A stretch of DNA of 64,000 nucleotides from Intoshia linei (taxonomy: Eukaryota > Animalia > Orthonectida): positions 65,649 through 129,648 of the forward strand of contig LWCA01000003.1 in NCBI GenBank assembly GCA_001642005.1. Direction: 5' to 3'. The position numbers were made by a program, and so were the translations under genes. This document shows, piece after piece, positions 1-64,000 of this stretch (position 1 is the stretch's first letter; each line of letters opens with the position of its first letter). The notes under the pieces were generated by a model. The model saw only the letters and a program-made list of their open reading frames with translations. It was not told the DNA's origin and ran no database searches.

Positions 1-419
1 ACTAAATAATTTTAACATTCAGCCACTTGCCCGACAATAAAATACAAAAACAACGAAAGAAAAAATAAAAATACTCCAACCATTGCCAAATCATGTATAA
101 ATAGTTTACTCAACACAACTGAAAGTTCTATTGTAAAAAATTAATATTTTATTTACATCAATTTTAGTCTATTGCAAACAAAATTGCAAATTATTCCTTT
201 TTTCCAGAAATTTTTCCAGTATTTATTTCTTACCTTAAAAAACAGGTTTTTATATATTTTTTATTTTTCATCAACTTTTCAAGGTTCTGCTTTTGCAAAA
301 TAATGTCGTTTATAGATTAGTCGTGTTTTCGAATGTTTTGTTTCAAAATTATCAAATATCTCTTTTACGATATGTATGTTTACTTTTTATCATTTTCAGT
401 TAAATTGTAGCATAGAGAA

Positions 420-1626
420 ATGACGTCATTTTTGTTTGAATTACTTACTGTTCCCGTGACGGATAAAACTGATGATTTTGCTGATACTATACGGATCAAA
501 ATTAGATTGTATCATCTGTTTTACATGATTTTTAAACGTTATCCTTCTAAACGTTCTGACATGATATCTGTTATATATAATCTTTATACAGCCAAACTGA
601 AAGAATACGATGGTGAAATAATTCTCGTTTCTGAAGACAGTCCCCTGACTAAAGAAATCATTAATATTATTTTGTTACTAGTTACTAATGATAAAGTAAT
701 TTTTTTATAGTCTTTTTTCATTTTAATATAGTATTACTTTCAAAAATTTGTGGACATGTATCGTAATGATAAACATTTGAATTATCTAATTATCAACATA
801 TTAAAGGTATTTTATAATATTTTATTCTATCTAAAATATATAAAAGATCAATTACGTCGTATATGATTATTTAAATGTTGCATTTATTTTTTAGTTGTAT
901 CTTAACATTTGTGAGCAGATTTCATAATTGTAAAATAATCAGTTTTACATGTTAAATTGTTTTAAAACAACGAGGATATGTCATATCAATGTAGATTCTA
1001 AGTGAAATAATATTGGAATTCTATTTTCCTAGCTACAGTACTTTTAATTTTTTTAATTTAGTTTATACATGTGTCTGACGGACAAGCTACCATTTCATGT
1101 GTTAGGATTTTAAATTTTCTGGAAGATAAAGGAATACACGTACCAAACAATATACCAATATATTATACAGATGTTTATTTCTCACCTTATGATTCCAATG
1201 TTCAATTTTTATCCAAATGTAAACCATCCAGATTTTCACGTTTCTTTTTTTCAAGAAAAATTTCAGTTGATGAATCAATCGACACTGATGAATATATGAA
1301 CGCTGCTAATGTTATGTGGAATGAAATTATTCAAGAATTTAAAACTCCTATTATTAAAAATAAAAAAAAACACATTTCAAATATATTTGAAATTGTAAAC
1401 CCACTGTTTTTAAAATCAAAAGTTTGTATAAAATTTAATATTAAAAGTACTATGTACTAGTGTGTTCAACTTTTATAAAAAGTACTGAGTTTTACTTTTA
1501 CTGAGTTTTTTTTGTACTGAATATAAAAACTTAGTACTTTTAAGAATAAGCATAGTTTTAAAAATTATTAATTTTGTCAATCAGATTGGGTTTTCAATCA
1601 ATGCATTGGAAAATTCTATTAAATAA
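420..1626 (+). CDS. Uncharacterised multi-exon protein
   Basis: ORFs 420-695, about 733-807 (YYFQKFVDMYRNDKHLNYLIINILK), 1062-1421 and 1585-1626 (IGFSINALENSIK*) join in phase through GT-AG introns. No family recognised; the true start may lie upstream. Confidence 0.5.
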
Positions 1627-2546
1627 TTAAATTATCAATACCTGCAACTAGTGCATAATTGAAAGATTATTTTCTGCGGTGGAGTTATTCAAGTCTAATC
1701 GTAGAATTATTATTGAGCCAGAATTATTTGAAACTGAATTTCAAAATACAATATAAAATTTATACTCATATGAATTTAGTTAAATGCTGTTATTCAATAA
1801 ATGTTACCACTTTTACAATTCAGATTCTTTACGACTGTTTTTTAAAAAAATAAAAATTAATTGCAAAAAACAGCAGTTTTTTTGACTTTAAATGAATTAA
1901 ATATAGCTCAATTCAATAATCAATTAAATTAAATTTTCCGAATATTGGTTTACCTGTAAAAAATAGTTATCTGCGCTCTTTCAATTGATAGTTTAATAAT
2001 ATTCAGGGTTGGTGGTTCTATGTTTTCCAAAACGAAATAGAATGTTTGGTCAAATGGTGAAAAGCTAATAAGTTAAAATTATTTTTTCTGACATTAATTT
2101 AATATTAATTAATTTTAAGCATTTTTGATTATGTTTCTTAGTCGTTTATTTCGTAGTTCTATAAATTCATTTATTGTTGGTTTTTTTCTAATTACAACAA
2201 ATAGTATAATTCAAAATTATTTGGAATCAGATTCGTTGTTTTTTTTTAAGAATCGAATCGGCATCGTTGAAAATTTAGGAATCGTCGCATCACTAATTAT
2301 AATTCTATTAATTATGTTAATGAAAAAAATGCGTATTACATTGATAGTATTCATTTTACTCATAGAAAAACCTAAACAAAATTAGAGTTTAGATTTAGTA
2401 AAAATTTTAAGATAGGAATCCCGTGACTGGACTCAATTTACGGGTTAATAGGTAAGTGGTTTTTGTGGTAACTTCTACATAATATAATGTATATCATAAC
2501 TTGAATACATAAATATTTACACATTTTGCAGGTTATCACTTTACAT

Positions 2547-2848
2547 CAAGGGTCGGTAACCTTTTGCATCTCGTGGGCCACTTTTTATATCAAAAAATTA
2601 TATGGCCCCCGTTTTGGAAAATTTACACTATAGATTTCAATTTTAATTAAAGAGAACGTTTCTAGTATATTCAAAAAATAGAATCCAGGGCGATTTGAAA
2701 ATTGAGTATTAAAATGAATATAATAAGCCAATTTAATAGAAAATGTTTAAAAATTGAAAAACAAATAATTTGCATGTTTACTGAAAAAGTCACAAAAATT
2801 ATTGTTTTACTAATTGTTAATAAAATTATTACTGGTTGCCGACCCTTA
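2547..2848. mobile_element. hAT (Buster-type) MITE
   Basis: TIRs caagggtcggtaacc / ggttgccgaccctta with TSD ctttacat/ctttacac (7 of 8 match). A reverse-orientation relative lies at 51179-51486. Confidence 0.8.
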
Positions 2849-2977
2849 CTTTACACGAACGATTCACAAATTTTGGAACAGACTCTGGTCAACAGAGTAT
2901 GTGTTTTGTAACTTCCGAGTTGTTAGGTTATTGAATATGTTCAAAATAATACCAGTAAACTTATCCTCATATCAAAA

Positions 2978-4535
2978 ATGTTTAGTGTTAATCTAAAAAT
3001 GCTTAAAAGTATTAATAATGGAAAATTGATTAGATTTTATCACAAAAATGTAATTAATTGTATATTTAAACTAATTATTTGTAGGTACTTGATCATTACA
3101 ATAATCCCAGAAATGTGGGTTCTTTCAATAAGGATGACTCTTCTATTGGTACTGGTATAGTTGGAGCTCCTGCTTGTGGAGATGTTATGAAATTACAGGT
3201 ACTAATGTCTTTATATACATACTTTATTGTTTCCAAAAAATACTACCACATTCTATTATTTAACCTTATAAGAAGAGTAAATATATGTGGAGGGCAGAGT
3301 TGCCAGATTTTATTTATTTAAAATCGATTATTTTGAAATTTTTGTTTTCGATGTGTACAGTTGTTTTTTTGCTGAAGTACTGCAATGAATTAATCATAAA
3401 TTTAGTTTCAATAGTTGAAAATTTTGTTTTATATATTTGTGCAAATTTAAATTTAATCTGAATTTTTGGATATACATTATGCTACGGAAATTCCATTTTA
3501 ACGGAATTTTGAATTATTTATTTTTTCTTAACGAATTTGTATTAACCAAAAATTCCGATAATTTAAAAAATTTTATATCTAGAATATTAAGCTCTAGAAT
3601 CCATTTTTAATGACATCATAAATATAAACTAATTTTTTTACTAATTAGAACTTCTAGAAGTCATATTTAAAGATAAATTATAACATTTTCTGATGAAACT
3701 ATTGAGAAACATTAAAAAAATTGAGGTGATAAAGCGTTAAATCACAAAATAAATAAAAATTGTTAACGTAAAACTGAAAATTTAATTTAATTTTTAATTT
3801 AATTGATCAAAATATAAATGTTTCCATGATTAAATATGCGCGAGTATCGCACTTTCTGGCAACTCTGGTGGCGGGTAGAATGATTTGTATGTAACGTTTC
3901 TATATAGAGTTTCCAACCACCTTCAATATTTTTACATATCCTATTATTTTCTGTTAGAACATGAATAAACATATTTTAAAACGTATATAATAAATAATGT
4001 ATATGTATACGTGCAGGTGCGTCACATTTATAGTATAAAATTTATAAAATTATCTATAATATATTATAAAATATAGATAATATGTATCTTTTTACATTTC
4101 CAACGTAAAAATATGAATATTTTTATTTAGGTAAAAGTGGACGACGATGGAAAGATTATCGATGCTAAATTCAAGACGTTTGGTTGTGGTTCAGCAATAG
4201 CTTCTAGTTCTTTAATGACTACAATGATTATTGGACAAAATGTATTTTATAATATTTTAAGTTTTATTTTATTTTAATTTAGCTTTCACATGCTTTAGCG
4301 ATTAAGAATACAGAAATTGCAAACAAGTTGAATTTACCGCCTGTTAAATTGCACTGTTCCAGTATTTTTTAATTTTTTATATGCTTCTTCAAAAATTTAA
4401 AAAATAATTTTCACGGACCCGTTGAATTGTACAATTTATCGTTTAAATTTAAATTTAGTGTTGGCGGAAGATGCTATTCAAGCAGCAATTAAAAATTATA
4501 AAGAAAAAAAATCTAAACCAAACGTGGATGTATAA
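2978..4535 (+). CDS. ISCU: Mitochondrial iron-sulfur cluster scaffold protein IscU
   Basis: Five exons give YHKNVLDHYNNPRNVGS...GAPACGDVMKLQ|VKVDDDGKIIDAKFKTFGCGSAIASSS...LPPVKLHCSMLAEDAI. All three Cys ligands and the LPPVK Hsp70-binding motif are present. Confidence 0.97.
3295..3867. mobile_element. MITE with 13-bp TIR and 8-bp TSD (hAT/P-like) in ISCU intron 2
   Basis: Perfect TIR cagagttgccaga / tctggcaactctg; TSD gtggaggg/gtggcggg. Confidence 0.8.
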
Positions 4536-5446
4536 TCTTATCCACGTTAATATTCAATAACGTGTATAAAGTTGTGAAAGATTAAGAATACATTGGTTAA
4601 AATATTTTAATTTTGTATTTATAAAATTTATTATTTTTTTTAATATATTTATATATAATGTAACATTAGCCGGGTTATTTAAAACTAATATTTTTATGTA
4701 TCGATTTTAGTGATATAAAAAGCAACCTCGTACATTGACAGTAGGTGTTCACTTCTGATGTGTTTTTTTTATTAGAAAACTCATTTTGTATGTGGACGCC
4801 TTTTTGATTATAAGCATTTATCTAAAAAATTTTAAAATAGTTTCGTTTCAAAAAGAATGTATAGTCGAAATTATACTCTTAATTTCGAAATATATTATTT
4901 GTTCTGGTGGCTAGTATTTGTATATATTAAATAATAGGGGTGAAATTACAATTTTTTACTGTTGATGAAATTTTAATCTCAAAAATTATAGAGGCTAGAA
5001 AGACTTGATAAAATGGTGAAGACTTAAGATTGATTGGTCGATTTAACATTACAAGACACTTACATAACTATGTTTTAGTACCGCCCAAAAAGTTTTATAT
5101 TGGTTTGACCTTGATCCGGTACTGGCATACACGTATTGTGCAATTTAATTCTAAAAGATGACAGTGATAAACGGTTTGTTATACTTAGATTTTATTTTTT
5201 GATATTGGTAGTTCTCATTGCATCCCAAGAAAGATTTATTTTTTACAAATATTGCATTTCAACGATTTTAATTAATTATTTATCAGTATACATTCTAGAA
5301 TCTAGAAGGTGCCATTTATCCTGAATCCACTCAATTATCTTTAAATATCCAAGTTTAATGCCAGATTATATCCAATATAATATTTGACAGATGACGAAAT
5401 CGAGAAAATAAAATTAAAAGTATTATCGACTCATTTTGATATTTTT

Positions 5447-5920
5447 TCAGACTGCAGATGTTACAAAATGGGTGCATATCCTCCATCTTATAACTAGAAA
5501 ATGTTTTTTATAAAAATTTAATTTACAATATAAATTAATTTTGTTTTTTTAAGAGTCACTTTTGCACAATATTAAACAATTTACTATATTTAGTATTAAA
5601 AATATATAATTAATAATTACTCGTAAATAATAACATGCTGAGAAATATCAAAGATGCGGAAATAATGAGTAGCACTAATCCTTCCAATTCGAGACTAAAA
5701 ATTTAATTGGGTTTAAATAGAAAAATTATCACCTTTCATTGGAATCACCGTAGAAAAAATATAAAAAACTTCCAGGGATTAGGCAGAGTATTCCTATAAT
5801 AATAACCAATAATGCAGCAAAATATAAATTGTTTTTCTTGTTATTGTTGCATATGGTAGGTAAATATTGAGGTGGTATAATTCTAAAATCAAACTGTTTT
5901 ATTTCATCCTTTTCTTTCAT
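5447..5920 (-). CDS. Small two-transmembrane protein, unknown family
   Basis: Three phase-compatible exons: ...LYFAALLVIIIGILCLIPGSFLYFF...|LELEGLVLLIISASLIFLSMLLFT|IIRWRICTHFVTSAV*. Confidence 0.55.
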
Positions 5921-6374
5921 TATTGACTCAATAAATATTTACATTTAAATTATTATGCATTAATTTTAATTATTGAAGCTTGAAACATTTTATGTACTAG
6001 AATTATTATACTTGGAAACTCAAATTAGTTCAAAATATAACATTGTTTATTAGTATTTGGTCTTGCTTCGATTCAGCATTCAGTCGTATCTATATTTGTG
6101 ATAACCTGAATACACGTTAACGTTATTTTATCTTTTTCTAATTAAATATTTGTTAACAACTAAACAACCTAATTTTAGGATAATTACATTAAAATTTTAA
6201 TATTTAAAAAGTAGACAGTGTTAATAACCCGCCGTCGCTTTATTATAGGTTAAAATAAATATTATTGCAATCAAGTGTATATTACTCGAAGAGATACTAT
6301 CATACATTCTTGTATACTTATATCATTATTAGATTAAAACTTTACAAGTTATAATATTTAGTGATCAACAACTT

Positions 6375-6479
6375 TTCAAGTTAGATTTTCAAACGTGAAT
6401 TTATTTTTTTGGTATAATAAAAATGTGCCCTCGGCAGACCTAGGTGCTGTTTGTACGTAGTACATAACAATCAACCTAG
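6375..6479 (+). mobile_element. Helitron 3' end fragment
   Basis: Hairpin tgtttgtac-gta-gtacataaca, then CTAG followed by T; same family as 58008-58749. Confidence 0.7.
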
Positions 6480-7061
6480 TTTACTATATATAATTAATAA
6501 TATAGTAATGATAATTAAGAATTTTGGTAGTGTTTATATTAGTTGACAATTAATGAGAATATTAGCATTGTTTTTGCTGCTAATAATTGAAATCTCGGTA
6601 CATAATTTAAAAATATAACTGTTATGTGAATTTTAAATTTATCTTAAATTTTTTGTATGAATTTCAATACAATATAATTACATTTGAGATGGGTAAATAT
6701 TAACCGATTTAATTTTTTTGTGATAAATGCTTAAAATCAAAAAAAATGCAAAATGAGTTTTCTAATAAAAAAAAATAAAAAGTGGACATACTAGTGTTAT
6801 ATACTTCATATGTAATAGTTGGAAATATAGAAATGTTACCACACGCATAGAATTTTAAATTTAAATAGATATTTTTGTAATATTATAAATTAATTTGTAT
6901 TTCAAATTGAAAACTTATTTTTTAATTAACATTAATTAATTTTTAGAATAATGGATATTTTGATAAAATGTATTTTAATTAAGCCTTTCATTTAAAAGTT
7001 TTAATTTTACTATTTATATAAATTAAAACACGATGAATCGCGATGTAATTACATAAATATG

Positions 7062-7614
7062 CAAAGCCGTTTTAAGGCATGGGCAATATGGGCTGTAGCC
7101 CAGGACCACTCATTAAAAAAGGCCCCCAAATTAATAAAAGTACTTTACATTTATATCTTAAAAAGAGGCGCCCAATTTCAATATCAACCTCGTTTGAGTG
7201 CGCTCTCCTTAATGTATTTTAATGTATATTTGAGAATATTTTGAATGATATCAGTTTTGATAATATCATATCTGATTTCTCTCAGAAAAAGTGAGAAAAC
7301 AACATTTGTGAAGAATTTTTTGGGACTGCATGGTGCATATTTTCCAATGAAAAAGTAGCTTTGTTCATTATAAAATAAGTTTTTGTAAAAGAAATAAAAG
7401 TTACTAAAGACCTACATAATATCTTTTAATGCTTTTATTAATACTCAATGAAATAAGACTTTAAGTCTCCAACCAACGGTATGCCGTTTTCTAAAGAGGT
7501 CCTAAATTTTTTTTAACGCTTCGCTCCACATGGTTTTTTGCTTTACTCAAAACTTTAAAGGGCCTCCGGCCCTTTTTTTAGCCCAGGGCCGCGAAGTAGC
7601 TTAAGACGGCTCTG
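7062..7614. mobile_element. hAT (Tip100-like) MITE
   Basis: TIRs caaagccgttttaag / cttaagacggctctg; TSD taaatatg/tacatatg. A second copy starts at 51600. Confidence 0.8.
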
Positions 7615-8352
7615 TACATATGTCTATGTATAATATACATTATATATAATGATAAAACCATCAGATAAATAATTTTAAAGGTAGAATTCTTGAAATTATA
7701 TTATTTTTCACATTTTGGTGACCTCGAGCTGGGTAGGTTCCGCTCTATCAGTATGTATAATATACAAGGTGCCACTCAATGTTAATCAAAATATTGGTTG
7801 ATAATATATTAAAAATTATTTTTTACCGGGAATGCGTCGATTTCTGGATTTCCGATTTTGTATTTATATCAAATAAGATAAGTTCTATCAGCATAATTTT
7901 TTTTTATATTTTCGGACCTTTTATTATTTCTCATTTTTTGTTTTCTGCATCTCTCACAGGCTTCGATGCTTCTTCGTTGTGTGAGGGAGGCAACTGGTTT
8001 TATCGGTTAAATTCCGTGTGTTATTAATTTTTCAATTAAAAATCAAATTGTTTTATAGATACGACATGCGAAAAAAAATTTTTGATCATGCTTTTAGGTG
8101 CCGCGATTTTTTGAAATTTCATAAGGGTTCCGCGCAGTAAAAAAGGTTGAGAAACACTAATATAATATGTATATGAATCATATATGAACCTTTAGATGTT
8201 AAACCTTTTAAAATTTAGAATCTAATAACTTTAGATTGTAAATATTTCAATGATGTAACCATATGACTAATAAATAAAATTTTGTTTATCTAAATAAAAA
8301 TAACTATATTGAGTCACATTGCGTATTTTTAACTATAAGAAACTACTACAAA

Positions 8353-10552
8353 ATGGAATACGATTGTGAAGATATGTGTACTAATGGAAATTCTTGGGGT
8401 CCAGTCGGAACAGTCGGTATAATAATTTTTATGGTTAAAATAAAAAAATATTTAAATATAATTAATTTGGTTCTCCTGTTTTGTAATTTTGCAAGAATAT
8501 TTTAACTATATTCACCTAATTTTTAGCTAAATTGGAGAACTTACCGTATCAACCATATTCGAAACAAGAGTTAATTGGCCGAGTAATTAATAATGTTCGT
8601 ATTTTAAAATTATATTAGGTAGGTGATTGGAGTTCTTTAAACTACTACGACAAGAAAAATAATGGTATTTTATTTTAAATCTTATTTATTATTGTTAGAA
8701 AAATATAATTCGCAGTACCAGTCTTTGGTAAATAACATGTTGGATACTCGAGATGATAAAGACTTTACTTTGGTCGATTCTAAAGTTAAAACAAAAAAGG
8801 TTAACATACTATTATTAATATAATTGTTAAATTATAGTCTCGATTAAATGTAAATCGACAAAGACACGTAAATAACACCCAAACTCGTCAAGTTAATAAT
8901 GGGAAAATGTCAAATTGGTTCAAGTATAAATTTTGTTGGTATATTTAAATTAAAATTAGGGAACGCCAAAGACAAATTAGGAAAAAGCAAAAATTGTATA
9001 GTAAAAACGTGGATACTAGAAATAATGGAATTGTTAATTTTAAATGTCATGTTTCATATAATTATTAGATCAACTACCGACTAAGAAAACCGTCTATTGA
9101 AATTAGAGAAAGTTGGGAAGTTTCTGAAGAAATTGATTTAAGTCGACTCACAAAAGTTGTCATTCAAATACCTGAATTGAAAACTTTGTACTATTTTTAA
9201 TCGTCTTTTTACATTTTTATTTTAAAGGCTATTCTGTGGACAAGTTAACTACAATAATACAAATACTGACAAAATTACCAGTGCACAGGCCATACCTCTT
9301 AAAGATATGAAAGGAAAAAGCGTCAATATATCTGCTACAGATGATTGCGTCATGCGAAATGTATTAAATTCATCTTATTGACATCATTTATAAGCGATTA
9401 CTGGAATTTTAGTTTGCTCGAAACCGAGAAGCTAAAATATTTACCACAGATCACGTTTTGAGTAGACTTATGAGTTGTATTAGATCTGTATATTCCTGGG
9501 ATATTATTGTTCACAAAGTAAAAGATATGATTTTCTTTGATAGTAGAGATAAAGCACATTTGGGTATATATATTTTTCACTATTTGAATTTATTTAGATT
9601 ACTTACATGTTGGAGAAACTGCGATAAATAAAAAGGTCGACGAAACTGATTTAAATTCACCTGCCAAAATTAGTGATGAGGCCACCAACGTTTACTATAA
9701 CTTTAAAAAACAAGTTTTATCGAATGTAATTTTATTTTTGTTTCTGTACAAATAGCGTTTAGAAACAATCTCCAGAGTTTACTTGGGATTCTGAACTGGA
9801 AGAAAAATTCCAAGATAGAGATTATCCATTCGCCGGTTTCAAGTAAATTGTTTTATAGGTTTTTGTTTATCTTCAATTTAGATACCAAAAATTTAACCTC
9901 GGAGAGTATTCTATACTTGTGAGGTGTGAGGTAGATGCTGTCACGAAAGGGGAAAATGGAGACAAGTACATGAAAATCTTTTCTCTAACTGAATGGGGTA
10001 GATTGGTAAAATAATTTTTATCTCTATACCATTTTTAATATTTAGTTGACGAATCAGAGATGGAAAAATACATTAGACCAACAGCGAGCAACTGTTCTTG
10101 CCGAAGAAGTTAAAAATAACAATTTTGTTGTCGTAATTTCATCTTATATTATTTAAATATATTTTTTTTATTAGGCCAGATGGGCAATTTCTTCCATTTT
10201 AGCTGGTGTGGATCATATGAAAATTGGGTTTGTGGCAAGAAATAACCCAGATTCTAACACAGATCATACAATTTTACACACTAGAATTTTTACACCAACA
10301 GAATTTTGCACCCAAATTAACTGTAATATTGGAAACGCTTTTGCTATTTTTAAGGATATCATTGACAGAGTTATGGAAATGGACGATGGTAGATATATTT
10401 GCATGAAGGACCCAACAAAGGTTATTGTTGAATTATTTTTAATATAAATTATTTTGTAGAGAATTTTACGGTTTTACACTATTGCTGCAGATGAATTTGA
10501 TAGTGAAAATGGTTTTTAATTTTTTTTACATTTTAATTATTATTTAGAATAA
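8353..10552 (+). CDS. EIF3D: Eukaryotic translation initiation factor 3 subunit D
   Basis: Spliced product has NSWGP..LPYQPYSKQELIGRVGDW, SIEIRESWEVSEEIDLSRLTK, LMSCIRSVYSWDIIVHK, ILVRCEVDAV, ARWAISSILAGVDHMKIGFVAR and GRYICMKDPTK. The last exon is ambiguous (stop at 10519 or 10552). Confidence 0.95.
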
Positions 10553-10649
10553 TCAAAATTGTTTACTAAAATTTTATTATTTTGATAATTTGTATAATAA
10601 AATTTTATCACCATGCTCTTTATAAACAAACATTATTAATTGTATTTTT

Positions 10650-13600
10650 ATGGAATTGGTTCAGGTTTTATTTTCAAAGCAGTAAGTTATTATTATTTTA
10701 AATTATATTTTTCAAGCTCTATAGAAGATGAAATTCATAGTATCAAATTTGTCAATGGAAATGTTTACCAGGTAAAATATACCATAATCCTTATTTTAAG
10801 AAATAAAATTTTGTTAAATTACATATGAATGTCTATTTAATGTTGCAAATTTTTATTTATCCCAACTTATATAATATGCGACGCGATCTTTGTTTGTGTG
10901 TCTGTGTGTCCTATTTTATTGAAATAACTAGCACTCTTAGAATTTTTGAAAGACCACATTTCAATTACAGTTTTTTCCGAGACGTATAATAAGATAAATT
11001 TCACATCTTAAGGGTCAAAAACCCCTGTATCGTAATGTAAACGAATCTAATAAAAAACATTTCAATGTTTAACGTGGACAACCCTTTTAAAATAGACATG
11101 GTTTGAAAATTTTTTAATAAATAATAATTCAATATCTTTTAAACATTAAAAATTACATTATTTCATTATCTTAAAAAATATGATTTTTCAATTATGATAA
11201 TGTACTTTCTTTCAACTATTTTGTGAGTCCCATTGTAAAAAATTTTTGGATAACACTAAGAGACAATTTTTAACTTTTTGTCGTACACCTAGACAAAATT
11301 ACTATCATATGAAAGAGAATTTTGAGATTTTAAGAATGAACTATATAATTATAAAAATCTAAAGGGAGTTTTTGAATAAATCACGAAATGTAAATTGTTT
11401 TTTAAAAAATATATAAAAAACCAAAATGTCTATAAATAAATTATACATTTTACACGATAATAAAATAAGATGATGTAACTACATGTATGTTGATAATTAA
11501 TTATATTTTAATTTTGATTAATTAATTATGTGCCTTTAGGTTTTTAATAATTTATATATCACCGTGATTGAAATGCAGATTTTAATGATATAATATGTGT
11601 ATAGGTGCAAAATTTCGTGTCTTACTGTTATTTTTTTACGATTTCATGTAAATTTAAAAAAAGATAGTGTAAGATTGTATATAACATATTCCCACTTATT
11701 TTAGTTTACCAGGGCTGGGTAAGGCCAATAATGTGCCTGTATGATGAAAATTGTAGCTCAGATACAAATTGAAAAAAATTGGTTCCTCTATTTATTATTC
11801 AACTTTTTATCAAAAGTTTTGTTATCGTTTGTAAAAATCTAGCATGCTCGACCCCGAGTATCCAAAATATTCACAAATTATGTTTAGTCCATCCAATTCT
11901 AGAATATAGACATCTTTTCACGGACCTGTCATTGATAATTTAAATTTAACAAACAAAACAGCAATGATGTCGAAAAATATTTTTATAAATACACAATTTG
12001 GAAAATAATGGCTCATTTTCATAATATTTTCATATATCAGGAAAATATGTTTCTACTATTTCTGAATTGTTATGTGAAAAAAAGAATTATTCTCAGGTAG
12101 AACCTAACGATCACAATTTTTACAATAAAAAATGAAATTCATTAATGTCGTGATGATAAATATATTATAATTTAATATCTAGTTATTAAACGTTATTTTT
12201 TAATAATTCCATTTTGTGTGACCGTTCGGTTTCATTGGGAGAGTGTGAGTTAATATAATATACTTAGGGACAAATGAAAGATGGGTTATTGGATGGATTT
12301 GGAAAAATATATATTGCTTCTAAGAAAATAGAATATACGGTAAATAAAATAATTCCTTTTAAAATAAAATATCAGGGTTCTTTTAAAAAAAATACAATAT
12401 GTGGTAGAGGTAAATTTATATGGAAGGATAAAAGGTATTTTAACTAAAAATATTTTTACAAACTTATAGCACTTATGAAGGAGATGTTCAAAATGGTTTG
12501 AGACATGGTTATGGTACTTTTACATCTAGTTGTAAAGAGTTGAAATATACAGGATTTTGGAGCCATGGAAAGCGACATGGAAAAGTTTAGGATATTTTAT
12601 TTTATTATAATACATTAGGGAAGACTGGATTATGATTCAACCGGAAATTGTTTTTACGATGGCGATTGGTACAATAACAAAAGACACGGTTGGGGGTTGA
12701 GACAATGGAAGACTGAAAATTTGTATGAGGGAGGATGGGTTGATAATGTACGAGAAGGTGAAGGGACTATGCGATGGATTACCAAAAAAAATATTTACAT
12801 CTGCAACTGGAAAGATGGAAAACCTGTAATTTTTTAACCTACAATGTTTAAAAGTGAATTATATGAACAACTTATAATATTAAAATAGAACGGATCTGGT
12901 GAATACATTTATTTCATTGATAGAAAGCGAGATTCAGTCCAATTTTATTTGCCAAATGTTTATTCTGGGAATTTTAAAGACGGGAAAAGAGATGGAAGTG
13001 GAATTTTTTATTATTCGAATGGTAGTCGGTTTGAAGGAAATTGGATCAACAACAAAAAGGAGGGTGAGGTAATTATTTTATCATTGTTATAATCATTAAA
13101 AGTTGAATATAGGGTCGTATGATGTTTCGAAATGGATTTTTGAAGATGATTTCATTTAAAAATGATGTGATGATAACGGATGATGTATACATTAATGGAT
13201 TTAATAAATGCGATTGTAGCAGTAATTTTATAAAAGATTACAGGGTTAACAACTTTTATAGAAAACCCTTACATGAATTTTAATTTGAATATTATTAAAA
13301 ATATATTTAATTTATTCAATTATATTACATTCTCAGCGCTTGTTGTACTCTTATTAGAAGAATACATGGTATCTCTGTAATATCTTATAATACAGCGGTT
13401 GACAACCTTTTTTTCACAGATCAGCATTTCCAAAGGTGTTACCTGCAAAATTAAACAATTGTTTCTATGTAATAACTAATAAATAAAACATGTTTGTAGA
13501 AGACGTTATTGCAGAGTTGCCAGATGTTTGAATTTTATCCCAAAGCCTAGACAACCGCTAAATTATTATCTAAAAAATCTCACTTTTATGCGACCATTAA

Positions 13601-16600
13601 TTTAATAACTTCAAACTCTTTATGTAAAAATCCCTTATTACGATTTTACTAAAACCTTTTAATTGAACCGAAGAATAAAAAATCAAATTTTACAAACCTT
13701 AAGGCGTAAGCATTAATTTAAGGTAAAATCTCTTTTTCTACATTTTTTTGACAACTTGAATTTTACCAAACTTCACGAGAAAAAGGTATTAGTCCAACCA
13801 CAAAATAAAAAACCAAAATTTTATCAAACATGAAGGAAAAATCTTTTTTTCCGAGTACTGTGATCTAAACCAGTGGTTCTCAATTGGTGTCCCTGGACCC
13901 CGTGAGATTTAAATAAAAAATTTATTAAAATTTGTTTATTTTTATAGGAGAATTTTTAATATTTGTTACTTATTTGCCAAATGTTGTGAATTTATCCTAA
14001 AGCCTAGACGATTATTATATCAAAAATCTCAGTTTTATCTTATTAATAAAATTTAATATAAAACACCATTTGAAACCCTCAGGGGAAAATCGACTTTTAA
14101 TGATATTTTTATGAAAAATATCTTTTTTACAATATTTATTTGAAAAACTTTTTATTCCAACCTCAATATAAAAATCCAATTTTATCAAAGCTTAAGGCAA
14201 ATTTTTTTTTTTCAATTTTTTTTTTTAAAAAAACGATTTACCAAATCTTATGATAAAAAACCTGCAATGTTTTAATAAATATTTTATATTTTATGTTTCC
14301 TTTGGGTCTAAAAAAATATATATTTTGAATCGGAACCACTGTTCTAAACATTAAACATTTGTGAGACTCATAAGCGTCATTGTATTCCGTTTACATTTCA
14401 CAATTTAGTCATTTATACATTTAAAAAAATTTGCTGGTACCAGCAACTAGTAGTACAAGTACCAGCAACCCTTGGTCATGGGAAATTACTCATTTCACAT
14501 TAAATGTTTAGCTGAATAGTCACAATTTAATTTTTAAGAAAACTTACATAATATTATTACAATATTATTTTTTTGCGTTACTAGTTCAATATTAAAATTT
14601 GCAAACATACAATGCGACCTGTAAATTTTTCAACAGGACCTTTAGTGCCCGCTAACATGTATTTGGTAACCGATGTTATATTGTAATAAATTAAAAAATT
14701 GTTCCTGTATCTAGTTATAGTTTTAATTATTTTAGGATCGGATTGTATTTGCGATAATTGCAGTATTTACGAGTATGGTCCAGATTTTGTTCTAAATATT
14801 GAATTTCTGTTTGAAAATATTACAAACCATGAAGCACTTGAAGAACAAAGACAGGTAAAAAAGTAAAATATATACAAATTATTTTACCTTTTAAATTTGT
14901 GATGATATGTGATAAATATTACCTGTTAATAACAATTTATAAAATTGCGGCCAAAAATTGATAACAAATATTATCTAAAAATGACAAATTAATATATCGT
15001 AAAGGTATCTGATTAAAGAAATTTATTAAACGTCTCGTATTAGAGACTTATTAGTTTTAATTAACATTTAATTAGAAAAAACAATTAATAAATGGAAAAA
15101 TGTTTAGTTAATATATTCCTTGGTTCGATATTCTGCTAAATTTCGAGATGCCTATTCAACATATGCAAGACTTTTGAACGAACAAAACCCCGACAATAGT
15201 GCTTTATTGAGTAGAATATGTTTTTGGAGAATGTTGTTGGATTTAAATATAGTCAACGAAGAAAATACCTTGAGAGCATATGAAAAGATTTTGCAATTAA
15301 GTGTCTTATCCAACGAAGATGCTTTTCAACCTAATGGAAAATTGTTATTTAAACAATTTATCATACAACTAACAATACTTTCCTATCATTTATATGGTTT
15401 TGAACTACAGAACAATGTGTAATATTCAATGCTGAAAATGTATCAAGTTTTAAACTTAGAAATTCAAAATACATACTGTCGGGTTGCATTTCAAAGTTGG
15501 TTTCGGAACATTTCACAAAAATTAATATTGGAGGTTCTATCTTTACAAACAAGGATATGGTATACGTTTTGAATACCAATGGAACTGAATTGTATAATTT
15601 GCTTGTACAGTACTGTAGAATATTTCACGTAATTTGAATCCAAACATTAATAATCCATTTTAGAAAACAAACTTCTGTCAAATGTCTTTACGAAATTTTA
15701 TTCATATGCTTAATGTATATATTTATTGTTTTAAATTTAATTACATGTAGGACTTTGAGTATATTGACAAGCAATATTTGACAATCGACAAAATATTAAA
15801 TGTAATATGTAATTATCTACCTGGTGTCAATATTGATGATTGTATCAATTTGGAAAAATATGTATCAAATTAATAATTTTAATGTATATATTTGTAGGTA
15901 CTTTTTTTGGATTTATTTGAAATTTTGGCATTAATTTCTCAACACATAAGTATTAATAAATTGACGAAAAACTATTATCAGGTTATTATCACTAATATCT
16001 AGTGACAACAGGTTTGTGAATTGGATCCCTTCTAAATGTATTTCAATTACATATTTGATAATCACCTAATAATAATTTTTGCGGTTAGGATAATAAAAAA
16101 TGAGATTATTCTTAAACCCAACCATTTTCACTAAAAATCCACTTTTACCAACCATTAAGGGAAAAATCCCAATTTTACCGACCCTTATGGGAAAACCCAC
16201 TTTTACCAACCTTTAATGGAAAAATCCCAATTTTACCAACCCTATGGGAAAACTCTGGGAAAAATCGAGTTTTACCTACACTTGAGGAATAATCCACTTT
16301 TACAAACTAATTATTAAGTATTAAAGCATTTATAACGTGTTTATCGATGATCTTTCTATTTGAAAACTTCATTTTGTTTCGTTTGTTATATTGAGTTTTT
16401 ATGGAATACTCCGCAATTCTGTAAAACTGGAATTTTCCCTAAAAGTTAAAGTTAAGGTTTTTAAAACTGAATTTTTCCTTTTAGTGTTGGTAAATTTTGA
16501 TTTTTAGTAAAAATAGTTGGATTTAAGTACAAATGCTTGGATTTTAATAAAAATGATTGGATTTTAGTAAAAGTAGTTAGATTTTGGTAAAAATGGTTGG

Positions 16601-17184
16601 ATTTTAGTAAAAATGGTTGGATTTAAGTAGACACCCATAAAAAATATATTGCAAACTGGATAAAATTGAGCAACTTTAAAAATAAAATGAACCATTTAAA
16701 ATTATTTTAGACAAAGTCACCAAAATGTATCAGCAGTATCAGTATTGACAAAATGGCTGAAGTGGAAGACCGTACGGAAACAGAATCTCCAGACAATGAG
16801 ATGTTGGAAGAAACTGAAATGATAAAGAAAAGTGATCAAGATTTGACAGAATTGGAAGACAACAAACAGTCTCTTACCCAAGGTACTGAAACTCAAGATG
16901 TCACCGAATGTGATCTAGACTCGTCACAATCTCCAGAAACCATTGAAACAGAATCAATCAGGATGAAAACAACCTCGGCAGAGACAATCTTAACGGGCAT
17001 AACGAAATTTGAAGATAAATGTGTGTACAAGTTCAACTACTTTTTAACAAAATTACTGATTCCGCGTTTACAAAGCATCGTCGCTTCCTTTAAAGAATTT
17101 GACAACTTTTTAAAAACCCCGTCAAACGTAAGTAGCAGAAAAGAGTCACCTTGCCATACAACATTGAGCAAAGTAATGGAGTAA
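10650..17184 (+). CDS. RSPH10B: Radial spoke head 10 homolog B-like (MORN-repeat axonemal protein)
   Basis: Tandem MORN repeats (YEGDVQNGLRHGYG, FYDGDWYNNKRHGWG, YEGGWVDNVREGEGTMRW, YSGNFKDGKRDGSGIFYYSNGSRFEGNWINNKKEGEGRMMFRNG), then a helical region (LSRICFWRMLLD) and an acidic tail; exons join in phase. Confidence 0.85.
10860..10970 (+). mobile_element. Helitron 5' end fragment in an RSPH10B intron
   Basis: A|TCCCAACTTATATAATATGCGACGCG...(gt)n matches the 5' end of the 58008-58749 element; another such end lies at about 47855. Confidence 0.6.
13871..14341. mobile_element. hAT MITE, probably nested in an older MITE (about 13393-14675)
   Basis: Termini cagtggttctcaa / ggaaccactg; TSD atctaaac/ttctaaac. 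Internal homology to 24797-25219. Confidence 0.75.
16102..16636. mobile_element. Foldback/Mutator-like element
   Basis: Perfect 9-bp TSD ataaaaaat (16093-16101 and 16637-16645). Long degenerate inverted arms are built of tandem units (ccaaccattttcactaaaaatcc versus ggattttagtaaaaatggttgg). Confidence 0.75.
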
Positions 17185-17295
17185 ATAATAAAATTTTAAT
17201 AAATCAACGATAAAATTTTACTTACTGTACAAATAATATTTTAAATAAATAAATATACAAAAAGGCAAATATTCAATTAAATTGGTGATTTAGGT

Positions 17296-18739
17296 TCATT
17301 GTGTCTCTAATTCGAGAGAATCTTCACGTTTGTATATATTGACGCCAGATAATTTAAAATTCTTTATTGAGTACAACAATTTGCTAATTTTGCTAGTTTT
17401 TGTAGTACTACCTGAAGATAAAGCGATTGCTTCAGAAAACTTGCGTGGTTTCGTTTTTTTAATAATTTCATAAAACTTTTTATTTTCAACATTGTGCAAA
17501 ATATTTTCCTCGCTCTTATTCTTCTTTGGAAATTTTTTATCCAATTTTTTTTCACAGGTATTGACTGAAAAATCACATAAATAGTTTTCTTCAGATTTAG
17601 CATTAATATTTCCAATGTTTTCTGTTTTAATTTCATTGGCGCTGTCAGAAGTATAACTACAAGTTGCCGAAGAAAACCACATGCTACGATGATAAATACG
17701 GGCCAACTGACGTAATTTCAAGTCCATTGAACTTTTTTCGATATTTTCAGAATGCGATTTCAAAACAATCGATTTTGAAGAGGCAACGGACTAAAATAGC
17801 CAATTAATGTTAAATACTACAGTACGTAGATTACAAAGTCATTATCAATTAGGTAAATACCTTATCGTCGACATTTTGCAAAGATTTTGCATTGGATAAA
17901 TTCACTTTCTTGTCAAAATTTTGGTAATCTGAAATAAAGTCTAAACGTGGTATAAAGAAAAATTAATATTACCGATATTGTTGGGGATCATTAAAATTTT
18001 TTTATTGTTAGAATCAATAACACACATGGTGGTATTTGTTATATCGCAAAAATATCGAATTTTTGAAAAACCCAATAATCTAGCGTGGTTAAAGTAATGA
18101 ATGAGCAATTTCAAAACTTCTACAGCTCTGTTAATTTTTTCTAGGGATGAAGTACATGAATGTAAAAAGAAGCTTCCTGCCACGCATTTAGCTAAAACAC
18201 CAAGTTGCATGCCATTCAAATCGGAATATTTTGTAACTTTGTGCCACATGCCCAAAATCAAAGCGACCAAGCGCTGGCGAACTGGAGGAAAAATATCTAA
18301 AATTCTAAAACTAACTAATAAAAATAAAAAAGTACGTTCTGATGTAATCTAATTGAGAGTCGACATCTTTCAATTCAAGACAATCAAGGAGTTTGTCTTC
18401 AACTTCTTTTCCAAAAATTCCATCTGGGATTTGTAGCAAGAAAACTTTAAATACGGAAGCTAATGTGTAAAAAGAATATTTATCATAGTATATGGGTATT
18501 CCTTCATTTAAACTTTTGCAGATGATGGTTTGTTCCATGCGACTTCCAGGTCTACGGAATATATTTTCAGCGGCACAACCGCGCTGTGTCAAGTAATTTA
18601 CTAAATCCATGAGCGGTATAGGCATAAAATTTTCCTTAAAAACCAATGACAGTGATACGCCAAATCTGAGTTTGAATGCAGCTTTTGGTAGGTAATTAAA
18701 CTCATTTTTCGAAGGAATACACCCAAATAGATATTTCAT
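17296..18739 (-). CDS. RhoGAP-domain protein (ARHGAP20/TAGAP-like)
   Basis: FGVSLSLVFKENFMPIPLMDLVNYLTQRG..ENIFRRPG (arginine finger), LASVFKVFLLQIPDGIF, and NGMQLGVLAKCVA in the next exon; Ser/Lys-rich tail. An ATG-only first exon near 18832-18834 is possible. Confidence 0.85.
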
Positions 18740-18973
18740 ATTTTGATAGGTGGTAGTCCTTAAACCTGCCTTATAATAAAACTAAATTTAATAACAAATA
18801 TAAGTCAAATTTAATCAATGTATCCATAACCATATTATATGCTTGTATCTCTTATGGAGTTGTCATTAGCGTTGAAACAGTTAAATGGTGTGTATAATAC
18901 ACGTTTTGCATAATTAACATTTTGTGCTGTAACTTTTAATTTATTAACACAAGAATAATATACAAATCATTAT

Positions 18974-21900
18974 TTAGTTGTCAAATGCAATATCTAGTAT
19001 CATCATTAGAACAAAGCCATTTATCATAAATATCGATCCAATTTTGCTATTTCTACATACAAAAGTATAAAACATTAAATAATATATACCCGCCAGCAAT
19101 TTCGGGAGCAATTTCGTCGAATACAACGTATATCATGGCCCCTGCCGCGAACGCCAGAACAATGGGCAACAAGGAACTTATCGTTAAAGTGAATACAGCT
19201 CCTATTACTCCAGAAATTGGTTCCACCATTCCACTCAATTGGCCATACCTTAAATACTTAGCTGACATTTGAACGTACATATCATTGAAATTAAAATTAC
19301 ATGAAGGATTTATGGTTTGAAAGCCCAGCACACTTTAAAGGTAAACTAATTGCTAAACCCTCTGGAAAGTTTTGAATGGCTATTCCAACTGTCAATATTC
19401 TTAAATAAATTGCACACTATATTTGAAATATTACCTAGCTTTATTAAACGACTCAACAGTATCAGCATTAGCAAATGAAACTCCTACAGCTAATCCTTCT
19501 AAATAACCCATATTTATTTACATTAATTTTTTGAATGATTAAATAAATGTGCAATCACATATTGATCATAATAATAACTTATCAAAATAAGATTTCAAAA
19601 TAAGAAACCAAGATAGATGGCTAATTTTAAACTTTTGGGTTGTTCGGGTTCATTTTATTAATTTGAAAGCATTTCCCGCAGTGTAATTTCCCCCACTTTT
19701 TGTTTTGTTTTGTCATTGGATCAAATAAATTATTCTTAAATTTTAAATCAATTTTTTCTACAATATTAATTAAAATATTAGAGTTCCTTTCAATTTTACT
19801 AAAAAATAAATATCAAAATAAAAATAAAATTTTTTTACACTTTTGCATTACATACCCGGTGGGACTACATGTCACTAAAAGTGATTTTAAATGATAATTT
19901 CTTCGCCTTTGAAATGACACGCAAAAAATGTATTTAATTTAACACAATTTTTCAATTTTATTATGTTGTTTGATAATAAACCAATATTACGATATCATAA
20001 TTAAACCATTATCAAAAAGTATTCATTTGATTATTGCAAAATAAACCCATTAATTACGTTATATATCCAAGTCAAGACTATATATATAAGTAAAATATAG
20101 AATTAATTAATTATAGATTATTGGAAAAGTAAATTGTAAATAAAAATTTATTTTATCAATAATCTACAATGTAAGACAATTTGGTTACAAGTCTTAACAA
20201 GTTTTCACTTGCGGTTCTTCATGGGATCATGAGAAGAAAATTTACAAGTGGGATACAATACTTTTGACAGTTGACATTAAACAGCATACATCTTATTTTT
20301 CTACTACGTTGAATATATTATACATCAGTGTTATTAAGCTTTAAAAACCAGAGACCCCCATTTCAGTCAAAACTTTTGCGATCCTTAAAAATTTCAACTT
20401 CTTCTGGGTAGGCCTACAAGGTTGAGTGATTTGTAATACTAATACTATGCTTGTGATAACATTTGACATTAGGTAGCATTTCTATATTTTCCAACTACAT
20501 ATGAAGTATATAACACGCATAGTGTTAATTTAATAAAAAATTTTGGTGTACTATATACGTTTTGTAGTGGCTCATATAAATGCAGAGCGAGCTCTGGATT
20601 TCCAAATCTAATTTTATTAAAATGTATTAGCGTAATGAACGTAAATCTACCAATACTATCCACAGAATCAACACTAAAATTCGGAATTTGCATCTATGTG
20701 TTTTTTGTAAAGTATAAAAGTATGCGAAATAAAAATACTGTATACCAAAATGGAAAAAAAATGAACCACATAAAAATTGTTAGTTAGATAAGATTTTTGT
20801 AAATTTGAAGAAACAATTAATTATTAGTTTACATTAGGAGTTTCCAAACTCAATTTGTCTACCGACCCTTTTTAGCAATATATTTTTTCAATGTACCCTT
20901 GAATAAAGTTTCGAAATCTTCATACTAATCTTTAGGAAATGTGTAGACGTTCAATGAACATATTTTTAAATTGTAGGATGATTAATTTTATTTTTTCATT
21001 TTTAATCCAATATTTGAAAAATCTTAGTTGATAATATATTAAAAATTATTTTTCAGCGGGAATCCATAGATTTCTGAGGTTGAAATTTTGCAGTTATATC
21101 AAATAGAATAAGCTATATCAGACTAACTTCTTTTTTTAATTTTAGAACCATTAATTAATTTAAATTTTTTGATTTAATAAAATAGTTTCGAAATAAAAAA
21201 AATGAATATTAAAATACTTTTTTGACTGTGAAGGCATCATTTATTCAGATTTAAATTTTTTGTGTGTGTTTGTTAACAGGATACAATTGTACCATCTGTA
21301 ATTTTTTTAAATTCTAGGGCTGTTTTCATTTAAAAAAATGGTAATCTGGGGGTTTGATCGTGAAAATTATCTTTTTTGAGGTTTCCATTTATGATAATGT
21401 TTATTATTTTAAAAACTATCCCAGAATTTATCTTTAAAAACATTTTAGGATTGGTAAATTTTGATTTTTAGTAAAAACTTTTGAATGATTCATATATAAA
21501 CCATTCGATTATTATGAATAATGCATATATGAATCATTGGATGTGAAACCGAAAAGTAGTAAATTCTAAAACTACTAAAAATTATATGAAATACCTTCCA
21601 ATTTTAAAAAAAAGTAACTAAACCTTTTTAAAATGTAAATCATTATAATCGTAGACCGCGACGGATTAGCCGAAACTTCTCAAACGGACCCGGTGATAAA
21701 CGTGAAGAAAATAAGTAAGTCCAAAAAGTTAAATATGTAAAATAAAAAATAAAAAATAAAAAATTAATACACATTATTTTTATATACCTGGAATATTGTG
21801 AGCAAAAATGGCACAGATCATTAAAAAAAATTTTTTCTTGATAAAAAATGGTGATTTATCAGACTGTAACTCAGGTTTATGCTGATGTGATTGTTTTTTT

Positions 21901-22505
21901 CTATTTATTAAATTTTTGTTTTTTGAAATTAGAGTCGGTTTAGGTTTTGTGATAGTTATATTGGCCAAAATCTAAATTATCCAAAATTTATAAAAAAACA
22001 CAATCAATACCTGGTAATTTGAAAGATATACATCTGTCAAATAAATAAACACAACACCAAAAATAAATCCCAATGAAACGGGTACATATGGACAATTCTT
22101 AAAATACTGTTGTTTAGCTATTTCAACAGCCGGAACCAATAATGACCAAATTGAAGCAGATATCATTACCTAATCAATTTTACAATAAAATTAAAAAATA
22201 TATATTGGTAGACGTAACATGATAAGGATTCAATCCTACATCAACTACACTAGGTGTTATGTAATTTACAGAAAATTGAGACTGCAGTTTAATAACCAAA
22301 CTGAAGAAAAATATAAAATTACTCCCGCCGAAAATCCAAGACTTGCATCCAGGAATTTCTAATAATTGCTACTTTATAAATACTATATAATTGAAACCTT
22401 ATCATTATTAATAAAGTATACAAGACTAGAACCTAGAGCAGTGACAAACCACGTTAATAGTGTTCCTAAAAACGCTTGGTATATGTGATTTCCATTACTG
22501 ATCAT
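18974..22505 (-). CDS. SLC39A11: Zinc transporter ZIP11 (GufA subfamily)
   Basis: YQAFLGTLLTWFVTALGS, FLDASLGFSAG|VMISASIWSLLVPAVE, HNIPE|GLAVGVSFA, GIAIQNFPEGLAISLPL, YGQLSGMVEP, LAFAAGAMIYVVFDEI, GFVLMMILD. Confidence 0.95.
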
Positions 22506-22623
22506 TTTGAGATATCATGCATACTCGTTTTATACACTTTACACGTAATTGTTTACTCTTTAATGGTAACGAATCAGAGAAAGAATCTCCATGACTTAAC
22601 TACAAGTTTATTTCAACATTGGT
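22506..22623. promoter_or_regulatory. Putative bidirectional promoter for ZIP11 and SCYL1
   Basis: Divergent start codons only 118 bp apart (22505 and 22624). Confidence 0.55.
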
Positions 22624-25600
22624 ATGTGGAAATTATTTTCAACAGACCCTCTATCCAATTTTAAATACTCTCTCGGAAAATCCACAGATAAAGATATATT
22701 TACCACTTATGCTAATTTTTATGTATGCGAATGTAAAGAAAAGGTAATTTATGTGATTCATTTTCTACTCTTTTGTAACGTTTAGTCAGTTGAAAAGTAC
22801 TTTTTAAGGTACCTAGCGTTTGGAAATATAAATAATACAACTATGTCATTTTTTAATAATAACAACGAATTTTTTAGTGTTTTTTAAGTGTGTATTCATT
22901 GGGTTTTTGATCCGCTAGTCCAATTGTAAATGATAAATAAAATGATATGCTGACAAAATGAATATATTTGGGTTAGTTCATGGGACAAAAAACTAGTTAA
23001 TACTCTGGTATAGATCTTTTAGAATTTCATCGTGTTCAAAAATCAAAAAAGAATATAATAAAAAAAACTTTTGTGTATTGTGCCCTATCACTATTTATTT
23101 CATTACAAAACTAATTTATTATTATTTAGAAAACTGGGCAAGATTTTACTGCTTTTGTTTATGAGGGAATCAATAAATCTGTACAATTAAAATTATTACT
23201 TTAATAATTATTTAGTCTGGAATTCATGCACTCTGTAAAATTAGATCAATGAGATACCCAGGAATTGTTCAATATGTCGACTCTTTGGATGTAATTTTTT
23301 CAATTATTTTTGTATTTTAAAAATAGAAAATTTAAATCTTTTAGACCAAAGATGCTCTGTATATAATCACGGAAAAATGTGTTCCTCTTTATACATTTAA
23401 AAATGAAGCAACTGCTTATTGTTTAGAAAATGATGTGTGTATATTGGGATTTTACGATATAATGGTAAATATAAGGATTTGTAAAATAATGGAATTATGT
23501 TGACCATTATTATTACAATTTAATGTGAATTATAACGAGCTCTGTGGATATTGAGATGTACATTAAATTCAAATTTATATATTACCATTCACAAATATGC
23601 AAATAACGTTTTAAATGTAATCATCATCATTTTTTTATCTAGTAGAGCTTATCTAATCCGATCTACTGTAATATGTACCGGCTATAATCTCAAATATTTT
23701 CATGGACCAAATTTTTTTAATTCGACTTCTAGATAGATAAGAAACGTTTTGGCGACCCTGTTTTGGTTTATTCATTAAATAAGTAATAAGTAACTACATT
23801 ATACATTATAAATAAATAATATATTATCTTTAATTGTCAATTGATTTAGAATACCATCGAGTTTTTGCATAATGAATGTTCTCTTATTCATGGTAATTTT
23901 TTACACTAACTTAAAATGTTAATTTAAGTGGAGAACATAATCTATTTAACAATTTTTTTTAAAGCTAATGAAGTTATGGGCCAGATGGCTCACAGGAAAA
24001 TTTTCCATTTGTTTTCTAATTCAAAGAATAATATGTATAAAATGAAAAAAATCTATTTAAAAGAAATTTTTATATGGGTTTACATTAAATATATCTTTTA
24101 GTAAAAATTTCAATAGTGATAAAAAAAATATATAATACTATACCAATTAGTGTATACCAGTAATATATCATAAATATATATAAACAATATATATACTAAT
24201 AATATATAATATATACAATAATATAATAGTATATACCAATTAGAGCCCAGCAAGTTTTCATTATCTAAATCAGGGTGATCCAAAGCATGAGAAATTGTTT
24301 AGTAATATATTTTGTAAACATTGATTTACATAAATATTATAATTACCAATTACCGTTAATTTAAATTTTTTAGAAATAATTCTGACTTTTTGGACTTATA
24401 CTTGCCTTTGGACTATATTTTTTAATGTTGTGGCCCGTGAAATTTGTAAAATTTATTTTTTGGCCTTCACTCATCATTTATTTGGAGTTCAAACGTTGCA
24501 ACACCCTGATCTAAATCTTTGCTGTTTTGTTGGACTTTATGAAATTTTAGAGTAAAATTTATCTGGAAATAGGAAACAAGTTGTATAATTATATAACGAT
24601 ATACATGATTATTTCGATATAACTTTTAATATTCGGTCCATACTTAGGGGGTAAGTATTAGATTTTACGATGCGACGATTTTCTTTTAATTATTCGACTA
24701 TCACTCCATAAAAATGATTGGGTCACACTGTTGTATATTTATATGTATATGTATTTATCCGAGGGAACAATCAAAACAATGTACCAGGTTTTAGATCAGT
24801 GGCTCCCGATTGGAGGTCCATGAACCCCACGGGTCCAAAACTATGTTTCTTGGGTCCGTGAAATTCAAATAAAATATAAAAATATTTTTTTCAACTTTTG
24901 TTTAATTTTAGAATTTTTAATATTTATTACAGAGTGTCCAGATGTTGTGAATTTACTCTAAAGCTAGACGACCGCTATATTATCATTTCAAAAATCCCCC
25001 TATTAATCCCACCATTAATAAAATTTAATAAAAAATACCATTTAAAACACTCAGGGAAAAACTTTTACTGATATTTTTTTGAAAAACACGATTTTACCAA
25101 ATCTTGGAAGAAAAAACCTTTAATTTTTTGATAAATGTTATATATTTCATGTTTCCTTTGGGGTCCAAAAAAATAAATATTTTGAAATGAGGCTATACTG
25201 TTTGAATCTGGAACCATTGGTTTAGATCAATGTTTCCCAATCTTTTTTATGTTAGGTCCTACTTTTAATCTTAAAAAAATCTCAAGCCCCACTGAAAAAA
25301 AATTTGCCCCAATGGCCAAATTTTTTGCTTCTGATACAACAGTTTATTCACAAAAAATTATTAATTCAATGGTTACCTTTTATTAAAAACTAATGTTCTA
25401 ATAAATTCGAAATGGAAAGCTATTGTTGTCGAAATTCGAGCGAATTATAATAAAATAGATTAACTGTATAATGTTTTTTTTAAATTCTAGAACTTTTTTC
25501 ATTTTTTAAAAAAAGGTTAATATGAGGTTTTAATTGTGAAAATTGAATTTTTCGGGGTATATGATAATGCTTGTGATTTTAAAAACTATCACAGAATTTA

Positions 25601-28511
25601 TATTTTATAAACTCTGCCTTTTTTTATTTTTAAAAAAAAGGGTATTTGTGGTTGTGCCCATGAAGGTGTAAGTTTCTGAGGCTGAGATTTACGACAAGCT
25701 TAATGATTTTAAAACGCGTCCTAGATTTATGTTTTTTGAAATTTTAGGACTTTTCATTTTTTAAATACACGCCAACACAGATTTAATTTTATATAAGTAA
25801 TGGATAATGATAAAAACAATAATGATGTATTTATTTTTTAGAATTAACGAGATGATTGAGCCTGAGGATTCTTACAGTTTTTCTTAATATTAGGAACTAA
25901 TGTAAGCTTTAATTGTAGATCTTGTTTTGAAATTTCAAGTCAAGAGCATTAGAGATGTTAAAAATAAAATAATACATTAAATGCCTAGGGCTATGTAACA
26001 CTACGCATCGTTTGTGAATTTTTTTATTGCTTATTTTTCATTTTCGAGTGGCCTTGAGCTAGGTAGGTTTGGCTATGCTAATATTGTTTGAATTTTGTGA
26101 GTTTGAATTAAATTAATAAGTTTTATATACAGATATTAATTTGACCGCTACTTTCCAGTTTTTAATGGTGAGTAAAATTAAAAATGATGTGTAAAATCTT
26201 TATTTATGGAACGATGGTTTAAAACAGGCATTCTTAACCTTTTTTGAACCATCCTCAGATTAAAAAAATTAATCTAAAGTTTTCATAATCCTATAAATTC
26301 GTAATATTTTCCATGCCCCACCAAGTTTCCAATGTCCTATCAAAAATTTCGTCATGCCTACGGTTGAGAAACGCTGGTTTAAATGGAGTTCTAGGTTCAA
26401 AAGAAATTACATTATATAACTGAATTTTATCTTAATTGGCTAATATTGTATTTCATACATTTAGGCTATATAAACCCTCTGAGTGTTGTAATAGTAGATC
26501 AATACAAGTTCAAGCTGTGTGGATTTGACTACAGTCGCCCTAAAGAACAATCACAAAGTAAAATTAGTGGATATCATCCCGTTTCAGATATATTTAATGT
26601 AAATAATTATGAAAATTTATTGTTTGGGGATATTATGCTCAACAAACACCTTTTACTGTATTCTGCTTCAAAGTTTATAAAATTACATTTAAACGTTAAT
26701 AATCTAAAAATTGCCAATTTTATTAAAGGAGACAGTGTTGATAGGGTATGGATTCAGATTTTATGAGTTTATTTTATTTTATCAACAGGTAGCGAGAATA
26801 ATTCAATACATCCAAAGAACTTTAACAACATCCTATTTGTCTGTGGAATATGCAACTGAAATGGAACAAAAAATTTCAAAATTATTCATGTGCAATTATG
26901 AATCTTGTCCAAATTCAGTGGGCATACCCATCATAGACATTTCTAAGACCTGCGACCAATTTCAAGTTTTAGATTACCTAACTAAAAATGCATTTTTTGA
27001 TCACGTTACCGAAAATTTTGATATTTTACCGTCTAATTTTCTAAAATATAAAATTCTTAAAATTATTGAATTAGAAATCAAGTTTAATGCTTCTTCAATG
27101 TACCTTATCAAGTGTTTCTACAAGGTAAAAATGTTTATTGTGTTTTTGATACAATTTAGATTATGAATCTTGAATTTTCAGATTTTGAATATACTAGCCA
27201 AGTTTTACCTATTTTAACCAAAATATTTCACATGTCAGATCGTATTATTCGAGTTGAATTGTTAGATCATGTTGAATTTTATTTTCCATTTATTTTATCA
27301 TAATGTAGTTACTACACTGTAATGTGGGATATACGTCGAATAATATATATTTTAACAAAAATATTGTACCTCATCTTTTTCAAGGATTTAAGGATTCAAA
27401 CAGTACTATACGAGAAAAAACTATATTTGTAAATGTTTTAAATGCAATTTCTTTACTCTTAATTAGCTAGATTAATTTAATTAATATTTATTTAATTAAC
27501 TTAATTTCTTAATCTAGGTAGCTACCAAATTGGTCACACACTATGATTATCCCAATTTAAACGATAAATTTTTCAAATATCTTATTGGTCCTCTTTTAAA
27601 AGACCCAGATGTAATTAGTTTTATATTAAAAATATCCGTGTTTAGGTTAACATACGACGAAACACATTAGTTTCTATCAGATACGTTGCTTCCAATGTGG
27701 ATGCAAGTGTAATTATTTTTATAAAAATTCCAATTGTATATTTTATTAGTTGAGATCAAAAGTACTGGCACCCATCTTACTTTCGAAATTAGACGATGAC
27801 CAACCGACAGTCGTACTGGCGGCGATATCTGCAATTTTAGAATTAGTTGAACTTTTTTCTGTTAATCATTTGGCAACCCGTATCATACCTGGCTTATCAC
27901 CATTGTTAATTAATCCCAACCTTGAAGTGAGAAATAATAGTTTTAAAGTGGTAAATCAAATAATTCAAGTACTGGAAGGCTTTTCTAAAAATCCTGCGAA
28001 ACTTGTCGATTGGAGTAATGTACAATTTATAATATTTAATAATAAACTAGATAAACAGTCAAACGTGCATTCAGGTGTTATTAACCCTAGTTGGTCTAAA
28101 TGGGCACTTGATAGTGTTATGAAAATCAATGAAAAATTGTCCACCACGTTTACGTCGAACAAGCATAACAGAAATACCGAATCAGAAGAATCAGAACCAA
28201 AAAAAGATATAAATCTTGGTGCAAATGATTTACCCGATTCTCTTGAAAAACAAAATTATATAAAAACAAAATTTAACCCACCTCCATCAACTGAAAATAC
28301 GCACGAAAAAAAGAATATTAAATTAACATTAAAAAAGAAATATGCAAATATTCCGGAAGACGAAATTAAAATTGATGACTTTTGTCCAGAAATTAATGAA
28401 ATTGATCAGAAATGGCCCACCTTTTCTATCGATTCGATAGATAATTATCAAAAAAATATCACTAAATCAAACGGAAAAGACAAAGAAATGGAATGGGGTA
28501 GAGAATGGTGA
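22624..28511 (+). CDS. SCYL1: SCY1-like pseudokinase 1 (N-terminal kinase-like domain plus HEAT repeats)
   Basis: MWKLFSTDPLSNFKY, KTGQDFTAFVYE, IRSMRYPGIVQYVDSLD, FLHNECSLIHG, FKLCGFDY, DRIIRVELL, GFKDSNSTIREKT, LATRIIPGLSPLLINPNLEVRNNSF. Confidence 0.9.
24271..24508. mobile_element. hAT MITE in a SCYL1 intron
   Basis: Termini cagggtg / caccctg; perfect TSD atctaaat. Confidence 0.75.
24797..25219. mobile_element. hAT MITE (same family as 13871-14341)
   Basis: Termini cagtggctccc / ggaaccattg; TSD ttttagat/gtttagat. Another element (caatgtttcccaa) starts directly after the TSD at 25228. Confidence 0.75.
26225..26376. mobile_element. Short hAT MITE
   Basis: Termini caggcattcttaacc / ggttgagaaacgctg; TSD gtttaaaa/gtttaaat. 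Confidence 0.65.
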
Positions 28512-28535
28512 AATTTATAATATTTTAATAAACAT

Positions 28536-30890
28536 TTATAAAAAACTATTCATTACGGCATAATATAGTGCGGCAATATCTGAGTGGTCCGATATTTTAA
28601 AAAACGGCCAAACAATCTAAAATATTAAATTCAAAAAAATAAGATTACACTGATAGTTTTTTCTTTTACATCTGGCTTTTTTATGCTTTAAAAATGCCCA
28701 AAAATGTAGTCTTCCTCAATTAATAATGATTTGATAATATTTACCCAGTTGTGAATAATAAAAGACTTAAAAATATCAATAATTTTTCTAGAAAATTATC
28801 AAATGTATTAGGGAATAATTTAGTTTTGTCTGGACAACTTAAAAATCTCAATGGATATATGTAACCCATAAATATTGAGAAATTCGGCCGATAAAAGTAG
28901 AGAATAAAAAAATTAATACCGTTTTACTCACGACTTCTTCGTTCTTTTGCGATCCTACTACAACGATATTTATATCATTGGCGTACTTTGCTTTTATTCT
29001 TTCATAACATGATTCAATATCTAAAATAAATTGATTAACTTAGTTTTGTATAAATTTACTTGATTTGTGATAGCTGTAAATGTTATCAATATCAAAATAA
29101 TTTGCCAAATCATGTACCATAATTTTTGATAGTATTGGAATTAGTTTGTCTGAAGTAATGGCAATGTTTACGCAATTTTTTCTATGTATGAAATATATAG
29201 ATATGAATTGTAAATTACCTTTTCTTTATAAGAGAAATTGATTTTTTCATGGTGCTCAACCTGGTAATAAAATTTTGAAATCAAAGTTTTTAATTGGTTT
29301 TCTTTGACTATTCTTGAAATAAAGGGATACTCAGAATCTTGTATTTTTAGATGTGGAAAAGAAATTTTGGTCCGATTAGAAGACGGCTACGTGGTCATCA
29401 GGGCCATTGAGAGCCAGCAGTAGGCCAGGGCCAGATAGAAATTGTAGGCCCTTATATAAAAATTTATGACTGGACCCACAAAGGTTAAAATTGACGTCAA
29501 ATTTTTAATATATCATGATATTTTTGCCCGGTCGAGTTATTTATAATAAAAAATTAATAATAAATTATTTTCGACAACCACGATAAGCATTTTTCTACCA
29601 TTACCTGATTTAGAATATTGGACCCGTCATATGAACCCTAACTCATTTTACATTCCCTGGTTGGATGTATATCATTATTTGCTTAGGGCCATTATTTAAA
29701 AAATATATATTTACCACAATTCTAGATATTCATCCATCTGGGCCATTGTTTGTAACCAATTTGTGTATTCATTATTTGTAAAAAAATCTATTGATAAACT
29801 AAATATTTAGCCATATGAAAAAGAAACCTTGAGGATTAGATATAAAATTTTGATACTTATTTTTAATATTCATATATCTGAGAGACAATTTTTTCATAAA
29901 ATCAACACCATTTTTTGAATTTAAGGGCGATTCGTTCATATTCCTCATCCTGTCTTGAAAACCATCTTGTACGAAATTGTAAGAGGAAACGTTTATTTGA
30001 CTTTCGTCCATTGTTACATCATTGATATGCATGTGATTGCAATTCTAGAATTTTAACAATTAGAAAATAATGAATTTATCAAATGATAAAATTTGATGAA
30101 TAAATAAATACTGATATTACCTCTAAATCATCAAGAAATAGATATGTTCTAGCTAAAGTATAAGCTATATGTTCACACTTAATCGCCATCTCTCTGCATT
30201 GCTCGATGTTCTAATGCAAATGAAATAATTTACTCAATTATAAATTTACCTTATTAAACCTTTGAGCATATTTAGCCGACTTCATAAATTCGAGTAAAAC
30301 AAAAGTGTTGTCTACATTCCATATAAAAATTTGTTTAATTTTTTCTTCTGCACCTTCTTCCAAAAGTTCGGCTTTCAACCCAGTTTTTTCTTCAAAATTA
30401 ATTAAATGTAAAAAAATGTTACCTTTTTTAAGAGTGACACTATTTTCACTGGGAGACGACGCACTATGCGTCAATTGAATATTTTCTTCGTCAGCTATTT
30501 ATTTTTATGAAAAATGTAAAAATTAAAAATCTTACCCATAGATGAATGTAAGATTTTGTATTTGATGTTGGAATCGATACTATTAGCACCTTGCGAATAT
30601 TGTCGTAACAAGTATCTATCTTGTGGAATAGCGTATGGATAATTACAAATATAATTGGGATAAAATAGAGATGCGTCTAATATATTAAAATATATCATTG
30701 AAAATCATTACTAGTATTGGTAAGCGAAAAATTTGGTTTAGATAAATACGATAAACCGGGAACTTGATTATAATTTTGATTAGGGTTTGATAATTCTCCA
30801 ATATAATTCTACATTTACCATTTTAATTGTCAAACATTAATCTAACCTCTGATATCTTTTTAACTTTCATTTTTTCATCCTCTGAAATAT
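28536..30890 (-). CDS. EYA: Eyes absent homolog (Eya domain, catalytic residues degenerate)
   Basis: IKQIFIWNVDNTFVLL..KYAQRFNK, GVDFMKKLSLRY, CVNIAITSDKLIPILSKIMVHDLANYFDIDNIYS, ESCYEEI, IVVVGSQKNEE and WPFFKISDHSDIAALYYAVMNSFL* align colinearly with the Eya domain. Upstream exons are Tyr/Ser/Pro-rich. Confidence 0.92.
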
Positions 30891-32183
30891 CTAATGATAA
30901 TAAAATTCTGATTTAATTATGTGGATGACATCCAGTTAAGGTTTGAATATTGATTATTAAAATAAACATATGCTAAAATTTAGTTGACTATAGGTTTGTC
31001 AACTTGATATTTGATACGGTATTAGATTACATTAACGTTATTACATTTTACAATTCATTTACTAACGATTTTTTATCTCCACATTATACAAACATATGTT
31101 TTGTGTCAACATCATATTCATCACAAATTTTCACACATACATTAGTATATTAGTCATTCTAGTTAGTAAACGAAACGAAAATTAAAAAGACAATAGTTTG
31201 CTTCATTTTATGCATTTGTCATATTGATTCAATCTGTTATTAGATTTTACATTTCTATAATCTCTTGTGACATTTTGTAAACGACATTGGATTATAATTT
31301 ATAAACAATTTGTTTTAATTTCATTATAGCTACTATGCAATTATAATCTTATTAATCTTTCAATTACGTACAAGTTCATCAACTCATTTTATAAAATTAT
31401 CATGTAAATTCTAAATATCCCAATTAATCATAATTATCGTCTTTAAAAATTTTTTGCCATTTAAATGAATTGTTTACTCACATGCGTAATTTCTAAAAAA
31501 ATACACGCTTATAATTGTAATTTAATACTATAAGTGTGTTAATTGGAGCAATGGTTCATTTATTTCGTATAATATCACGAAACATTAACCTCTTTAGTGC
31601 TACAACCTCTCGAAATTACAAAAAATCATCAATATACACCGTTTTGTCAATTATATAATTTGAGTTGATTTAAATTTTTAATATTACCGCGGATGTACTG
31701 AATTATAATTTAATGTTAATTATTTTTTCAATTTTAAAAAATGTATGATTATGTGATTGGTGAAAAATGGGTAACGGACCAGATTAATGTGTAATAATTT
31801 GGAATACACGGTTTTACATGTTAAAAATACACTCTATTTTTTTATTCATTCTGTTATTGACCCATTTTGTATGAATTTATGAAATATATTTAGAAATATT
31901 TTTTACAAATGTAGTAGAAAGTACCCATCTATTTTAAAAAAAAATGTAAGTTATCTCCGTTAATTGGAAATTTTAATTTTTTTAAAATTTGTATGCAATT
32001 GGTGTCACAAATCGAAATAGTTATTATTTGAGAGAACGTTACCTGGTTAAATCTATAAATTTAGCGAAGTTTCAACATATATATTTTTTTCCAATTTATC
32101 AAAAAATAGTATACATTTGTATCGTGCATGGATATTGCATGGATACAATACATTTTGAATTATTATGTGTCAGGGATTTAGAG

Positions 32184-32505
32184 CAGGCATTCTCAACCCT
32201 TTTTCAGTGTGAACCTTGTCAATGGTATTGAAAAAACTTATTATTAAAGTTATTATAATTATAATTATTAATTAACCAAATTTTTTTTGATTCAACTGAT
32301 TATGAGATATTTCCGAACTCGATGTTTAATATTTATGAAAATTATATATTTATTACACTGTCACTTTATCTCAGTGAATCCCAAATTTGCGATAAAAATT
32401 TCCTCTTAGAACCAAAAAATTCATCAACGCCCCACTCTATATTATTATATCATATTTTTTAAAATCGCCCCGTATGGGCGATACCACCCACTTTGGGAGC
32501 CCCTA
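32184..32505. mobile_element. hAT MITE
   Basis: Termini caggcattctcaacc / tttgggagccccta; degenerate TSD atttagag/gtttaaag. Confidence 0.55.
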
Positions 32506-33210
32506 GTTTAAAGAGTCAACTGGAAAAATATATTTAATATTTGAAAATACTTTTTATATAAAACAATTAAAACAAAAACAACAATGTGAAATTGTTGTAA
32601 AATTTTTGTTCATAATATTACTATTTTTGTGTAATTAAGGCTCACGAATAAACTGAAAAGCTTCGTTAAGTGGTAAAGGAACCTGTTTTAGATTTTTTTT
32701 AATATCAAATTTATTTGAAATTGAATCTAATACTTTAATTTGAAATGCCTGTAATCTATTTTAATTTAACTAATATGTCAAGTTTGATACAATGATATAT
32801 TTTTACTTTATGTCATGTTGTGTAATTTTTGAATTAGTTTGAGTTCTATTTAAAAATAATAAAAAATATTAAAAAATTATAAATTACCATATGATAACAT
32901 ATAGTACTGGAGAAGAAAATTCGGGAACGGTTACATTACGCGTAATAATTGCAAACTTTTCACATAAATATAATTGATAATGGCAGTTCAATTTATCGTT
33001 TAATTATGGCAAATTAAGTTAATTAAAAGTGACTTATTATCATTAAAAATGAATTTTTAAATTTTATTTAGAAGCGTAAATTTAGGCACACGAGCCGAGA
33101 CGGCATAAGCTATTAAGGATTCTTTTATTTAAAAAAATTATTTAATTTTCACTTACCTTCCAAGAATTATACATCATTCTCCAAAAAAAAGTTGGCTTGA
33201 ACCCAAGATT

Positions 33211-34038
33211 TTAACTTGGTAGTAGACGTTCATATTTTTTAAGTATTGTAATTAACGGAAAAGTATGATTCTTCGAAAATATTGTATATATAAAAGGCTC
33301 TGGTATATTTATTTTTACTATATTGCTGTAAGAGCATGTTATACCACTGAAAATTTTACCTATGGATTCGGCATGTGAATTTTGATTTTCCATATTAATG
33401 CAATTATTTTCAGATTCGTAAATTGAATAAAAACTAGGAAAATTGACTTGATTTGTTTGTAAATTGGGATTTTCATTATATTCGCACATTTGATAATAAG
33501 AACAGTTCTCCATTGAGGGGTTTGGATTTTGTTCAAAATGAGTTTCCAAAGTGTCAACATGTTCTAAATTGCCCGAATGTTTTAGAATCTTATAGGGTTT
33601 ATCAGAAATTTTGTCATTTATGTATCTGTAATATTTTTTATCGCTGTAAATTTTTGAATCTTCATATTTTGTCAAGAGCGAGTCTTCATATGAAATATTA
33701 TGAGGTTTATCGGGTTCACATTGTGCCTCGTTTGACTCAGTTTGTGTGACATCTTCCAAATTATAAAATTCACAATCCTTAGAGTCTGGTTTAAATTCTG
33801 CAGTAGCAAAATTGCCGTTCAACCACGAATTTAATGATTGTACATTTTTATCTGAATAATCAGAATCAAATTTCAGGGTTTCCAATTGTTGATAATCGTT
33901 TGTCTTGTATATGCAACCTTCTTCAGACTCTACCAAATCTTGAAATTGGTCAAATGTTGTATTGTTTGGTACTTCTGTTTCGTCTGAAGAACTGTGCATT
34001 TGATGCAATGTTGATTCTTTTTGAAATTCCTCACTCAT
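33211..34038 (-). CDS. Acidic low-complexity ORF, probably the 5' exon of EYA
   Basis: 275-codon ORF. A phase-1 donor (ATAG|gtaaaa at 33360/33359) is compatible with the phase-1 EYA acceptor at 30890. It could instead be a separate gene. Confidence 0.55.
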   Translation of the reverse strand: MSEEFQKESTLHQMHSSSDETEVPNNTTFDQFQDLVESEEGCIYKTNDYQQLETLKFDSDYSDKNVQSLNSWLNGNFATAEFKPDSKDCEFYNLEDVTQTESNEAQCEPDKPHNISYEDSLLTKYEDSKIYSDKKYYRYINDKISDKPYKILKHSGNLEHVDTLETHFEQNPNPSMENCSYYQMCEYNENPNLQTNQVNFPSFYSIYESENNCINMENQNSHAESIGKIFSGITCSYSNIVKINIPEPFIYTIFSKNHTFPLITILKKYERLLPS

Positions 34039-34349
34039 AACATTTGATCATTTCAACTTGTTAAATTCAATTTGCTCTACTTGTAGTAAACGGATTCAGA
34101 TGATTACATTGAAAACTAGATCAAACGAAGAATTAATTGGAGTGACTCAAAAATCAAACTGCGGTAACTCTATTTTCAATACCACTGCTAATGTCTTAAA
34201 AAAATAGCATATAAAGTTTCCTCAAGTTATCGAATTTCTCTAAATGGCAGTCATTAACAGACGAGTAATAAATCTCTGCCAAAAATTGACAAATCATCAC
34301 AAATTGGGCTTAATCATAATAAAATATAGTTTATTAATAATATAAACAT

Positions 34350-37300
34350 CTACACTTTGTATTTACGGAAAATTTCTTCAATTTTCTCTTGGGGTACTTG
34401 TATTAACAGACTAAAAAATTTATACATGAAAACATATTGAAACCTATCAATTTCTTTCAATTGATGTTGTAGTTTGCATTCTTTTATGAAACAATTTAAG
34501 CTAAAACTATTTACAGATTTCACTTCAATTTCTGGTAAAAATTCTTCAAAACTACCACCCACCATACCATCGTTAGCATACAAGTTGCACAATAGTTCGT
34601 CATTATTCCAATTTTTTTTCATCTAATATATTATTGAATATAGGCTCTATTTATACTTACCCATTCTTCACCATAATTATTAGTGATAAATTGAGTCATT
34701 TTTACTTTTGCATCTGAAAAAGGTAAAAAGATTAGTTGTTTTATTAATTCATTTTCATATAATTTTCGACGTAATCTCCAATAAAAGAATTTTCTCGAGT
34801 TTTTCCATTCAATTATTCCCTAAATATACAATTCAAATTCAAACAATTATATGCAATGCATATGAAAATTAACACTACAATAATAAGCAGTAATTTGAGA
34901 CAAATAAAATAGTTTTCAACATTACTTAAATTAGATTTACAGATACGTTGTATCCTATTAATAAAATATGTTTTCATTTATACACTATAAACATGGTACA
35001 TTAATAATCTTGTAAATATTACATTTTATTTCCCAAGAAAACATTAAAATAGGTTCAAAATTAAAATTACGTTTATAACTTTTTTAGCCATCATTCTACC
35101 CGGCTTATCGTGTAAATCAGCAAACGTAACGGCAATTTGTTGGTATGTTGGGATCAGGGAATTCTTATGGTTCATAATACTGTCATTTTCACATTCAGAG
35201 ACACCTACATAATTAGTTATGACAAAACAATTAAAGTTAATTCATATTGTTTACTACAATTTAGTGAAAAATTAAAATGCAAATTCAAAGGGGAAAAACA
35301 AAGTACGATTAATGCTAAAAAGTCAAAAAGCATCATTATTAAATTTTAAAATATTTCAAAATCCAATTGTTATAATTAAAATTGGGATATTATTGGATAT
35401 TCCCGCGAAATAATATGGTTAATAAGTAAAATACTAACTTTTTTCTTTATCTATTTTCATTTTTTTGATATGAGGATCCAAACGATCAATAAGTTGCATT
35501 ATTTCACGCTCACGATATTTGATTGACACCATCCCTTCGGGTTCCAAAACGCTACCCCTAAAAATACAATAATGGCATTTAAATGAAAACTAACCGGCTG
35601 TTCTCGTCAGCATACATTTCCATAAAATCTGGATTAATGGAACTATCTAAGACAACCCAAGCACCACCCCTAAGTTCCGAAAACGGCGAAAGGTAAACAA
35701 AAATCGGTTGTTTATATAATCGTAAAGCGTCGACAATTTTAGATCCAAATTTTAAAATTTGTTCATACATGTCCTTCATTCCTCCAGAAAACCCTCGCCA
35801 ATTGGCAAAAATGAAAAGAGGCAAACGTTCACGGTTAAAGTCTAGTACAGTCTGAGCAGTTTTGAATGCTGAATCTGGAAACCACACCTGACCAGCATAC
35901 GCCGTCTTTGTTTCTTCGGAATTCATATCCGCTGGATCTGCAGGGACTGACAAACTGATGGATCTAGTTTCAGTAATTATTACACCTACCGGTATACCAC
36001 CTAAACTTAAAATAAAAAACACAATTGAAATTACAATTACCTAATCGAGCTCTACCACAAATAACCGTTTTCGCCCAATTATCCATAATTTCAATATAAG
36101 AATTATGATCAAAAATTCCCGATTGATAATCTTTTCCAGGAAGTTTTCTCCCAATCAATAAATGCCGAGGGTCGTATAAATTTTTAGTGGGTATAAAATC
36201 GATTTCTCTGTCAATTTGGTCAACAACATCCATTATAGGTAGAGAAGATGTATTGTCGCACGGAATATACTAATTTTTAAAGTAAAACTTATGACCACTA
36301 AACTCTTTTTTCAGCGGCACCTTGCATGAGTTAAAAAAGTTCAAAATACCTCGCATCTGCCACGTTGGCGAACACTGATTTAAAGCTGATAAAAATAAAT
36401 TTAAAAATTACCGATAACCATTTTAAACAAATGAAAATAGCATTTAAATCATTTTCAGCGACTGCGTGTGTAACTCCATTATTGTGCATGATATGAATAC
36501 CACCTATATAAATAAAATAAAAAAATTATAATGAATTACCCAGTTGATTATTGCTCGAGTAAACATTTTTTCCAAGTAATTTGTTTAAGGCTCCAAACCC
36601 AGTAAGAATGATGTGTGAATTTTCGACTTGAATGACTCTTTGACCTAACCGTACGAGATAAGCACCAATACCAATAGATCGACAAGTCACAACACTTATT
36701 GTAACAATTTCATCGTATGCTTTAGACGTTTCAGTAGCAATAGTTGCAGATCCACGCAAATTTTCAATTCCTAATCCATCCTTGCTGCCTATAATATCCA
36801 CAATTTTGAATTTCAAAAAAGGAGAATTCTCGGTTGGAGCAATTTTCTCTATATTTACAATGGACTTGTCTGGTAAAGAGTTATAGTCGTCTTCAGTCAG
36901 ATATAAATATTTAAATCCCTTTTCAGGGTTATTTTCGTCAACCCACAAAACTTTAAACATATCTTTGAATTCGTCAGCCAATCCAATTCGAGCTCCACTG
37001 TTACAGGATAGATAGATTCTTGGAATTCCCATTTCGCGTGCATATTCAGAAACTTTCAAGAAAAGTTCATCTTCTTTAAGACCAAAAGATCCAATTTCTG
37101 TTGTAATGTCATTAGCAATGACAATTATTGTTCTTCCATCAGGGTATTCGGGTGTTTTTAGAAACAATTTCCAAGCCACCATTCCAATAGTGTTGTTCCC
37201 ATGTTCTCTTTCAATTTCGATAAGATTACCTTCGCTGTTAACAGTCAATTCTGAAAATATGAGATATTCCGATTTTATATTGGGTGGTTTATTGAATAAC

Positions 37301-40300
37301 GGTGAATGGGAATCCAAACAACTAAAAGAATCAATTTTGGGAATGTAATGATTCATGTACACAAATTTATTCAGGTACGTCGCATGATCGTTCCATAATT
37401 TCAACAGAGATTGTCTAAACATGTCAATGAAATCATAACAATAGGTTGTAGCCAAATTAGTAGCCTTAAGTCTTTTCATTTGTAATTTATCCCTAGTGGG
37501 ATAAGGTAAACTTGTAGAAACTCCTCGCCAGAAAGCATGCTCATCATCAGTAAAATATGGTTCATAAATATAACTATTTGTATCCGAATCAAAAACTTCC
37601 CGGTACATGACAATTTCCAGTCGGTAACCTTTCTCGTTTGCAATAGTAACTCTAATGACTTGAGTTGGCGAATCTTCACTCAATTTAACATTAAATTTAA
37701 TCTCAGATTGCAAAATCCGCTGTTTCCATAATCTCGCTCCATACGTCAAAACAATATCATGCACAGTATCGGTAATGACCCTGACATCACTAATCACCAA
37801 AGTAGGTACAAAATTAAGGAAAATGTGATTACAATCAAATCTATGAGGTGAATTTTCGCGCGAAATGGCCAATTCCAAAGCATCAAGGGCTTCGAGAACC
37901 ATCCTTTCCCCTTCGCTTTTAAGGTATTCAAGTGAAGTAAATCTCGTAGTTAAATTGCAATGTCTAATAATAGCTCTCACAAAGTACCTATAATCAGTTG
38001 TATCTGGTTTGTTGGAACTTCCCTGGTAAATATGCATGCGGTGGTTTTCAATTGGAACAAGGTCAATATTAAAAGAGGACAAACGATTAATTTCAAGCTG
38101 AAATGCCAATGCCGGTTCAAGGTTTCGGTAAATTTTATCTTCTCTAAAATTGAGTCGATTTCGATACGTAAAATACAACGGATAGCTGTCTTGGTTTATG
38201 ATTATAAATGTTATGCGCCTAACGTGTTCGTTTTTCAATAATTCTGCATGTTTTTCACAAAAATTTCCAAATAAGGTAGCAAAGTAATTATCGTCAAATA
38301 TTTCATCTTCTTTTATGGTAGAATTTACTCTAGGGTCAAAAGAAATCGAGGCACTAATAATACGACATCCCTCTTCTTCACAAGTATTTAAAATAGTTGA
38401 ATGCGACGTGCAATTTTTCCCAGTACAACCCACGGTTTTGGAACGTTTACATCGTTTATAGTTACGCTGTAATTTCGATCGATTAGAAGAATCTGAAATG
38501 TTAAACCTGTTGTCGCCGCTAGTATACGGCGGAGAATAAACTCCAGTAGAGTTTTTTCTAGAAAAAATATTTGAAGATGATTTAGAACGGTAATGTTTAG
38601 TTTGGCTAAATTCATCAAATATGTCGATGCTGGAATCACCCGATGAAACAATACTATGAAAAGATTGTTCAAAGTCTTGGTAGGAAGTAAACGCACAAAT
38701 TAATCCGATTCGATCACAAGCTAAATTGGCAATTTGATAAGAAAATGCTTCGCCCATCTGTGGAGTGAGAGGAGGTAAAGTCACAACAGTTTTAGGAGAA
38801 TTTGAAGTAGCGCTTATGTTTGGATGAGTTATAGGAAGAACCAATTGAAATTCTAAAACAAAATTGTCCGTTTCGCTATCATAAGAAGTGTTTGACGATG
38901 AACCTTTGCGGATTTTATATCTATCAGTATAACAAAAAGATTTGATTTGAAGTTTTGTAAATTTATCTGCATAATTGGAGGGTGTCGGGCAATTGCTATT
39001 GTAAGGTAAATTAATTTCAAAACTGTGTTCGTTAACTCTGTAATGTTGTATGGAAAGAATGTCGTATGCGATGTAAGACCTACGAATGTACACTTCCAAT
39101 GCAGCCATACGAACCAGACTATTCCGATGATAAAAGAAATCTGTGAGAACGTCATATATACCGTTTTCTGATACAACTAAATCACGAAGAATATCATTCT
39201 TACAATTCTTTTGAATGCAACTGGTTGCATTCAATAAAATGGACTCTACGTTATTATGCCTCACTTCGTATTTCGGTTGAAAAGCTACAAAAAGCAATTC
39301 TCTGGCTCTCAAAGCAACCTTTCTATTTTCTGGAAGACACAGAGTGGTAATTTTGTTCAAAGTATCCTTTAAAAATTCTGTTGATTCAGGGTCGAATTGC
39401 TGAATAAAATCAATAAGTGCTAAAACGCACATATTGCTTTGTTTCACCTTACTGTGAGCAAAAATATATTTTGTAATAACTTCAAGGTCATTGTCAAATT
39501 TTTCTCGTAAAGCAGAAACACACCTATCGTACTGTCCCTTTTGAAACAAAACTTGAATTTCATAGTAAATTTCCAATAAATCTTTAAAAACATTGCGCAT
39601 AAAACCTTGCAACCCGCATTCGTATTTTACTAATAGAGATCGGAGATTTTCGATAGTGACTAGGTAGATGGTTTGATCGGCTTTACTGTTCAACCCGGAG
39701 CAGTAACTTTTAATGATATCGACAATTTTTTCCACCGGAAAATCCGACATGACGGACGTAAAATTCCTTTGATAAGTGTGGACGACTTCGTAAACTTCTC
39801 GCAAAACATTTGTCTGCATTGTATCATTTAGCATGTAAATGACATTGTTTAGTTCAAGGATTGGAAGAGATGGGTTGAGCAGCAGGTTTCCAAGAAAGTG
39901 AATGTTTGAAACTATTAAATTTGTACAATACGGTTCTTGAATGTGATATCCATACAATGTTTGTTTTACCAAATTAAAAATTCTTTCATATCTTTCCTTG
40001 GGCCCCACTCCTCCAAAATCAGCATCCATTGTCATATATAGCGGAAATTTTTCCTTATAAACTTCTAAATTTGATTTGGTTGTTGGGTCGTCCAAAGTTA
40101 ACGTTGCAATTAGTCCAGAATTTTCTACTACAACTCCTTCGCGTTTCACGTAATGAATTAATCCAGAATATACAACTTTCAATTCCATAATCATTTTCAT
40201 GACCTCCACTTCGGCGTAGACATCATTTGCATTAACGTGGTCGCCATCTTCTACCAAATACCTGACGAGTTTTCCAGTGGTAGGAGACATGAGCAAAGAA

Positions 40301-43068
40301 GGGTCCATAGCTTTCATAAAAACACATGTTTTATTGTTAATCATGGATACATAACTAGTGGGGCATTCTTTCACGTAGACCATATGAGAACATTTGTTGA
40401 TTGTCAGCAATAAACCACCATCCAATACTTTATGAATATTTACCTCCATAATACTGTCATTTAAAATTACAAAAAATACATATTCCGATATTTTTGCGAC
40501 CATAATGTTGTATTTATATCCATCGTATTCGAGATCTACAGTTTTACAATTGCTAATAGTTTCTTGACCACATATCTGACCTTTTTCCAATTTATCTTTA
40601 AATATCTGAAATTTTAGTTGAATGTCAACAAAAGCAATATGCAGAGCCGTACAAACTGTGGCAATTAATGGGTCAGGTTTTTCGGACTTTAGTTTTAATC
40701 TGATGAAACCATCTAACCAACCGGTATCAATTTTATTATCTTGAAATGAATCTTCTTCAAAAAGAGAAATTAAATACTCAACAGTTGTTCTGAAATCACT
40801 TAAAATACTAAATTCTTTTAATGCTAAGACCATTCCTTGTCTAGCTTCTTCTCTGTGGTTTCCCCAAGCAAATATATGTCCAAATTGTGAATCCGCATAT
40901 TCGTGCAAACTACCCGATGAAGAGACTGAAAAATAACCCCACGCATCTCGACTACTTTTAAAATTCAAATCATGAACGCGACCTGAACTGGGTTGAAATC
41001 CTTCTTCAGGGTTTTCACATGTTATCCTGGCTGCCATCACAAAACCACATGGAATAGGTCTAAAGTAACATTAATTTCGTGAAATAAAATTTAAGTACCT
41101 TATAGAAAAATCAATATCCGTGTCCACGTCAGGATCACACCCGAAAAATTGTCGGATGTCTCGTATATTTTTCAATGGAATGCCCATGGCCACATGAAGC
41201 TGCGCGGCAGGTAAATTTACTAAGGTAACCATTTCTGTACATGGATGTTCTACCTGCAATCGCGGATTTAATTCCAAAAAAAAGTATTTTTTTGCCTTAA
41301 TGTCATACAAAAATTCAACCGTTCCAGCACTAACATATCCAACCAATTTAGCTAATCTTATAGAATCCTAAAATTTTATGAAATGATAATTTTTAATTCC
41401 TACAATTTCCATTTTTTTTTGTATTTCTAATGAGGCCACGGATATTGGCGCTTCTTCGATAATTTTTTGATGTCTTCTTTGAACAGAACAATCTCTTCCA
41501 AATAATGATATCACGTTTCCATACTGGTCCGCCAACAATTGGATTTCCAAGTGTCTTACATTTTCAGCCAATTTCATAACAAATATAGGGGACGTTGGAC
41601 ATTCAGCCAATACCTAAAAGCAGAATTTAGCATTGTTTAGTTTGTGTTACTTGTCGGAAAAGTTTAGGAATATCGCCCAAATCATTTACCATTCTGATTC
41701 CTTTACCTAATACACTTGTATTATCAAAATAGTTTTGAATACCTCCTCCGCCCTCTGAAGCTTTGATCATGACGGGTATTTTTATTTTTCGAGCAATTTC
41801 CACAGCTTCTTCTGGCGTTTTTACTAATGCTTTATCGAAAATATTCATGGGAACATTGATATGCTTTTCTCTGTCATTTTGTATATCCTCGCTCAAGAAT
41901 ACATCTATAAAATAAATAATTGAATAACGCCTCAAATTAAAAACCTGATCCGCTCCATGGCAGGGTTGGCACTCCACACGATTGAGCAATAATTGTAGAT
42001 GCAATTTTGTCTCCCAAAGACCACATGGCATTTGTGTGGGGTCCTAATTACAATACATTAACATCAACGTATACTCAATAAATACCTATAAAAATTATCC
42101 CATTAGCATCCAACATGGCCGGTAATCTTGGGTTCTCAGAAGCATGTCCCCATCCAGCAAAAACAGCCTATAAATAAACAGTTTAGAAAAATTCTTCGTA
42201 TATTGGAATACATCGACATTTGCTTTAATTGCCAATTTTACAATACATTCTATGGAAGCATAATTGTTTACATTCGATCCACCTGGTACAGGTAAAAAAT
42301 GATCTGCCATGCGTATAAAATCTATTTTATATTTCATAAACATAATCAGGGTGGTTAAATTATAAATGTATAACATACCCGCGTTTGCTTTTAAATCATC
42401 CGGAGTCACCATTGCAATGAATTTTATGTAACGGTCATTATTAAAAACTTCATATGCCCACCTAGATATTAAAGTTAAGGTAGATAATTCAATACTTTCT
42501 AATAGACCGCATGCACTTAACCGCAGCTATTCCATTATTTGCAATTAAAATCTAAAAACAATGGCTTATTTGTCAAAAAAACATATACCGATCTGATAAT
42601 GCGCTTTCCACCCTTCATAGCGACGTACATTTCTAGTTTACTGTAATCATTTTCGACGTTTTTAATCTTTTTGGTCGATAAACCTCTTCCACGTTCTTTA
42701 AAAATTGAAGGACAGCTAAAGAGTAATATTAAGGTCAATTGCACGAGTAATTATATAATCAATTTAAAAAACCTGTATTTACGTACATTGCTTCGAATTC
42801 CTCTTGAGGTTTCTTGTTTGATTAAATCATTTTCACTTTTGTTTAGTATAATTTTATTTACATGTGAAGGTTTGTTTGGTACTTTTTTTTCTGAATCATC
42901 ACTGTGATATTCATTGAAGTCATCCATTACAGAAAATTTGACACGGCTATTAGACGGCTAAAAGATTATAAAACCTTGAAAATACGGTTAACTTACTTGT
43001 TTACCGATTTTACCCTTTTTTATTTGAATGGACTGTAATTTAGTATCATTTTGATCTGGTTTACTCAT
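34350..43068 (-). CDS. ACC: Acetyl-CoA carboxylase (BC-BCCP-central-CT multidomain)
   Basis: [72 protein letters not shown], biotinyl motif EVMKM, CT motifs [34 protein letters not shown] and ELRGGAWVV. Confidence 0.98.
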
Positions 43069-43496
43069 TTCAACTTTCTATTTTATCTACCCAAAATTAA
43101 ATATGATAAATATAATGGGACCATAATTTGAAATAAAATACAACTTAATTAAGATTGATATAACTACACATGCTATGTGAGGCCATTCAATTTAAAATTA
43201 CCAATTAATTCAAATTTTAAAATTGCATCACGTATATTTCCATGTTTATATGGATATTGAAACCCCAAAGTTTATTACAAAACAAAGTACAATTATCTGT
43301 ACAAAAACGCAATATTTACACATTTTTATATGCAATAGTTAAAAGTAGTGATCCATTTTTGGAATTTTTAAAAAAAACTAGTATGATTTTATAGAAAAGT
43401 ACATACAAAATGTGTATAAACTAAATTTCATTCGCATCAACGTGATCTACTTTAATTCATTGTAATACAATTTGTACAATTTATATAAATTGTACA

Positions 43497-44123
43497 ATGT
43501 TGTTCTCTAGAAACAATTGTAAACAAATGGAACTTTATCAGGAAAATGTTGAGTGTAAACCTGCAAATATTAGAGTAAAAAAACCTCGTAGAATCATTCA
43601 TTGTTCCAATGGCACTTTACCAGAATATTCTACAGACGAAGAAAGTGAATGTGGCAATATACAAATTGCTGATACTGTAATATATTCAATTGCATTTTAT
43701 AATGTTTATTAGTCTTCTATGACTTGGCTACATTACGCATATCATCTTTCTGGTACGTTTGGATATAAAACCCTTGCATGTAATGTTAAGTGGTTTTATA
43801 TTTTATTATTTAAAAATTAGGGGTAGATTATTTTGGATCCAAAATTGCTTGGTTTCTGGGTATTACATCCCCTAAATATGCTAGTGAAATGAATTATTAC
43901 AAAAGATTGGAGGTATTTTTAATTTTCCATTTATATTCATTAAAACTGATCTATTTTAAAAGATTTTTTCAATTTGGATTATATCGGTTTTCAGGTGGGT
44001 TTAGAACCAAGAAAATCAAGAGACGTCAACAAATGTTATCATTATTTTTATTTAATTTAAAATTTCACTTTACTGATTGTTTTTCGGTTTATTATACGTT
44101 CATAAATTTTATAGAATGACTAG
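43497..44123 (+). CDS. FAM177A1: FAM177 family protein
   Basis: KKPRRIIHCSNGTLPEYSTDEE|..MTWLHY..|VDYFGSKIAWFLGITSPKYASEMNYYKRLE matches the FAM177 signature. The start (43497 or 43528) and the last exon are uncertain. Confidence 0.85.
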
Positions 44124-44445
44124 GTTAACTGTTATGTACTACATACAAACAGGACATTTTTATAATATTTAAAAAATAAATTCACGTTGAAAATCTAATT
44201 TAAAAATCCTACTATTCACTATTATCAATCCTTTAAATAAGTGGTTCCAAAATTTGTGTCAGGTGGAACCATCATATCACATTACTTTTTACTTTAAAGT
44301 GAATTATTCCATCTTAATTTTTTGTTTGTTAATATTTAAAAATAAAGTAAAAACAGTCCAATCCTAAAAATTATCATAAATAGCATAAATTCCAGAAAAA
44401 ATAAAATTATAAAAACCTATTTTGTCAATTTCAATGTGATGTATA
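44120..44445 (-). mobile_element. Helitron 3' portion
   Basis: CTAG terminus at 44120-44123 plus internal homology to 58008-58749. Confidence 0.7.
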
Positions 44446-44992
44446 TCAGGGATGGCCAATTTGATTTTTTAGAGATCGACTTTATATTTTTTGAAATACT
44501 AGTGATCGACTATACTGAAATTCAATAAGTACATATGACATAAGTAATAGGACATTATAATATAAATTAAAAAANTAAATGACGTCTCAATTTGCTTGGT
44601 TTAAGTGAGGAAATTGATAATGTTCCATAAAAAACAACGCATTGCGGTTTAATAATACCGTCAACAATAATTGATGTAAATCGAAATTCAATATAGGACT
44701 CTTGATATTTCCTTTTTTTATTATCTATAAATTAGGGTAAATGATTAATAAAATACTTATTGAAAATGAGCTTTATTTTCTTGAGATTAAGTAATGTTCA
44801 ATTTACAATAAACTTATACATTATTTTTAATTGTGAATACAAACTTAATTTTTATTTTTACTTTTTAAATTATTTAAAAAATCAATTTATTTTTTATAAT
44901 TCAAAATTTTATTTAAACTTGCGGACCCCGAAAATGGTCTCACGGACCCTAGTTTGAGAACCACTGATTCAGATAATTAAAAAATTTTAAAG

Positions 44993-46054
44993 GTTTATTT
45001 CATATGCATGAAAACCAGAATAATGAAAAAGTTTATGATGTATTTAAAACACCGTTTCATGCTCCTTATGAAAACCCTCTTTCTGTTTTACCTCGAATGT
45101 CTAGTAATATTTACATTGTAGTATACATTTATTTAAATTAAAAATGTAGTGGAAATTACGCCTGATAGTGAATACCCATCTGTAGCTACACCTGGTTATA
45201 TTAAACCTCCAATGACACCACTTAATGAATCCAATATATTGAATGAAAAGCCACTTTGGATCGGTTTGATTGAATCATGATGACATTTTTATTTTAATGT
45301 TTAAATTTCTACGTTAGGATTTCTGGATTGGGTAGATAGATTGGATGTGATTATTGGACATACGTTTACAAATACGACTCCAAAAACGCGAAAAATTAAA
45401 ATTGAAATGTTTTGTTATAAGGATGATGTATTTGCGTATTTACTAAAAAATAAAAATCCATTTTTATTAGAACTCCGGAATTATTTGGAGATGTGTTGAG
45501 AATGAATTTTATTAGTAGACCAATGGTTAGAAATTTGAAAAATTTACTAATTGGTGCAAATCGGTATTTGATTAAATTCCATTCTGATAATAGTACTGAG
45601 GATATTGAAAATATTCTTGTCACGATAAAGAAATTTGGGGTAATTTATGTTATTTATTAAAATAAACCAAAAGTTGCCCGTTTTGATAGCGTCAAATGGA
45701 TTTACACAATTATATTATATTTTAGGCTGGATATGTTCGATTAAATTTAAAAATGTCAGAGTTGGGATATTTACCTACGATTGTTATGGTTAAAGAAAAT
45801 ATTAAAAATCAAATTTTTGGTTTGAGTCCTAGGAATCCTAAACTTTTTAATAATGCTTTGGCTCAAATTATCTCAATGATTAAAAAGGTTTCTTTTTGAT
45901 TGATAGGAACCTTGCTGGGGCTGGGTGTTGTCTATATATGAGTTTAAAGTTTTTTATGTCATTGAACCATACAATTTAGAAAAATGTAACTAATCAATCA
46001 AATGTTCAATCTGCAAAAGGTATTGTGTCTGAATCAACAAATCAAAGCACCTAA
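44993..46054 (+). CDS. Med25 ACID / PTOV domain protein (no VWA domain visible)
   Basis: Spliced: NEKPLWI|GFLDWVD..KTRKIKIEMFCYKDDVFA|TPELFGDVLRMNFISRPMV..IKKFG|AGYVRL..QIFGLSPRNPKLFNNALAQII. This is colinear with MED25 ACID ([44 protein letters not shown]). In-frame ATG at 45004. Confidence 0.7.
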
Positions 46055-46773
46055 TTTTATTATATATTTTTTTCTTGTAAATACAGTTATTTGAAATATA
46101 TATTCAGGTCGCTCTCATAATTTTCGAGACTGTGCACGGCATGCCAATCAAATTTAATATATTACGTTTATTAATATATTTCAATAATACTGAGTTAATC
46201 CCATATAATATTAGTCGTACGTATAGCATAATGAAAATCTGTTTTCCACAAAACTCGTGATTTCATTTTTAAATTTACCGTTTAAATAAATTTGTGAATT
46301 TTAAATTTTTTATATAATTTTAATAAAAATTTAAGTGTTTATTAGAATTATTACCTTTTGACTACTACTGTATGATAAATAAATTTAGGTAAAATTACAA
46401 GTTACATAATTTATTATTGTAATTAGTTAAGAATAGGAATTCTTGAGATGCTAATTAATTTATGAATTAATTCTTTGTGAAGTTAATATGCCAACAATAT
46501 CTATTTTTGCCGTAATTATAGACATTAATTTTAATTTATTTATCTATTATGAAAATATTTGATAAAATTTATACTTTAATTACTGAAATTTTTATTTGAC
46601 TTATAATAATATTTTTTATTTATGGTTGATTGTTAATTAATGAATCGAATTGAGTAAATGAACAATTAATGTATAAATATATTAATAAGCATGTTGTTTT
46701 AAGTATTTTGTTGATAAGAAATATTGTTATTCACACTTGAAATTATTGTTAGTATAATGTATAACTGTAAATT

Positions 46774-48313
46774 TAAAACATTACAGATAATGGAATGGAT
46801 AGTAAGCTTCGAGTTTCCAAATTTTGATCAATCATTTGCAGTTGGATCTATATACATTTCATTACTCACCGAAATAATAATCTTATGATATTCATAAACT
46901 ATTCCATCAACTTTATAAGGCTGTAACACTATTGCAAATCCAGTTATGAAAATCATCGTTTCAAAGCATATTGGGTTTTCCACTAGATTTATAAAATTAA
47001 TTATATAGAGATACTAAAGCCTGTCGATCGAAATAATCGTAGATCAGTAGTTCCCAAACTGTATCCACTATGGACAACTTGTCACACAAAAAAAATGTGT
47101 GTGAACCACATAATTTTTAAAAAAATTTCCGTAATTCTGAACACGTCACTAAAATAATATTTACATTTTTTTATTATATATTCCTTAAATTGAAAATTTG
47201 ACATTAATTTTGACATGGTAGCTCAATGGCGTAATTGAAAAAATTATTAATTTCAAACATAATTATGGTAAACTACCAGTGCCGAACCTACAGTATCCGA
47301 GAACCTTATACCGATGGATCTCAACGAAAATTTTTTTAAGCTGAGGCTTTAATTCACTAAATTGAGAATTGAAAAATTTGCATATGAACTAATTTGTGTG
47401 TTAAATTTAAAATGTCAACTCAAGAGTCTTAAGAGGTGGATAGGGTTATATGACATTATAATTCCTTTACAAATTTTTTTAAGGGGCTATTTTTCATTTT
47501 AGTAGTGACTACGAGCTTACTAGGTTCGGTTCTGGAAACGACTATCAAACTAAGTTAAATCGTTGCATAGATTAAATTTAACGCACGTCAAAAATTATTC
47601 ACGTTAGTCAGTAAATTTTCACTTAATTTTTATAAAATGATAATTACATTCCGTCATTAATAATAATAAATGATCGATAATAAATAATATTATTGTTTAA
47701 AAAAAGGTTATTTTCATTTTATTAAAAATTTTTCTTGTGGACCACTTTGAGAACCACTGTCGTAGATAGATAACATTTCTATATAGTATATACAATAATA
47801 TAAATTTATCATGTTTTTACATGCATGTTGAACGTCTAAAACGACATCTTATATTCTTACTTATATAATATGCTATGCAATATTATGTCTTACCGTTTAT
47901 TTCAATAACTATAAGTCTTAGAATTTTATAAAGTCCACATTTCAATTACAATTTCTTCTAAGGGTGTTAGCAAAATAAATTTCAACTTCCCAAACTTACA
48001 TTTTACGGATCAAAAAGCCAAAAGAAAAATTGTAACCAATTATTTTCAATCCCTGGTATTGAGTATAACCCATAATTCTATTGATATTTATATAAATTTA
48101 CAAAATTAAGGCATCTTCATATTATTTTTAAAATCAAAAATAAATATTTTTTCTTCGGGAGAATATACATATGTGTAATATGAATTATCAACAGCATAGC
48201 GATAAACCATCTCACATGATTTATTGAATGATCCCAAATTTGTAATTTCAACTTTTTCTGAAAAATATGCCAATTTCGCCGATTGCAATTTCATTCGTGT
48301 TTTATTATATTCC
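46774..48313 (-). CDS. Possible unknown multi-exon gene or pseudogene
   Basis: Exon-like segments at about 48110-48313, 48007-48077 and 46870-46982 have AG/GT boundaries; the last two join in phase (..FGFLI|LENPICFETM..). No family recognised. Confidence 0.3.
47045..47759. mobile_element. hAT (Buster-type) MITE with an internal inverted-repeat insert
   Basis: Termini cagtagttcccaaa / tttgagaaccactg; perfect TSD tcgtagat. Internal inverted pair ccagtgccgaaccta (47276) / taggttcggttctgg (47521). Confidence 0.85.
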
Positions 48314-49266
48314 TAAATTAGTGAATATTGTACAATGTACATTTTACATGCCAGTGATTCTAAAACTTTTAATTATACTGTCATATTTCACGTTAAAATT
48401 GCTAATTATTACAAAAGTCTAATTCACATTGTCCATTATTTAGATCAGTAATATTGAACCTTTTCGTTTTGTTACCCCTTATGAAAATAAAAAATCGCAG
48501 AAAAGATCAAAAATTTTCTTTACATATTTAAACATGATCTTAGTATTCCAAATAGCTAAGAAAAATTTTAAGTTGTATGCCAGAATGTAAAAATATTTTC
48601 GTAAAATTATTACTCTCAATATTAAGTAATTAAATTGTTAATAATAAAAAATATAATGATGAATTTTTCAAATTTTCGCGACCCACACTAAAAAACTAAA
48701 CTTAAAAATTAAACTATTTTTTGTTATTAAATTTTACGTGAACCTTAGTTTAGAAACTACTGCTATACACTATATACTGTACACTATAACCAAAACTTGA
48801 AAATAAATATCGTCATTGAATATTTTTGTGTTCTTCACCAACATCAAAATCAATACAATGCAATTCAATACAACACAAAAATTTAAAAACATAGCCTTTT
48901 CCATATTGAGTTTAGAAAATTCTTCTTGAAGACATTCTTGTATTTCCAAGTGTCTTGATTAAACCGAAATAATTATAAATACCAATAACTTCATAGGGCT
49001 GGCAACGTTAATAATTGGGGTCACGGTATGATATTTATATTTTTATATAATTACATGTGATTTAATTAGTTCGATTTTAGCCAGTATTACATTTAAAATT
49101 CCTAAAAGTAGAAACTTTTCAACATTTTTTAGTATTTATTTTACATAGTATGTCATAAATAAACAAAAAAGTTGGTTGAAATACTTTTAGTTTGTTAATA
49201 ATTACAGCCAGTTATGATGTTTCGAATAATGCCATTATATTGATATATAACGTATTATACATAGCA

Positions 49267-49378
49267 CTAGGTTGAATGTTATGTACTACGTACAAACATC
49301 ACCTAGCTCTACCGAGGGCACATTTTTATTCTAAAAATAAAAAAATAAATTCGCGTTGAAAATCTAACTTAAAAATGT
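49267..49378 (-). mobile_element. Helitron 3' end fragment
   Basis: ctaggttgaatgttatgtactacgtacaaaca, the family terminus. Confidence 0.7.
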
Positions 49379-49633
49379 TTTAAAATTATAATACTGAAAA
49401 ATTGGGTCAATTGATTTTTATACAAAATTCTTAAAAATCTAGAGGGATTAAATTTGTCAATAAATATAATCGATTTGCATACAAATTTTTCTCCTTAAAC
49501 TCAATGGGGATTTAATATGTATTCTCTAGCTCAATTCAATTTATTTTCATTATTATTACATTAAATTTTAATCACACTGTATTTATATTTTTTGATAATT
49601 TATTTTGAAAACTTAATTTACATTTACACGTGA

Positions 49634-52600
49634 ATGGCGCCTAAAGAAATAAAAAATTCACTTATTTTAAACGTTAAATCTTTTGAAATTTTACAAATTG
49701 GTTAGTACATTCAAGTTTTATGAGGTTTAAATATTTTTAAATTTAGTAAAGTCCTTTTTTGATGACTTGTATCAAGCTAAAATGAATTATTCAAAAGAGT
49801 TAAACAAAATTCATGACAATTATCACAAAAAGATGGACTGCTTTTTTCCATCAGAATAGTAAATTTATAAAAATGTTAAATTTTAAAAAATTTATACATA
49901 GTATAACTTCAAATTATTCAATTTCAAACTTGTGGTCAACGCTTATGCAAGAAGTTGATTACGAATCAAAGGTTTTTTAATTTTGTATATTTATTGTTAT
50001 TATATTAGTATAATAATATTATGTATAGTAATGTAAAAAATAATTATCTTACTAATTAAAAGTGATTTTTTTGTTCAAATTCATTATAACTGTATTCAAT
50101 TTTTTATCTTTTGTCCTTTTGGAATTGTAATATGAAATTTGTTTAGTATCATAGACATTAATGCACAATAACTCTTAATAAATGTATTGTATGATATTTG
50201 ATTATAATTTATCTATATTATATTTTCCTTCATCAGATATTTATTAATGTATTTAATGGTGTATTAAAATACATTACTCTTTTGATATATGCAATCAATG
50301 ATTATTCTACATAAAGATTGAAACATTTTAATCAATATATTAATTAAATATCGATTCTAAATTTACAAATGTATATTAATCCTTTCACTGTCTGATTATA
50401 GTATAGAATCTATACTATACACCGCATAATTTTGAAAAACTTTATTATTTTATTTTCATACATTTTCACATAGGTAATTTAATAATAATATTATTTTAAA
50501 TTAAAACATAAATTCCAGACGTCTGGTGATAGTACATAAAATTTCACTAAACAGTGAAAGGGTTAAATGAAAAGTTTGATTTTCCATTTTTTATTCAATT
50601 TTTCAAAATTTAAATATAGTTATATCCTAATTGTTTAATATACGTCAATAATTTAATGTATCATAAAGTAGTATCTTACTTAATATATAAAAATTATCAG
50701 TTTGTCATAGTACATGTAATGATTTATGTGATATTTTTAATTTTAGAACATAATATTTACGTTTTAATTGCCATGTAAAAAGGGTTCAAAGTTCATATAT
50801 TTTTTATCAAGTTTTATTGATTAAAATAAAGATTAACGATGTAATTTTGGATAAATGAAATTGTTTCATTTTCCTACTCTACATTTTATCGTTAAAGATT
50901 ATTACATTTCATTATTAATCGCTAAAAATTTTTAATGGAATATTACGGTAAATGGATTTTTGAGAGGTTCTATAATTATAATTACCAAAGGTTAATAACC
51001 ATTTGCTATTTGATTCGTATATAGGGCCCACTGTCATTTTTCAAACAACAGTCATTATCATTACAGAACCATTATGCATTATAATTTATAATGCATTACG
51101 TAAAAATGTAGAATGGTACCAAAGCTGAATTCGATAAATGGGATAATAAACTCGATGAAATTGTGTATTTAATTAAAGCAAGGGTCGGCAACCAGTGGCC
51201 AGTGGGCCAAAAGATACCACAGAATAATTTTGGTGGCCCTTTGAGTAAATATGTAAATTATATTTTTTTTAACTTTTAAGCCCTGTTTTAAATGCTTTCT
51301 ACTATAATTGGCTCATTATAATCATTTTAATACTGAATTTTCATATCCCTGGATTTTATTTTGTTGAATATACTAGAACCATTTCTCTTTCATTAAAATT
51401 GAAATGAATTAAATTTTCAAAAACGGGACCCGTAAAATTTTTTGATATAAAAATGTGTCCACGAAATGCAAAAGGTTGCGAACCTGATTTAAAGCATTAC
51501 AATCCTCATTAGCAGGTGTTTTACGGTACAACGTGTACTTATGTACCCAGCAACTGGTCTTCAGTGAATTAAATGACAAATTAAGAGAAAAGTTTAACCC
51601 AGAGCCGTTTTAAGACATGGGCAATATGGGCTGTAGCCCAGGGGCCCTCATTAAAAAAGGCCACCAAATTAATAAAAGTACTTACATTTAAATCTTAAAA
51701 AGAGGCTCTAAATTAATAAAAGTACTTTACATTTATATCTTAAAAAGAGGCTCCAAATTAATAAAAGTACTTTACATTTATATTTTAGAAAGGAGCCCCA
51801 ATTTATTAACAAATACTTCACATTTATATCTTAAGAATCAGTTTATAAGTTTTGAAGTTTATTGAAGTTTGAACTTTTTCTAAACTAAAAATAATTAAGT
51901 ATTAACTTCGAAATTGCTTAGCTCAACCTCGTTTGAATGCTCTCTCCTTAATGTCAATGAAAAAAAATTTGAAAAAATTTGTCTTAAAATTTAGTTTTGA
52001 CGTGGTCACATCATTTTTAATTAACATTTTATATTAAAGTACAAAATTTAGTCATTATATTTCATTGAAATACATTTAGTTAGCTTACGATTCTATAAAT
52101 CTACTGGAAACTGTTATATCAGAACCAATTAATGAATACTTGAATAATGAAGAAAATAATATACAGAGAAAATATTATAAACACAACATATTTGAATCTA
52201 GAATTCATTATTCGTATCATTGCATCAAGGAAGTATATATACATTTTATTATTATTATAATACTAGCTTGATTGTTATGTACTTTGTACAAACAGCATCT
52301 TAGCTCTAGCGAGGCAGACCTTTTTAATTCTGCAAAATAATAAATTCAATAATATAACCTTACTTAAATGAATAATACAATCACTATGATCAATCCTTTA
52401 AAAGAGTGGTTTCTAAACTTGAATTTCACATTGCCTTTTACTTTAAAGTGAATTATTCCATTTTAATTTTGATTTATTAACATTTGCGTAAATAATTTTA
52501 TAAATAATTGTTATCCAATTTTTTTAATTTATTAGAGAGAATGAGTGTATAATATTACAAATAAAGTAAAAACAGTCCAATCCTAAAAATTTTCATAAAC

Positions 52601-54610
52601 AGCTGAAACCCAGAAAAAATAAAATGGTAAATACCGGTAATTTCTTTTTGAATGTGATGGTATATATTCAGTATCTGATTTCGATGAGTAAAAAATGTCA
52701 ATTTTGTATCAATTATTAACGGAATCAGCACATTAAAAACATATTTCGAGTAATTTTTATCAACATTGTAATACATAATAAAAATGATAATAACAAACTT
52801 GTACTTTTTTGTTGTAGTTTTAAGTAAAAAGTAATTTTAAAGTTTTTAAACAATAAAAAATTGGATTTTTTCATTTGAGGTTGAATTAAGAAGTTTTTTC
52901 TACTACATTTGATAAAATCTGATTTTAAAAAAAATCGGAAAAAATGAATTTTTTCACATGATGATTTGAAATTTTTGTTTTTTTATTAAATATTTAATTA
53001 TACACATTATATTTTAATTGTATTAAATTTAGAGTGAAAATAGATTACAGCATTATGCTGAAAAATATCTAGTCAATTTCAGACAACTTAATAACAATGA
53101 AAAGTTTAAAATTATGGTAATTTTAAAATTAAAAAATTTTGTTTTATTTAAAAAAATTATAATGTACATCAGCCATGTCAAAACTTAAATACATGCCGGG
53201 CCGCATCATAAAATATTTTCTAGCATCACCTTTGGAAATTATTATAATATGAATCGATATCATTGATAATACACAATGTGTATTTAATAGTGACGTTAAA
53301 TAAAATAATTATGAACGTCATAAATTCAATACACAATTAACTAATATAATTTTTTAAATAAATCTACACCCTTGGATCATTAAAACATAACACGACAATT
53401 TATATTTTGGTTCACCCAATTTTTAAAAACCCTTAAGATGTTAAAAATATTCCCTTAAAACCCTATAAAATTTTTGATCCAAGATTATCATCACAATATT
53501 TAAAAAAATGGGTAAAAAAATTTTATTAAAAACCCAAAAAATGTTAGACTATTATCTAAATTATCTTTAAAATCTTTACAAATTTGATGAAAAAATTTTC
53601 CTTTAAAGAAACCCCTAAAATTTGGTCCAAAAATCAATAAATCAATTAAAAAAAATATTTTCTAAATTCGTTATACATTATGAATTTAAAAAATTTGAAT
53701 AAAATAATGAAATTGTATAAACTTTACAATGACGTAGTGACAATTTTATAAAAAACTAGCTTGGCAGTTTTGTACTATGTACAAACAGCACCTAGCTCTG
53801 CCGAGAGCACTCTTTTATTATACCAAAAAAATAAATTCACGTTGAAAATCTAACTTAAAAATTCTACTATTAACTATTATCAATCCTTTGTTTTGTTTTG
53901 TTAACATTTTCGTAAAGAATTTAAAAACAATTGTTATCCCATTTGATTAATTTATTAGACAGAATGTGTGTATAATATTAAAAATAAAGTAAAAATAGTC
54001 CAATCCTAAAAATTGTCATAAATAGCATAAATTCCAGAAAAAATAAAATTATAAAAACATATTTTGTCATTTTTAATGTGATGACATATATTCAGTATCA
54101 ATTTAATAAATACTTAATAATACCAATTGTGTATCAATAATTAATTGAATCTTCACTTTATAAATATTTCAGTCGAATTTTACCATTATNTTTTTCTGAT
54201 AAATTTTCATTGAAATTTATTTTTTAATTTATTTAAATTGTACTTTTAACTAACAAAAATTAAATTAAATTTTAGTAAATAATAATAAATAAAATATAAG
54301 CTGAAATTAGTGTAAAATAATTTTAATATTTTGTTGTTACAGCGAAATGTATTATCAATCTGCCAAAGAATGTCCCATAAAATAGTCAAAAACGGTGGAC
54401 CTAGTAATTACACTTCATTTCAAATATAAAAAAGTTTATTCGAAATTTTATCAAATTGTTAATACTCAATACAATATTGTTCGTTTTTGACGTGACAATG
54501 CAAGTTGTTAATTACACTACGTTAATATATTTTATAGGTTTTAAGAAAAAGTATCAAAGCACTGAAAAATCTAAAAAATGAATTAAATAATAAATCATTG
54601 GAAAAAGCCA
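49634..54610 (+). CDS. Possible F-BAR/FCH-like coiled-coil protein (partial model)
   Basis: MAPKEIK..|KVLFDDLYQAKMNYSKELNKIHDNY..|SISNLWSTLMQEVDYESK| resembles the FCH pattern (YSKxLxK...WxxL). Later exons (53033-53116, 54538-54610) are phase-compatible but uncertain. Confidence 0.35.
50380..50562. mobile_element. piggyBac-type MITE
   Basis: TTAA|tcctttcactgt ... acagtgaaaggg|TTAA. Confidence 0.8.
51179..51486. mobile_element. hAT MITE (family of 2547-2848)
   Basis: Termini caagggtcggcaacc / ggttgcgaacctg; TSD aattaaag/atttaaag. Confidence 0.75.
51653..51832. repeat. 45-bp tandem repeat (about 4 copies) inside a Tip100-like MITE starting at 51600
   Basis: Unit aaaaagaggctccaaattaataaaagtactttacatttatatctt; only about 1.3 units in the 7062 copy. 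Confidence 0.85.
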
Positions 54611-56361
54611 AGTAATTTTCTCAAATTTTGTATTATTGTGAATGATTACTCACCATTGGTTAGTGGTCATTGATCAAAATTAGAGTTTCAATGTTGCCGG
54701 CTTTTTCATTAGTTGTGATTTAAATTTTTAAGCGTACATTAATTTTTTCAGAAATATGGTTTAAAATATTAATAGAAAAGAACAATATAATAATAAATTA
54801 AAATGAAAACAATTTGACGAACAATTCAAAAAATAATGCATACAAACAGTATAAGTTATAGTGTAAGTATAGTTAAATTATAATTATAAACTGTTTGGTT
54901 AGATATTGATTCTAATTATTAATTTTATATTTACTACTAGGTTGACTGTTATGTACTACGTATAAACAGCACCTAGCTTTGTCGAGGGCACATTTTTATT
55001 CTACCAAAAAAATAAACATTCAAAATCTAACTTAAAAATGCTACTATTCAGTATTATCAATCCTTTAAAGGAGTGGTGCCCAAACTTGTTTCGGGTGGAA
55101 GTCTTATATCACATTACTTTTTACTTTAAAGTGCATTATTCTTAATTTTGTTTTTTTAACATTTGTGTAAAGAATTTTATTACAACTGTTATCCCATTTT
55201 AATTTATTAGACAGAATGTGTGTATGATATTAAAAATAAAGTAAAAACAGTCCAATCCTAAAAATTGTCATAAATAGCATAAATTCCAGAAAAAATAAAA
55301 TTATAAAAACCTATTTTTTCATTTTCAATGTGATAATTATCATTATATTCAGTAATAATTTAATAAATACTTAATAATACCAATTATGTATCAATAATTA
55401 ACAAAATCAGCACTTTATAAACATATTTCAGGTGAATTTTACCAATATTCCAAAGGATTGTAATAAATATAAAAATGATAATAACAAAGTTGTATTACTT
55501 TTAGTAATTCGTTGTTGTGGTTAAATTTAAATTTTAAACAAAATGTTTTGAAAATGAGAATTTGAGATTGAAAAGTTGCGAAGGAATGAATTATATACAT
55601 TTCTTGATTGGAAATGTGTAGACNAGCAGAATTTTAGGCTGATTTAATTAATTTAATCACTTAAAATGAATCAGAAAATTATTATTTTTGTTGTCAATAG
55701 GCAATGATTTAAATCGCAATATCAACATGTTATCAATCACCAAATCTGAAATTTAAGGTGTCTAAAGATAAAGTATATTCTTGTCTATAAAAAAAATATC
55801 TACTTGTTACATTCCATCAAGTATTTTTCGAGGTACAATATGAAACATGGATGACTACATATGCAATCATCGGTCACTAATGGGTTAAATATCCTACTAT
55901 TTACTTTTATAAATCCTTTAAAGGTGTGGTTCTCAAACTTGTTTCGGGTGGAACCATCATATCACATTATTTTTACTTTAAAGTGAATTATTTCATCTTA
56001 AATTTTTTGTTTGTTAACATTTGCGTAAATAATTTTAAAAATAATTGTCCCATTTTTTTAATTTATTAGACAGAATGAGTTGTATAATCTTAACAATAAA
56101 GTAAAAACACTCAAATCCTAAAAATTGTCATAAATAGCATAAATTCCAGAAAAAATAAAATTATAAACTATTTTGTTATTTTCAATGTGATAATTATCAT
56201 TATATTCAGTAATAATTTAATAAATACTTAATAATACCAATTATGTATCAATAATTAACAAAATCAGCACTTTATAAACATATTTCAGGTGAATTTTACC
56301 AATATTCCAAAGGATTGTAATAAATATAAAAATGATAATAACAAAGTTGTATTACTTTTAG
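52263..56361 (-). mobile_element. Cluster of Helitron family copies (3' CTAG ends at 52263, 53756, 54937; internal piece about 55890-56361)
   Basis: Repeated blocks such as aaagtaaaaacagtccaatcctaaaaattgtcataaatagcataaattccagaaaaaataaaa, plus the shared hairpin/CTAG terminus; interspersed with unique DNA. Confidence 0.75.
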
Positions 56362-56362
56362 N

Positions 56363-56949
56363 TATCTTCTTTCTCTTAAAAATGAAATCATTCACTACTT
56401 CCCAACTCTTAATGATACAGATGTATTTAATTCCCTTATAAGAGATCCATTTATATTTGATTTTGAACAGTTATTAGTGAAGGAATTAGTATTCCAAGAA
56501 GAATTCATAGAATTAATTAATTATGGCTCTATCAAAATAACATTTCCTAAAAGTACGATAACTGAATTTTGGATAGCTATAGCACAATCATATCCAAACC
56601 TTTTTAAAATGATTCTCAAAATAGTTATGCCGTTTTCAACAATTATATGAATGTGAAAAGGCATTTTCAACACTCATACAAATAAAAACAAAATCTAAAA
56701 ACAGACTATATGTCAGTGATGATTTGAGATGTGCTTTATCCAAAAAAGAACCAAGAATAGTTGAATTGTCATAAATCAAACAGAAACATTTTTCACATTA
56801 GTTTAGTAAAATTTAATTTGAATTAATAATGTTTGTAGGAGCTACGGCTCTGAATATATCAATAAATTTAATTTTTTTTGGACATGTTTTACTTGGGGGT
56901 CCCGAGCAAAATTAAAATTAAAAATGGACCAAAAATTTGAGAACCTCTG
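56363..56949 (+). pseudogene. hAT Buster/Charlie-type transposase C-terminus (hATC dimerisation domain) with right TIR
   Basis: IRDPF..EEFIEL..EFWIAIAQSYPNL..IVMPFST/(frameshift)YECEKAFSTLIQIKTKSKNRL..DDLRCALS..EPRI with an internal stop; TIR tttgagaacctctg ends at 56949; left side cut by the N at 56362. Confidence 0.88.
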
Positions 56950-58007
56950 GTTTAGAGTTTTAGTCATTTTAATATATCAGTCATTATGAAGAATTTTTTT
57001 TAATTTTAAATTAATTCATATCTATCATTCCAAAATCCATTTTTACCTACCCTTAAAAAAAATTTATTTTTATTTACCCTTATGACTGAAACTCCAAACG
57101 GACGGTAACATATATAAATTATATTTAATAGTAAATCTCAAAATTTTCATCTAAATATTGTCAATGTAAAAATTCAACTCTAATTCTTAAAAGTAAATAT
57201 AAAGTGTTATTAAAATTACTTAAACTTGTATATAAAATAAAGTCGCATTTCTTTGCGGTGCACCTGAACTCTACTTATGGCGTACAGGATAAGAATCACT
57301 GGGATAGCATATTGGTCAGGTTTTTAGAATAAGAGCAATATAACATTTTTAAAAAATAATATACAAAATAGTAAAATATAATCATTTCTTAATTTAATAA
57401 GGCAGATTTTATTTAAAAAAAGGTAAATTCGGTTTTTTACCCTGAAGCCGTCAATTTATTAAAATGCACAAAAACATCACTCTCGGAAAACTGTATTAGA
57501 AATTTGAATTTTTTAATTAATTTATAAGACATTGTTTATTAAAAAAAGAGGATAATTCGCTGATGCGTCGGCAAGATCGATTTTTTCCAAATAACTATGG
57601 AAAAAAAAGATATTTCCCTTATGCATTTGTAAGACCTTGTTTTTTAAAAAAACATTGGAAATTGTTTCATTGTTCGTACAGGAACAAACTTTTCTCGATT
57701 ATAAGCAGACCCCTGAAATACAAATTTTCAGTGACATTTTTAACTAAATAAAATTTATAAATTTATACTAATTAGAAAAAACTTTTAGTGTATTTTTTAT
57801 ATTTTTTAAGGTCTACTTGTTTTTGATTATAAGCATTTTTCCTTCTACTGTCGAATATAAGAAGACGTCTTATAATCGAGAAAAGACAGTAGGCTTAAAA
57901 TGTCTTAGTAGTAGAATTTACACTTTCAAATCATATTTAAATAAAATTCATTTACTGTAATAATATATATAATTTACATGTTAATAATAATTGTAATATA
58001 TACTATA

Positions 58008-58749
58008 CTAGGTTGACTATAATGTACTACGTACAAACAGCACCTGGCTCTGCCGAGGACATATTTTTATTATACCAAAAAAATAAATTCACGTTGAAAA
58101 TCTAACTTAAAAATCCAACTATTCACTATTATCAATGTTTTAAAGGAGTGGTTCCCCAATTTGTTTCATGTGGAACATCATATTACATTACTTATTACTT
58201 TAAAGTGAATTATTTCATCTTAATTTTTTGTTTGTAAACATTTGCGTGAAGATTTTTAAAAACAATTGTTATCCCATTTTTTAATTTATTAGACAGAATG
58301 TGTATATAATATTAAAAATAAAGAAAAAAACAGTCCAATCCTAAAAATTGTCATAAATAGCATAAATTCCAGAAAAAATAAAATTAAGAAACCTATTTTG
58401 TCATTTTCAATGTGATGACATATATTCAGTATCAATTTAATAAATAAATCCTAAAAATTGTCATAAATAGCATAAATTCCAGAAAAAATAAAATTATAAA
58501 CTATTTTGTTATTTTGAGTGTGATGATTCATTGAGACGTCTCATCTTCACCTTTATGGCCTGTTTGCTTCTGAATGTCACTTTTCTTTTTACCATTTTAT
58601 GTTAAATTTGAAAAAATTATAAGTAAAAAAAACGTAAATAAAGTAAGTAGTTGAAATGTGAACTTTATAAAATTCTAAGACTGGTAGTTATTTTATTAAA
58701 GTGGAACATACACACACAAAAATCGCGTAGCATATTATATAAGTTAAGA
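58008..58749 (-). mobile_element. Complete non-autonomous Helitron (742 bp)
   Basis: Minus strand reads A|TCTTAACTTATATAATATGC ... hairpin ... CAACCTAG|T: TC start, CTAG end, insertion between A and T, no TIR or TSD. Confidence 0.85.
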
Positions 58750-58786
58750 TTTTACTATATAGTTTTTTTCATTTCATTTAAATTGT

Positions 58787-58945
58787 AAAAAAAAATCTTA
58801 AAAAAATCCCCTTAAAAGTTTAGTAAAAAAAATATTAAAAATTCCCTTTAAAGGTTTAGCAAAAAAAATCTTAAAGAACGTCCTTGGAAGTTTAGTTAAT
58901 AAAAAAAATCTTAAAAAACGCCCTTGAAGTTTTATTAAAAAAAAT
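58787..58945. repeat. Degenerate tandem repeat, unit about 38 bp
   Basis: About 4 copies of aaaaaaatcttaaaaaaatccccttaaaagtttagt-like units. Confidence 0.7.
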
Positions 58946-59594
58946 AATGTATATAAAATAGTTTTAAGAAAATCTTTTACAGAAGCGACGATTTACAATT
59001 AAAACTCTACAAATTAACGTATAATTAAAAGATACACCTTGCTAATTTTTCAAATGCCATTTTTTTGATGCTAAAATTTTAAAAATCAATATTTTGATTT
59101 ATTACACGACTACATTTTATTATTTTACATTATTATATCATTTAGGAAAAATTATATTTTATACGTTACTGTGAATGCGATGCAAAAACAATAAATAAAT
59201 TACTTATTTTTTAGTACAAATTTCGCAATTACCCATGAAAAATATCATTACCCACAGGATGGGAATCACTGTCCTATACTAAACATTATTTTCTAATCTA
59301 ATATAATAACAAGGACTCAATTTCTGTAAATAACATTTACGATAAAACTCCATCTCGAAAAACTATATTAGAAATTGATGTTTTTAAATCTGTACGCCTT
59401 TTACTTTGTTAAATAAATGGTTATAATCAGACAGACATACACTTTTAGCTGAATTACTTTATATGTAACTTACATATAAGTACATAATGTAAATAAGGAT
59501 AACGGATTAGAGTGTAATGATTAGACCATTTCTTCCGAATTTGGAAACGAAAAGTTGAAAAAAATATTTTATGAAAACTAACGTATACATTTAG

Positions 59595-59913
59595 GAAAGA
59601 ATGTGGCTTTGAAATTGACATTTGGAGTTTAGGAATTTTACTTGTTGAATTGGTACAAAACGTTCCACCCTATTCCAAAAAATCTTATGATGAATGCTAT
59701 GATCTTATCATATCTAATGAACCGATACCTGTAAATGAACACCTGTTTTCACTAAACCTTTTAAATTTAATTTATCAATGTCTCCGCAAAGAAGCTAGCG
59801 ACCGGATCCACATTTGTGAAATACAAAACCACGCATATTTAAAATCATCAAATTTCGATCAATACACCAATTTTATGCTACAATTCAATCATACCATAAA
59901 TATAAAAAAATGA
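59595..59913 (+). CDS. Terminal exon of an STE20/PAK-like kinase (subdomains IX-XI)
   Basis: AG acceptor then KECGFEIDIWSLGILLVELVQNVPPY..LIYQCLRKEASDRIHICEIQNHAYL. Upstream exons not securely found. Confidence 0.75.
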
Positions 59914-61275
59914 ACATTTTATCTTCTATTCTCTTATATACTTTAAACTAAATTTTAAGTCAATAAAATTTAAAAGTCAATATGCAGGTTTTGAATGTTA
60001 AAGTAAATATATATTACAGATGTGTTAAAATTTAATTCTTTATTTTCAGTTTCATTTGTATAACATATCAAACCATGTGTTTTCAATATTTTATCAATTT
60101 GATCAACAGTTTTTTCGATAAATTCAAATCAAAGAAAAAGCGTAAATTTCAATTTAAAATTTTTTTATTGGATTTTAGCTGACATTGAGGAAAAGGAAAT
60201 AAAGGAATATGTCACTATTATCAAAAACATTGATAAAAGTACTTTTTTTATTACTATTAATTACAATATACATTTCGAAACAGCTGACCTTTCAAAATTA
60301 GTAAACAGTTGTATCTGCAATATGATCTTTTGGTCTGTTCAAATTAATAGTCGCGTTGTATGATGTTAGATTAAGCCAATTTATTGCATGTATGTCCCAC
60401 ATGTAAGGTCTTTACATCAATTGAATAATGTTTTATAGTCTTTTTAGAAAAAATTGACTTTTATGTGTATAATTGGAGATTACTTTTTTATTTTAAATAC
60501 AGTCTATCCTGTTTAATATGAACATTAGGGTACCAAATTTATTTCATAATACATTATAATACATATTTTACATTATAATGTAAAGTTAATACATTAAACT
60601 AATTTTTTAATTCAAATATAAGTTGTAGAAAATATTTATATATTAATTTCAGTTGAAAAAATTAATGTTTTGATAAAATACATTTTAGTTGTGTTATACT
60701 TTAGGATAATCTTTATAATTTACATTTTATTATAACTTAGCCTTTAATTTAAAAGGTTTATCTGCTGTTTCTATGTTTTTAAATTCTCTAGTTGCCAACT
60801 ATTTCTAAATCCCAAAAATGGCGAGTTATACAAATACTGTACTTTAATTATGTAATTTATCTTGTGCAATACCAAAGAAATCTGTAATCTTCTAAGACCG
60901 TATAGATTTTTCAACTTTAATCTCATCCATTTTTTAATTAAATGGTAACACATCAGATTTATTTATAGTTTATAAAGTACAGGATTCTCATGTATGACTT
61001 ATACCTAATATTAACTTTTTGAGGATAATTTCTTTATATTATAAAATCGAAAAAGCCTGTGCAATGGATAATATCAATGAATTTGAATATCATAAAAGCC
61101 AGTGCAATAGATAATATTTGTGATTTTGGAAATCACAAAAGCCTGAAAAATAATATCAACAAGCGTAGTTTTTAATTCCTTTGTTAATAGAGATGAAATA
61201 TTCATGAAAATTAATGCTAATAGACCCAAAAATAATATAAATCGGGGTGTCCTATGTTTATTGCGCGCACGGTAG

Positions 61276-62890
61276 TAGGGTGTCAACTTATTTTGTTTTT
61301 TTTCGTTTTTGATAAACGTGTAGCATTAAACTGAATTAAAATATTTTTTTAGGCACATAGACGTAAACAATTTATAAAAATAATCATAAACGAATTCGCG
61401 TTGGACGTTTTAAATATCACTGTAAAAATATTATGGAGAAATTAAAACTGAACTTCATTTTAACGGAAATTGGCGTTTGAGCTTTTAAACGTGGTATCGA
61501 CTTTATAATTATCTTCTCCATGTTTGGTTATACAGTTTATTTTTTAAAATTTGTTTCTGGCTCAATTTTTTTTGGATTTTATAAACGATTTAATTTCTCG
61601 AATTCTGGCCACAAAGTTATATTTTACACTAATTTATTTTTTAATTATTTTAAAATGTCTCAAAGAAATGGAAATATTATCATTGGAAATTATATTTTAT
61701 TTAATTTCAATGATATGAAAATACCTACTGTAAGAAATGTGTTGGCGAGGTTATTATGGTTAAAAGAAACAAAGAAAGTACGCTTATTTCTACAAGTATC
61801 GAAGGAGGTTCTTTCCATTTATATTAAAACTGGCTTAAATATAATATCATTAATTAAAATTGAATGTAAAATCAAAAAATTGTTTGGCGAATATCGAATT
61901 ATTCTACGAAATCCAACATTATCTAGAGCTCAAGTATTTCGTAATAAATTAGATAATATTTTTTTAGTCGCAAAAGATGAATAATCTAAGACACACTCTG
62001 AGGATATTGAATTCCTTAATTGTTAAAAGGATGGAATTGGTTTAATGGCATCCACTACTACAAATCATCCATACTTGGAATTAATTAAAAAATACATTGA
62101 TATCGAAAAAAAAAAACGAAAACAAATCGAAAGAAAAAATGGAAATTATAAAAAACATTACACAGCTATACATTCTATCCAAGAATCAATTTATTCTACA
62201 GATGATGATACGGCTTCTTTTGATTCGTCTAACCTAAAAGAAAAATCTTCATGGCGGTCATGTGATAAAAAAATGTTTCACTCCGTGGAGCTGCAGATTT
62301 GCTTGGTATATCTCACGAAACAATCAGAAAAAAAAGAAATTTCCAAAGAAATAAAGATTATAAAATATTTAAAACAATGGTAAATGATATTTCAAATGTT
62401 GTGGTATATTTTGATTCTAAAAAGATCGACAAAATTAAAAGAATGGCAGTTGTTATTATCGACATTAAAACTAAACAGGAATTAGTATTAGGTGTTGTTT
62501 CCCAGAACGATGGTAACGGGTATTACTACTGCCAAAACAGTATACAATCTTCTAAAGAAATGGAACGTAGAAAAGAAAGTTGAAATAATAATATCTACAG
62601 CATTTTTCACTATTTATGGAAAACTAATGCAACCTGACATTTTAGGGTATAAATTTGTCAAAGACGTTCAAAGTATATATTATCAGAACCAAGGAAGGTA
62701 TCGGGCAGATAGAAAAGCACCTAAAATTGAATGTGAACATGATTTAACCAATACGTTATTGGTGTTAAAGAAACGCGGAAATCTACGAAATGATTATGAG
62801 GAATGTTGTAAACTCGCCATTGCCATTATCTTTAAATTATTTACCATATTAATTAATTATTACCAATATTTTTTAAAGAAAAAGACATGA
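61276..62890 (+). pseudogene. Degenerate hATm-type DNA transposon
   Basis: Left end tagggtgtcaac. Broken ORFs IPTVRNVL..KIKKLFGEY..FRNKLDNIF, VVYFDSKK..ELVLGV../TGITTAKTVYNLLKKWNV and LRNDYEECCKL resemble hATm transposases; stops, frameshifts and an internal deletion. Confidence 0.7.
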
Positions 62891-63104
62891 TTATAAGTCT
62901 ACATAAATCATTTAATTCAAAAATGTACGAGGTTATGATGAATAATAAATAATTTGATAGATGTATAGAATATAATATATCAATAAATAATTATATTGTT
63001 TTGCAAAATTGTTGAGACTTTCATATTTACACATAAATGTACAAGGTAAATTTCTACTAATTAATTCGGCCCATTTTTTTATTTTTTTTAGCCTACATAT
63101 AGCT

Positions 63105-63298
63105 CATATAGCTGATTCTTTATAATAAACCATATATTTTCTATTGGGATATATCAGGAGAATAAGGAGGCCAATTTAATAATTGTATTGATTCAGCAGC
63201 AAACCTTTCTCTTGTTTTTTTGATCACAAGAGGTCTAGCATTATATTGTTGAAAGACAAAGCCAGGAACTATGTTACTTAGTTGAGTAAATACATCTT
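63105..63298 (-). pseudogene. Tc1-family transposase DDE fragment
   Basis: FVFQQYNARP..IQLLNWPPYSPDI/(frameshift)PIENIW corresponds to the FQQDNARPH..WPPxSPDLNPIEN motif with the catalytic D mutated. Confidence 0.85.
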
Positions 63299-64000
63299 CA
63301 GGGGTGGTACCAGCAATGTTGTATTTTGCTGTCCGTATAGCAAGTGCTGTACAAATTTACAGCAAAGCATTGCTGTATTTCCAGCAAAAAGTACAGCAAT
63401 ATTTTATAATCAAAATCGTGTATTTTAGAATTTGATTTTGTTTTAAATTCAACAAATTTGATTGCATATCTATAGCAGTGGTTTTTAACCTTTTTGTGTT
63501 TGCAACCACATATAAACATAAAAAATTTTCGTGACCCAAAAATTTTCTATATATTCTTAATATCACATCAATTCACATAAATATAATTACTAAAAAAGCA
63601 TATTCAGTTTTATTTATATTTTATATTGTGCTCAGTGAGCACTGCTCATTAAATCTATTATAATAACTAAATTTAATTTCTTCATGTAAAATTTGAGGTT
63701 GCATTTTAGCTATATGTTAATATTTAATTTATTTTTGTCTGCCAATGAAAAAAACTTAAGAAATGATGACACTATTTGAAAAATAGAATTAATTTAATTA
63801 AAAATTACTTATACTAATGTTTGAGGGGTAAACCCAATGAGTATTATTACTAGATTCTCATTTGATTAATGACACATTTACTAACAAAAAGTTTAAGTAC
63901 ATATAATTAACACTATTACCATTAATGAACCTATAATTTTTTTATCAATGAATAATTTTTAATTAGCAAATTTCACGTATATTTCATAGAAATTTTTTTC

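What the first reader, a model, noticed from the sequence alone, without database searches (positions are those of the whole stretch)
28536..30340. Eyes absent ortholog appears to be a natural pseudophosphatase
Seen: motif I reads WNVDNT (Asn codon at 30316-30318) instead of WDLDET. The motif III GK-ESC lysine is Ile (N-I-ESC, 29016-29018). Motif IV GDGxEE reads GSQKNEE (28947-28955). The 21-residue spacing between the K and D positions is preserved exactly, so the register is secure. Known: these are the nucleophile Asp, phosphate-binding Lys and Mg-binding Asp of the EYA HAD tyrosine phosphatase, and Asp-to-Asn at the nucleophile is the standard inactivating mutation. Inference: all three changed while the ORF, splice sites and surrounding pattern stayed intact. 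That suggests selection keeps only the Six/So co-activator or scaffold role, a natural test of whether EYA phosphatase activity is dispensable.
Basis: partly seen in the sequence, partly recalled or inferred. Interest (0 to 1): 0.8.

Follow-up and report, generated by a model that had tools for sequence, protein, structure and literature searches.

The report
Eyes-absent gene without phosphatase residues

Summary
The window is Intoshia linei DNA. The gene is OAF72146.1 / A3Q56_00087, 643 aa, with 12 GT-AG exons on the minus strand at 34038-28536.

Its EYA domain aligns with human EYA2 with a single 1-residue gap (194 bits). The register is therefore secure:
- Nucleophile D274 is N380.
- K480 is I585.
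- The motif IV Asp D502 is S607.
- D382, T384, T552/S553 and E611 are kept.

It is the only EYA locus in the 41.6 Mb assembly.

It does not look like a decaying pseudogene. The frame is open where about 8.7% of intron codons are stops. It keeps 61% of near-invariant EYA columns. The predicted fold matches EYA2 (target-normalised TM-score 0.90). The alanine whose mutation breaks SIX binding is kept. A Six1/2 gene 71% identical to human SIX1 is present.

Most likely it is a Six co-activator with no phosphatase activity. Expression, selection (dN/dS) and activity were not testable here.

Three points temper the novelty:
- Three tardigrade EYAs have also lost catalytic residues.
- Schizophoran flies lack the motif III lysine, so K-to-I alone is weak evidence.
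- Phosphatase-dead eya already rescues eya-null flies.

Other first-stage notes list several candidate pseudoenzymes in this genome. I rate it a new variant of a known kind, of moderate interest.

The parts
28536..34038 (-). Whole EYA gene of Intoshia linei (OAF72146.1 / A3Q56_00087; P0001, 643 aa). Twelve coding exons: 34038-33360, 30890-30847, 30808-30712, 30676-30536, 30494-30250, 30210-30121, 30044-29828, 29787-29715, 29260-29219, 29181-29060, 29020-28920, 28616-28536 (stop TAA 28538-28536).
   Evidence: The exons reproduce P0001 exactly and all junctions are GT-AG.
33360..34038 (-). Exon 1, residues 1-226. This is the start of the poorly conserved N-terminal half (residues 1-368), predicted to be disordered. 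It is presumably the transactivation region.
   Evidence: No Pfam match. pLDDT is below 50 across residues 12-368.
28536..30494 (-). Exons 5-12, which encode the EYA domain (residues about 371-643): a HAD core with a helix-bundle cap.
   Evidence: TIGR01658 matches end to end (positions 2-272 of 274) at E 2.6e-51 and 175 bits, below the curated cut-off of 195.3. Human EYA2 domain: 194 bits, E 3.9e-56. The AlphaFold2 model has pLDDT above 90 for most of the domain. The Foldseek top hits are EYA2 at target-normalised TM-score 0.88-0.91.
30304..30321 (-). Motif I, W379-N380-V381-D382-N383-T384 (family consensus WDLDET). The nucleophile Asp is Asn (AAT, 30318-30316). The second Asp and the Thr are kept.
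29151..29156 (-). Motif II, T552-S553 (human T447-T448). It is kept.
29016..29018 (-). Motif III position, I585 (ATT) in place of human K480. The preceding Gly is Asn584, encoded by a split codon (29060 plus 29020-29019). K582 is kept.
28935..28955 (-). Motif IV, G606-S607-Q608-K609-N610-E611-E612 (consensus G-D-G-x-D/E-E-E). The Asp equivalent to human D502 is Ser (TCG, three base changes away from GAT or GAC). E611, equivalent to human E506 and fly E728, is kept.
   Evidence: The mapping of fly E728 and the human numbers D502/E506 were obtained by counting from the C-terminus (inference).
28557..28559 (-). A637, the position of human EYA2 A532 in the C-terminal helix. It is kept.
   Evidence: Alignment. 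PMC8504185 states that the A532R mutant disrupts interaction with SIX proteins.
29397..29467 (.). A copy of a short dispersed repeat inside intron 8. It accounts for that intron being 454 nt where most introns of this gene are 35-41 nt.
   Evidence: At least 40 further copies at 80-93% identity elsewhere in the genome.

Best explanation
This is the single, functional EYA ortholog of the orthonectid Intoshia linei, and its EYA domain has become a pseudophosphatase. The HAD fold, the helix-bundle cap and the C-terminal helix that holds the SIX-binding alanine are retained. The aspartyl nucleophile (D to N380), the motif IV Asp (D to S607) and the motif III lysine (K to I585) are gone, so no phospho-aspartyl intermediate can form. 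The protein most likely works as in the co-activator half of the EYA model: the EYA domain docks on the N-terminal helix of the Six domain of the well-conserved Six1/2 protein, and the disordered N-terminal half supplies activation.

Shown here: gene integrity, residue changes, single copy, predicted fold, presence of a partner.

Inferred: lack of activity, Six binding, expression, selection.
For: - Register and substitutions.
- Only one EYA locus in the 41.6 Mb assembly, and no alternative motif I exon in the window.
- Twelve exons, all GT-AG. The 643 codons are open where stop codons make up 8.7% of intron triplets, so P(open by chance) is about 5e-26. Exon GC is 0.304 against 0.246 in introns.
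- It keeps 51 of 84 (61%) near-invariant columns against 33% identity overall. Most replacements are conservative. The non-conservative ones include the active-site changes D380N, E383N, G584N and K585I, although R375Q, R490M, T526L and several D-to-N changes lie elsewhere.
- The S607 codon (TCG) is three changes from GAT or GAC, and the I585 codon (ATT) is two changes from AAA or AAG. The loss is therefore old, yet the frame has stayed open.
- Fold: pLDDT above 90 for most of the domain, and target-normalised TM-score 0.90 to EYA2.
- A637 corresponds to EYA2 A532 and is kept.
- The C-terminal core segment is the best conserved, at 49% identity to consensus.
- The Six1/2 ortholog gives 245 bits in an ungapped alignment, 101 of 143 identical to human SIX1, with its first helix included.
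- D-to-N at this position kills activity in fly and human EYA (PMC3595212; PMC8504185).
- Phosphatase-dead eya rescues eya-null flies.
- Three tardigrade EYAs independently lack catalytic residues.
Against: - There are no expression data, no dN/dS and no assay.
- The domain is by far the fastest-evolving EYA sampled: terminal branch 1.45 substitutions per site against less than 0.6 for all others. It falls below the curated TIGR01658 cut-off. Some relaxation of constraint is therefore real, and the remaining function is inferred.
- The AlphaFold model leans on an alignment of canonical EYAs.
- The Six-contact surface was checked at only one residue.
- D-to-N changes are common in this AT-rich gene (D435N, D440N, D450N). 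N380 alone could be mutational drift in a protein whose activity was already lost for another reason.
Confidence: 0.75

Rival explanations
1. It is a decaying pseudogene. The gene is no longer used, and the active-site changes are part of general erosion.
For: It has the longest branch in the family. Its score is below the curated family cut-off. No transcript-derived fragments were found in the protein collections, although a blank there is uninformative.
Against: All 643 codons are open and 11 of 11 introns have GT-AG, in a genome where 8.7% of non-coding triplets are stops. It keeps 61% of near-invariant columns, with mostly conservative replacements. The codon changes at S607 and I585 are multi-step, so the divergence is old; an unused gene would have accumulated stops and frameshifts over that time. 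It is also the only EYA gene, while Six1/2 is well kept.
Confidence: 0.05
2. It is still a phosphatase or another hydrolase, using migrated or alternative residues. For example, D382 could act as nucleophile, with E611/E612 and K582 substituting.
For: D382, T384, T552/S553, K582, E611 and E612 are kept. Flies tolerate H or Q at the K480 position. Reviews of pseudoenzymes note that catalytic residues can migrate (abstract of PMC10211241, listed).
Against: In HAD enzymes the first Asp of DxDxT is the obligatory nucleophile. Its D-to-N mutant is inactive in fly and human EYA. Here the motif IV Asp is also lost.
Confidence: 0.07
3. It has gained a new role as a binding module. The dead pocket, or the well-kept helix-bundle cap, would bind a phosphoprotein or another partner in the way STYX-type pseudophosphatases do, instead of or in addition to Six co-activation.
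For: Many invariant residues of the helix-bundle cap are kept: C434, H438, D441, D445, Y454, F456, D459, G460, F461, K484, L485, R488. These have no obvious role in Six binding. D-to-N nucleophile mutants of HAD enzymes can trap substrates (general knowledge).
Against: Loss of the motif IV Asp and of the lysine should also weaken phosphate binding. There is no direct evidence for this role. It is compatible with the best explanation rather than exclusive of it.
Confidence: 0.1
4. It is an assembly or annotation artefact, or a canonical EYA copy is missing from the draft assembly.
For: The assembly is a draft of 3520 contigs. A single-base error could create AAT from GAT.
Against: Three separate sites are changed, two of them by two or three bases. 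The contig is 129.6 kb, and its composition and roughly 38-nt introns are uniform along the gene. A six-frame profile search of the whole assembly finds no other EYA piece.
Confidence: 0.03

Closest known systems
Canonical EYA proteins (human EYA1-4, Drosophila Eyes absent): Six-family co-activators with a HAD-type tyrosine phosphatase domain
   Same: Same architecture: a disordered N-terminal half and a C-terminal EYA domain of about 270 aa. The domain aligns end to end with human EYA2 (one 1-residue gap) and has the same predicted fold (target-normalised TM-score 0.90). The A532-equivalent alanine is kept. It is a single-copy ortholog, as in most invertebrates.
   Different: The nucleophile Asp, the motif IV Asp and the motif III Lys are replaced. 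Identity is only 33%, against about 62% among other animals. The score is below the curated equivalog cut-off.
Engineered phosphatase-dead eya alleles in Drosophila (D493N, E728Q; PMC3595212, PMC5673202)
   Same: The same nucleophile D-to-N change. Those alleles fully rescue eya-null flies, which shows that an EYA without this activity can carry the developmental function.
   Different: Those are laboratory point mutants in an otherwise canonical domain, and they lose robustness when so or dac dose is halved. Here the change is natural, combined with further active-site losses, and old. The E728 equivalent (E611) is kept.
Tardigrade EYA proteins (Ramazzottius varieornatus GAV07135.1, Paramacrobiotus metropolitanus, Hypsibius exemplaris)
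   Same: These are natural EYAs lacking catalytic residues. Ramazzottius has WNLDET with GNG and Paramacrobiotus has WNLDET with GSG. Hypsibius has K to R, GNK, and the E506 equivalent changed to V. Like the Intoshia protein, none has a precomputed PF00702 hit.
   Different: They are much less diverged overall: 264 bits to TIGR01658 for Ramazzottius, above the cut-off. The lysine is kept in two of the three. The lineage is independent (Ecdysozoa rather than a spiralian parasite). I did not test whether these species have a second, intact EYA.
Known pseudophosphatases (STYX/MK-STYX of the cysteine-based families; from memory, the FCP/SCP-like HAD domain of TIM50)
   Same: An enzyme fold is retained with the catalytic nucleophile lost, and the protein is used as a binding or scaffolding module.
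   Different: They belong to different families, and they exist alongside active paralogs. Here the organism's only EYA is the inactive one.

Membership tests
EYA family (TIGR01658 EYA-cons_domain) | C-terminal EYA domain of about 270 aa matching the family profile end to end | tested here: met
   Profile positions 2-272 of 274, E 2.6e-51. Human EYA2 domain at 194 bits with one 1-residue gap. Five of the seven exons scanned also match collinearly on their own.
EYA family (TIGR01658 EYA-cons_domain) | Score above the curated equivalog cut-off (195.3 bits) | tested here: not met
   175.0 bits. A clam EYA scores 376, Cladonema 310 and Ramazzottius 264. Homology is not in doubt, but functional equivalence is not certified by the model.
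EYA family (TIGR01658 EYA-cons_domain) | HAD core with a helix-bundle cap inserted between motifs I and II | tested here: met
   In the AlphaFold2 model pLDDT is above 90 for most of the domain, lower in part of the cap insert (about residues 431-480). Foldseek top hits are EYA2 domain structures at target-normalised TM-score 0.88-0.91. The model depends on an alignment of canonical EYAs.
EYA family (TIGR01658 EYA-cons_domain) | Binding to the Six domain of Six1/2- or Six4/5-class proteins | not testable with these tools
   Indirect evidence only: A637 corresponds to EYA2 A532 and is kept, and a Six1/2 ortholog with a conserved first helix is present.
Active HAD-type phosphatase | Motif I DxDxT with the first Asp as nucleophile | tested here: not met
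   N-V-D-N-T. The Asp is present in 145 of 148 full-length EYA domains.
Active HAD-type phosphatase | Motif II Ser/Thr | tested here: met
   T552-S553 lie opposite human T447-T448.
Active HAD-type phosphatase | Motif III Lys | tested here: not met
   I585 lies opposite human K480. Caveat: schizophoran flies have H or Q at this position, so this feature is not strictly required in EYAs.
Active HAD-type phosphatase | Motif IV acidic pair that binds Mg2+ (GDGxxE in EYA) | tested here: not met
   The Asp is replaced by S607; the Glu is kept as E611.
Pseudoenzyme (pseudophosphatase) | Enzyme fold retained with catalytic residues missing | tested here: met
Pseudoenzyme (pseudophosphatase) | Expressed and maintained by selection (that is, not a pseudogene) | tested here: inconclusive
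   Indirect support comes from the open 643-codon frame, GT-AG at all 11 introns, and 61% of near-invariant columns kept. No transcript or dN/dS evidence could be obtained.

The most novel reading that the evidence does not exclude
EYA tyrosine-phosphatase activity has been discarded independently in at least two animal lineages, orthonectids and eutardigrades, with a possible partial loss in hydrozoans. In these lineages the organism's EYA gene is kept intact. This would show in nature that the indispensable, ancestral job of the EYA domain is a non-catalytic one, most likely Six-dependent co-activation, and that the enzyme activity is an accessory that small or simplified animals can lose.
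Probability: 0.5. Interest if true: 0.6.

Novelty: new variant of a known kind. Interest (0 to 1): 0.5.

Why it matters
Whether EYA's tyrosine phosphatase activity matters for development has been debated for two decades. Overexpression and in vitro work said it does. Genomic rescue in flies said it does not (PMC3595212). Sensitised backgrounds suggested it adds robustness (PMC5673202).

An animal whose only EYA gene lacks the nucleophile and the motif IV Asp, yet keeps the fold and a conserved Six1/2 partner, is natural evidence on the 'dispensable' side. The tardigrade parallel found here makes it a repeated outcome rather than an oddity.

It also gives a natural set of substitutions for separating the scaffold and enzyme functions of the domain. 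Databases name this protein by homology as an Eyes absent homolog. Any catalytic annotation transferred to it or to the tardigrade proteins on that basis is probably wrong.

Tried and rejected
- **Second EYA copy.** A six-frame TIGR01658 search of the whole assembly found only this gene. A regular-expression scan of the window found no alternative motif I exon.
- **Closer relatives for dN/dS.** Three routes found none. The word search with the largest exon gave nothing. The same search with the EYA domain of P0001 returned only P0001. The full HMMER search gave nothing closer than 44% identity on that exon.
- **Transcript or alternative-assembly evidence.** The exact look-up returned nothing on record. 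That tool may withhold records of the window's own genome.
- **Pfam on single exons.** Nothing useful.
- **Last exon alone against PDB.** Too short to score. The whole-protein alignment replaced it.
- **Literature.** I found no paper in the held library on EYA in orthonectids, on EYA pseudophosphatases, or on tardigrade EYA catalysis. The SIX1-EYA2 structure paper is not held, so the full Six interface could not be mapped. Only A532 could be mapped, through PMC8504185.
- **RNA genes.** Rfam and tRNA scans of the window found nothing.
- **My first donor guess for exon 11 (28932).** Rejected in favour of the annotated donor at 28920, which restores the family spacing.
- **An hmmalign offset error.** It produced wrong site letters and was corrected.

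Full report
**What is there**

The window has 26.8% G+C. It is part of contig C2844 of a 41.6 Mb, 3520-contig assembly.

Reading the minus strand at 28400-30500 shows a run of short exons separated by introns of about 40 nt. Their translations look like an EYA domain. I searched each exon separately, by reference. Five of the seven exons long enough to scan hit NCBIfam TIGR01658 (EYA-cons_domain) in collinear order: profile positions 2-29, 63-118, 174-212, 216-243 and 251-273 of 274. Pfam gave nothing for single exons.

A full HMMER search with the largest exon (72 aa) returned a 643-aa database protein, P0001, that contains the exon at 100% identity. All eight of my exon translations are found in it. 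The exact look-up names it OAF72146.1, hypothetical protein A3Q56_00087 of Intoshia linei, UniProt A0A177BD89 'Eyes absent homolog'.

I handed no self-joined spliced model to any search. Whole-protein work used the database protein by its id. The only joining was inside a script, to check that 12 exons reproduce P0001 exactly. They do, and all 11 introns are GT-AG. The gene spans 34038-28536 on the minus strand.

**Checking the observation**

- 30318-30316 is AAT, the Asn in W-N-V-D-N-T.
- 29018-29016 is ATT, the Ile in N-I-E-S-C.
- 28955-28947 is GGA TCG CAA, giving G-S-Q, followed by K-N-E-E.

Exon-level alignments to solved structures place these residues opposite WDLDET, GKESC and GDG of human EYA3 and EYA2. 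P0001 aligns to the human EYA2 domain (chain 4egc_B) over 271 residues with one 1-residue gap, at 194 bits and E 3.9e-56. The register is therefore secure.

In human EYA2 numbering:
- N380 = D274. Papers confirm D274 as the nucleophile and D274N as the dead mutant (PMC8504185).
- I585 = K480.
- S607 = D502.
- E611 = E506.

The last three human numbers come from counting along the chain and back from the C-terminus, and are my inference. By the same counting, E611 equals fly E728, one of the two residues mutated in the fly rescue study.

Kept residues are D382, T384, T552/S553 (motif II), K582, E611 and E612.

This adds four residues (V-S-K-T) and restores the exact human spacing to the following P-F motif.

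**Is this more than family variation?**

I collected 148 full-length EYA domains from the two protein searches and aligned them to a profile.
- 106 carry the complete canonical set.
- The nucleophile Asp is absent only in Intoshia and in two tardigrades, Ramazzottius varieornatus and Paramacrobiotus metropolitanus. Both read WNLDET.
- The motif IV Asp is absent in Intoshia and in all three tardigrades (GNG, GSG, and GNK in Hypsibius exemplaris). It is also absent in the hydrozoan Cladonema radiatum and in one unnamed Logan protein.
- The motif III lysine is H in tephritid flies. It is Q in calyptrate flies, Glossina and Teleopsis.

Fly EYA is reported to be active in vitro (background in PMC3595212). 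The K-to-I change alone is therefore weak evidence. The case for inactivity rests on the nucleophile and the motif IV Asp.

**Single copy**

A six-frame profile search of the whole assembly found EYA-like pieces only in this gene. A pattern scan of the window found no alternative exon with a canonical motif I.

**Gene or pseudogene?**

No close relative could be found (best identity on the exon was 44%). No transcript evidence was reachable. So dN/dS and expression remain untested. The indirect evidence favours a live gene:
- 643 codons are open in a sequence context where 8.66% of intron triplets are stops, so P(open by chance) is about 5e-26 (about 2e-11 for the domain alone). All splice sites are canonical. 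Exons are richer in G+C than introns, 0.304 against 0.246.
- Overall identity to other EYA domains is 33%, against 62% among the others. Yet 51 of the 84 columns that are near-invariant in the others are kept (61%). Most replacements are conservative, such as L/V, I/V, W/F, R/K and F/Y. The non-conservative ones include the active-site changes D380N, E383N, G584N and K585I, although others such as R375Q, R490M, T526L and several D-to-N changes lie outside it.
- The S607 codon is three base changes from an Asp codon, and the I585 codon is two from a Lys codon. The active site was therefore lost long ago, yet the frame has stayed open since.
- AlphaFold2 predicts the domain with pLDDT above 90 for most of its length (lower in part of the cap insert) and the N-terminal 368 residues as disordered. 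Foldseek's best hits are EYA2 domain structures at target-normalised TM-score 0.88-0.91 and 33% identity. The model depends on an alignment of canonical EYAs.

**Partner**

The genome holds several Six-domain loci and two Ski/Dach-type loci.

The best Six locus (contig C1530) encodes a Six1/2-class protein. It aligns without gaps to human SIX1 at 245 bits, with 101 of 143 residues identical by my count from the printed alignment. The match includes the first helix of the Six domain and the ETSY signature. A second locus looks Six3/6-like (class assigned from memory of the diagnostic tetrapeptide).

On the EYA side, the alanine whose A532R mutation disrupts SIX binding (PMC8504185) is kept as A637. 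The C-terminal core segment is the best conserved part of the domain, at 49% identity to consensus against 27-40% elsewhere.

The contrast between 71% identity for Six1/2 and 33% for the EYA domain shows that EYA has accelerated beyond the genome's general rate. Its terminal branch is 1.45 substitutions per site, against less than 0.6 for every other EYA sampled. This fits a domain released from the constraints of catalysis but still held by fold and partner binding.

**Mechanism proposed**

The Intoshia protein acts as a non-catalytic EYA. The domain docks on Six1/2, and possibly on other Six or Dach proteins. The disordered N-terminal half provides activation. No phospho-aspartyl chemistry is possible.

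I put this at about 0.75. The rivals are:
- a decaying pseudogene (0.05);
- residual or altered catalysis through migrated residues (0.07);
- a new phospho-binding or other binding role, perhaps through the well-kept helix-bundle cap (0.10, and not exclusive of the main reading);
- an assembly artefact or a missing second copy (0.03).

**Comparison with what is known**

Homology to EYA is certain. However, the protein falls below the curated equivalog cut-off (175 against 195.3 bits), and it fails three of the four HAD motif tests. It should be filed as an EYA-family member that is not an active HAD phosphatase.

The concept is not new. Pseudophosphatases are well known. Phosphatase-dead eya (D493N, E728Q, or both) fully rescues eya-null flies (PMC3595212), although with reduced robustness when so or dac dose is halved (PMC5673202).

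I found no paper in the held library that describes a natural EYA lacking catalytic residues, in orthonectids or tardigrades. The library is incomplete, so this is not proof of novelty.

First-stage notes of this scan list several other candidate pseudoenzymes in the same genome. I did not check them. If they hold, loss of catalytic residues is a general habit of this fast-evolving parasite, which lowers the surprise of any single case.

**Verdict**

I rate it a new variant of a known kind, of moderate interest (0.5). The tardigrade parallel is the most useful addition, because it makes loss of EYA catalysis a repeated natural outcome.

Noticed in passing
Proteins P0029 (Ramazzottius varieornatus GAV07135.1), P0114 (Paramacrobiotus metropolitanus) and P0095 (Hypsibius exemplaris); not in the window: All three eutardigrade EYA proteins lack catalytic residues. 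Two have Asn at the nucleophile (WNLDET). All three have lost the motif IV Asp (GNG, GSG, GNK). Hypsibius also has K to R and has lost the second acidic residue. None has a precomputed PF00702 hit. This looks like an independent natural EYA pseudophosphatase lineage.
   Followed up: partly
Proteins P0038 (Cladonema radiatum BAJ22814.1) and P0027 (unnamed Logan protein): The motif IV Asp is Asn (GNR and GNG), while motifs I-III are canonical. This may be a weakened Mg2+ site in a hydrozoan EYA.
   Followed up: no
Proteins P0050 and P0073-P0086 (tephritid flies); P0130, P0133-P0142 and P0196 (calyptrate flies, Glossina, Teleopsis): Schizophoran fly EYAs carry H or Q in place of the motif III 'GK' lysine (human K480). 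A sand fly (Lutzomyia) and other arthropods keep K. This lysine is therefore not a reliable marker of EYA activity.
   Followed up: partly
window 29397-29467 (inside intron 8, 29261-29714): A short element of about 60-70 nt, relatively G+C-rich, is repeated at least 40 times across the genome at 80-93% identity. It is probably a small interspersed repeat. It explains why this intron is 454 nt where its neighbours are about 38 nt.
   Followed up: partly
window 27750-28511 (+): A 253-aa open frame with HEAT repeats (PF02985, E 5.8e-7) converges on the EYA gene. It ends 25 nt from the EYA stop codon, so the two 3' ends are almost back to back.
   Followed up: partly
G000 contig C3493 (loci L006, L008, L009, L011) and contigs C174, C181: Several further SIX-domain matches lie here, including a cluster on one contig. 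An earlier first-stage note describes a tandem SIX pair with a remodelled second copy. I did not determine which Six proteins the catalytically dead EYA could bind.
   Followed up: no
window 30421-30389 (-): A 33-nt stretch (GT...AG) inside annotated exon 5 could be spliced out in frame, removing 11 residues upstream of the EYA domain. The annotation reads through it. This does not affect the finding.
   Followed up: no
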